A DNA stretch of 41,075 nucleotides from a virus (lineage: Duplodnaviria > Caudoviricetes). A program made the position numbers and the translations under genes. Below are positions 1 through 41,075 of this stretch, in pieces. Where the stretch lies: positions 1 through 41,075 of the IMG/VR virus record IMGVR_UViG_3300037721_000036; one strand, written 5' to 3'. Position 1 is the stretch's first letter; each line of letters starts with the position of its first letter. The notes beneath the pieces were generated by a model. That model saw nothing but the letters and a program-made list of their open reading frames with translations. It was not told where the DNA came from and made no database searches.

Positions 1-127
1 TCGCCGTTGTCCATGAACGCCACCGAGGGGTCGCCTTTCAGATGGTCACCCTTGGTGGCGTCACGCTCGCCGGCCAGCAGCACCGACGACGGATCCTCGC
101 CACGCCCGACGCGCTCGCGCTCCTCGT
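1..127. repeat. Left copy of exact 127-bp terminal overlap (contig circularity)
   Basis: 1-127 (tcgccgttgtccatgaac...gctcctcgt) is identical to 40949-41075, and a minus-strand ORF reads through the junction. Confidence 0.95.
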
Positions 128-416
128 TCTCGATGCGCTCGCGCTCTTCGGCTTCCTTACGCTCCGCGCGCTGACGCGGGGACAGGTCCGACGACGGGTC
201 CTCGCCACGCTCGACGCGCTGGCGCTCCTCTTCCTCGCGCTTGATGTCGTCTTCGGCCCTGACGACGCGGTAGCGCTCCACCAGCGCGGCGTCCTCGTGC
301 GTGAACAGCGCGGTACCGTGTCGGCTCATGGCGTCGTTGTACGCCTCCTCGGACGGCCGGGCGTTGGGCGCGTCCATGGGCGTGATGCTCGGGCCGCTGT
401 CTGTATTCTTCGGCAT
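1..416 (-). CDS. Acidic, charged hypothetical protein (167 aa) spanning the origin; continues 40948..40861
   Basis: Not in the ORF track. ATG at 416 follows an AAGGGGA SD. Translation MPKNTDSGPSITPMDAPNARPSEEAYND...EEEERQRVERGEDPSS...ENEERERVGRGEDPSS...DASSDGNNSSSTGGKHASGHKSHK, stop TAG at 40861-40863; 504 nt in total, in frame across the junction. Confidence 0.8.
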   Translation of the reverse strand, partial: MPKNTDSGPSITPMDAPNARPSEEAYNDAMSRHGTALFTHEDAALVERYRVVRAEDDIKREEEERQRVERGEDPSSDLSPRQRAERKEAEERERIENEERERVGRGEDPSSVLLAGERDATKGDHLKGDPSVAFMDNG

Positions 417-489
417 CGATGTTCCCCTTACGGTCATCGGGCGTGTGTGCAGGACAATTACCCCACACACACGCCCGACACACCAGTCC

Positions 490-945
490 CTACGCGGCGA
501 CGATCGTGGCCCCGGCAGCGATCGGGACATACGTGAGATACCACGTGATGCCGCCGTCCGCACCGGTTGCCGTCACCTGCTCGATGGTGCCGGCAGCGAC
601 GGCCAGCCAGCGCGTGAGCATCGGAGCGATGCCCGGTCCCGTCTCCGGCGTGTCGCCCGTCAGCGCATCGAATGAGATGATGTTGCCCGCAGGCGTGTCG
701 GTGGTCCCCAGGTCGGTGGCCGCGAAAATGTCTTTCGTGGTCCCTGTGGTCGGGTTGGCTTGCAGCTTCACCGTGTTGGCCGCCGTGATGGCCGTCGTAA
801 CCTCGCCGAGAAACGACGTGATGACGCACAGGCCCGAGACGGTGAAGAGGGTCTTCGTCTCCACCACCAGGGGCGTGTACGCCTTGCTGACAGTGGTACC
901 CAGCACGCCCTTGGTGAAGGCGGCACCCTGATTGAGTTGTCCCAT
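490..945 (-). CDS. Putative virion/head-associated protein (151 aa)
   Basis: Thr/Gly/Ala-rich, beta-type composition; GGGGGAGGA SD; co-oriented downstream of the capsid gene. Confidence 0.6.
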   Translation of the reverse strand: MGQLNQGAAFTKGVLGTTVSKAYTPLVVETKTLFTVSGLCVITSFLGEVTTAITAANTVKLQANPTTGTTKDIFAATDLGTTDTPAGNIISFDALTGDTPETGPGIAPMLTRWLAVAAGTIEQVTATGADGGITWYLTYVPIAAGATIVAA

Positions 946-958
946 GTCCTCCCCCGTC

Positions 959-1495
959 CTAGGCGTTCGTCGCGCCCGGGTTCAACAGGTTGCCCAGGTT
1001 GACGGGCGCCCGCTGAACGGCGAGATCATGGAGAAGGTACAGGCACACGCTGAGCTGGGCCGTGCCCGTGGTGACAGCAGCCGTCAGACTCACGTGGGTG
1101 TACCCCGCGTCGAGCTGGGCCGCGTCCACCTCGATAACGATCAGTTTCTGCATCGCCCCGTAGGTCGCGCCGACCACGGTGCACTCCGACGCGAGCGTCT
1201 GGGTGATCTTCACCCACGACTCGTCGTTGTCGAGTGCCGTCTCAGCCTTGATGTAGAAGGCGGTGATCGCGTCCAGGTCGGCCGACGTCCCGCCCGTGTA
1301 CGCGGTGTGCTGCTGTACGTCGAGGACCAGATCGTCAGCGCCACCCGTACCGGTCGCCACGACGAACGTGATCCCGGTCGCATTCTGCAAGCTGATCCGC
1401 TTGCCGGTGGCGGCATTCGACGTGTCCAGATCGACAGGCGCCCAGCCAAGCCCGATGTCGAACAGTCTTCCGAGTGCGTCCATAGTGGACTCCAT
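959..1495 (-). CDS. Putative head decoration/structural protein (172-178 aa)
   Basis: First gene after the major capsid gene, coding-like sequence; function inferred from position only. Confidence 0.6.
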   Translation of the reverse strand: MESTMDALGRLFDIGLGWAPVDLDTSNAATGKRISLQNATGITFVVATGTGGADDLVLDVQQHTAYTGGTSADLDAITAFYIKAETALDNDESWVKITQTLASECTVVGATYGAMQKLIVIEVDAAQLDAGYTHVSLTAAVTTGTAQLSVCLYLLHDLAVQRAPVNLGNLLNPGATNA

Positions 1496-1632
1496 CTCCC
1501 CGGTGGGGGGTTGATTGCCCGCCGGGCTCTGCCTACTCCCCGGACGATCCGGGGTACGGCTTTACGTGGTTCGCGCGTGTGGCCCGGCTCGAACGGGCAA
1601 CCGGCCTGACGACCGGGCACAGGCGCCGCACA

Positions 1633-3102
1633 CTAGGCGCGGACGGCGAGCTGAACGAACGGGCTCAGCGATGCGCTGTTGTTCTTCGGCGTGATGGCGG
1701 ACTGGATCCACGGCCGGCCGTCGACGCGCTGGATCACGCGGTACGCGGTCAGGTCGTTACCGAACTTGTAGTGCGAGCTGGACTCGGCCGTCATGGTCTG
1801 CCGGTCCCCGATGAGGTACATGCCGGGGTCGACAAACGACAGGTCGCCCTGCGAGCCGACCACGCCGGGCGCCTTTTCCGTCATGATGACCGGGCGGCCA
1901 AGCAGGGTCAGTTGCGGCGCGTTGTGCGCGTCGGTCAGCCACACCGCCGACCCACCGGTACCCACGGCAAGAGCCATGGTGGCAAGCTCGCTGAACACGT
2001 CCGGCGAGGCCAGCCAGATAGCGCGGCCCAGGCTGGAGGGCAACATCCGGGAGTACATCTCGATGACGTTCTCCCACACGACGGTGGCCGCCGTCTGGCC
2101 GGCCTCCTTCGCGATGGTGATCAGTGCGGCGTTCGTGGTCGACAGGATACCGAGCGGCTCGCCCACCCCGGACCCCGAGATGAACGCAAGGTCCTCGTAC
2201 CAGGCGACGGCCTCGGGGAAGATCTCGTCCAGGAACGTGCCGAGGCCGCCCCAGTCGTTCACGAGCTCGTTGGGAACCTCGGCGTACGCCGTCAGCTTCT
2301 TGGCCTCCAGAGTGACCCGCCCGAAGGTGGCCTGCGAGGCGGTGAGTGCCGCGCCTTCGGCCGTCCAGTACGCGACCACGCCACCGAAGACGCTCGACAC
2401 GTTGCTACTGCTGTCCAGCGTCGGGAAGCTGAGGCGGAGCGAGCCCATCGGCACGACGCGGGCACGCGGGCGCATGATGGCCGTCGCCAGCGAGACGCGC
2501 AGGATCTCGGAGCGAATCTCCTCGGGCACGAGGAAACCACCCTCGGAGGGGATCTTCTCCGACCAGTTGCGGACCTTCGTGAAGCGCTCGCGCGCCTCCT
2601 TGGTCACATGGCCGTTGGTCACGTTGTGCGGCGCGATGTCCTGGAAGAAGGTTGCCTTGTCCTGGTACACGCCATTGCCGACGACCCCGACCGCGTGCGG
2701 ACTGTTGAGCTTGTTCACCTTGTCCCACGCGGCGGTACCCGGCGCGGTGGTCGGATCACCCAGGTCCAGGCGCGGCAGGTCCACCTGGTTGTCTTTCAGC
2801 CACTGGGTCAGCGTCTTGTTCGTCTCGTCACGCACCTGCGCGAGGATGCCCGGATCGGCCGCCGCCCGCTTGGCCGCGTACGCCTTGATGAATTCCGGGA
2901 ACGTCCCGTCCTGGATACGGGCCATGACCTTGGTCGCATCGTTCAGTTCGTTTTCCAGGCCCTCGGTCGTGTCCGGGATCTGGGCGGACGGGACGTCCAA
3001 CTCCTTGGGCGGCGCCGCGCGGTTGACGACCGGGCCGCCATGGGTCTGCATGTGGTGGGTCAGCGCGCGACGCTGCCAACCGGGAAGGTGAGAAGTGTTC
3101 AC
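1633..3102 (-). CDS. Major capsid protein, HK97 fold
   Basis: SEGGFLVPEEIRSEIL, YWTAEG, FGRVTLEAKKL, LLGRPV and RVDGRPW are typical of HK97-family capsids. GTG at 3102 overlaps the upstream TGA (GTGA). Confidence 0.95.
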   Translation of the reverse strand: MNTSHLPGWQRRALTHHMQTHGGPVVNRAAPPKELDVPSAQIPDTTEGLENELNDATKVMARIQDGTFPEFIKAYAAKRAAADPGILAQVRDETNKTLTQWLKDNQVDLPRLDLGDPTTAPGTAAWDKVNKLNSPHAVGVVGNGVYQDKATFFQDIAPHNVTNGHVTKEARERFTKVRNWSEKIPSEGGFLVPEEIRSEILRVSLATAIMRPRARVVPMGSLRLSFPTLDSSSNVSSVFGGVVAYWTAEGAALTASQATFGRVTLEAKKLTAYAEVPNELVNDWGGLGTFLDEIFPEAVAWYEDLAFISGSGVGEPLGILSTTNAALITIAKEAGQTAATVVWENVIEMYSRMLPSSLGRAIWLASPDVFSELATMALAVGTGGSAVWLTDAHNAPQLTLLGRPVIMTEKAPGVVGSQGDLSFVDPGMYLIGDRQTMTAESSSHYKFGNDLTAYRVIQRVDGRPWIQSAITPKNNSASLSPFVQLAVRA

Positions 3103-4583
3103 CTGAACGCTCCTTTCAGGGCGTCGCGTACTGCCTTCGGGTCCCATCCGGCCATCGGGTCGGCGGGAAACTTGTCTTCCGGTTCGTCGGCCGGCTCCGG
3201 GGGTGTCCGGCCGACGCCGATCTCATCCACCAGTCCGGCTGTGAGTGCGGCTTCGGCGGTGTACCACGTGCCGGCACCAGCGTCTACCTGCATCCGCTCA
3301 CGCCATTCGGTGGCCGTGCCTCCGGCCCGCTCGGCGTAGATGCTGGCGATGTTGTCGGACAGATCGTCGAGCAACTCGGCCATGGCACGCATGTCGCCCG
3401 CATTGCCCCAGGAGATGCCGGAAGCGTCATGGATCATCATACGAGCGGTACGGGCCATCGTGATGCGATGGCCGGCCATGGCGATGAAGCTCGCGGCGCT
3501 GGCGGCCAGGCCGTCGACGTACACGGCGACGTCACCGGGGTGGGTCAACAGCGCGTTGTAGATGGCGATCGCATCGAAGACCTGCCCACCCTCGCTGTTG
3601 ATCCGAACGTCGATGTCGACCGGCCCGAGGGCGCGAAGATCGGTCACGAACTGAGCGGCGGTGATCCCCCACCAGTCCGAGATCGCCTCATAGATGAGGA
3701 TCTCGGGACGGTGGTCGCCGCCATGGTTCGTGATCTTGTACCACGGGTCGGTCTGACCGACCAGCTTCTCCGCCTTGTCGAGCGGGGGTGTCAGCGCCTT
3801 GATCTGGCCGGCGAGCGCCGTGAGCTTGCGGACATTGGGCACGGCGTCACTCTCCTTGTCGATCTTCGGGCGGTAGGTCCCCCGACAGCGTAGGCCACCC
3901 TTGCAGCGGTAATAGCCACCGTTCGGGTAGGCGAAGCGGGCAATAGCCAGCGTGGCGTACACGGTGCCGTGCACATCCCCGCACGGCTCGCACGTATTCG
4001 AGTCGAGCGCCTCATCGGCTACCCACTGCATGTCGTCGGGCGCGCGCTGAAAGGTGGCGTGACGGCCTTCGCTGTTCGCAGCCCAGAGAGCGCCGCCCAG
4101 CTCGGCCCGCGTACCGGCATCGGTGAAGGTGGCGAGGTACTCGACCAGGCGCTCAGCGACCTCGACGGCGGCCATGCCGGGGGCGGCCAGGCGCCAGGCG
4201 GCACGCGCGGCCGCCAGCGCCAGCGCGGCCGCGAGCAGCGTGGCGGTCACCCCGGCGATGACAGCCACGTCGCCCGCGTAGTCCTCCTCGGGCGCCGGCT
4301 CGATACCGTCCAGCTCGCTGGCGGCCTCCACGGCCCCGGCCGCCGCCTGTGCGTCCAGCGCGGTGGTGATGAGCGCGGCCGCCGTGGACGAGTCGAGGGT
4401 GAGCGTGGCCAGATCCTCGGCGTCGAGCCTGCCGGTCTCCGAGCGAATCAGCGCCCGGACCTGACTGGCCAGATCCTCGCGCCAGCCCTGCGTGACGGCG
4501 GCCATGTCGGCCGTGAGCGCGTCGAGCCGCTCGTTCAGCGCCTCAAGATGGGCGAGCTGGGCCGGTGTCGCGCTACGCGCCAT
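3099..4583 (-). CDS. Fusion of MuF-like minor head domain (N-term) and ClpP-type prohead protease (C-term)
   Basis: C-half has INSEGG, VDGLAASAASFIAMAG, MMIHDAS and WYTAEAALTAGLVDEI (S14/ClpP motifs). N-half ends in the MuF-like Cys motif LDSNTCEPC...YYRCKGGLRCRGT. Confidence 0.85.
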   Translation of the reverse strand: MARSATPAQLAHLEALNERLDALTADMAAVTQGWREDLASQVRALIRSETGRLDAEDLATLTLDSSTAAALITTALDAQAAAGAVEAASELDGIEPAPEEDYAGDVAVIAGVTATLLAAALALAAARAAWRLAAPGMAAVEVAERLVEYLATFTDAGTRAELGGALWAANSEGRHATFQRAPDDMQWVADEALDSNTCEPCGDVHGTVYATLAIARFAYPNGGYYRCKGGLRCRGTYRPKIDKESDAVPNVRKLTALAGQIKALTPPLDKAEKLVGQTDPWYKITNHGGDHRPEILIYEAISDWWGITAAQFVTDLRALGPVDIDVRINSEGGQVFDAIAIYNALLTHPGDVAVYVDGLAASAASFIAMAGHRITMARTARMMIHDASGISWGNAGDMRAMAELLDDLSDNIASIYAERAGGTATEWRERMQVDAGAGTWYTAEAALTAGLVDEIGVGRTPPEPADEPEDKFPADPMAGWDPKAVRDALKGAFR

Positions 4584-4761
4584 CGTCGGCGCCAGGGTCA
4601 GGGTCGCGGGTCAACCGGCCACAGAACACGCACGGCCCGCTGTTCGGGTGCCCATGGGCACAGGTGGCTTTCGCCAGGCTGACGAATTCACGGGCGACAG
4701 CGTGCGTCACCAGGGCGTGAGCCTGGTCATCGGACAACACGGCGCGCAGGCGGCGCCTCAT
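4573..4761 (-). CDS. Small hypothetical protein with Cys/His motif (62 aa)
   Basis: ATGA-coupled to the portal stop; CAHGH...CVFC. Confidence 0.5.
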   Translation of the reverse strand: MRRRLRAVLSDDQAHALVTHAVAREFVSLAKATCAHGHPNSGPCVFCGRLTRDPDPGADDGA

Positions 4762-5987
4762 CCCGGTACCCCCTCAGGCTCGGGCTGCGCGGTGGTCACG
4801 ACGCGCTGGCGCATCGGTGGCAGGCCCACCACGACGGCAGCGTCCTCCGGCTCCACGCCAGCCGCGACCAGGGTCGCGAACGCCGATGCCTTGCTGGCGC
4901 GCTCCTTGTCGTCAGCTTCCCGGTCGGCCGGCACGGGGGAGGCGTAGTCCCACTCCATGCGCCGCTCGGTGCCCTTACCCCACATCGGCAACAGGTCGTT
5001 GTTCAGCGCCGCCTTGATGCGCTCCAGGCGCGGCACGATCAGCCAGTTCGCATGGATCACGGACATGGCCTCAGCCGTCGCCCGGTTGACATCGGACACG
5101 CTACCCAGCAGCGGCTTCGGGTAGCGGTACGCCTCGCGGATGGTCTCGCCACTGAGCGCGCGCAGCTCGGCGAACTGCATGTCGCGCATGTTGAATCCGA
5201 CCTGTTGGTACTTGCCGTGCTCCAGGAACGCGACGCGGTGTGACGCGCTCACGCCCCGGTGGGATTCGTTCCAGCGCGCCACAAGCTGATTGAATTCGCG
5301 ATCCTGGAGTGACGTGGGGATCTCCACCACGCCACCCGGACGGGCAGAGTTGACGAAGAAGTTGCGATTCCACTCAGCCGAATAGCGGGCCGAATCCAAG
5401 TCGGTCAGCAGTGCCTGAACGGGGCCCATGCCCCGGTAGATATCGGCCGGATTGGGCATCCGGATGAATATGACCTCATCAACTTTCAGCGGAATCTTTT
5501 CGCCATCGGGCGACGTATAGACGTAACCCGATATGAACTTGGTCGGATGCTTGACCGGGGCCATCCGGTCCGGGCGTACCGGCCATAGTTCATAGGGCAG
5601 GCCGCCCAGCCTGCCCACCACCCACCAGCACTCGCCGACCAGGTCCAGATGCTGCTGGACCGTCTCCACGAATTCCTGACGGGTAAAGAAGTCATTGGGC
5701 TTACCCCACACGATCTCGCTCGCGTGCGACATGCGGGTACGTTCGGCTTCCGGATCAGCGGGCCGGTCGTATAGGTGCCAATCAACCTGTGCCGTGGCCG
5801 TGGCCAGCCCACCCACGATCGCGAACAGCGTCCCGTTCACGCCCATCGTGTCCAGTGCCTTGACGTCCACCCCGCCATCGTGGCCACCGAACAGGCTGCC
5901 GGCGCGACGGCTCGACGCGAGCGGCACCGGGGACGTGTTGACGAGGGTCGACAGTGCCCGGCCGAGTGCGCCCAGCGGGGAGCGCAT
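4758..5987 (-). CDS. Portal protein, HK97 family
   Basis: LWPVRPDRM, EVIFIRMPNP..YRGMGPV, NFFVNSARPGG and DMQFAELR motifs; lies between terminase and protease. Confidence 0.93.
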   Translation of the reverse strand: MRSPLGALGRALSTLVNTSPVPLASSRRAGSLFGGHDGGVDVKALDTMGVNGTLFAIVGGLATATAQVDWHLYDRPADPEAERTRMSHASEIVWGKPNDFFTRQEFVETVQQHLDLVGECWWVVGRLGGLPYELWPVRPDRMAPVKHPTKFISGYVYTSPDGEKIPLKVDEVIFIRMPNPADIYRGMGPVQALLTDLDSARYSAEWNRNFFVNSARPGGVVEIPTSLQDREFNQLVARWNESHRGVSASHRVAFLEHGKYQQVGFNMRDMQFAELRALSGETIREAYRYPKPLLGSVSDVNRATAEAMSVIHANWLIVPRLERIKAALNNDLLPMWGKGTERRMEWDYASPVPADREADDKERASKASAFATLVAAGVEPEDAAVVVGLPPMRQRVVTTAQPEPEGVPG

Positions 5988-6295
5988 CAGTCACCACTAC
6001 CGGACAGGCGTTCCAGCACGAGCAGGGACAGCCCGGTGACCACCAGGCCCAGGATGCGATGCGCGTCGAACGCGGCCACGTCCATGCAGGCGAAGCCCGC
6101 CACGGTGAGCACCGGACGGCGGGCACGGGCAAGCTGACCGGGCACGGCCCGGCGGGTACGGGCGGCCCGGCGGGCGAGCAGGGTCAGCGCCACGGTGAGC
6201 GCGGCGAGCACGCGGGAGGGCCGACGCTCGGCGCGCTCAACCGGGCGGACGGCGGACGCGCCGCCCAGCAGCTCCCACGTTGTCAATCCGACCAC
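5987..6295 (-). CDS. Small membrane protein between terminase and portal
   Basis: Two C-terminal hydrophobic segments; coupled to the portal start (TGATG). Confidence 0.6.
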   Translation of the reverse strand: MVGLTTWELLGGASAVRPVERAERRPSRVLAALTVALTLLARRAARTRRAVPGQLARARRPVLTVAGFACMDVAAFDAHRILGLVVTGLSLLVLERLSGSGD

Positions 6296-7614
6296 CTCAC
6301 CCGTACGCGTACCCCGTGGTCAGCGTCCATGACAAGGTAGCGCATGGCGTCGCAACCGTGGTCATCCTCTTTCAGCGGTGTCTCGCGTGGCGCGCCGAGG
6401 GCTCGCGGGTCCCAGACATACCCGGGGATCTCGGCCGCCGTATCGGTGGGCTTGTCGTGGGTGGCCAGCTCAGAATCCGGCGCGTGGGTTCTCGCCCCCT
6501 CCATGACATACAACCGGGGTCGGCTATCGCCGGCTCGCCTCAGACGCGTGGCGACGGCCTCCAGACCGACGCTGACGCGCTTGTCGGCCGGACGGGTAGG
6601 CAGACCCAGGTGCCGCTCCAGGGTGGCCCTGTCTTCGGCGTCGTGGTCGCACACGATCGTCTGTGGGATCGGCTCACGCCACGTGCCGTCGTCGTGCTGA
6701 ACCTCGGCGAGTACGGCGCGTGCGTGGTCCTCGACCAGGCGCCTGGACAGATAACGCTCCGCGTACAGGTACGCCCGGCCGTCCGGATCGAACGCCCAGC
6801 GTTGCAGCACGAACGGGTTCGTGTAGCCGAAGTCGACCGACCACACCCGACGCCAGTCGGCCGGCGGCACGAACCGGGGCACGATGTGCACATCCTCGTC
6901 CCAGTCTTCGAGAATCACTCCTTCGGCCGCCACCCACAGGCCGTCACGCAGACGCTTACGGCGCACTCCGGTGAGCGCGTCGAGCTGGGCCATGTACTGC
7001 TCTCCGCGTTCGGTGAGCGTGCCGTCGTCGGCATACAGGCGTGGATTGTCGTGGTGGCGGCTGTGCAGCATCAGCGTGACACCCGCCTCGGCGCGACGCT
7101 TGAGCCAGTGCTGACGGCTCGACGGGTTGCAGTCGGCCAGCAGTTGCTGGTACGGCATGACCCAGGAGCGCAAGCGCGTCGTGCAGGCTTCCCAGCCGTC
7201 GAGCGCAAGCTCTGTCGCCTCCTGGACGTAGATCATGTCGTACTCCGTTGACATGATCTTGGACGGCTTGTCCATTCCACCGATGGCGATAGCCGACCCG
7301 TTGGAGTACCGATACTGCGGAGGCTCCTCGGCGCTGCCGCCGTAGAAGTCCATCAGGCCCCGGCCGAAATGGTCGGCCGCCACATCCCGACGCCACGTGC
7401 GCAGCGCGCTGGCGCCCAGGCTCGCCAGGGTCTGGCGCACGATCAGCCCGCGCATGCCGGGATACTTGAGCGCCACCGTGTGCAGCTTCTCCAGTGCCCC
7501 CCGGCTCTTGCCGGTACCGGCAGGCCCTGCCAGCACCACCTCTGTGTCGCGGGCGTGGAACGCGTCAAGCGCCGCACCCCTCGGCGTGAACCGGTGAATG
7601 CGGCGCCTGGTCAT
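6283..7614 (-). CDS. terL: Terminase large subunit (PBSX-like)
   Basis: Walker A GPAGTGKS, Walker B-like IYVQEATE, DCNP, nuclease motifs VDFGYTNP and DDHGCDAMRY. Confidence 0.95.
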   Translation of the reverse strand: MTRRRIHRFTPRGAALDAFHARDTEVVLAGPAGTGKSRGALEKLHTVALKYPGMRGLIVRQTLASLGASALRTWRRDVAADHFGRGLMDFYGGSAEEPPQYRYSNGSAIAIGGMDKPSKIMSTEYDMIYVQEATELALDGWEACTTRLRSWVMPYQQLLADCNPSSRQHWLKRRAEAGVTLMLHSRHHDNPRLYADDGTLTERGEQYMAQLDALTGVRRKRLRDGLWVAAEGVILEDWDEDVHIVPRFVPPADWRRVWSVDFGYTNPFVLQRWAFDPDGRAYLYAERYLSRRLVEDHARAVLAEVQHDDGTWREPIPQTIVCDHDAEDRATLERHLGLPTRPADKRVSVGLEAVATRLRRAGDSRPRLYVMEGARTHAPDSELATHDKPTDTAAEIPGYVWDPRALGAPRETPLKEDDHGCDAMRYLVMDADHGVRVRVRWSD

Positions 7615-7654
7615 GCGTGCAGGCTAGCCGACCAGCCTGCCGTGATCCGTACCG

Positions 7655-7743
7655 TGGACCTGGCGGGACTCGAACCCGCATTCTCCCCACCGGATAGGCC
7701 GGCACCCCGAGGCGCTCTACCGAGGAATCGCAGGGACCGGCCC
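7655..7743 (-). ncRNA. Degenerate tRNA-like element upstream of terL
   Basis: Perfect T-arm GCGGG-TTCGAGT-CCCGC followed by CAGGTCC-A, pairing with 5' GGGCCGG (1 mismatch, 1 GU). D-loop-like CTCGGTAGAGC. No canonical anticodon arm. Confidence 0.45.
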
Positions 7744-7803
7744 ATGCATTGACCGGTCCCATCCCATTGAGCCACAGGCCCATGCCTGACTAGCGGTCAG
7801 GCG

Positions 7804-8025
7804 TCACTCGCAGACATCCCATTCGGATGCGGGAACGATGCGTCCCGGCGAGTCCGACTGCGTGTGTTCGATGATCACAATCGGGTCGGCCGCCCAGATG
7901 TGGCGCGCGTCCAGGTAGTCGCGGACGTCCGCGAGCGTGCCCCGTACGAGATCGTCCTGGTGGTAACGAGCGCCGCCGGGGATCATCTCGGTGTACTGGA
8001 CCCGGTACCTTGCTGTCTCACTCAT
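7804..8025 (-). CDS. Hypothetical protein (73 aa), probably leaderless, own promoter
   Basis: ATG lies 6 nt after a TAGGCT -10 box. Confidence 0.7.
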   Translation of the reverse strand: MSETARYRVQYTEMIPGGARYHQDDLVRGTLADVRDYLDARHIWAADPIVIIEHTQSDSPGRIVPASEWDVCE

Positions 8026-8031
8026 ACCCTT

Positions 8032-8060
8032 AGCCTAACAGGTACCTGTTAGACATGCAA
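8032..8060 (-). promoter_or_regulatory. Repeated promoter with perfect palindromic operator
   Basis: TTGCAT-N17-TAGGCT containing CTAACAGGTACCTGTTAG (8035-8052). Confidence 0.85.
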
Positions 8061-8066
8061 CTACGG

Positions 8067-8444
8067 TCAGGCGTACATGTTGGTGGAGGCGTTGACCCCG
8101 ATGATGCTCATGGGCGCCAGCGTCGGCACCAGGCGGGCACTGGCCGCCCGTGCGATCTCAGCATCCACCATGCCCTGGGTGATGACCGCACCGTCCACGC
8201 ACACCCGAACGACGGCACACGCGGAGTTGGCCACCTCCATGTACGCCATGTCGCGACGCACCTGGCCGGCCCGCTCGGGCGTGGCCATGGCCAGCTCGTC
8301 AGCCACCCGGCTGTACAGGTTGCCGCTGTACGGGGAGCGGACCATGTAGACCGTCTCGTCCTCGTAGCGCTCGATGCTCTCGACCACGCCGGACATGGAG
8401 AACTCCTGCGGGTCGATCACTACGACGTCTGCAACCTTGAACAT
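8067..8444 (-). CDS. Hypothetical protein (125 aa), own promoter
   Basis: CGAGGGAG SD, downstream of the repeated promoter. Confidence 0.75.
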   Translation of the reverse strand: MFKVADVVVIDPQEFSMSGVVESIERYEDETVYMVRSPYSGNLYSRVADELAMATPERAGQVRRDMAYMEVANSACAVVRVCVDGAVITQGMVDAEIARAASARLVPTLAPMSIIGVNASTNMYA

Positions 8445-8473
8445 GTCCGGCTCCCTCGACTGGGTGAGCCCTT

Positions 8474-8502
8474 AGCCTAACAGGTATCTGTCAGGGCTGC
8501 AA
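8474..8502 (-). promoter_or_regulatory. Repeated promoter/operator
   Basis: TTGCAG-N17-TAGGCT with CTGACAGATACCTGTTAG. Confidence 0.85.
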
Positions 8503-8503
8503 G

Positions 8504-8713
8504 CTACGGACCCACCCCGATACGCATCGGCAACGGCGGACCGCCACCGGGCACGAAATCGCACCACGTGCACCAGCGAATCCGGTACGGCGGACCAGCC
8601 CCCCGCGCACGCTGCCGACCGGCTTCGTGATGCACCACGCGTACCCGCCGCTCACCACACGTCCCGCACAGGCCCGGCAGGCCCGACTCGTGTACCGCGA
8701 CCGGGATGATCAC
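8504..8713 (-). CDS. Small Zn-finger-like protein (69 aa)
   Basis: CGTC...CTWC; GTGA overlap with the upstream gene. Confidence 0.55.
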   Translation of the reverse strand: MIIPVAVHESGLPGLCGTCGERRVRVVHHEAGRQRARGAGPPYRIRWCTWCDFVPGGGPPLPMRIGVGP

Positions 8714-9228
8714 ACCTTGTCCATATCGACGCCAACCAGTTCGTACCCGACCGTGCCACCTTCGGCCGGCGGGGCGGACGCGCGCACCGGCAGCGAGCCC
8801 AACTCCTCGGCGACACCGCGCAATGCCCGCTGGGCGTTACGCACCAGCGCGGGCTCGGCAAGTTGCGCTTCAACCGGCAGGGACGTTACGTCCTCCACCT
8901 GTTGCTGATACACCGCCACCCGCTTGGCCTTCTCGGCGATCCACAGGCCGCTCATTTCGTTGCCCATGTCCTGACGCATCCGATCGATGAACGCACCGTT
9001 ACGCGCCGCGTAACGCGTTACCACGGGCCGGGAGACACCCACCTGGGCCGCGATAGCCGCGTGCGTCAGCTCGCCTTTCGCCAGCTCGACCAGCACCCAG
9101 TGCTTGACATGACCCCGGATACCACGCCGGGCCTGCTCATCTTCCGGCGAATCGGGACCTATGTCCGATTCGCGAGATGGTGTCACAATGTGTGGCGTTT
9201 CGGGAGGATTCTCCTGGTCAGCAGCCAC
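8710..9228 (-). CDS. Putative terminase small subunit (HTH-containing)
   Basis: HTH-like LTHAAIAAQVGVSRPVVTRY followed by LWIAEKAKRVAVYQ...VAEELGSLP; lies upstream of terL. Confidence 0.65.
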   Translation of the reverse strand: MAADQENPPETPHIVTPSRESDIGPDSPEDEQARRGIRGHVKHWVLVELAKGELTHAAIAAQVGVSRPVVTRYAARNGAFIDRMRQDMGNEMSGLWIAEKAKRVAVYQQQVEDVTSLPVEAQLAEPALVRNAQRALRGVAEELGSLPVRASAPPAEGGTVGYELVGVDMDKV

Positions 9229-9291
9229 GGCCGCGCCCTCCGTTCGGCGGTCGCGGACCCTGTGGCGGGTCCTGCCACGGGCTGGTACGCA

Positions 9292-9846
9292 TCATCGTGT
9301 CTCCTCCGGTCGTTCAGTGTGCACACGCGGACACGGGTCGAGCAACCACGCCGTCAGATACTGCGCGTCGGGGTTCTTCCTGGACGCGGCCAGCGCGATG
9401 GCCTGCGGAAACTCGCCGTCGCGCCACGCCCATGCGCCGTCCGCCGTCCAGCCTGCGCGCAAACCGGTGACCGCCTTCACCTGACCCGCGTCGTAGCGCC
9501 TTCCCGCGCCGTCGTACACCGGGGCCGTCCAACACGCTACCGCGCGCCAGCCGTCCGGGTGCCACATCCGTACGGCCACGCTGTGCGTCAGCCGGACAGG
9601 CTGCCCGTGGCGATCGACGGCGGTACCCCGGGCGTACGTCGGGACCACTCGCCACCCAGCGCCCACTGAGAGCCTCTGTACGCGCCGCGCCCCCGTAGGC
9701 AGCTCTGGAGGTTCAGCGACCCGCGCACGGACCTCTGGAGCCACCACAGCGGGCCGGACGGCGTGTTCCGCGTAGACCCGCTCGGCGTGCTCGCGCCGAA
9801 CGTCGATGTCAGCCGGGAACGCGACGGAAGCGACCGCGCTCACCAT
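9292..9846 (-). CDS. Hypothetical protein (184 aa)
   Basis: Overlaps the upstream stop; co-oriented in the operon. Confidence 0.6.
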   Translation of the reverse strand: MVSAVASVAFPADIDVRREHAERVYAEHAVRPAVVAPEVRARVAEPPELPTGARRVQRLSVGAGWRVVPTYARGTAVDRHGQPVRLTHSVAVRMWHPDGWRAVACWTAPVYDGAGRRYDAGQVKAVTGLRAGWTADGAWAWRDGEFPQAIALAASRKNPDAQYLTAWLLDPCPRVHTERPEETR

Positions 9847-10049
9847 GCTGGCTCCCCATCTGGGTCGATCCGGGCGATCCGTTCCGACATGGACTGAAAC
9901 GACCGTTCAAGCTGGGCGACCCTGTGGGCGTGCTCGCGCAGGCCCTCCTCCAGCGCGTCGAGCCGACCGACCAGCTTGGCCAGTACCGCCCGACGCTCCA
10001 GCTCGGCGCGATGCTCGGCGGTACCCGGTCCGTATCCGAAGGTGGTCAC
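9840..10049 (-). CDS. Small coiled-coil hypothetical protein (69 aa)
   Basis: GTGA overlap with the rusA stop; GGAGG SD; heptad-like LVGRLDALEEGL. Confidence 0.65.
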   Translation of the reverse strand: MTTFGYGPGTAEHRAELERRAVLAKLVGRLDALEEGLREHAHRVAQLERSFQSMSERIARIDPDGEPAW

Positions 10050-10582
10050 CGTGCCTCCATCAGAGTGATCATGGCGCCGGGGACGTCGGACGCAACTGGG
10101 GAGATCCACGCCTTCCCGACGACCAGGCCAACCACCTGCCGATCGTTGGCGATTGCGCCGGCCGACTGGAGCGCGTCGAGTACGTTGCGCGCCAGCTTGT
10201 CCAGGTCGTCGCCGGGGATGGCTTCCTCGGCGCCGTGCGTCGGCCCGCGCTCGAACAGGAACACCACCTGGACGTCGACGGCCCGCGCGACGGGCCAGCC
10301 AACTCCCCGACCGAAACCGGTGACGGTGCCGATCTTGTCCTGCATCGCCTGGCGCCAGGCTGCCGAACGGGGATTGTCTTCGATCAGCCGGGCAGCCTTC
10401 CCCCGCTCGGCGACGTTTTTCATGGAGCCTTTCGGGCGCGGCACCCCGTCCACCCAGAGCTGGAGCAGGGGCGCCAGCTCCCCATCCGGGTAGGCCAGCC
10501 ACAGGGGGCTCCCGGCCGCCATGACGGGCAGCGTGGCTGGCACCGGCTCCCGGCGGTACGGCGCGTACTCCTCATGATCCAT
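10046..10582 (-). CDS. rusA: RusA-family Holliday junction resolvase
   Basis: VDGVPRPKGS, WRQAM and DDLDKLARNVLDALQSAGAIANDRQV carry the RusA catalytic Asp/Lys pattern. Confidence 0.85.
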   Translation of the reverse strand: MDHEEYAPYRREPVPATLPVMAAGSPLWLAYPDGELAPLLQLWVDGVPRPKGSMKNVAERGKAARLIEDNPRSAAWRQAMQDKIGTVTGFGRGVGWPVARAVDVQVVFLFERGPTHGAEEAIPGDDLDKLARNVLDALQSAGAIANDRQVVGLVVGKAWISPVASDVPGAMITLMEAR

Positions 10583-10955
10583 TGGAGTCCTCCTCGATCG
10601 TGGCCGGCCAATCGCCAAGACCGGCCAGGCGCACCATGCGGGTATCGGTGGCAGCACGGCCCCGTCCACGAGCCGCCGCCCATTCGCCCTTGCGCTCCAG
10701 CACCCCTGCGGTCACAGCGTTACGAATTACCGATTCAACCGTCTTGACCGCCAAGTCGCTTTCGCGCAGTCCGGTGGCAACGACATGCGGCCACGGCACC
10801 CACCTACCGCAACGGCTTACCAGCAGCTCCCTGACGGCCCTTACCGCCGAGGAGAGCCGGGGTGCCTTCTCGGGGTCGAGCGCTTCGATCGCAAAGCGAC
10901 GCATGTCCGCGATCTTGCGCTCTCGGATCAGCTTTGTATCCGCCTCTAGGTCCAT
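10572..10955 (-). CDS. Hypothetical protein, possible winged-HTH (127 aa)
   Basis: SDLAVKTVESVIRNAVTAGVLER resembles a wHTH recognition helix and wing. Confidence 0.6.
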   Translation of the reverse strand: MDLEADTKLIRERKIADMRRFAIEALDPEKAPRLSSAVRAVRELLVSRCGRWVPWPHVVATGLRESDLAVKTVESVIRNAVTAGVLERKGEWAAARGRGRAATDTRMVRLAGLGDWPATIEEDSNGS

Positions 10956-11068
10956 ACGACCACCTTAAGGCAGACACCCCCCTCTCCGCCACCCTGTCAG
11001 CCCCCTTGGAAAGGTCTGACTGTTAGGTGACCCTTACCGGTGTGTTGTCACTCTCCGGTGTCGCCCGC

Positions 11069-11341
11069 TGTGGCATCCCCTGGCTTGTAGGTCGCCAGGG
11101 GATGCCACATCAGTATGTTGATCTTGTGTTACCACATGCCACATCGTGCCACATTTTTAGCGTTTTCCCAGGTCAGGCATGTGGCAACGGGTGCCACATC
11201 GCGTTACATCCATCGATAGTCATTGTGTGGAATCCAGTTGATCTTTGCCACACTTCTTGCCACATCCAAATGCCCGAAATTATCCGGGCGATTGGGACAT
11301 TTCAAGGGCCTAATGTGGCAGCCTAGTTGATCTTTGCCACA
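11069..11341. repeat. Putative replication origin: about 10 TGCCACA repeats in both orientations plus a 16-bp inverted repeat
   Basis: Non-coding, lower-GC stretch directly after the primase-helicase stop. IR at 11069-11084/11094-11109. GTTGATCTTTGCCACAC occurs twice. Confidence 0.65.
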
Positions 11342-11373
11342 CAACAGAGGGTGACATTACGTGGGGGCGCCAC

Positions 11374-13581
11374 TTACGATCTTGTGGGAGGCCCACCCGG
11401 ACGGGGAGCCGGCACCCGATCCTCGACCGGCACCACGTACCACCGACCGCCCCCGGATTCCTCGATCGCGCCCAGCGCGAGGAGCCGATCCCAGGCCCGG
11501 TCGAACGTCGTCCGATGCGCCTTCGGCCCCCACCCCGACCGCTCGGCGAAGCGGGCCTTCGCGTTGGCTCGCAGGCTCGCCTGGGTCACGCCGGAGGAGT
11601 GGTGGGCGAACGTGTCAGCGAAGATCGACAGCAGCAGCCCGGCGTTCACCGACGACTCCGCCCGGATCGCCTCCTGGATCTGGAGCGGGTCGGCAGCGCG
11701 CGCCGGAGGCGCATCGAACGGATTCGCCCCGGCCACCTCCTGCACCAGCGGCACGCCGTTCTCGTCCACCAGCACCAGGACGCCCGAGTCAGCCTCGCTG
11801 TCGATGGCGAGCTGCACGAAGAACGGGTCGAGCTCGGCTGTGTCTTTCGTCTTGCGCTGCTCCAGGCGCCGCGCCTTATGCGGGTCGCGGGACTCGTCCC
11901 CGGTCAGGCGCGTGATCCACACCGTATCCGCGTCGCTCTCGATGCTGGACGCCCCACGCGAGCGCACACCGCCGTGGCCTGCGTGGTGGACGTAGAGCGT
12001 GGTCGCCCCGGCGTGCTCGCGCAGGATGTCCGCGATCTTGGTGATACGTCCCATGTCGGTGTTGTCGTTCTCGTCCATGCCGGGCGTACAGCGATGCAGG
12101 GTGTCGATCACCACCAGGACGGCGCCCATCTCTTTGGCGATCGTCAGCAGCGCCGAACACTGCTCATCGCTACCCAGATCCACCGGGACGTCAAGCACCT
12201 GGAGCGCCTGGTCGGCCACCCTGACCCCCGACGCGCGCTCCCATGCCTTCACGCGCTTCTTGAGCCCGCTCGCGCCCTCGGCCGCCACGTACAGCACCGA
12301 CCCCTGCGTCACCACCTTGTGGCCCAGCCACGGCATACCGGTGGCCACGCTGCACGCCCACCCGAGGGTGGCGAACGTCTTGAATGTGCCGAACTGTCCG
12401 GAGATGACGGCCATGGTCTTGGTGTCGAGCACGCCCTCGATCAGCGGTACGGGCGGTTCAATCGCGTCGAGCATGGAGCGCGTGTGCAGCCGTCCGCGCA
12501 GGCGCTCCAGTGCGGACGGCATGGGCTTTCCAAGATCAAAATCCTCGAGGATTTCCGCCCCCGACTGGTTGGCCTGCCCGCCCCCGTCGCGCACGGGCGG
12601 ATCCCAGATCAACGCCTGCACGGGGTCGATCGGCAGCGCCCGACCCCGGCCGACCACCCTGCCCTGTGCGCTCTGAAACGTCCGGGCGAATTCCACCGGA
12701 TCCTGTCCACCCCCACCGGACAGGCGCTCGCGCCGGGCGGCCTCCAGCCGGTCGTACACGTCCGCCACGGTGACCGTGTTCCACGGGCTCTGGGCGATCT
12801 CGATCACGTTGCAGGCCGCCTCATACAGCGTCCCGTTGCCGGTACCGGGTGGCGCGGTGGCGTAGCGGGTGACCTCGGCGCCGACCACGCTCTCGGCGTA
12901 GCGCTGCACGCGGATACGTTCACCCATGTCCAGGTCGGCCGCCGGGATGAGATCTTCGATGACCACCGTCTCGGTGGGTGCCGTGGCCGGCGGGACCGCC
13001 AGCAGCTCCAGCAGCCACGCGGGCGCCTGGGCCAGCTCCGGCACCCACCCGTCAACCAGTTCGTACGCGCCCACCCCGGACACGCTGGGCGGCGCGACCA
13101 CCATTCCACCGGTACCCCGGATGTCGATCCCGTGACCGATCTTGCGCGCGTTGTTGCGGACGTCGCTACCGTCGAGCGGCATGGCGAAGTAGAAGTGCCG
13201 CCCGCCCGAACCGGTCCGTACGGTGTACGTGGCCGGCAGGGCGCCGTGCGCGGTGGTAAGTCTGGCGAGCTCGGCCAGGCCGTCCGCCTTCGGGTCGATG
13301 TCGAGCACGAAGAAGCCGGACGGGCGTCCGGTCAGAATGCCGATGTTCATCTCGGGGTGCTCGCCCCACAGCGCCCAGCGATCCGGCCCGCTCGGCGTGA
13401 CCGCCTCCTGCCAGCGCTTGCCGACCGGGTGCTTGCCGGCCGACGTGTTGTCGCGCCCGCACGGGTACTGCCCGCATTTGCAACGATCGCCGTCAATGCC
13501 ATGCACGGGTATCGCCACCCATCCACGCGCGGCATACTCGCCGGCTGCGCGTACGGTGGGTGGCGTGGTAACGTCCGTCAC
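11374..13581 (-). CDS. Bifunctional DNA primase/polymerase fused to AAA_25/RepA-like helicase
   Basis: Prim-Pol motifs GKHP, NIGILTG, VLDID, TGSGGRHFYF and DIRGTGGMVVAPPS. P-loop GQFGTFKT, YVAAEG, VVIDT, HH..SRGASS. Confidence 0.92.
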   Translation of the reverse strand: MTDVTTPPTVRAAGEYAARGWVAIPVHGIDGDRCKCGQYPCGRDNTSAGKHPVGKRWQEAVTPSGPDRWALWGEHPEMNIGILTGRPSGFFVLDIDPKADGLAELARLTTAHGALPATYTVRTGSGGRHFYFAMPLDGSDVRNNARKIGHGIDIRGTGGMVVAPPSVSGVGAYELVDGWVPELAQAPAWLLELLAVPPATAPTETVVIEDLIPAADLDMGERIRVQRYAESVVGAEVTRYATAPPGTGNGTLYEAACNVIEIAQSPWNTVTVADVYDRLEAARRERLSGGGGQDPVEFARTFQSAQGRVVGRGRALPIDPVQALIWDPPVRDGGGQANQSGAEILEDFDLGKPMPSALERLRGRLHTRSMLDAIEPPVPLIEGVLDTKTMAVISGQFGTFKTFATLGWACSVATGMPWLGHKVVTQGSVLYVAAEGASGLKKRVKAWERASGVRVADQALQVLDVPVDLGSDEQCSALLTIAKEMGAVLVVIDTLHRCTPGMDENDNTDMGRITKIADILREHAGATTLYVHHAGHGGVRSRGASSIESDADTVWITRLTGDESRDPHKARRLEQRKTKDTAELDPFFVQLAIDSEADSGVLVLVDENGVPLVQEVAGANPFDAPPARAADPLQIQEAIRAESSVNAGLLLSIFADTFAHHSSGVTQASLRANAKARFAERSGWGPKAHRTTFDRAWDRLLALGAIEESGGGRWYVVPVEDRVPAPRPGGPPTRS

Positions 13582-13606
13582 GAATACTCCTTTATTCAGA
13601 TATGCG

Positions 13607-13634
13607 ACAGGCCCCCCGACCAGAGGGGGCCTGT
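13607..13634. terminator. GC-rich hairpin between the RHH gene and primase
   Basis: ACAGGCCCCC/GGGGGCCTGT inverted repeat. Confidence 0.45.
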
Positions 13635-13675
13635 TCGTTTGTCCCGTGCCTGCTGACGCTACCCCTGTTCAAGGC

Positions 13676-13924
13676 TCAGATGGAGCGCCGACGCCGTGCC
13701 GTACGCACGCCCGTGGTCAACGGGCGGCCGCCACCGGGCACGGTCGCCTGTGGCGGCGTGGAGGCGTACGCGCGCTGCGTGTCAGCCAGCCCGGCCGCCA
13801 GCATGTCGCGTACCACATCGCCGTTACTGAGCCCGTAGGCGTCCGCCAGGCGCGTGATGGTCGCCTTCAACTCCGGCGTGACCAGCACGCTGAGGTTGGC
13901 TGTCAGTTCGCCCTTGTAGGCCAT
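13676..13924 (-). CDS. Ribbon-helix-helix (CopG/Arc-like) DNA-binding protein (82 aa)
   Basis: LTANLSVLVTPELKATITRLADAYGLSNGDVVRDMLAAGL fits the beta-helix-turn(GLS)-helix RHH pattern. GAGAGGA SD; at the divergence point of the two arms. Confidence 0.75.
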   Translation of the reverse strand: MAYKGELTANLSVLVTPELKATITRLADAYGLSNGDVVRDMLAAGLADTQRAYASTPPQATVPGGGRPLTTGVRTARRRRSI

Positions 13925-13959
13925 GATCGTTCCTCTCGTCGTGCTCCCAGGGGCCACGG

Positions 13960-13989
13960 TAGCATGATCTGACAGGTATCTGTTAGGGT
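13960..13989 (+). promoter_or_regulatory. Repeated promoter/operator at the arm divergence
   Basis: TAGCAT-N18-TAGGGT with CTGACAGGTATCTGTTAG (13969-13986); ATG 7 nt downstream. Confidence 0.8.
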
Positions 13990-13996
13990 GCGCGTC

Positions 13997-14407
13997 ATGA
14001 CTGATCCGAATACCCCGCCCGGCTGGATCACGCCCGGAGCCACCGTCGCCAAGCTGCGCGGCTCCACGTTCGTCGGATGGCGCACCGTCAATCGCCTGAC
14101 CGACACCCAGATCGTGGTGACCGGCACCGATGACGACTACCGTTTCGAGCGCTACAACCGCGACACGCTGTACCTGGTGGGCGAGCCGTACGGGCCACGC
14201 CTGGCGGATCCGCGTAGCGCCACCGTGCACGACGCCTACGCCCGCTGGCGCCTGGACGTAGTGACCAACGAACTGCTCCGCGCCAACCGCGCCCGCCGGC
14301 TCGACTCGGAGGAAGCGGTCCACGACCATCTGGCCAACCTGACCGATCTGATCGAGGCGGCCCGTCGCGAGATCAGCGCGCTCAGCGCCGACGTGGACAC
14401 GCCATGA
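13997..14407 (+). CDS. Hypothetical protein, first gene of the early arm (probably leaderless)
   Basis: MTDPNTPPGWITPGATV...; starts right after the -10 box. Confidence 0.7.
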   Translation: MTDPNTPPGWITPGATVAKLRGSTFVGWRTVNRLTDTQIVVTGTDDDYRFERYNRDTLYLVGEPYGPRLADPRSATVHDAYARWRLDVVTNELLRANRARRLDSEEAVHDHLANLTDLIEAARREISALSADVDTP

Positions 14408-14775
14408 GGTACGAGACGCCCCGGCTCGACAGCGACGGCAACGTGACCGCCGAAACGGTACGCGCCTGGATGGTGGGCACCCTGGCGGATTCGCACGCAT
14501 CCCCGTACGCGCTCGACGGTCAGGTCGTCCGATTCGAATACCGTCTCCGCTGGCTCGACGATGGCACGTTGCAGGTGATGACGTCCGACCACAGGCGCAC
14601 CCCGTTAGGACGCTTCCGCGTCAACGTCACCGTGCAGCGCGTGTACGCGGTGACCAACCACCGGTACACGCCGGGCCACTCCGGCATGGCGTGCGTGCAC
14701 GTGGTGGAGCGCGACGGTGCCGGCGAAGACTGCGGCCTGCCCGCCAGCGAACACGACCCGGTGACGCTGCCATGA
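14404..14775 (+). CDS. Hypothetical protein with C-terminal His/Cys motif
   Basis: ATGA overlap; H...C...CGLPASEH. Confidence 0.65.
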   Translation: MRYETPRLDSDGNVTAETVRAWMVGTLADSHASPYALDGQVVRFEYRLRWLDDGTLQVMTSDHRRTPLGRFRVNVTVQRVYAVTNHRYTPGHSGMACVHVVERDGAGEDCGLPASEHDPVTLP

Positions 14776-14912
14776 CCCACGCACGGCGCCGTAGGCGTTT
14801 CCTCGCCACCTACCGCCACACGACCAGGCACAACGGCATCTCGCCCCGCTCGCTGCAACGCAGGGTGGACGCCCTGGTACGCCACCACCGGGGACCGCGG
14901 TGGATCCCGTGA
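14772..14912 (+). CDS. Small basic hypothetical protein (46 aa)
   Basis: Coupled at both ends (ATGA, GTGA). Confidence 0.5.
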   Translation: MTHARRRRRFLATYRHTTRHNGISPRSLQRRVDALVRHHRGPRWIP

Positions 14913-15121
14913 AGTGCATCATCTGCTATCAGTCGGGCCGCCCGATCAAGGGCTCGGACCGGCTGGAGATCGCACACCTGAAGACCTGTGCGCACGCCGG
15001 CAGGCGCACCACGCACGCACCCCTACCGGCGCCCCCGTCCGGGTGCGTGCACGACTACGTCAACGTGTTCGGCGTCATCGGCTGCATCCTGTGCGGGCAC
15101 GTGGCGCCGGCCGTAGCCTGA
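14909..15121 (+). CDS. Small Cys/His-rich protein (70 aa)
   Basis: CIIC...H..C.H...CVH...CILCGH. Confidence 0.6.
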   Translation: MKCIICYQSGRPIKGSDRLEIAHLKTCAHAGRRTTHAPLPAPPSGCVHDYVNVFGVIGCILCGHVAPAVA

Positions 15122-15157
15122 TAGGATGCTGGTAGGCATCACAACCGAGGGAGCCAC

Positions 15158-15577
15158 ATGGGTTTGACAGTCACCATCTCCAACGAGACCAGCGGCCTGA
15201 CGCTGGGAAGCCTCGCCGGCCTGGTGCGCCAGGCACAGGACAGCGGGGCCGACATGGGCCAGCGCATCGCCGTCGAGGTGGTCCGCAGCGGCGCGGATCG
15301 CAAGACGCCCGGCAAGCTGGTCACGATCGCGGTCCAGCTTGGCGAGTCGGCCGGGCCGATCGCTGACAGCGCGGCCAATGCGTCGGTCGGGAACACGCCC
15401 ACCATCAGTTCGGGTGAGGCCCGGCAGTTCGAGGTCAAGGACGACGGCACGATCGGGCCGGTCGACCCGCGCGAGGCCAACGGCGTCGTTGGCCCGTCGA
15501 ACGACGCCGCCATCCCGTCGAACGACGCCGCCATCCCGTTGCCACGCAACCCGTTCAGCGACCGGGAGGGTATGTGA
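15158..15577 (+). CDS. Hypothetical protein (139 aa)
   Basis: CGAGGGAG SD; contains an in-frame 21-bp duplication. Confidence 0.7.
   Translation: MGLTVTISNETSGLTLGSLAGLVRQAQDSGADMGQRIAVEVVRSGADRKTPGKLVTIAVQLGESAGPIADSAANASVGNTPTISSGEARQFEVKDDGTIGPVDPREANGVVGPSNDAAIPSNDAAIPLPRNPFSDREGM
15493..15539 (+). repeat. 21-bp tandem repeat (2.2 copies) encoding PSNDAAI x2
   Basis: CCCGTCGAACGACGCCGCCAT twice. Confidence 0.9.
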
Positions 15578-15834
15578 CCGGAAGACGGGTAGCCGCCTGG
15601 TTGGCCGTCCCGGTCCTCCTGCTCGCGTGCGCGCTGCCGGCGGGCAAGGTCACATCCTCGGGCTGCATCCGCTCGTGCACCGACCCGCCGACGAAAGACA
15701 CCGTGTATGAGCTATGTGTGCTGGGGACCGAGGTGAAGACCGGTATCGATGAATGCAGTACCGAGGTAAGCCAGGAAGAGATCGAGCTGTGTTCGGTGGG
15801 CGAGAGCTATCCGGAGTGCAAGACCGGGCCGTAG
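15574..15834 (+). CDS. Small Cys-rich secreted or lipoprotein-like protein
   Basis: Basic N-terminus, hydrophobic stretch and LLAC lipobox-like motif; six further Cys. Confidence 0.6.
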   Translation: MTGRRVAAWLAVPVLLLACALPAGKVTSSGCIRSCTDPPTKDTVYELCVLGTEVKTGIDECSTEVSQEEIELCSVGESYPECKTGP

Positions 15835-15841
15835 GACGGTA

Positions 15842-15879
15842 GGTAGCTGGTCGGCATCGCATGGTGCCGACCAGCTACC
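15842..15879. terminator. 17-bp hairpin
   Basis: GGTAGCTGGTCGGCATC/GGTGCCGACCAGCTACC, intergenic. Confidence 0.55.
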
Positions 15880-15896
15880 CGAGGGAGGGAAGAGGA

Positions 15897-16094
15897 ATGA
15901 GAATCCTGGACATGGGCGACGATGCCGGCATGTCGCTACACGACCTTGAACGGTTCATCGGGCACGCGCGGGCGTTGGGCGCCAACATGGACGCGCCACT
16001 GACGGCGTCGGTGGACGGATCGAGCGGAGACCCCGGTCGCGGTCGGCTGCACGCGATCAGTGCCCTCCTGCTGCCGAGGAAGGCGAGCGAGTGA
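15897..16094 (+). CDS. Hypothetical protein (65 aa)
   Basis: Purine-rich SD; GTGA overlap with the next gene. Confidence 0.6.
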   Translation: MRILDMGDDAGMSLHDLERFIGHARALGANMDAPLTASVDGSSGDPGRGRLHAISALLLPRKASE

Positions 16095-16471
16095 ACGGGA
16101 CCATCATTGCGCAGGGCTATCCGCTGTGGGTGGCCGTGCTCCTCGTACCCACGGAGTCCGACGTCGTGAGAGCGCTAAGAGACGTCGAGTCCGACGACGC
16201 TGAACAGGCGTTCGCCCTCATGCTGCCGGGCACGGAAGACGTTGAAACGGATCGGGTGATCGGGTGGACGCAAAGCGATGACGGCGAGTCGTGGCTACCG
16301 ATCACGCCCAGCCTGCCATCGACATACTTCCACCCAAGCCTGCGCCGCGAGGTCGCGTATGGAAGTCATCGCGAGGGTTCCATGAACGCAGCACTGCACC
16401 AGTGCCAGGCGACCGTGGATGCCCGCAGGCACCGTAAAGCAGAGATCTTCAAGCTCGCCGGCCTGACGTAG
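16091..16471 (+). CDS. Hypothetical protein (126 aa)
   Basis: Coupled ORF on the coding strand. Confidence 0.65.
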   Translation: MNGTIIAQGYPLWVAVLLVPTESDVVRALRDVESDDAEQAFALMLPGTEDVETDRVIGWTQSDDGESWLPITPSLPSTYFHPSLRREVAYGSHREGSMNAALHQCQATVDARRHRKAEIFKLAGLT

Positions 16472-16551
16472 GGTGTCCGGGCAGGGAAGTGCCCCCACGT
16501 CGACCGACCGACTGGGGGCGTGGGAACCAACGATCTCAAGGAGATAGCTCC

Positions 16552-17418
16552 ATGACAGAGCTTACGCCATACGTCTTCCCCGGCAACGGGGGCAGGGTTC
16601 AAACCGTCATGATCGACGGCGAGCCGTGGTTCGTGCTGGCGGACTTGTGCAAGATCATCGGCATCGCCAACCCGAGCATGGTGGCCGATCGGCTAGAGCC
16701 ATGTGACATCAGTTCAACTGAGGTCACATCCATCGATGCGTCAGGGCGTAGCCGAAAGACCCAGACCATGACCATCGTGTCCGAATCGGGCATGTACGAC
16801 GTGATCATGGGTAGCCGATCCAAGCAAGCGCAACCGTTCCGACGCTGGGTGACGGCGGAAGTTCTGCCCTCGATCCGTAAGACCGGTAGCTACTCGATCG
16901 GACAGGAAGAGCCAGCGAAACCAGAGAACGTGATTGATGCCAACATCGCATGGATGCAGCGAGCTACCGACTCTCTGCGAGACCTGGTGGCGGACCAACG
17001 CGCGCAGGGGTACGAGCTTGTCATGGTCCGGGAAACCTTGACGACCACGGTCAAGCGGATGGATACCGTCGAAGGCACCGTGTCCGACGTCGCTGATCGG
17101 GTCGCCAACGTGGAGGCCATCACGCCGTTGCTTGACAGCGAGAATCTGCTGGCGCTGCGCGACGTCGCGCACGCATGCGGCACCGGACAGAACCGGATGG
17201 CAAACCTGTTGGTAGACAACGGCATTCTATTCAGGGATCACGTGAGCGGCCTACGCGCATACCAGCCCTGGATCGAGAGCAAGTGGGCGATCAGTCGATA
17301 CGAGGAGCGGCAGAACCGCTCAGGATGGTCATGGGTCACATACTTCACGCCTGCCGGCATGACCAGACTCCGACGTCTCGGCATCGTTCCGCCGACCGCC
17401 CAGAAAAGCGCGCCATGA
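16552..17418 (+). CDS. BRO-N / KilAC antirepressor-like protein
   Basis: BRO-N motifs IDGEPWFVLADLCKIIG, IVSESGMY and FRRWVTAEVLPSIRKTGSY. C-terminal LRDVAH...AYQPWIE...YFTPAG is KilAC-like. AAGGAG SD. Confidence 0.9.
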   Translation: MTELTPYVFPGNGGRVQTVMIDGEPWFVLADLCKIIGIANPSMVADRLEPCDISSTEVTSIDASGRSRKTQTMTIVSESGMYDVIMGSRSKQAQPFRRWVTAEVLPSIRKTGSYSIGQEEPAKPENVIDANIAWMQRATDSLRDLVADQRAQGYELVMVRETLTTTVKRMDTVEGTVSDVADRVANVEAITPLLDSENLLALRDVAHACGTGQNRMANLLVDNGILFRDHVSGLRAYQPWIESKWAISRYEERQNRSGWSWVTYFTPAGMTRLRRLGIVPPTAQKSAP

Positions 17419-17705
17419 CCACACCCGACAACCGGTGGTGGCCAACCACGTGGGGCGCCCTACGGCCCGATGACCTCGTCCAGGGGCCGGACGGCAGGGC
17501 CTGGACGATCGGGCCTCAGATTCGCTCTGAGGGCACCGGGCATCACTTCCTGGTCGACGGTGGCCGGCACGCCTGGACGTCGCAGCTCGACGTGACCCCG
17601 GTCATGGCCGACCGACCACCACCCCCCCGCCCGGGCACCGACGACCCGCAGGCCGTGGTCGGTGCGCTGCGTCTGGCCGGCTTCGACGTGGAGGTGATCG
17701 GGTGA
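17415..17705 (+). CDS. Hypothetical protein (96 aa)
   Basis: ATGA-coupled; TTWGALRPDDLVQGPDGRAWT. Confidence 0.65.
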   Translation: MTTPDNRWWPTTWGALRPDDLVQGPDGRAWTIGPQIRSEGTGHHFLVDGGRHAWTSQLDVTPVMADRPPPPRPGTDDPQAVVGALRLAGFDVEVIG

Positions 17706-17842
17706 CGTGGCAATGCGCGGTGGATGAGGCCCTCCAGTACTTCGAGCAGACCGGTCGCCGGGTATACGTGCGTGGGTGGCGAACACAGCGTGGCTGGCGC
17801 TACGGCGTGTTCGTGGTCCCACGTCCGGGCGGGACGCCATGA
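17702..17842 (+). CDS. Small protein, tandem paralog A (46 aa)
   Basis: MTWQCAVDEALQYFEQTGRRVYVRGWRTQRGWRYGVFVVPRPGGTP; below the ORF-track cutoff; coupled at both ends. Confidence 0.7.
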   Translation: MTWQCAVDEALQYFEQTGRRVYVRGWRTQRGWRYGVFVVPRPGGTP

Positions 17843-17997
17843 CGTGGCAACAGGCGGTCGATGAGGCCCTTCAGTACTTCGAGCGGACCGGGCGCCGGGT
17901 GTACGTGCGCGGGTACCGGGGATGCCCAACGTGCCGTTGGCGCTACGGCGTGTTCCTGGAGGACCGACCGCCGTTGGTCTCGCGCGGGTGGGCATGA
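17839..17997 (+). CDS. Small protein, tandem paralog B (52 aa)
   Basis: MTWQQAVDEALQYFERTGRRVYVRGYRGCPTCRWRYGVF... Confidence 0.7.
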   Translation: MTWQQAVDEALQYFERTGRRVYVRGYRGCPTCRWRYGVFLEDRPPLVSRGWA

Positions 17998-18278
17998 CGT
18001 ACCGCCCGGTCCGCTCAGCCGCTCGGCGCTCAGCCGGTGCCGGGAAGCCCGGTCCACACGTACACGGCGCCGGCAGCGATGACCTGGTGGTACGCGAGGC
18101 CGTCAGCGCCTGCCGCCAACCCGTCCCGGTACGCATCCGGCACCCGGCGGTCACCCCGGCGGAAACGCGGGCCGTGGTGGAGCTGGTCGGCCGTACCGTG
18201 TCGGCGGACGCCATCGCGTACACGCTCGGCGTGGCCGCCCGGACGGTGCAACGTCACCGGGCCCGCTTGCACCCCTAA
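17994..18278 (+). CDS. HTH DNA-binding protein (94 aa)
   Basis: C-terminal SADAIAYTLGVAARTVQRHRAR is an HTH motif. Confidence 0.7.
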   Translation: MTYRPVRSAARRSAGAGKPGPHVHGAGSDDLVVREAVSACRQPVPVRIRHPAVTPAETRAVVELVGRTVSADAIAYTLGVAARTVQRHRARLHP

Positions 18279-18295
18279 CATGTACCTGTTAGGCT
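18267..18295 (+). promoter_or_regulatory. Repeated promoter/operator
   Basis: TTGCAC-N17-TAGGCT with CTAACATGTACCTGTTAG. Confidence 0.85.
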
Positions 18296-18324
18296 AAGGG
18301 CTCCACCGAGCGAGGGAGCACGAC

Positions 18325-18792
18325 ATGACGTACGCCGGATACACCGACAACGCAGCGAGCGCACTGCACGCGGACCCCGACCTTGACGCCAAGCTGAACC
18401 AGGCTTTCGGCCCGATCGACAAGGCGGCCATCCTGCGCAGGGAGCCGAAGGTCATCAACTCGCTGATGGACTCGGGGACGGTTGACGCCGTCCCGCTCGC
18501 GCCACGCGGCTCGATCGCCAAGGTTGAGGCACTGCCGACCGCACGCGGCCACGAGACGACCGTCTGGGCCGAGGCCGGCAGGTCGGTGACCGTGACCCGC
18601 CTTGCCACCGAGGACCCCGAGGCGGCGCCGGAATACCTCGTGAAGGCGTACGACCGGGACCACACGCGCGAGCTGGAGTGCTACCGCTCGCACATCGACC
18701 GCGCGCGCGTGCCGCTGGACCGTACGGTGACCGGCTTCACGTACGCCTACGTGGTCCAGCTCGCGGGCGCGCTGCACGGGCGCACCTGGTGA
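18325..18792 (+). CDS. Hypothetical protein (155 aa)
   Basis: CGAGGGAG SD after the repeated promoter. Confidence 0.75.
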   Translation: MTYAGYTDNAASALHADPDLDAKLNQAFGPIDKAAILRREPKVINSLMDSGTVDAVPLAPRGSIAKVEALPTARGHETTVWAEAGRSVTVTRLATEDPEAAPEYLVKAYDRDHTRELECYRSHIDRARVPLDRTVTGFTYAYVVQLAGALHGRTW

Positions 18793-19070
18793 GCGTCGAG
18801 CCGGGGCCGTCCTCACCCGATGAGGACGGCCCGCTGACAGTAGCCGAGCTGGACGCTCAGGACGGTACACCTTGGCGCGTCTACTTCACGCCAAGCACCC
18901 CCGATCAGAGAGCGCGCCTAATCCTGGATTACACCGGCCTACGTCACAAAAGCTTCCTGTACGTGTACCCGGACACCGGCACGACAAGCTGGAGTTGGTG
19001 TCCGCCGGGTGACGATTCGGCCCTGCTCTGGGCCATGGAAGACCAGGAGCCGCCCGGCTTGCACCCCTAA
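18789..19070 (+). CDS. Hypothetical protein (93 aa)
   Basis: GTGA overlap; stop codon lies inside the next promoter repeat. Confidence 0.55.
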   Translation: MSVEPGPSSPDEDGPLTVAELDAQDGTPWRVYFTPSTPDQRARLILDYTGLRHKSFLYVYPDTGTTSWSWCPPGDDSALLWAMEDQEPPGLHP

Positions 19071-19087
19071 CATGTACCTGTTAGGCT
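19059..19087 (+). promoter_or_regulatory. Repeated promoter/operator
   Basis: Identical to the 18267 copy; ATG 6 nt after TAGGCT. Confidence 0.85.
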
Positions 19088-19093
19088 ACGGGT

Positions 19094-19387
19094 ATGACGA
19101 AGACAGCGGCACTCAGCAAGGCCCAGATCAAGACCCTCCGGACGCTGATCGCCCGTGGTGGCGAGATGAACGGCTACGCCGGGCAGCCCGGTTTCTACTG
19201 CAACAGCAAGCGACCCCTGGTCACCGCAGGCATGGTCGAGCACGTGACCCAGTGCGACGGGTGCGCGGAGCATGGCTACTACGCCGAGCAGTGCGTCCGC
19301 CCCCTGGCAGGCCAGAAAGGCGGGAACGCCTGCTACGGCCGAATCCGCATCACCGAAGCGGGCCGCGCGGCGATCGAGAACGCCTGA
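19094..19387 (+). CDS. Hypothetical Cys-containing wHTH-like protein, probably leaderless
   Basis: LSKAQIKTLRTL...PLVTAGMVE...IRITEAGRAAI resembles a wHTH with a Cys-rich insertion. Confidence 0.7.
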   Translation: MTKTAALSKAQIKTLRTLIARGGEMNGYAGQPGFYCNSKRPLVTAGMVEHVTQCDGCAEHGYYAEQCVRPLAGQKGGNACYGRIRITEAGRAAIENA

Positions 19388-19438
19388 CGGGAACGGCCCC
19401 GGGCAACCGGGGCCACCCACCTACCGAGGGAGCGCGAC

Positions 19439-19669
19439 ATGGACGAGGGTTTCGCCAAGCTGATGGAAGACCTGAACATCGCCAAGGGCAAGCGCGAACA
19501 TCTCCAGGCGTACGTGGACAGTCTGAGCGAGAGCCCCATCACGGTCGAGGTGATCGGCGCACGGGTAGCCGTGAAGACGATCCAGGCGTACGGGCTGACG
19601 CTGACGGTGGACGCGATGGGCGACGCCGTGACCATCTCGACCGATGCGGGCTTGATGGTGATCGAGTGA
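19439..19669 (+). CDS. Hypothetical protein (76 aa)
   Basis: CCGAGGGAG SD. Confidence 0.7.
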   Translation: MDEGFAKLMEDLNIAKGKREHLQAYVDSLSESPITVEVIGARVAVKTIQAYGLTLTVDAMGDAVTISTDAGLMVIE

Positions 19670-19797
19670 CCCAGCAAGCGCGATCCCCTGAGCGCATAGA
19701 GCGCGCTCGACGTCCTAGGCGTCAAGCGGCCGAGGGCAGGACTCGGCGGGGGAGCCGACACAGGGCAGACAATCAACACCTACCGAGGGAGTACGAC

Positions 19798-20277
19798 ATG
19801 ACCCGCCAGCGCAACCCCCGCAGGATCGCACTTGCCGTCCTGCGCAACATCAAGCGCAACGTGTCCGTGATGGTGTCCACGTGGGATCAAGACATGACGA
19901 CATGGGAGCGTCCGCACGATGCTGGACCAGGCGTCAACGGCACGTGGCGCAAGCTGCGCGACGATGAGAAACACGAGAACAGCCCGGAGGAGTGGAACCG
20001 CTTGGTCATGTTCATGGACTCCGTGATCCGAGACGCGGAAGCGGTCCGCCGGCACGCCGTCGAGCAGGCACGCCTCGCGCACGAGCTGGACGAGCGTCGG
20101 TGCCAGCAGGTGGCCGCCTGTGGGTGTGCGCTGGAATGGATCGAGACCACCGGTCACCAGGAAGGCTGTACGGCACCGTGGCGCGACCAGGCGTGCAGGC
20201 GCCTGGGCGACGGGGGCGGCCGGCCGAGTGGCCACCACGCGCACCTGTTGGCGGACAGTTCGGAGTGTGTCGCATGA
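19798..20277 (+). CDS. Hypothetical protein (159 aa)
   Basis: CCGAGGGAG SD; Cys/His-rich C-terminus. Confidence 0.7.
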   Translation: MTRQRNPRRIALAVLRNIKRNVSVMVSTWDQDMTTWERPHDAGPGVNGTWRKLRDDEKHENSPEEWNRLVMFMDSVIRDAEAVRRHAVEQARLAHELDERRCQQVAACGCALEWIETTGHQEGCTAPWRDQACRRLGDGGGRPSGHHAHLLADSSECVA

Positions 20278-20576
20278 CCTACCACACGCCCCGCCACCCC
20301 GAGGGCACGCCCGAGTATGAGGCGTACGCGGCCAAGCTGCGCGCCGAGCTGACCAAGTGGGTGGCCGGTGAAGGTGAGTACGCGCGCACCCCACCCGGAG
20401 AGGTGAGCGCCGACACGCTACGCGCCGAGCTGGACGAGTGGAGCAACGTCTCGATCAGTCAACCGATCGCTCCCGGCAAGTGGCACTGGATCGCGTACGA
20501 CACCGAGGAGTGGAGCCGGTTCGACGCGGCCGATGTCTGGAACGCCGGACCGGCTGACACGGAAGACCCGCGTTGA
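20274..20576 (+). CDS. Hypothetical protein (100 aa)
   Basis: ATGA overlap; its stop codon is part of the next -35 box. Confidence 0.65.
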   Translation: MTYHTPRHPEGTPEYEAYAAKLRAELTKWVAGEGEYARTPPGEVSADTLRAELDEWSNVSISQPIAPGKWHWIAYDTEEWSRFDAADVWNAGPADTEDPR

Positions 20577-20602
20577 CGCCCCTCACAGAAACCTGTTAGG
20601 GT
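20573..20602 (+). promoter_or_regulatory. Repeated promoter/operator upstream of the helicase
   Basis: TTGACG-N18-TAGGGT with CTCACAGAAACCTGTTAG. Confidence 0.8.
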
Positions 20603-20661
20603 AAGGGCTCACCCGATGGAAACCGACCGGGCAGGGTGAGCCCGGAGAGCGAGCGTGCCAC

Positions 20662-22383
20662 GTGAGCGAGATCCTGAAGCTACGCGACTACCAGCGCGGC
20701 GCCATCGACGCCCTGTACACCGGCTGGAACGACGGCCGGGGGCGCCTGGCGGTGGTGCTCCCCACCGGAGCAGGCAAGACGGTGGTGTTCGCGCACCTGG
20801 TCGCCGAACATGTGGCCAACCACCCCGGCGAGCGGGTCATCGTGCTCGTGCACACGGACGAACTGGTCAGCCAGGCCGCGCGCAAGCTGCACGACGTGGC
20901 GCCGCACCTGTCGGTCGGCATCGTCAAGGCGGCACGCAATGAGGTTCACGCGCAGGCCATCGTCGCCTCCGTGCAGTCGCTGCGTAACGAGCGCCGGCGC
21001 AACTTGATCAAAAACGTGGGTCTGGTGATCGTGGACGAGTGCCACCATGCCACGGCCCAGACGTACAAGACGATCATGGAGCACTACGGCTGTTACGGCG
21101 GAGCGAGCGTGCGGACGGCGGGCTTCACGGCCACGCTGAGCCGGGGCGACCGGGGCGACCTGTCCAAGGTCTGGGACGGGGTCGCGTACCGCAAAGACAT
21201 CGCGTTCATGATCCGCCAGCGCTACCTCGTGAACGTCCGGGGCAAGCGCATCGAAGTCGATGACCTGGATCTCGCCAAGGTCAAGCAGCGTGGCGGGGAC
21301 TACGGCTCCAGCGAGCTGGGCGAGGCACTGGAAGCCAGCCTTGCGCCGGAGACGGTCGCCAAAGCGTACATCGAGCACGCGGCCGACCGGTCGGGGATCC
21401 TGTTCGCCCCCACCGTCAGTGCCGCCTACGCGTTCGCTGACGCACTCGCTGAGCAGGGCGTGAAGGTGGAGACCGTGCACGGCGCGCTGCCCACCGAGGA
21501 ACGTCGCGCCATCCTGCGCAGGCTCGCGGACGGGACGACACAGGTGGTCGCCAACTGCATGGTGTTGACCGAAGGATTCGACTCCCCGCGCGTGTCCTGC
21601 GTGGTCGTGGCCCGGCCGACCAGGCATGCCGGGCTCTACCAGCAGATGGTGGGCCGTGGCCTGCGCGTGGACCACACCCGACCGTGGCAGGCACAGGACT
21701 GCCTCATTCTCGACGTGGTGGGCGTGTCCGCGCTGCACGGGCTGGCGAGCCTGGTGGACCTGACCGAGAAGCCGGTCCGGCGGCCCGGCGATGACGATTC
21801 GCTGATCGATCTTCTTGACGAACTGGAGGAGGGCGACGGACCGGGCGAGGCCCCCGACTACATCCATCACGGCCCGGTCAAGGCGGTGGATTTCGACCCG
21901 CTCGCCGGAGCATCCAAGCTGGTCTGGGGCCGCACGCCCGGCGGCGCGTACTTCCTGTCGGCCGGCATCGGGCCGGAGGCCGTATACGTGTTCATCCTTC
22001 CCGCCGTGGCGTTCCAGCAGCCCGAGGGCTACACGGTCGAGCCGGACACGTTCGACGTGTCCTGGTGCACCAAGAACGCCTACCAGAGCATCGGCGGCCA
22101 CCGTGGCGCCTTCACCGCGCACCGGGGCGTACCACTGGAGACGGCGTTCGCGTGGGGCGAGGACGTCGCCCAGGACATGACCCCTTTCGGCAGCGTCAAC
22201 ACGCTGACCAAGAGCGCGTCATGGCGCCGCACGCCGCCCAGCCAGGCCCAGCGCGACCTGTGCCGCTCGCGGGGGATCGACATCCCCGAGGGCGCCAGCA
22301 AGGGCGACGTGTCCGTGCTGATCGACGCGCACATGGCCACCCAGCGGATCGACCCGATCGTGAAGGCGCTGAGCGCCCGATGA
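20662..22383 (+). CDS. Superfamily 2 DExH helicase
   Basis: LRDYQ, PTGAGKT, DECHH, GFTAT, LTEGFD and QMVGRGLR motifs. Confidence 0.95.
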   Translation: MSEILKLRDYQRGAIDALYTGWNDGRGRLAVVLPTGAGKTVVFAHLVAEHVANHPGERVIVLVHTDELVSQAARKLHDVAPHLSVGIVKAARNEVHAQAIVASVQSLRNERRRNLIKNVGLVIVDECHHATAQTYKTIMEHYGCYGGASVRTAGFTATLSRGDRGDLSKVWDGVAYRKDIAFMIRQRYLVNVRGKRIEVDDLDLAKVKQRGGDYGSSELGEALEASLAPETVAKAYIEHAADRSGILFAPTVSAAYAFADALAEQGVKVETVHGALPTEERRAILRRLADGTTQVVANCMVLTEGFDSPRVSCVVVARPTRHAGLYQQMVGRGLRVDHTRPWQAQDCLILDVVGVSALHGLASLVDLTEKPVRRPGDDDSLIDLLDELEEGDGPGEAPDYIHHGPVKAVDFDPLAGASKLVWGRTPGGAYFLSAGIGPEAVYVFILPAVAFQQPEGYTVEPDTFDVSWCTKNAYQSIGGHRGAFTAHRGVPLETAFAWGEDVAQDMTPFGSVNTLTKSASWRRTPPSQAQRDLCRSRGIDIPEGASKGDVSVLIDAHMATQRIDPIVKALSAR

Positions 22384-23429
22384 CCACCACCACCGAGGAA
22401 GAGGCACCCGTGGCAGCACCAGCAACAGAGGACGTGTTCGGCACCCCACCGGATCGCACGTACGGCACCGACGACGGCCGTACGCCGTACGTGCGGAACC
22501 ACCGGTACCGGCTGTTCGATCCGGGTACCAACCGGGCCGTCACCGTGACCCGCGTATCCACGTTCGCGAAAGCCATCGCGGACATGCGTGGTCTCAACCT
22601 GTGGCAGCAGCGGATGATCGTGCACGGGATCGGACAACGGCCGGACCTGTACGCGCTCGCCGTGACCACGCCCCTGGACGACACCCAGACGCTCCAGTCG
22701 GTGGCCAGCGACGCGCAGCAGGCCGCCAAGGCGCGCGCCGGGGCCAACATGGGTACGGCCATGCACAACCTCACCGAATCGGTGGACCGGGGCCAGGACA
22801 TCAGCGCCGTGCCGGCGGACTGGCAGGCCCGAGCGAGGGCGTACCGGCAGGCCCTGGACGACCACGGGTTCGACATCGTGCCCGACATGATCGAACGGTA
22901 CGTGTACGTCAAGGATTTCGGTGGGCTCTGTGGTCGGTTCGACCGGCTGCTACGGCGCCGCTCGGACGGGATGCTCGTGGTGGGCGACGTCAAGTCGAGC
23001 GCCAACATCGGGTACTCCTGGGGCGAGATCGCGATCCAGCTCGCGCTGTACGCCCGGGCGTCGCATTTCTGGGACAAGGCTCGTGACGAGTGGGTGCCCA
23101 TGCCCCCGGTCGACCACCAGCGCGCAGTGGTCATGCACACCGAGCTGGACGCGGGAACCACCACCATCTACCCGGCCGTCGACATCGCCGAAGGATGGTA
23201 CGGCGCGCAGCTCTGTGCGTCGGTGCGGGACTGGCGCTCGCGCGGGAAGACGCTGTGCGGTCCGCCCGCCCAGGCCGGCGGACCGACACCGGCCGAGCGG
23301 CTGGAACGGGCACTGTCGGTGGCCGAGCTCTCGGCGGTGTGGGCCGAGCTGCACCCGCGCGGGGAGTGGACGCCCGAGTTGCAGGCCCTCGGTATGGCCG
23401 CCCAGGCGCGTATCCGGGGCCGGACGTGA
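22380..23429 (+). CDS. PD-(D/E)XK exonuclease (RecE/Cas4-like)
   Basis: RVSTFAK, GTAMH, E-(x)-GRFDRL..VGDVKS and QLALYA. Confidence 0.85.
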   Translation: MTTTTEEEAPVAAPATEDVFGTPPDRTYGTDDGRTPYVRNHRYRLFDPGTNRAVTVTRVSTFAKAIADMRGLNLWQQRMIVHGIGQRPDLYALAVTTPLDDTQTLQSVASDAQQAAKARAGANMGTAMHNLTESVDRGQDISAVPADWQARARAYRQALDDHGFDIVPDMIERYVYVKDFGGLCGRFDRLLRRRSDGMLVVGDVKSSANIGYSWGEIAIQLALYARASHFWDKARDEWVPMPPVDHQRAVVMHTELDAGTTTIYPAVDIAEGWYGAQLCASVRDWRSRGKTLCGPPAQAGGPTPAERLERALSVAELSAVWAELHPRGEWTPELQALGMAAQARIRGRT

Positions 23430-23587
23430 GCGGGCGGGAGTGCGTGCCGTGCTTCCTGCGCAGACGCGAGACGGATCGCCTATTGCGCCGGGCGTACTGG
23501 CTTCACGTCGCGCTGATCATCACCGGCAGTGCCCTCCTCGGGCAGAGCGTCATACTCGCTGGTCTGGCTTTCGGGTGGTGGTCATGA
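23426..23587 (+). CDS. Small membrane protein (CxxC, ends GWWS)
   Basis: Coupled; hydrophobic C-half. Confidence 0.6.
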   Translation: MSGRECVPCFLRRRETDRLLRRAYWLHVALIITGSALLGQSVILAGLAFGWWS

Positions 23588-23721
23588 GCATCCGAACGTG
23601 CCCGTGCCGGGAATGTGCGACCGGGCGAACGCTCGTGCTGTGGTCCGGGTACATCCTGGCGCTCGTGCTGGCCGGCGTGGGGATCTACCTCTGGGGACTG
23701 ATCATCGGGTGGTGGTCGTAG
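23584..23721 (+). CDS. Small membrane protein (CxCxxC, ends GWWS)
   Basis: Coupled; single transmembrane segment. Confidence 0.6.
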   Translation: MSIRTCPCRECATGRTLVLWSGYILALVLAGVGIYLWGLIIGWWS

Positions 23722-23861
23722 TGAAGCGCGTTGAGCTGCTCGCCGCCGCGCCGGTCGCGGTCGGGGTGCTGTCGGCCGGCCACATGGCGCTGGCACTGCT
23801 GATCATGATGTTCGCGCTCGCGCTTGCCGTGGCGATCACGGTAATCAGAATGGAGGGGTGA
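23721..23861 (+). CDS. Small hydrophobic protein (46 aa)
   Basis: Coupled; almost entirely hydrophobic. Confidence 0.5.
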   Translation: MKRVELLAAAPVAVGVLSAGHMALALLIMMFALALAVAITVIRMEG

Positions 23862-24229
23862 TGAAGCGATTGACGACATGGGCACTCCTGGTGGGCCTGG
23901 TCAGCGGTCCGATCATCGGACTCGCGCTACCCGGTCCGCACGGCGACGTGGCGCCGCCCACGGACGCGGCCACGCGGGCCGTCTGTACGGCCGTGGAGGG
24001 CCTCGCGGGCGATCCGGGCACCTGGGTAGCCCCCTGGCGCTACGTGGACGCCACGCTCGACGTGAAGGACCTTCCGGCCAGCGTGGCACGCGAGCGCCTG
24101 ACGGCGCTGCTGTCGGCCGCCCACCGGGCGGAATTCGCCCAGCGTCGCGACACTCCCGACGTCAAGACCCGCCGGGCAGAGCTGGCCACGGCGGTGGCCA
24201 GCGCGCTGCGCGCGTGCGGGTCGGCTTGA
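23858..24229 (+). CDS. Secreted or membrane-anchored hypothetical protein
   Basis: Signal-peptide-like N-terminus; two Cys; GGAGG SD. Confidence 0.65.
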   Translation: MMKRLTTWALLVGLVSGPIIGLALPGPHGDVAPPTDAATRAVCTAVEGLAGDPGTWVAPWRYVDATLDVKDLPASVARERLTALLSAAHRAEFAQRRDTPDVKTRRAELATAVASALRACGSA

Positions 24230-24253
24230 CACCTGGTAGGTACCTGGTAGGGT
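24226..24253 (+). promoter_or_regulatory. Variant promoter/operator upstream of the ncRNA array
   Basis: TTGACA-N16-TAGGGT with CTGGTAGGTACCTGGTAG. Confidence 0.65.
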
Positions 24254-24259
24254 TGCAGT

Positions 24260-24745
24260 TGTCCGGGCGGCATCCCGGACCGGCCCGCACTCACGGGAAG
24301 CATGCCGGCAAACCCGTGACGGGACGGGGTCGGACGCGAGACTCATACTCTCCGTCCGACCGGGTGACTGGGATACCGGTGTTTCGCGGCGCCGGACCGG
24401 GGTTCGACTCCCCGGCACCCACGCAGGACTCGCACCCAGACGGTAGTACGGGCGCGAGCGTCAGCGGACGAAACGGGCAGGCGGCACTGATCACCCGCCG
24501 GGACGTGGGTCGCGGTTGGCACCACGGGCGGACCGGTGGTCATACCATCAGCTCCCTGGACTCGCGTAGCCGGTCCGCCCACCACAACTCCACACGCCCC
24601 TGCGCCGTCTAAGTAGCGTTTGTCATACGTGAGGCGGATTTCCTGCCCGTTCGAGTCGGGCCAGGGGCACGGCACGCTGGTCGGGCGAGAGTCGCACCCG
24701 ATGCACTGGGTCGGTCAGGACCCGTCGTCCGCCAGCGTGACCACC
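24260..24745 (+). ncRNA. Array of structured, tRNA-like RNAs
   Basis: No convincing ORF. Back-to-back hairpins and cloverleaves, two canonical T-arms, and three stems closed by ACCA (see findings). Confidence 0.65.
24596..24669 (+). tRNA. Atypical tRNA, possibly Asp(GTC)-derived, with reduced D-arm
   Basis: Acceptor GCCCCTG/CAGGGGC+A; T-arm GCCCG-TTCGAGT-CGGGC; 7-nt loop TTGTCAT on an imperfect stem; 74 nt. Confidence 0.5.
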
Positions 24746-24779
24746 GATTCCAGACGTCCCGAGAGAGGACACGGAAACC

Positions 24780-25304
24780 ATGACGCAAGACCCGTTCGCG
24801 GCTACGGCCGTCGACACCGAGGAAGAGAACCCGTTCGGCTCGCCAGAGCGCAGCGCGTTTCCCCGTCCGGCCGAACTGCTGTACAAGCTGCTGGTGATGA
24901 CGCCGGTCAAGTTCGACAAGACGGTGAAGCCCGGCAGCAAGAATGAGATGCAGGATCGCGCGCACGTTGATGTCGTGGTCCTGCACGATGATGGCTCGGT
25001 AGACGAGTATGAGGCCATGTACTGGTCACAGGTGACCATCGTCAACGCCATGAGGAAAGCTGCCAAGTCGGGCAGGCCAACGCTGGCCACCCTGCACATC
25101 GTGCCCGTGCAAAAGACCCGTGACCGGTACCCGGACGAGGAAGCCCTGCTCCGCGATGAGGACATCCAGCGCTGGCTGGGACGCGGCGGTGGTGGCCTGC
25201 CGCCTTTGCAGATCGCGTGGGTCCTGGAACCGGCCACGCCGGAGCAGACCGCGCGGGCGTTGAAGTGGTGGAACGCCCGTCCGGTCGCAACCCCGTTCGG
25301 CTGA
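24780..25304 (+). CDS. Putative single-stranded DNA-binding protein
   Basis: Beta-rich core (LLVMTPVKF...AHVDVVVL...MYWSQ), acidic DPF N-terminus and PFG C-terminus; near the helicase and exonuclease. Function is inferred. Confidence 0.5.
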   Translation: MTQDPFAATAVDTEEENPFGSPERSAFPRPAELLYKLLVMTPVKFDKTVKPGSKNEMQDRAHVDVVVLHDDGSVDEYEAMYWSQVTIVNAMRKAAKSGRPTLATLHIVPVQKTRDRYPDEEALLRDEDIQRWLGRGGGGLPPLQIAWVLEPATPEQTARALKWWNARPVATPFG

Positions 25305-25305
25305 G

Positions 25306-25326
25306 CTATCCACAGGGTTGTCCACA
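25306..25326 (+). promoter_or_regulatory. Two tandem DnaA-box-like sites
   Basis: CTATCCACA-ggg-TTGTCCACA; TTGTCCACA is the actinobacterial DnaA box consensus. Confidence 0.55.
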
Positions 25327-25381
25327 AGCTGGGGGCGGGCGTCGGAAGAGCGCCCGCCCCTCCCGGATGGAGGGGCATGGC

Positions 25382-25597
25382 ATGGCAGAGCTCGACAACA
25401 GTCCGGTGCAGGGACCACGCAACCCGGCGGACATTTACGAAGAGAACGTCGTGTTCATCGACGTCAACGCATTCGAGCAGCGCGAGCACCTGGTGATCAC
25501 ACTAGAGGCGCGCAACCGCGCGCTGCGCATGTGGCTGGCCTTCACGGTCATCCTGTCCGCCGTCGTGATCGCGGGGATGGCGTGGTGGCTGCGATGA
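25382..25597 (+). CDS. Small protein with C-terminal transmembrane helix
   Basis: GGAGG SD; hydrophobic C-terminus. Confidence 0.6.
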   Translation: MAELDNSPVQGPRNPADIYEENVVFIDVNAFEQREHLVITLEARNRALRMWLAFTVILSAVVIAGMAWWLR

Positions 25598-25896
25598 ACG
25601 AGCGCGAGCGCGGACTCGACACGTACGCCCGCGAGTGGCTGAGCGGGAGCGTGCCACGCAACCTCCCGGCCGTCGTCCTCGATGACGCGCTGGGCGAGGC
25701 TACGCCGTCCGGGCGCCACTGGGCCATCAAGGAGTCGGAGCGTGCGGCCATCGCTGCCCTGCTCGACGTCCGGGTACGGATGGATGCACTACGCATGGAC
25801 CCGAACGAAGCGGGGTTCGACCGGTTGCGCCTCGCGATCGAAGACCTGTGGGCGAAGGCGCACACGGCCGGGGTGTTTCTCGGGACGCTGTCGTGA
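25594..25896 (+). CDS. Hypothetical protein (100 aa)
   Basis: ATGA-coupled. Confidence 0.6.
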   Translation: MNERERGLDTYAREWLSGSVPRNLPAVVLDDALGEATPSGRHWAIKESERAAIAALLDVRVRMDALRMDPNEAGFDRLRLAIEDLWAKAHTAGVFLGTLS

Positions 25897-26105
25897 ACCG
25901 CCGGATGCACCAATGCCCCGGCGGATGCGGTCAACAGGTCGGTGTGACCGTACTCGCCTGCCAGACCGACTGGCGCCGCCTGCCGACCCAGATTCGCCAC
26001 CTGGTCATCACGGCGTACCGGCACGGTCCGGGCGGTACGGCACACCGAGAGGCCATCCTGGACGCGGTCCGGTGGTTCGGCAACAACCCGAGGGAGCGCA
26101 CGTGA
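25893..26105 (+). CDS. Small Zn-binding-like protein
   Basis: HQCPGGC...LACQTDWRRLP. Confidence 0.65.
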   Translation: MNRRMHQCPGGCGQQVGVTVLACQTDWRRLPTQIRHLVITAYRHGPGGTAHREAILDAVRWFGNNPRERT

Positions 26106-26452
26106 AAAGGATCATCGGAACGCTGCTGTACTGGCTGGCCACCCCGAGGGCGCGCCGTCGCCAGGCTGTCACCCCTGCTCGCGCGGTCGGGGTGGCACGG
26201 CCGTCGCCCGGCAGGCACGCCAGCGACAACCCGCGACGCACCATCGTGCCGGCCGACTGGATGCCCGAGTCCACCACGTCCGTACGCCCCCGGATCACCT
26301 ATCGGGAGCTGGTGCCGGCCGACTGGACCCCGGTGATCGGAGCCGCGCGTATCGCCGCGCTGCTGGACGACACCGGAGAGTGGCCGACCAGGGAGAAGAG
26401 GGAGCGCTGGCACGCCAACCTCCCGGCGCTGCCGGTCGGTACCTCCTGGTGA
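26102..26452 (+). CDS. Hypothetical protein with internal VPADW repeat
   Basis: CGAGGGAG SD; VPADW occurs twice. Confidence 0.55.
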   Translation: MKRIIGTLLYWLATPRARRRQAVTPARAVGVARPSPGRHASDNPRRTIVPADWMPESTTSVRPRITYRELVPADWTPVIGAARIAALLDDTGEWPTREKRERWHANLPALPVGTSW

Positions 26453-26453
26453 G

Positions 26454-26482
26454 TTGCACCCCTCACAGGTATCTGTTAGGCT
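26454..26482 (+). promoter_or_regulatory. Repeated promoter/operator
   Basis: TTGCAC-N17-TAGGCT with CTCACAGGTATCTGTTAG. Confidence 0.85.
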
Positions 26483-26527
26483 ACGGGGGTAGTTCACCGA
26501 GCGAGCGAGGGAGGGAGGGAGAACGCA

Positions 26528-26713
26528 ATGCCGAAAGACGAGAAGGGCAACCCGGTTCGCCGGCACGTGAAGCTGGAAAAGGTCCAGGGCAAGGACGCCA
26601 GCATCGGGGAGGACAAGAACCTCCGCACCGGCAAGGTCCAGGGGTACTCGATCAAGTCGCGGCCGGGGCGCGACGGTGCCGGCAGCAAGGGTGAAGGTCT
26701 CGGCGGACGGTAA
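26528..26713 (+). CDS. Small basic protein (61 aa)
   Basis: Strong GAGGGAG SD after the repeated promoter. Confidence 0.7.
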   Translation: MPKDEKGNPVRRHVKLEKVQGKDASIGEDKNLRTGKVQGYSIKSRPGRDGAGSKGEGLGGR

Positions 26714-26771
26714 CCGCCAGGGTGATACCGCTCACAGACACGTGAGCGGAACATGACAGGCAGTACAGAGG

Positions 26772-26804
26772 CACGGCACCGGGAAACTCGAACCCGGTGC
26801 CGTG
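26772..26804 (+). terminator. 12-bp hairpin, probable terminator
   Basis: CACGGCACCGGG/CCCGGTGCCGTG followed by TTGTAT. Confidence 0.55.
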
Positions 26805-26823
26805 TTGTATGGAGGGAGCAACA

Positions 26824-27027
26824 ATGGAACGGATTCCAGATGATCTGGCGGTCGTGTGCGCACTGATGTGGATGAGCGGCGCGACCGTGACAGAGATGTT
26901 GAACCGGGCGTACACGGCCGGGGTGGCGGAAGGGCTGCTCCAGGCGATCGAGCGGGCGGCCGGCGAGTCGGCATGCCGGTGTCCGGAGGGTGTGCACCGT
27001 CTTGGCTGTCCCGGTGAGCATCGATGA
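26824..27027 (+). CDS. Hypothetical protein (67 aa)
   Basis: GGAGGGAG SD; C-terminal CRC...H...C..H. Confidence 0.6.
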   Translation: MERIPDDLAVVCALMWMSGATVTEMLNRAYTAGVAEGLLQAIERAAGESACRCPEGVHRLGCPGEHR

Positions 27028-27305
27028 CACAGGTGGAATGGTCGCTGCTAGTCGACGGCGTGACGTTCGTCGGCATCGCGCTGGTGGGTCGCTGGCGTAA
27101 GGCGGGATGGTCCGTATCCATGTGCGCCCAGCTACTCAAGATCGGGTATGGTGCCACTTTCGCACTGCCGGGATTCGTAGGGTTCAGCGTGTTGATCTTC
27201 GCCGTATATGCCTTCCACCACTGGGACCACCGGGCCGAGCCATGGTCCAGCGTCAAGAGCCGTCAGGAACCGACCGCACAGGTGACCGGACGGCACCGGG
27301 TATGA
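27024..27305 (+). CDS. Three-TM membrane protein, PnuC-like half-transporter appearance
   Basis: WSLL..V..VGIALVGRWRKAGW...Q...GF...Y..HW pattern. Confidence 0.55.
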   Translation: MTQVEWSLLVDGVTFVGIALVGRWRKAGWSVSMCAQLLKIGYGATFALPGFVGFSVLIFAVYAFHHWDHRAEPWSSVKSRQEPTAQVTGRHRV

Positions 27306-27442
27306 GCCGCGATCCGGGACGTGAGACGACACACACAAGCGTGACCCTGGTCATCTGGCTGGCCGTGGGAGCCCTCGGCACGGCGCTGGTGTGCCTCGCC
27401 GGATGCCTATTCCTCGGCGCACTCGGCAGCGTGCTGCCATGA
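27302..27442 (+). CDS. Small single-TM protein
   Basis: Coupled; hydrophobic. Confidence 0.5.
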   Translation: MSRDPGRETTHTSVTLVIWLAVGALGTALVCLAGCLFLGALGSVLP

Positions 27443-27666
27443 GCCTGGATTACTTCCGTGGTTCGACCATGCCCGACGATCTCGCCTACCGCCGTCCCGC
27501 CAACGCTGACCAGTACGGTGCGCGAGCGGCCACCCGTGCCCGGCGCCGTCAGGCCGCCCGCAGGCGGGCACGCCGCCGGGCACTCCGGCTCGCGCGGACC
27601 CTGCTCATGGTGGGGTGCGTGCTCTGGGTCATCGGGTGGGCACTGTCGACGTTCGGCGGTGCGTGA
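27439..27666 (+). CDS. Small Arg-rich single-TM protein
   Basis: Coupled; C-terminal TM. Confidence 0.55.
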   Translation: MSLDYFRGSTMPDDLAYRRPANADQYGARAATRARRRQAARRRARRRALRLARTLLMVGCVLWVIGWALSTFGGA

Positions 27667-27881
27667 TGGCGTGCTGGGAATGCTCGGTGACGTCCGGGCA
27701 CTGCCGGCGCTGCGACTGCTGCCGCCCGGCCACCCAGCGGATCGGCAGTGCCGGTGGCGGGAGCGGGTCCAGCTCGCGCGAGCTGCGTCCGGCCTGCCTC
27801 GGTGCCGTGCTCATCTTCCTCGGGACGATGGTCACCGGGACGATCGGCGTGTATCACGGCCTGAGCGCACTACTCGGATAG
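27666..27881 (+). CDS. Small Cys-rich single-TM protein, last gene of the plus arm
   Basis: CWEC...CRRCDCC plus C-terminal TM. Confidence 0.55.
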   Translation: MACWECSVTSGHCRRCDCCRPATQRIGSAGGGSGSSSRELRPACLGAVLIFLGTMVTGTIGVYHGLSALLG

Positions 27882-27882
27882 C

Positions 27883-27923
27883 AGGAAGGACCGACCGCTC
27901 CGGCCGCGCGGTCGGTCCTTCCT
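27883..27923. terminator. Probable bidirectional terminator where the two arms converge
   Basis: 16-bp IR AGGAAGGACCGACCGC/GCGGTCGGTCCTTCCT between convergent genes. Confidence 0.8.
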
Positions 27924-27962
27924 CGCGCTCGACGGGCCGCTACCCGGAGCGCGCTCGCAACG

Positions 27963-28319
27963 TCAGTCGGCGCTGAGGCTTCCCAGCTTGGCGGTCGGGG
28001 TAACCGCCTGCCGGGTGACCATGGCCAGCGCCACCACGACGATACCTTGAACCAGCCCGATGCGCTCCTGGGTGAAGTCCAGCCCGTACGCGCTCAGCAA
28101 CGCCGCGATGGCCTGCACGACGTAGGTGAACGCCGCCGGTGCGATCGGGCGAACCATGGCCGCGTTGACGGCACCGAGCCCGGCGGCGATGACGGCCACG
28201 ATGAGGCCGGCCTGTTCGGCGGTGAGCCAGTCGAGCTGGAACGTCACCAGCAACGCGAGCACGAGCGAGGCGAGTTGAAGCCACAGTGTCGGCTCCCAGC
28301 GCAGCCCGAATCTGATCAT
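27963..28319 (-). CDS. Putative holin (118 aa, 4 hydrophobic segments)
   Basis: EPTLWL...LTAEQAGLI...RPIAPAAF...TRQAVTP; last gene of the lysis cassette. Confidence 0.7.
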   Translation of the reverse strand: MIRFGLRWEPTLWLQLASLVLALLVTFQLDWLTAEQAGLIVAVIAAGLGAVNAAMVRPIAPAAFTYVVQAIAALLSAYGLDFTQERIGLVQGIVVVALAMVTRQAVTPTAKLGSLSAD

Positions 28320-28321
28320 GC

Positions 28322-28660
28322 CTACCCCTTCCCTGGTGGCTGACATCCAAGATCGCGCCGAAGGTTCGCCATGTCTTCGGCGTAGCGCCGAGCCCGGTCG
28401 CTGGTCGGCGGGGTCTCCCGGCTGGAATCGTCCAGCCGCACGATGATCGCGCAGAATTTGTGCCCGGTCGCGTAGGCCACCTGGTTGGCGTACCACAGGG
28501 TGACCGCCGTCATGGCGAACATCGACACGTAGATGGCCACCAGGGCGTACACGAACGGTCGGGGTACCCGGACGGCCCCCATGCGCCCGGGCGCCCCGGT
28601 GGGTCCGACCGGCCCGGTCACTCCTGCCGGGCCGGTCGGACCGGTCGCGCCAACACTCAC
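28322..28660 (-). CDS. Membrane protein with N-terminal collagen-like Gly-X-Y repeats
   Basis: GAT GPT GPA GVT GPV GPT GAP GRM, then a TM helix and a C-terminal C...LGC pair. Confidence 0.7.
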   Translation of the reverse strand: MSVGATGPTGPAGVTGPVGPTGAPGRMGAVRVPRPFVYALVAIYVSMFAMTAVTLWYANQVAYATGHKFCAIIVRLDDSSRETPPTSDRARRYAEDMANLRRDLGCQPPGKG

Positions 28661-28959
28661 GGCTCACCGCCCCCCGAGGGTGACGGCAACGGCAAGGGCG
28701 ATGAGGACGGCGGAGACTGCGATGGCACACCAGGCGTAGACGGCTGACGCAGGGCCAGCAGCCCGGCGGCGCCAGGAACGCCCAGGAGCACCAGATACGC
28801 CATCAGCAACAGGCCGTCTACTTTCCCGGTCACCTGCTGGTAAGCGATACCCGAAACGCCCCCCAACAGAAATATTACGTCCCTTATCACCTTGTAGAGC
28901 AGGTCGTAGCGCTTCACGCATATCCGGCCCCGTGGTCTGTCATATCGGACAAATTCCAT
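28657..28959 (-). CDS. Two-TM membrane protein of the lysis cassette
   Basis: GAAAGGA SD; RDVIFLLGGVSGIAYQ and LLLMAYLVLLGVPG; Pro/Ser tail. Confidence 0.65.
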   Translation of the reverse strand: MEFVRYDRPRGRICVKRYDLLYKVIRDVIFLLGGVSGIAYQQVTGKVDGLLLMAYLVLLGVPGAAGLLALRQPSTPGVPSQSPPSSSPLPLPSPSGGGEP

Positions 28960-29011
28960 CACGTCCTTTCGGCCGGGTTCTGGGGCCGGTAGTTGGGATA
29001 AGTGCACTGCC

Positions 29012-29052
29012 TCAGTCGGGTACCCGTCAACTCCGGTCGGGTACCCGACTGA
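29012..29052. terminator. 15-bp hairpin downstream of the endolysin gene
   Basis: TCAGTCGGGTACCCG/CGGGTACCCGACTGA. Confidence 0.55.
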
Positions 29053-29059
29053 ATTGAAC

Positions 29060-30112
29060 CTATTCGGTCGGTGGATCGTCAGCCGTCTGGAGATCGGCCC
29101 CGGCACGCGCCAGCGCCTGTGCCAGACGCTCGGAACGAAGATCAGCGAATTCCCGCCGGGAACGCTCGGCAGCCAGTTCGGTTTCCAGCTCGGTGAAGCG
29201 CTCCAGTGCCTCGCCGTGTACCCGCTCGATGGCCGCCAGGATCGGCGCGGCCTCCACCGACCCGCCCGCACTCAGCGCCTTCACGGCGACCATCAGGGCA
29301 TCGTCGCGTACCGCGTCGGCCGCATCGCCCGCGCGCCGCTCGGCCCGCTCAATAGCCAGCTCCGCGCGCAGGGCACGAATGCCCATGCGTGCCTCGAAGA
29401 GCAGATCCCCGCTCGCTGCCGCGTGCGGCATGTCGTTGTTCGGACCACTCAGCAGCACTTGCCAGATATCCAACGGGACCACGTCGAGCCCTTCCTCTCT
29501 GATCCATTCGTCCAAAGGTTGCTGCCGTTTTACCGACAACATCGCCCGTTTGTTCATCCACGAATTCACGAATGCCCGGCATTCCGAATCGTGCTCGTGC
29601 CACAGGTGACTACTGCCGGCCGTGATGTGCGCCCCGGTGCGGAAGTTGCGCCCCTCGACAACGGTGTCCGCGTCCGCCTGCCCGTAGTACTCGACCCAGC
29701 CGACCAGGCGCGGATCGCCCCGGTCGGCAGCCTTTTCCAAGATCGCACAATCGCGAATGATGCTCGCGTAGCGGCCGGCCTGCGCGTCCGGGTAGGTCTT
29801 GTCGTACGCCGCCGCCTTGTCGTCCGGTCCAAGCATGTCGTCCGGGTGGCGGTAGCTGTAATTGCCGGCCCACCGGAGCTGGTTGGCCCTACGGCTGTTG
29901 TGAAAGCCGCTCTTGTCCGCATACACGCCACCGTCGAGCGTGCCGGGCGACAGGGCGAGGTTCTCGCCCTGGAACCACCAGGACGCAGCCGTGATGCGCG
30001 CGGGATCGCGATTGGGGCCGAGCCTGGATGCCCGCACCTTCTCCCGGTAGCCGGTACGCATCCGATCGAACATGATGGCGCGGACGTGTGCGCGTGTGAT
30101 CGTGATACCCAT
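29060..30112 (-). CDS. Putative endolysin (Zn-peptidase-like)
   Basis: Lies between tail and membrane genes. GFHNSR...AAAYD...HLWHEH resembles the H-D-HxH set of M15/LAS peptidases. Helical C-terminus. Confidence 0.65.
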   Translation of the reverse strand: MGITITRAHVRAIMFDRMRTGYREKVRASRLGPNRDPARITAASWWFQGENLALSPGTLDGGVYADKSGFHNSRRANQLRWAGNYSYRHPDDMLGPDDKAAAYDKTYPDAQAGRYASIIRDCAILEKAADRGDPRLVGWVEYYGQADADTVVEGRNFRTGAHITAGSSHLWHEHDSECRAFVNSWMNKRAMLSVKRQQPLDEWIREEGLDVVPLDIWQVLLSGPNNDMPHAAASGDLLFEARMGIRALRAELAIERAERRAGDAADAVRDDALMVAVKALSAGGSVEAAPILAAIERVHGEALERFTELETELAAERSRREFADLRSERLAQALARAGADLQTADDPPTE

Positions 30113-30156
30113 GACACATCCCTCCCAGGGTGCAGGCTACGGCACCGGGCAAGGAT

Positions 30157-30561
30157 TCAGGCGCTGAGCGCGAACCGGCAATCCATGTCCAGGTGGCCGA
30201 CAGCGGCACCGATGGCGCCGTGAAAGTCGAGCACGATCACGCCCGACGTGGCGATGTCCAGGCACACCGCCCGACTCGCGCTCGACCACACCGCGACGGT
30301 GGCCACGTGCTGGGCGGCCGCCGGGCGCCATCCGGCGGCCAGTGTGAACAGCGTCGAGGGGTTGGCCACAACGCTGGCGTTGGTGATCACACCGACCATC
30401 TCGATCATGTCGTCCACCAGCCGGTACTTGATCGGCTGATACCCGCCCGCGAGGTTGACCCAGGTGCCGGCCAGGGTGGGGGTCTGCCAGGCGCCGGGGT
30501 CGCGGGAGTTGAGCCGTGCCGCCGTCAGCCGGTTACCAGTCAGCCAGGTGTGCCGTGCCAT
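30157..30561 (-). CDS. Minor tail protein (134 aa)
   Basis: WLTGNRLTAARLN N-terminus; AWQTPTL..WVN..YR...LFTLAAGWRP, a typical tail-tip accessory pattern. Confidence 0.75.
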   Translation of the reverse strand: MARHTWLTGNRLTAARLNSRDPGAWQTPTLAGTWVNLAGGYQPIKYRLVDDMIEMVGVITNASVVANPSTLFTLAAGWRPAAAQHVATVAVWSSASRAVCLDIATSGVIVLDFHGAIGAAVGHLDMDCRFALSA

Positions 30562-30574
30562 GTTGTCGGCCCTC

Positions 30575-33500
30575 TCAGTGTGTCGCGATTGCTTCCGGTA
30601 CGGGGTAGATCTCGTCGCCCTGCGCGTGCGCCTTCACGATCCCGTTGACCGACCGGGCGGATACCGTCCAGTTCTGCCCGGTCAAGGTGCGCAGGGCGAA
30701 TACGGCGCTCTTGCTGATGGCGGCCGCGCCACCGGTCACCGTGCAGGTGAGTGCCGCGATGTCGGTCGGGGTGGTCTGGATCTGGTAGTCCGCCATGATC
30801 CCCTGGTCGTTGCCGGTGGCGGTCGGATTGTCGAACGCTTCGGTAAATCCGGTCAGGGGTGCGCGGGACGTGAAATCGTCCTGTTTCCAGGCAACCGCGA
30901 TCACCACGCACGCGGCCTCGCGAACAGACATGGGCAGGAAGTCGACATTCTGCGCGCTGGCGTTGGCCTGCGCGCTGGCGTTGTGGAGCAGATGCCCCCA
31001 CACCCACCTGAAACCCATGATCCGGGCCTGCGTGTCGGCAGCGGCCACGCCCCCCGTGAACGTCACCGTCGGTGCGACGTCGCTGCCGCCGCCCAGGGCC
31101 TCTTTGTAAAAGACCTGAACATTGTCGCTCGGCTGGAAGACAGCCATCCGCGTCCAGCCGAGCGGCGCATTGGGCACACCGGCGCCGGAGTTGCGGATGG
31201 CCGCTAACATGATCATCATATCGCCGGCGGCCAACCCCGCCGGGATGCCCGGCGAGACGCTGGCGTTCACGCCGTTGGCGATCGTCCCCGACGCTACGAA
31301 CGTGGGTGCCACGTCCGCGATGGCGGACACGGTGATCCGCTCCCCACCGATCATCACGTCCAGCGGGAAGTCGGCCGCATCCGTCGTCCACGGACGCTCC
31401 GGATCGATCTGGTTCAGGCTGGTGAAGCTGGTTGCCGTAGTGGTCATGCCCGACCCGCCGACTTTCGCCGTGTTGGTCGTGACCATGGGCATACCCGCCG
31501 TCGAGCCGACGTAGCCACCCAGCCACGGGCCGCCCGGCGTGGCGTTCAGCGCGATGGACCATGTGTAGGACCACAGGCGCTCCGTCATGCCCTGTGCGAT
31601 GGCTTCGATGTCTTCCGGTGGCAGCCAGGCCGGCGGATCCGCGATGGTGAGCGCGTCACCGACGTCGAGCAGCGCGGCCGCGCTGCGCAGCGCCGCGTCG
31701 TCGGTGTAGGGCTGACGGTGCAGATCCAGCACGATGCGCGGGTAGCGGGCCTCATCCCAGCTTCCCAGGTGCGCGCGGTGACCCACGGCGTTGGCCAGAT
31801 CGGTATCGGTGGCCACCCTGAACGGCAACTCCCGGTCGTAGCGTCCGACGCCGATCGGCGGGTCGGACGTGTTGAGCCGGTTCGGGTCGGTGATCTCGAC
31901 GTGGACGGTGGTCCCGCCCGGGCGTCGCCCGGTCAGGTCGTTGAGCAGGAGTTGATCGTCGTCGGTGGGCAGGAACGGCGCACTGAGATGGTTGGCCGGG
32001 TAGGAGAGCGCCAGGGACGCCTGGTCGTACATAGAGGAACGGCACCGGTAGGCCAGCCCGAGGAATTCGCGCGGTTCGTACAGGATGCCCTGGTCAGCTT
32101 CGGCGATGTCTTGCAGGAGTTGATCGGTCGTGGCGGCCTGTTGGACGTCCATGGCCACGCTGCCGTCCGCGTCACCGATGACCGTGCAGGCGATGCCCTC
32201 TTCCAGGCAGATGCGCTGCATGCGTCGGGCGGCCGCCTCGCCCGCGTAGCCGAGTGCGGCCACGTACTGATCATCGACACTGAACGTGTCCAGCCAGACG
32301 GCCACCTGACCGATCGGGGTGACCGACGTGGTCTCGTCCCCGGTCGGGTTGAGCTGGATACGTTCGAGCGTGAACAGACTGGTACTGGCCAGGGTCACCA
32401 GTGCGGCGCTGGAAGCACCGTCGATGATCATGTACGTCGAGACGCCGCCCCCGTCCTGGTAGGTCTCGATGCGGATGTGGTGGGTCTGGTCGTTGTACAC
32501 GCTGCCGCGCGCCGTGTCGGTCGTGCTCGACGTGGTACCGGTCGAGCCGGTCGCCGTGAGCACCAGTTCGCCGGACGTGTTGGCGGACAGATCGACCGTG
32601 GACACAGCCGTGGTGGGCGAGCTTTTGCCCGCTTGGGTGGCGAAGCGTAGCCGAGCAAGGACGACCGTCCCGCCCGCGTCGAACCCCCCGGTCGGTGCCT
32701 GGAAGTTGAACGCCACCACGTACCCATCGGTGCCGGGGGTCTCATGCACGGGCATCCGAAGATCGACCCCGGTGCCGTCGGACAGATCCAGCAACGCGGC
32801 CGAGCCGACCACGTTGGTAGCGCTGAAACGCAACGGTTCGGGGACGTCCACGCTCACCACGGACAAGGCGATGACGCCGTCCGGCGTGTCGTCGGTGGCG
32901 CTGACCAGATCGCTTTCCAGCGGCCACCAGGCGAGCGGACTGGTACGCGGCAGCGACCGCGTCAGCGCGCTGCGGACCGGCTTGGTCTTGGACGAGTGAT
33001 TGATCCTGCGCAGCACGCCGGCCGCCTCCACCGGTACGTACACGTCGGTACCGGTGACGTCCCAGCGCGGCGGCCAGGCGGCCACCTCCCCGGTGAAGCG
33101 GATCAGCCGATCGGTGACGGCGGCGTCCCCGTTCACCGTCCAGGTGCGGCCGGCATTGTCCGCGAACGACGTCGCCCCGGATGCCTGGATCGTGAAATCG
33201 GGGTTGGCGACCACGGTCCCCCCGATGGAGGAGCGGAGCTGGAAGGCGTACACGTCGCCGTTGCTGACGGCCGAGCCACCCTGCACGACGCTGCCGGTGT
33301 TGGCCGACCCAATCTCCAGTACCGCCGAGCTGGAAAAGATGGACGTCGTACCGGCCGTGACGACCGGCTCGCCGAGCTGGGTCCAGGTGCCCCCTACGCT
33401 GTCGGAGACGTAGAAGGTGGCCGTATTCCCGGCGGCGCCGTTGTTGACGTCCAGCGTGGCTCTGAGCGCGATGTCGCGGTGGTTGGGCAGAGGCTCGGTA

Positions 33501-34057
33501 GCGGTGGCCGTGATGGTGGTACTCGACCCCGTGGCCGACCACCTCAGCAGCGGCACCAGGTCGTCACCGAGCATCAGTGCCCAGGAGCGCTGGTTGCCGG
33601 TGGAAAGGTACTTGGCGGCCAGCACCGTGCCGGTCGTGTCGGCCCTGGTCGAGCCGGTGGTTTCCGCCCCGGTGAAGACCGGCATACGCATGTGGATACG
33701 GATGTCGATATCGCCCACGATGTCCAGGGAGGCGTGGTCGGGCGTGCTGGCGTAGTCGCCTTCCTCGCCCGTCATCACCAGGCGCATGCCGGCGATACCG
33801 TCCACGCACTGCCTGAACGGGGTGTTGCGGCCGAGTTGACCGAAGTACGGGGAATTCGGGTTACGGTTGGAGAATCGGCCGTCACGGTTGTTCAGGCTGA
33901 ACGTGCAGCGGCTCGCCTCGCCGCGCCCGGCCTCATTGGGTCGCGCGCGCGTGATGGTGACAGCCGCGTCGGAGCGCACGTAGGACGTGACGTCCACCCA
34001 CGCGCCGTCGATGTACAGCTCGCTGGTGAGATCGAGCACCGTTGCCGGAAACGCCAT
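30575..34057 (-). CDS. Large tail-tip protein (1160 aa) with LamG/ConA-like regions
   Basis: Follows the tape measure gene; WVDVTSYV...LNNRDGRFS N-terminus, YASTPDHASLDIVGDIDIR, PLAWWPL and ARRMQRICLEEGI. Confidence 0.8.
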   Translation of the reverse strand: MAFPATVLDLTSELYIDGAWVDVTSYVRSDAAVTITRARPNEAGRGEASRCTFSLNNRDGRFSNRNPNSPYFGQLGRNTPFRQCVDGIAGMRLVMTGEEGDYASTPDHASLDIVGDIDIRIHMRMPVFTGAETTGSTRADTTGTVLAAKYLSTGNQRSWALMLGDDLVPLLRWSATGSSTTITATATEPLPNHRDIALRATLDVNNGAAGNTATFYVSDSVGGTWTQLGEPVVTAGTTSIFSSSAVLEIGSANTGSVVQGGSAVSNGDVYAFQLRSSIGGTVVANPDFTIQASGATSFADNAGRTWTVNGDAAVTDRLIRFTGEVAAWPPRWDVTGTDVYVPVEAAGVLRRINHSSKTKPVRSALTRSLPRTSPLAWWPLESDLVSATDDTPDGVIALSVVSVDVPEPLRFSATNVVGSAALLDLSDGTGVDLRMPVHETPGTDGYVVAFNFQAPTGGFDAGGTVVLARLRFATQAGKSSPTTAVSTVDLSANTSGELVLTATGSTGTTSSTTDTARGSVYNDQTHHIRIETYQDGGGVSTYMIIDGASSAALVTLASTSLFTLERIQLNPTGDETTSVTPIGQVAVWLDTFSVDDQYVAALGYAGEAAARRMQRICLEEGIACTVIGDADGSVAMDVQQAATTDQLLQDIAEADQGILYEPREFLGLAYRCRSSMYDQASLALSYPANHLSAPFLPTDDDQLLLNDLTGRRPGGTTVHVEITDPNRLNTSDPPIGVGRYDRELPFRVATDTDLANAVGHRAHLGSWDEARYPRIVLDLHRQPYTDDAALRSAAALLDVGDALTIADPPAWLPPEDIEAIAQGMTERLWSYTWSIALNATPGGPWLGGYVGSTAGMPMVTTNTAKVGGSGMTTTATSFTSLNQIDPERPWTTDAADFPLDVMIGGERITVSAIADVAPTFVASGTIANGVNASVSPGIPAGLAAGDMMIMLAAIRNSGAGVPNAPLGWTRMAVFQPSDNVQVFYKEALGGGSDVAPTVTFTGGVAAADTQARIMGFRWVWGHLLHNASAQANASAQNVDFLPMSVREAACVVIAVAWKQDDFTSRAPLTGFTEAFDNPTATGNDQGIMADYQIQTTPTDIAALTCTVTGGAAAISKSAVFALRTLTGQNWTVSARSVNGIVKAHAQGDEIYPVPEAIATH

Positions 34058-34066
34058 CGCGGACCC

Positions 34067-35854
34067 CTACGCCTGTTGCAGGAAGGCGACGGGATCGCCT
34101 CCCGCCCGGTCGCGCACCCGCACCCGCAGGTACTCGATGATCAGATCCACGATGGCCTCGGTGGCGCCCGGTGCGGCCGATACTTCCGCCATGACGCCCC
34201 GCCCGATGCCGCCCGCACGCTCGGCCATGGCCTTGGACTGGCCGGCCGTGTGCACGGTCGAGCCATAGGGAAGGCTCACCAGCTCCGGCCCCTGCTCGCC
34301 CACCCAGACGTCGCCCCCGCGCGCGCCACCGGACGCGGCTCCGGTGATGCCGCCGTGCGCCATGGCCTGCCGGCTGAACACCGACCGGACGGTGTTAGTG
34401 GTCGTGTTGTTGACGTTGTAGTTGAGCGTCCTGGTGCCGGTCGGCATGCCCTCGATGATCTTGCGCAGGGCTGCCAGCTCGGCAGCGCTCGCCCCGGCTG
34501 CAGCGGCCTGCCTGTACAGGGTCTCGGCCAACGCGCGGGCTTTCATCGCGGCCACGGCTGGAGCGTCGCCCTGCTCGATGCAGGCGTTGTAGAAATCCCG
34601 GATGGCTTCTTCGGCAGCCCGGAGCGCGCGGGTGTTCTCGCGCCCGCCCTCGGTGCCGATGTCCCAGTTTTTACCGTTCTCCTTGATCGCCTCGCCGAAT
34701 TCGTCCATGGCTTCCTCGACGGCCATCTGAGCGTCCTTGATGCCGAACAGGTGACCCATGAGCGCGTCATAGTCGCCCGCCAACTGCCGGGCCGCTCCGG
34801 CTGCGTCCTGCATCGCATCGGTGGCGCCCTCCGTGGCGCCCGTCATGGAATAGACGGCCGTGCGCGGGTTGTCGCCGAATGCATCCATGATGGCCCGGCC
34901 GATGCCCTGGATGTCACCCCGCGCGATGGCCCCGATGATGGTTCCAACCTTGTCGAACCATGTGTACACATTGGACAGTGCTTCGACCATGTTGCCGAGA
35001 AACCGGATCGTGGCAGAGATCCAGGTGACCATGTCCTCCATGAACCGTCCGGCACCCTCACTGCCGGCAGCGAAGGATTCGAACATGGACGAGATGGCGG
35101 CACCGATCTTCGGCAGCCCCCGTGACAAGACGTCGATGACCGGGCCGGACGCCTCAAGGGCTTTCGACAGGCCCGGTCCGACCTCACGGATCATGCCGCG
35201 TACGCCCTCGACCAACGGCTTGATGCTGCCGGCCAGGGGCGCCACCATGGCCGTGAGATCGAGCGCTCCGATCTCGCGGCCGATCTCACGGATACCGGCC
35301 TTCACCGGCTCGATGAACGGCCTGCCGGCCTGCAACATGATGTCTTTCATGTCGTCGCCGAACGTGACAGCGGCGCGCTTGACCGCCGGATCCTGGAACG
35401 CCCCGGCGATACCGAGTGCCAACCCGGCGCCACCGATAGCGCCGAGCCCAGCGGCGTTGGCACCGGCACCGATGATCGGGGACGCGGCCACGCCCACGTT
35501 GGTGGCAACGCCGGCCAGAATAGGCGTCTGCGCACCCCGGAGGTTCTTTCCCAGGTCGCCCAGGCTGGCCAGCCCCCCACCGGCCAAGCCCCTGAGTCCG
35601 CCGAGGCCGCCACCACCGTCGACGTCCACCTTCACCCGGACGCGCCGAACCCGGTTCAGCTTCACGTCGAGCGCCGTTACGGCGGTGTCGTCGACGTCGG
35701 TGGTCAGCTTGGGGTCAGGCAGGCCCCGGAGGTTGCGATGGAGGGTCGCGACGTCCTTCTTGAGCGCGTCGAGCTGTGCGCGCAGTTGCGTCCACATCGG
35801 GCCGGTGCGGTTGTCACCGGTCACCACGATCTCAACTTCGTTCAAGGTCGTCAC
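34067..35854 (-). CDS. Tape measure protein (595 aa)
   Basis: Ala/Gly-rich and helical; C-terminal MAHGG...WVGEQGPELV motif; follows the tail chaperones. Confidence 0.85.
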   Translation of the reverse strand: MTTLNEVEIVVTGDNRTGPMWTQLRAQLDALKKDVATLHRNLRGLPDPKLTTDVDDTAVTALDVKLNRVRRVRVKVDVDGGGGLGGLRGLAGGGLASLGDLGKNLRGAQTPILAGVATNVGVAASPIIGAGANAAGLGAIGGAGLALGIAGAFQDPAVKRAAVTFGDDMKDIMLQAGRPFIEPVKAGIREIGREIGALDLTAMVAPLAGSIKPLVEGVRGMIREVGPGLSKALEASGPVIDVLSRGLPKIGAAISSMFESFAAGSEGAGRFMEDMVTWISATIRFLGNMVEALSNVYTWFDKVGTIIGAIARGDIQGIGRAIMDAFGDNPRTAVYSMTGATEGATDAMQDAAGAARQLAGDYDALMGHLFGIKDAQMAVEEAMDEFGEAIKENGKNWDIGTEGGRENTRALRAAEEAIRDFYNACIEQGDAPAVAAMKARALAETLYRQAAAAGASAAELAALRKIIEGMPTGTRTLNYNVNNTTTNTVRSVFSRQAMAHGGITGAASGGARGGDVWVGEQGPELVSLPYGSTVHTAGQSKAMAERAGGIGRGVMAEVSAAPGATEAIVDLIIEYLRVRVRDRAGGDPVAFLQQA

Positions 35855-36056
35855 CCCCTCCCAGATTCTCCAGTGCCAACAGGTACAACAGGCTTGCGTC
35901 TTCGTTCATGATCTGACTCGGCAGGCAGTTGAACCGTGCACACAGCTTGAGGATCGTCTGTGCCTGCGCTAGCTCGACGGGCTTTCGGACAATGCGTCCA
36001 TGGGTATCGACCCCTCCGGGAACCTCTCGCCAGAGCCGGAGGGCCTCGACAAAGGG
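35832..36056 (-). CDS. Tail assembly chaperone, -1 frame extension (gpGT-like)
   Basis: Open -1 frame after C CCT TTG: FVEALRLWR...LKLCARFNCLPSQIMNEDASLLYLLALE. Confidence 0.7.
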   Translation of the reverse strand, partial: PFVEALRLWREVPGGVDTHGRIVRKPVELAQAQTILKLCARFNCLPSQIMNEDASLLYLLALENLGGGDDLERS

Positions 36057-36394
36057 GCGGCAGGCGTGAGTACCGCCACGTTCCACTCCTGTGCGATGGC
36101 GCGCAGCGTCCGGCCGTCGAGCGTCAGCACGCCGTCCAGCGTGGCCGGTACGGCTACCGGCTCGCCGTCCGGACCTTCGTCAGTGATGTTCCAGCTCACC
36201 AGGAATTCGGCGACCTGCTCGGCCATCTGCCGAAGCTGGACCCGTAGATCGGCATCGGTGGCATCGCTGTCGGCCGAGCTCGCCTGCATGAATGCCAGGC
36301 TCTCGCCCACGCTGACGGGCCGGAAGACCACTTCCAGCCCACCCAACTCATGGTCTTCCGGCCAGATGATCCGGTAGTTCTTTCGTACGAACAC
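35969..36394 (-). CDS. Tail assembly chaperone (gpG-like)
   Basis: LVSWNITDE..GEPVAVPAT motif; GTG start with a purine-rich SD; between tail tube and tape measure. Confidence 0.8.
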   Translation of the reverse strand: MFVRKNYRIIWPEDHELGGLEVVFRPVSVGESLAFMQASSADSDATDADLRVQLRQMAEQVAEFLVSWNITDEGPDGEPVAVPATLDGVLTLDGRTLRAIAQEWNVAVLTPAAPLSRPSGSGERFPEGSIPMDALSESPSS

Positions 36395-36437
36395 TGGTAC
36401 CCCTTCCCTCCCTGTCGATCCACTGTGGACGTTCCGC

Positions 36438-36845
36438 TTACGCCCAGGTGGGCACGGTCCCGTCCGCGAGCACACCGGGCGCCGTCCAGACCAGCGACCC
36501 ATCCTGTGCCCGCGTCAGGCTGTAATCCGTGTACAGCAACTCCGCAGCCAGCGTCTGCCCACTGATCGTGAGCGTGGTGGTCCGCGCCACGCTGGTGGAC
36601 GGGACCGTCTTGAACACGTCGTGGCTGGCGTCGGCAGCGTCGTTGAACACGCCGTTGAGTGTCACGCTCATGTCCGCCAGCAACAGGAGACGCTCCATCG
36701 CGCTCTTGTCGATGCCGGTCACATCCTGCACGCCGCGCGGCGTGCTGAACGTCAGGTTGGTCACGTCGTTCTTGATCGCTTTCGCTGCCCCCGCGCTGGT
36801 GTCCACGCTGCACGTGGTCCAGCCCATCCCGGTCTCTTTGGCCAT
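36438..36845 (-). CDS. Major tail (tube) protein, 135 aa
   Basis: Directly upstream of the tail chaperone; ends GTVPTWA; DVTGIDKSAMERL. Confidence 0.75.
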   Translation of the reverse strand: MAKETGMGWTTCSVDTSAGAAKAIKNDVTNLTFSTPRGVQDVTGIDKSAMERLLLLADMSVTLNGVFNDAADASHDVFKTVPSTSVARTTTLTISGQTLAAELLYTDYSLTRAQDGSLVWTAPGVLADGTVPTWA

Positions 36846-36848
36846 TGC

Positions 36849-37118
36849 CTACTCCGTTCCTCTGATCAGTGCTTCCAGTCGGTCCAGCCGTCTGGCATGG
36901 GTGTCTTCCATCTTGTCGAGCCGTTGCAGGATCTCGGAGTTGTCGGCCGCCTCGCCGGCCCCCCAGTCCGTGAAGACGTTGGCGTACACGCTGGCCATCC
37001 AAACCACCTCGACCATGCCCGCCCAGCCGAGCGGGAACGCCGCGACGCCAAGCACCAACCATCCGATGGCACGGGCACGGTGTACCCACACGATCCGCGA
37101 CGGCCGGCGCTTGCTCAC
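36849..37118 (-). CDS. Small membrane protein within the tail operon
   Basis: Two hydrophobic segments and a coiled-coil tail; coupled. Confidence 0.6.
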   Translation of the reverse strand: MSKRRPSRIVWVHRARAIGWLVLGVAAFPLGWAGMVEVVWMASVYANVFTDWGAGEAADNSEILQRLDKMEDTHARRLDRLEALIRGTE

Positions 37119-37342
37119 GTGTCGTCCGGTGCCGTCTCGGACGAACAGACCACGAACGGGCGCAACCCGTTGGCGTACACGCCTTCCAGGTTGATTTCCC
37201 GCGCGTCGCCCGCCATCTCGACATACGCCACGGGAACCTCTCCGACCGCTAGATCGAGCACGATTCGGCGCACCTTGTTCGGATCTACGCCCAGCGACTC
37301 CAGTAGCCCGTTCAGCTCTCCGCCGATCAGCTTGCGACTCAC
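37115..37342 (-). CDS. Hypothetical protein (75 aa)
   Basis: GTGA-coupled at both ends. Confidence 0.6.
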   Translation of the reverse strand: MSRKLIGGELNGLLESLGVDPNKVRRIVLDLAVGEVPVAYVEMAGDAREINLEGVYANGLRPFVVCSSETAPDDT

Positions 37343-37785
37343 CCCCGGTTCACCCTCTCTGCCAGTGCCGCCTGATGCTCGGCGAAATCCTCGACCCAGT
37401 GCTCCGGCCTGGCGTGTACGTGCACACCGCCCAGGTGGGCGCGCCAGTCGCCCAGGCGCGTGAGGTAGTGCGCGGGCCGGTCCAGCGGCACCCGGTGCTC
37501 TTCAAAGCACTTCTGCTCGGCCGGAAACATCAGCGTGACCAGTGCCTCGCCCGGCAGGCTCGCGTCCACGTACCGGCGTCCCGCGTGCATCCGGATGTAA
37601 TTGAGCTGGCTGCGTCCCAGGGTGGTGGCCGGATCGATGATGGTCTTCCAGCCGTTCATGTGACGCGGGCACGCCACATCCTTGCAGGTGGCCACCCGCG
37701 TGTGCGTGGCGAGCGGACTGGAGATGGCGTACGTCTTGTACGCCTGTGCCGGCCCCTGTGGCTCCAGTCGGAATGGCTGGCGCAT
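37339..37785 (-). CDS. Hypothetical tail-region protein with Cys/His motifs (148 aa)
   Basis: CKDVAC...CFEEH...WVEDFAEHQ; TGATG coupling. Confidence 0.7.
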   Translation of the reverse strand: MRQPFRLEPQGPAQAYKTYAISSPLATHTRVATCKDVACPRHMNGWKTIIDPATTLGRSQLNYIRMHAGRRYVDASLPGEALVTLMFPAEQKCFEEHRVPLDRPAHYLTRLGDWRAHLGGVHVHARPEHWVEDFAEHQAALAERVNRG

Positions 37786-38528
37786 CAGAATGCCGTCGCG
37801 GTCGCGTTGACGGTGGCCATCACGACGAACGAGACGGCACTGAACGTGCCCGTGGTGACCACCCGTAGGTACTGCTCGACCGCCTGGACGCCGGACGTGG
37901 CGATCCGCTCGGACGTGAGGCCCGTGACCAGCGTGAAGCCACCCCCGGTGACGTCCGCGAAGGCGTCGCCCCCGCCGTTGTCGCTGGACTGCTGCAACTT
38001 GATCGTGACCGACGTCCCGGTGAAGCTGAACACGTGCAGATACGCCTGTAGCCCGAATGATCCGGGCACCAGGAAGTCGACCCCGGCACCGTTGGTGGCC
38101 GAGGCGTCAGCGCGCGGCCAGGCGGTGAGCAGGCTCCCCCACTCGATCCCGAAGCCGTTGGACTCGGCAGCGACCGATGCCGTCAGCGAGCCGTCCTGTC
38201 CGCGCGTAGGGTCGTACCCGATCTGTTTGGATACCTGAGACGCTGCCGGCGCCCCGATGGTCGATCCGCGTCCGTAGGTGGCGATGACATCGGTGACGGG
38301 CAGGCTACCCAGGCGCGGATGCGCCGCCCCGGCCGCCGGGTTGAAATAGGACGTGAACGCCATCCCGCCCGTACGAATGCCGCCCAGGCGCTCGAAGGCG
38401 CTCTTATTGATCGCCGTGACGTCGAGCGCGGCCGGGCCACCACCGATACGTGACAACGCCTGGATGTCGCCGGACAGGTCGTAGGCTCCGAGTGCGAACC
38501 GGTCGCCCATGCCCCCCTGCTTGGCCAT
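37785..38528 (-). CDS. Tail-tube-like paralog with C-terminal extra domain (247 aa)
   Basis: N-half aligns by eye with 36438-36845. Confidence 0.7.
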   Translation of the reverse strand: MAKQGGMGDRFALGAYDLSGDIQALSRIGGGPAALDVTAINKSAFERLGGIRTGGMAFTSYFNPAAGAAHPRLGSLPVTDVIATYGRGSTIGAPAASQVSKQIGYDPTRGQDGSLTASVAAESNGFGIEWGSLLTAWPRADASATNGAGVDFLVPGSFGLQAYLHVFSFTGTSVTIKLQQSSDNGGGDAFADVTGGGFTLVTGLTSERIATSGVQAVEQYLRVVTTGTFSAVSFVVMATVNATATAF

Positions 38529-38647
38529 CAGGTCCCCTCCTTGGCCGCCCGGTCGGCAGCCTCCCTCTGCTCGCGTGCGATCCGGTCGCGGTCGGCCGCC
38601 TGCTCGCGTGCCACCCGGTCCCGGTCAGCCTGACGGTCGTCGGTCAT
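38528..38647 (-). CDS. Tiny charged repeat peptide (39 aa)
   Basis: MTDDRQADRDRVAREQAADRDRIAREQREAADRAAKEGT; fills the gap exactly, with ATGA and TGATG overlaps. Confidence 0.55.
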   Translation of the reverse strand: MTDDRQADRDRVAREQAADRDRIAREQREAADRAAKEGT

Positions 38648-39102
38648 GGCACCTGCTCCCATGCGTCGTTGATGATCAGCGGGACGGTGATGTCCATGAC
38701 CCGCATCAGCTTGCCACTCTGGTCGATGTATCCGGCCTGCGCGCCGAGTGCCTCACCGGACTGGCCCAGCAGGTCCACAGCCGCAACCGCGCCACCGAGA
38801 GTGAAATCCCCGGTGAAGGCGTTCATCAGCGCGTCCAGGCTGGACAGCATGGCCGGATCGATGGCGTCCTGTGGTTCGGCCAGCATGGGCGAAAACATCC
38901 GGATGGTGAACGTGACCACGGCCGACGTGGCGGCCAGGCCGGACTGGCGCGCGTACGGGCGGACCCGTTGCAGCCACAGAGCCGCCGTCACCCCGTTGCC
39001 GATGGCGCCTTTCGGTTCGTGGGTGTTGACCCGATCGAAGCGACCCAGCCTGAGCGCGGTGGAGGCCAGCGCGTCGGTCAGCGTCTGCGCGTCGATGCTC
39101 AT
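38644..39102 (-). CDS. Putative tail terminator/completion protein
   Basis: Position in the connector cluster; FDRVNTHEP...DFTLGG...DITVPLII. Confidence 0.7.
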   Translation of the reverse strand: MSIDAQTLTDALASTALRLGRFDRVNTHEPKGAIGNGVTAALWLQRVRPYARQSGLAATSAVVTFTIRMFSPMLAEPQDAIDPAMLSSLDALMNAFTGDFTLGGAVAAVDLLGQSGEALGAQAGYIDQSGKLMRVMDITVPLIINDAWEQVP

Positions 39103-39482
39103 CCGCCCATCCGTTCCAGGAAGGGAGGCAGGATCTCGGTAGCCAGGCTCACGGCCCGCTGGTTGGTCTGCTGACGCACGATCCGGAAACTCCGGTACCC
39201 CTTGAACCGGGTGGTGCGGTTACGCGACCCCGTGCCTTCCAGCCACGGCCCGTACACCATGCCGCCGTCATGCACGCGGGTACCACCAGCGGCCCGGTCG
39301 GTGCGTATCTGGGTCCAGTAGTACGGGGTGGGCTTGCGGATGACCTGGATGAGTTGACCGACCACGCGGTTACGCGCCCAGGTCGCTACGTGATCCTGTG
39401 CCGCCGTGGCGTAACGGCCGGCCTCGGCGTCGGCGCGCCGATCGAAGATCGGGCCATGGGCGCGCACGGTCAGGTCGTACAT
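39099..39482 (-). CDS. Putative tail completion/neck protein (HK97 gp10-like)
   Basis: YGPWLEGTGSRN...FKGYRSFR motif; position. Confidence 0.65.
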   Translation of the reverse strand: MYDLTVRAHGPIFDRRADAEAGRYATAAQDHVATWARNRVVGQLIQVIRKPTPYYWTQIRTDRAAGGTRVHDGGMVYGPWLEGTGSRNRTTRFKGYRSFRIVRQQTNQRAVSLATEILPPFLERMGG

Positions 39483-40537
39483 CAGGCACTGCTCCGGATG
39501 CGGGCCTTACGGCCGTGCGAGCAGTAGACCTGATTGCGGAGATCCCGGATGCCCCCCATGGTCACGTTGCGCACGCCTTCACCCGATCCGATGGTCCGGG
39601 CGAAGCCGGAGCGCTCCTGCTGGATCGCCCAGATGGCTTCAGCGATAGCCAGCGCGTTGACCGGGCCGGGCGGGGTGTAACGCCGGACGGCATCGGCAGC
39701 GCTGTGGGAGGCCGCCGTGGTTCCCAGTACGCCCCGGGTGACGGTGAGCCGGCGGGGTGCGTGGATGGCCGTGAACGCCGCGTGGCTGGCCAGGGTGGTC
39801 CCCTGCACGGCCCGCTTGACCACGAGGGTGTCGCCGGCCACGTCCTGGATCTGTACGCGCTCGCTGTCGACCAGCAGGATCTCGCCGGCCGTGTACGCGG
39901 CTCCGCTGACGGTCACGGCCATAGCCGTATCGGTCACGCTGGCGGTGTGTGAGCCGGCCAGTGTCTGGCCGGTGTAGAGCATGGCCCTAGCGTCCACGCT
40001 GACGCGCTCTGAGCCGATGGTGAGTACATCACCCACCCCCATGGCGGCGCCGTTGGTGACGTCGATCGTGGTGACGCTGGCGTTGCACAGAGCCGCGAGC
40101 GCACCGGCGGGCTCGGAGTCGTCACCGTAGCCGTACAGGCCGGTCACGCTCACGGCCCGCTGGTGGCTGGCACCCCCACCGAACGTGGCCGAGCTGGACA
40201 GGCTCAGCTCCAGGCGGTCGTACGGGGGGCCGGACGGGGACGGTTCGAGGTAGTACCCGCTCGCGCCGGGGGCGATGACGACGCCCGCACCGGTCACGGC
40301 GGAAGCCGAGATCAGTTCGTGCTCATCGAGCCACAGGCGGTACCCGCCGCCGGGCGCGGCGGCCGGCCACGGGAATTCCCGGGTGGCCAGGGTCGGGAAG
40401 AAGGCACGGTGACAGAGAGCCTGGACGGCCGACGTGGCGGAAGCACACGCGCGGTCGACCTGTGCGTGTGCACGCACAGAATCTGTCGAGTCCAGAGCAT
40501 CCATGACGGATTCCCTGGTACATAGCCAAATGCCCAT
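39482..40537 (-). CDS. Head-to-tail adaptor with inserted beta domains (351 aa)
   Basis: N-terminal WLCTRESV...ASATSAVQALCHRAF, VSVTGLYGY, C-terminal PGPVNALAIAEA; the MGIW start has an SD. Confidence 0.75.
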   Translation of the reverse strand: MGIWLCTRESVMDALDSTDSVRAHAQVDRACASATSAVQALCHRAFFPTLATREFPWPAAAPGGGYRLWLDEHELISASAVTGAGVVIAPGASGYYLEPSPSGPPYDRLELSLSSSATFGGGASHQRAVSVTGLYGYGDDSEPAGALAALCNASVTTIDVTNGAAMGVGDVLTIGSERVSVDARAMLYTGQTLAGSHTASVTDTAMAVTVSGAAYTAGEILLVDSERVQIQDVAGDTLVVKRAVQGTTLASHAAFTAIHAPRRLTVTRGVLGTTAASHSAADAVRRYTPPGPVNALAIAEAIWAIQQERSGFARTIGSGEGVRNVTMGGIRDLRNQVYCSHGRKARIRSSA

Positions 40538-40691
40538 CTTCCTCGCCTTTGCATTCTGGCCCAGGGTGCCGTAGCTCCCGGAAGTTGGATCAACGTATGG
40601 AGTTGGCATCGGGCCACAGGCGGACTGGAGTGTCTGTGGCCCGATGGTGTGGTCAGCGTACAGGTCACAGACGGGCGGGCACAGGTACACA

Positions 40692-40724
40692 ACACCCCGC
40701 CCCGGATTCGACGGGGCGGGGTGT
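40692..40724 (-). terminator. 13-bp hairpin ending the head operon
   Basis: ACACCCCGCCCCG/CGGGGCGGGGTGT; T-rich tail on the minus strand. Confidence 0.65.
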
Positions 40725-40765
40725 GCGGACGGTCAGGCGGACTGGTGGCCGTCGACCGTCTTTCC

Positions 40766-40927
40766 CTACGGGGTGGGGAGGGAAGGCTTCCACCCGTCAT
40801 AGGGACAGAACCACTCGCCGGAGGCGGATCGGCGTAGTGGTTCGCCATCGTTGGGACAGGCTACTTGTGGCTCTTGTGGCCGCTCGCGTGCTTCCCGCCG
40901 GTACTCGATGAGTTGTTGCCATCCGAT
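40766..40927 (-). CDS. Small Zn-ribbon-like protein, putative ATC start (53 aa)
   Basis: (I/M)GWQQLIEYRREARERPQEPQVACPNDGEPLRRSASGEWFCPYDGWKPSLPTP; AGGGTGA SD 6 nt upstream; no ATG/GTG/TTG in frame. Confidence 0.55.
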   Translation of the reverse strand: MGWQQLIEYRREARERPQEPQVACPNDGEPLRRSASGEWFCPYDGWKPSLPTP

Positions 40928-40948
40928 GACGCATCACCCTTTCCGCCG

Positions 40949-41075
40949 TCGCCGTTGTCCATGAACGCCACCGAGGGGTCGCCTTTCAGATGGTCACCCT
41001 TGGTGGCGTCACGCTCGCCGGCCAGCAGCACCGACGACGGATCCTCGCCACGCCCGACGCGCTCGCGCTCCTCGT
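40949..41075. repeat. Right copy of exact 127-bp terminal overlap
   Basis: Identical to 1-127. Confidence 0.95.

What the first reader, a model, noticed from the sequence alone, without database searches (positions are those of the whole stretch)
24226..24745. Promoter-driven array of tRNA-mimic RNAs (T-arms and ACCA-closed stems)
Seen: a TTGACA/TAGGGT promoter is followed by ~500 nt without a credible ORF, tiled with structured units. (a) Hairpin 24328-24361, whose apical GAGA/TCTC stem carries the 7-nt loop CTCATAC, like a CAU anticodon loop. (b) 24362-24421: GGGTG/CACCC-A stem, stemless D-loop-like segment and a CCGGGG-TTCGACT-CCCCGG T-arm, reminiscent of the tmRNA tRNA-like domain. (c) 24460-24524: weak GTCAGC/GTTGGC stem plus ACCA. 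(d) 24526-24584: continuous 12-bp helix GGGCGGACCGGT/GCCGGTCCGCCC plus ACCA, the length of an acceptor+T minihelix. (e) 24596-24669: near-tRNA with perfect acceptor and T-arm, GTC loop and reduced D-arm. (f) 24673-24743: CACGCTGG/CCAGCGTG plus ACCA enclosing two hairpins (71 nt). Inference: one precursor is cut by host tRNA-processing enzymes into several non-canonical tRNA mimics. These could act as decoys for anticodon nucleases or tRNA-end-modifying toxins, or as ligands for synthetases, RelA or SmpB. None is a clean decoding tRNA, so standard annotation would probably miss most of the locus. This is the best candidate for an undescribed system here.
Basis: partly seen in the sequence, partly recalled or inferred. 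Interest (0 to 1): 0.88.

Follow-up and report, generated by a model that had tools for sequence, protein, structure and literature searches.

The report
Phage RNA cassette with tRNA-shaped caps
A gene-free 520-base stretch of an uncultured sediment phage holds anticodon-less tRNA look-alikes that the host's tRNA-trimming enzymes likely cut and cap into long-lived small RNAs, and the same look-alike sits where the abundant, unexplained early RNA of mycobacteriophage L5 ends.

Summary
The array is real and non-coding. Units a, b, d, e and f are confirmed; c is no better than chance. T-arm units occur at the same place in 5 of 55 relatives. Across 28 hand-picked units the acceptor helix, T-arm and a purine-C tail are kept while the anticodon part is free. 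Actinobacterial tRNA genes have that C in 41 of 41 cases. This is what tRNA-maturation enzymes read, not what ribosomes read. A relative's unit is nearly identical to an unannotated unit of mycobacteriophage Twister. The matching L5 unit ends at 51,133, beside the published, terminator-less 3' end of the abundant Pleft RNA (PMC5712189). Best reading (0.6): inferred cut-and-cap signals that yield stable RNAs. A decoy role is possible (three UCAUAC loops) but untested, and CCA-ended helices are not enriched in relatives. No RNA data exist for this phage. This scan noted the L5 link before on other DNA (e1-9739586, e1-5854071).

The parts
24226..24253 (+). Promoter-like site (-35 TTGACA, 16-nt spacer with AGGTACCT palindrome, -10 TAGGGT); start predicted near 24260
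   Evidence: related promoter family at 18267+, 19059+, 26454+, 8502-, 8060-; a promoter-like site at the same place in 14 of 26 relatives tried
24261..24319 (+). Two 5' hairpins (7 bp each)
   Evidence: z -2.5
24328..24361 (+). Unit a: 13-bp hairpin with 7-nt loop CUCAUAC (CAU anticodon-like), abutting unit b with no spacer
   Evidence: (z -5.9)
24362..24422 (+). Unit b: tRNA top-half unit with an 11-bp acceptor plus T helix, discriminator A24421, C24422; predicted 3' cut-and-cap signal
   Evidence: hit at 24362-24424 (E 1.2e-4) by a model built without window sequence
24429..24458 (+).
   Evidence: z -2.9
24460..24524 (+). Unit c: weak stem followed by ACCA; not supported as a unit
   Evidence: z -0.08; pair probability 0.03
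24526..24584 (+). Unit d: 12-bp helix plus encoded ACCA; 31-nt loop containing UCAUAC; no T-loop
   Evidence: (z -3.4)
24596..24670 (+). Unit e: 7/5 tRNA top half without a D-arm, discriminator A24669, C24670; middle contains UCAUAC
   Evidence: the same 26-nt 3' part occurs in 2 other viral records
24673..24743 (+). Unit f: long helix plus encoded ACCA, 3 nt after e; an unrelated helix plus GCCA stands at the same place in L013
   Evidence: (z -3.5)
24756..24770 (+). Small hairpin over the ribosome-binding site, identical in L013
24780..25304 (+). Downstream gene, putative single-stranded-DNA-binding-like protein (function not established)
   Evidence: homologues follow the exonuclease in 55 related loci; no Pfam hit; atlas lead to phi29 SSB only 0.88
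22380..23429 (+). PD-(D/E)XK exonuclease used as synteny anchor
7654..7780 (-). Third tRNA-like unit, with a 46-nt D-loop insert and no normal anticodon loop, just before the terminase gene
1576..1633 (-). Fourth T-arm unit (5/5), directly after the major capsid stop codon; a unit at the same place in G005
   Evidence: missed by the model

Best explanation
The stretch is a non-coding leader with two anticodon-less tRNA top-half units (b, e) and two CCA-ended helices (d, f), which host tRNA-maturation enzymes likely cut and cap, so that one early transcript would yield several long-lived RNAs and a separately processed ssb-like mRNA. Shown: the structures, their conservation pattern, and their position relative to the published L5 RNA end. 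Inferred steps: (1) transcription starts near 24260. (2) The host tRNA 3' nuclease cuts after the discriminator or after C74 of b and e, and the CCA-adding enzyme completes the end, which blocks exonucleases. (3) RNase P cuts 5' of the 7/5 unit e and probably of d and f, which it would hold by their encoded RCCA since they have no T-arm. (4) b, with an 11-bp top half and no single-stranded leader, is probably cut poorly at its 5' side and stays on as the 3' cap of a roughly 165-nt RNA carrying hairpin a. (5) f may remain as a protective 5' hairpin on the ssb-like mRNA. What the released RNAs do in trans is not settled; soaking up a host factor that reads CAU anticodon loops is the leading guess.
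For: 64 T-arms in 130 sequences against 1-11 in 10 shuffles. In 28 hand-picked non-redundant units, acceptor closure scored 6 or more in 19, against a permutation mean of 4.0 and maximum of 10. N73 was a purine in 27 of 27 closed units and C74 was present in 26 of 27; the top half was 12 bp in 17, 11 in 8 and 10 in 2; the middle was free. Host actinobacterial tRNA genes have C74 in 41 of 41, including all 25 without encoded CCA. S. coelicolor adds CCA to 53 of 65 tRNAs and cuts encoded CCA between the Cs (PMC4681348, passages). A mycobacterial tRNA-like Y RNA module is cut by RNase P and gains CCA, and a 7-bp acceptor is the determinant (PMC4201824, passages). Unit L013b equals the Twister unit in 12 of 12 5' and 23 of 25 3' bases. 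Such a unit closes the Pleft non-coding region in 14 of 14 L5-like phage ends fetched (12 by script, 2 by eye), with compensatory changes in 10 of 19 pairs among 6 of them. The L5 unit spans 51,226-51,134 with C74 at 51,133. The abundant L5 RNA ends at about 51,140-51,190 with no terminator and a more than 90% drop downstream, and the non-constructible deletion 51,195-51,407 removes the unit's 5' strand while the viable one does not (PMC5712189, sections 7, 10, 11). Units also follow the capsid gene in the window and in G005, and follow ssb-like genes in relatives.
Against: No processed end has been mapped for this phage or for any unit. The L5 end is known only to about 50 nt, and Dedrick et al. 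report that the smaller RNAs share a 5' end, which does not show release of the unit. Only 5 of 55 relatives have a T-arm unit in the exonuclease-ssb gap, so the array is accessory. NCCA after helices is not enriched in relatives (3 of 71 against a shuffle mean of 1.3). The whole leader folds only modestly better than shuffles, and e's acceptor is disfavoured in the full ensemble. Chargerpower keeps only 1 of 5 T-stem pairs and Rebeuca 3. Window unit b matches Twister only in architecture and the 3' part (5 of 12 and 18 of 25 bases). The host of this phage is inferred from GC content and protein relatives.
Confidence: 0.6

Rival explanations
1. The released RNAs are mainly trans-acting decoys for host tRNA-targeting defences or toxins: CAU loops for anticodon nucleases, CCA ends for end-modifying toxins. 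Processing is only the means of making them.
For: TCATAC occurs three times; any AT-rich 6-mer occurs three times in only 5 of 2000 shuffles. It differs from the host tRNA-Met loop CTCATAA at one base. A free 7-bp hairpin with loop TTCATAG follows a T-arm unit in L008. Module content varies between phages like accessory genes. The L5 RNA is very abundant and toxic (PMC5712189).
Against: The hexamer has a clean 7-nt-loop register only in a. CAU stem-loops are not enriched across loci (8 stem-loops read CAT; many other triplets are commoner). No defence partner is known. The conserved features are those of processing, not of anticodons.
Confidence: 0.18
2. The units are C4/CI-type antisense RNAs, cut out by RNase P, whose UCAU loops pair with AUG starts of the phage's own leaderless genes.
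For: Loop a can pair 6 nt with the start of 7804-8025(-), e 8 nt (one G-U) with the start at 19094, and d 9 nt with the exonuclease start. An antirepressor gene is present. C4 RNA is an RNase P substrate (PMC11143913, passage).
Against: The pairings are short and weaker than many chance matches. In relatives with UCAU loops (L008, L030, L031) they do not exceed 4-5 nt, read by eye from the starts listed. No Rfam C4 match.
Confidence: 0.08
3. This is a decaying tRNA gene cluster with no current role.
For: There is a continuum from normal tRNAs near this place (L105, L018, L072) through expanded-anticodon forms to D-less units. Most relatives lack the array.
Against: Acceptor, T-arm and C74 are kept with compensatory changes while only the decoding part varies. 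Random decay would not spare these, nor keep the unit at one position in 14 of 14 L5-like ends.
Confidence: 0.09
4. The features act as DNA (attachment-site remnants or an origin), not as RNA.
For: About 16 of the 64 T-arms in relatives look like attP-type tRNA 3' fragments (read by eye).
Against: No tyrosine or serine integrase family match in the genome. The window's units have their own paired 5' strand and lie on the sense strand behind a promoter. Their 3' parts match the host tRNAs tested in at most 19 of 26 bases.
Confidence: 0.05

Closest known systems
Pleft early non-coding RNA of Cluster A mycobacteriophages L5, D29, StarStuff (Dedrick et al. 2017, PMC5712189; sections 7, 10, 11 read, passages of one supplement)
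   Same: About 500-nt non-coding region behind an early promoter and ahead of the first gene; ends in an 11-bp tRNA top-half unit with purine-C tail (shown here); L5 RNA is processed into smaller stable species.
   Different: The window has two T-arm units, two CCA-ended helices and CAU loops, precedes an ssb-like gene, and shows no BLAST match to any isolated phage. The paper does not describe a tRNA-like structure (0 occurrences of 'tRNA-like').
mascRNA/menRNA and plant mitochondrial t-elements (tRNA-like processing signals; mechanism recalled, t-element wording from note e1-6129308)
   Same: Anticodon-less top half used as a cutting signal; weak Rfam mascRNA match on unit b (18 bits, E 0.86).
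   Different: Eukaryotic; the match is far below the family cut-off of 42.5 bits; here the unit appears to cap the upstream RNA.
Polycistrons of irregular tRNAs and allo-tRNAs (Mukai et al., PMC5389517, passages)
   Same: Runs of non-canonical tRNA-like units from soil and sediment, some not used in translation.
   Different: Those keep cloverleaves with anticodon arms and 8/4 or 9/3 branches and lie near toxin-antitoxin genes; these are 6/5 or 7/5 with a free middle, in phage leaders.
Phage non-tRNA RNase P substrates: P1/P7 C4 antisense RNA, M3 RNA (PMC11143913, passage); T4 RNAC/RNAD of unknown function (PMC9697503, passage)
   Same: Phage small RNAs shaped for the host tRNA-processing machinery; a helix plus RCCA is a known RNase P handle.
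   Different: No family match and no convincing antisense target.
Bacterial Y RNA YrlA (PMC4201824, passages) and the tmRNA tRNA-like domain
   Same: T-arm and acceptor mimicry; mycobacterial YrlA gains CCA after RNase P cleavage.
   Different: No Ro60/TROVE gene, no Rfam match, no G3-U70 in window units.

Membership tests
Canonical decoding tRNA | Cloverleaf with D-arm and 5-bp/7-nt anticodon arm, detected by ARAGORN or Rfam RF00005 | tested here: not met
Canonical decoding tRNA | T-arm with TTCRANY loop stacked on a 7-bp acceptor | tested here: inconclusive
   met by e (7/5), not by b (11 bp in all)
L5-type Pleft early non-coding RNA | About 500-nt non-coding region behind an early promoter | tested here: met
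   (promoter predicted, not mapped)
L5-type Pleft early non-coding RNA | tRNA top-half unit of the same build | tested here: met
   a model from Twister, Blinn1, Rebeuca, ResDef and six relative units, without window sequence, hits L5, D29 and window b; only the T-stem was modelled as pairs
L5-type Pleft early non-coding RNA | Sequence homology over the whole region and position at the right genome end | tested here: not met
   no blastn match; here the region precedes an ssb-like gene
L5-type Pleft early non-coding RNA | Very abundant, stable, processed RNA | not testable with these tools
   no RNA holder listed
tmRNA tRNA-like domain | G3-U70 alanine identity and tag reading frame | tested here: not met
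   b has G3-C; ARAGORN finds no tmRNA
YrlA Y RNA | Adjacent Ro60 (TROVE) gene and Rfam family match | tested here: not met
C4/CI antisense RNA | Loops complementary to target sites in the phage's own transcripts | tested here: inconclusive
   6-9 nt pairings only, not extended in relatives
mascRNA/menRNA | Rfam RF01684 gathering score | tested here: not met
   18 of 42.5 bits
RNase P / CCA-adding enzyme substrate | Cleavage at the helix 5' end and CCA addition | not testable with these tools
   needs in vitro or in vivo end mapping

The most novel reading that the evidence does not exclude
Actinophages run an interchangeable RNA-cassette system: tRNA-shaped caps let host enzymes cut one early transcript into stable RNA 'genes', among them free CAU-anticodon loops that decoy tRNA-Met-cleaving defences. 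The essential, toxic L5 Pleft RNA is a member of the same system.
Probability: 0.2. Interest if true: 0.88.

Novelty: new variant of a known kind. Interest (0 to 1): 0.62.

Why it matters
Dedrick et al. left open how the 3' end and the stability of the most abundant early RNA of L5 and D29 arise without a terminator. A conserved, unannotated tRNA top-half unit ending at 51,133 offers a precise answer that can be tested in a cultured phage. The same units occur in uncultured actinophages in early leaders, after ssb-like genes and after the capsid gene, and they escape ARAGORN and Rfam (0 of 14 and 0 of 10 loci). The window shows an unusually rich array and is a candidate for RNA cargo acting on the host. 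A tRNA-shaped 3' cap could also serve as a tool for stabilising RNA in actinobacteria.

Tried and rejected
blastn of the region against isolated phages: no match. Single-protein locus searches with the ssb-like gene and the exonuclease: nothing. The ssb alignment was too diverged to search with. Sequencing runs: no RNA holder listed; one DNA run is probably the source, and the second holds a 0.05 share with no piece over the array. ARAGORN with introns and lowered thresholds gave mostly noise. A pattern search for the L030/L031 helix returned only those two records. A family joining unit d with L023, L030 and L031: no consensus with mis-set coordinates and only -2.9 kcal/mol with corrected ones, so it is not claimed. 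General enrichment of NCCA-ended helices or CAU stem-loops in relatives: not found. Model R1 contained window b, so its hit there was not counted. Two of five seeds were out of frame and added nothing. Integrase, serine recombinase and TROVE: absent. A 6S-like promoter mimic (UCAUAC equals the template strand at two leaderless starts) was considered and left aside: U33 and purine-37 of an anticodon loop predict the same letters.

Full report
Setting. The window is a complete 41,075-bp virus record with terminal repeats and 67.5% GC, held by a sediment metagenome run. It encodes capsid, portal, terminase, primase-polymerase, helicase, exonuclease and an antirepressor, and no integrase. Its exonuclease has 26-33% identity to those of Gordonia, Streptomyces, Corynebacterium, Nocardia and Mycobacterium phages (30 of 712 records listed), so an actinobacterial host is inferred, not shown.

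Observation. In 2000 shuffles of the 523-nt leader, two T-arms never arose, two RCCA-ended helices arose 5 times, and any AT-rich hexamer in three copies arose 5 times. Units a, d and f fold far better than their shuffles; b and e modestly; c not at all. The whole leader has z -1.64. In the full ensemble a, b, d and f pair as drawn, while c and the acceptor of e have probability 0.03. ARAGORN and Rfam miss the locus. Two more tRNA-like units lie elsewhere in the genome, before the terminase gene and right after the capsid stop.

Relatives. An alignment of 24 exonucleases fetched 73 viral, 58 metagenomic and 5 genomic loci. In 55 of them the ssb-like gene follows the exonuclease. In many the two genes are adjacent; several have a promoter and one long helix; 5 of 55 (L002, L008, L013, L030, L037) have T-arm units in the gap. 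Over 130 sequences (141 loci plus window, 12 duplicates dropped) there were 64 T-arms against 1-11 in 10 shuffles. I kept 28 for counting and dropped near-identical family members, about 16 attachment-site-like fragments, two chance-like hits and three canonical tRNAs of L105; the 28 include four window units and several near-canonical tRNAs. Acceptor closure scored 6 or more in 19 of 28 (permutation mean 4.0, maximum 10 in 1000). N73 was a purine in 27 of 27 closed units and C74 was present in 26 of 27, while the part between acceptor and T-arm varied from about 12 to over 90 nt. In 41 tRNA genes from the 30 best loci of two actinobacterial genomes, C74 was present in all, including 25 that do not encode CCA. 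The phage units therefore obey the host's tRNA 3'-end rule while giving up the anticodon arm. The closest relative, L013 (ssb-like protein 49% identical), has the same layout at the leader's end: T-arm unit, A-CGG, a helix followed by RCCA, and an identical hairpin over the ribosome-binding site.

Against generalising. In 29 hand-delimited segments, 19 of 71 outer helices were followed by purine-C (shuffle mean 9.2, maximum 13) but only 3 by NCCA (mean 1.3, maximum 4). CAU stem-loops with A37 and 4 or more pairs were found four times: window a, L008, L040 and a real tRNA in L105. A family for unit d could not be established.

Link to cultured phages. The L013 leader hit an unannotated stretch of mycobacteriophage Twister, with 12 of 12 identical 5' bases and 23 of 25 identical 3' bases, and Twister hit L5 at 51,131-51,158. 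I fetched 14 right-end regions chosen from these hit lists; several had matched through other parts of the region, and the label Cluster A for those not named in PMC5712189 is recalled. All 14 end their non-coding region in a top-half unit: 12 found by script, Blinn1 and Lilbunny by eye. All have purine-C after it; Chargerpower has a broken T-stem. A mid-genome Connomayer locus showed none. Among 6 aligned units, 10 of 19 predicted pairs show a change on both sides. ARAGORN found 0 of 14 and Rfam 0 of 10. A model built from 10 units without window sequence found L5, D29, window 7653-7708, window b (E 1.2e-4) and e (E 0.016), and missed the post-capsid unit. Dedrick et al. (PMC5712189; sections 7, 10, 11 read) report a roughly 500-nt, very abundant, stable, toxic RNA from Pleft, processed to 100-400-nt species and ending near 51,140-51,190 without a terminator; they call the origin of the 3' end unclear. 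The L5 unit runs 51,226-51,134 with C74 at 51,133, which is also where their probe A primer, placed near the end of the RNA peak, begins. Their non-constructible deletion removes the unit's 5' strand; their viable one does not. I reached this link. One search then showed that other agents of this scan had noted it on other genomes, which is not independent evidence. Notes seen had already suggested processing signals and moved my reading away from pure decoys.

Mechanism. RNase P measures the acceptor plus T helix and pairs with the 3' RCCA (PMC11143913, passages). Streptomyces adds CCA to most tRNAs and cuts encoded CCA between the Cs (PMC4681348, passages), whereas RNase Z generally cuts after the discriminator (PMC10673834, passages), so the exact cut could be after N73 or after C74. 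A mycobacterial tRNA mimic is cut and gains CCA in vivo, and a 7-bp acceptor matters for RNase P (PMC4201824, passages). I infer that b and e are cut and capped at their 3' ends; that e, d and f are cut 5' by RNase P; that the T-arm-less d and f need encoded CCA because CCA-adding enzymes read the T-loop corner (recalled); and that b stays attached to hairpin a as a 3' cap. Units after the capsid and ssb-like genes fit a stabilising cap on the upstream RNA. None of these steps has been observed for this phage.

Purpose of the cargo. The three UCAUAC loops may be decoys (0.18) or antisense to leaderless starts (0.08); the pairings are 6-9 nt in the window and 4-5 nt in relatives. Neutral decay (0.09) and a DNA role (0.05) fit poorly.

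Novelty. Ten paper searches listed no paper describing these units or a tRNA-like end of the Pleft RNA. The library lacks most subscription papers. I read only passages of PMC5389517, PMC7609411, PMC9697503, PMC10986025, PMC4626039, PMC10690425 and bioRxiv 10.1101/2025.11.21.689395. The supplements of PMC10690425 (not opened) and of the preprint (closed) could bear on novelty. Verdict: a real feature, a new variant of tRNA-like processing elements and of the L5-type early RNA; interest 0.62.

Noticed in passing
window 7654-7780 (-): tRNA-like unit with a 46-nt D-loop insert and an extended, anticodon-less arm, directly upstream of the terminase gene; the only Rfam tRNA hit in the genome.
   Followed up: partly
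window 1576-1633 (-); L176:11419-11471: T-arm unit starting at the major capsid stop codon in two phages; candidate stabiliser of capsid mRNA.
   Followed up: partly
window 18267+, 19059+, 26454+, 8502-, 8060-: Five-copy phage promoter family (TTGCA-17 nt-TAGGCT) with a shared spacer motif; two copies appear to drive leaderless genes (19094, 8025).
   Followed up: partly
L028:9852-9922: Top-half unit after the ssb-like gene has a G3-U70 pair and discriminator A, i.e. alanine identity as in tmRNA.
   Followed up: no
L008:10386-10406: Free 7-bp hairpin with loop TTCATAG, a clean CAU anticodon stem-loop, just after a T-arm unit.
   Followed up: partly
L030:7640-7695 and L031:5098-5156: Shared helix with a UCAUGA/GCUGUA internal loop and a compensatory 3-bp change; found in only these two viral records.
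   Followed up: partly
L003:6013, L004:5502, L005:6257: Top-half units in the leader of the helicase gene rather than the ssb-like gene.
   Followed up: partly
L024, L030, L037, L043, L045, L046, L122 (0.4-1.9 kb after the exonuclease): tRNAs with normal acceptor, D and T arms but an anticodon arm replaced by long or branched helices.
   Followed up: partly
L061:6890-7300; L067:10450-10740: Long run of short GC-rich repeats (GGCA-type) directly after a minimal 40-nt T-arm unit.
   Followed up: no
L138:1499-1571 (-): Unit nearly identical to e in acceptor and T-arm, in a viral record, between two small genes and not near an ssb-like gene.
   Followed up: partly
window 16489-17418 (+): BRO-N/KilAC antirepressor gene in a genome with no detected integrase.
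   Followed up: no
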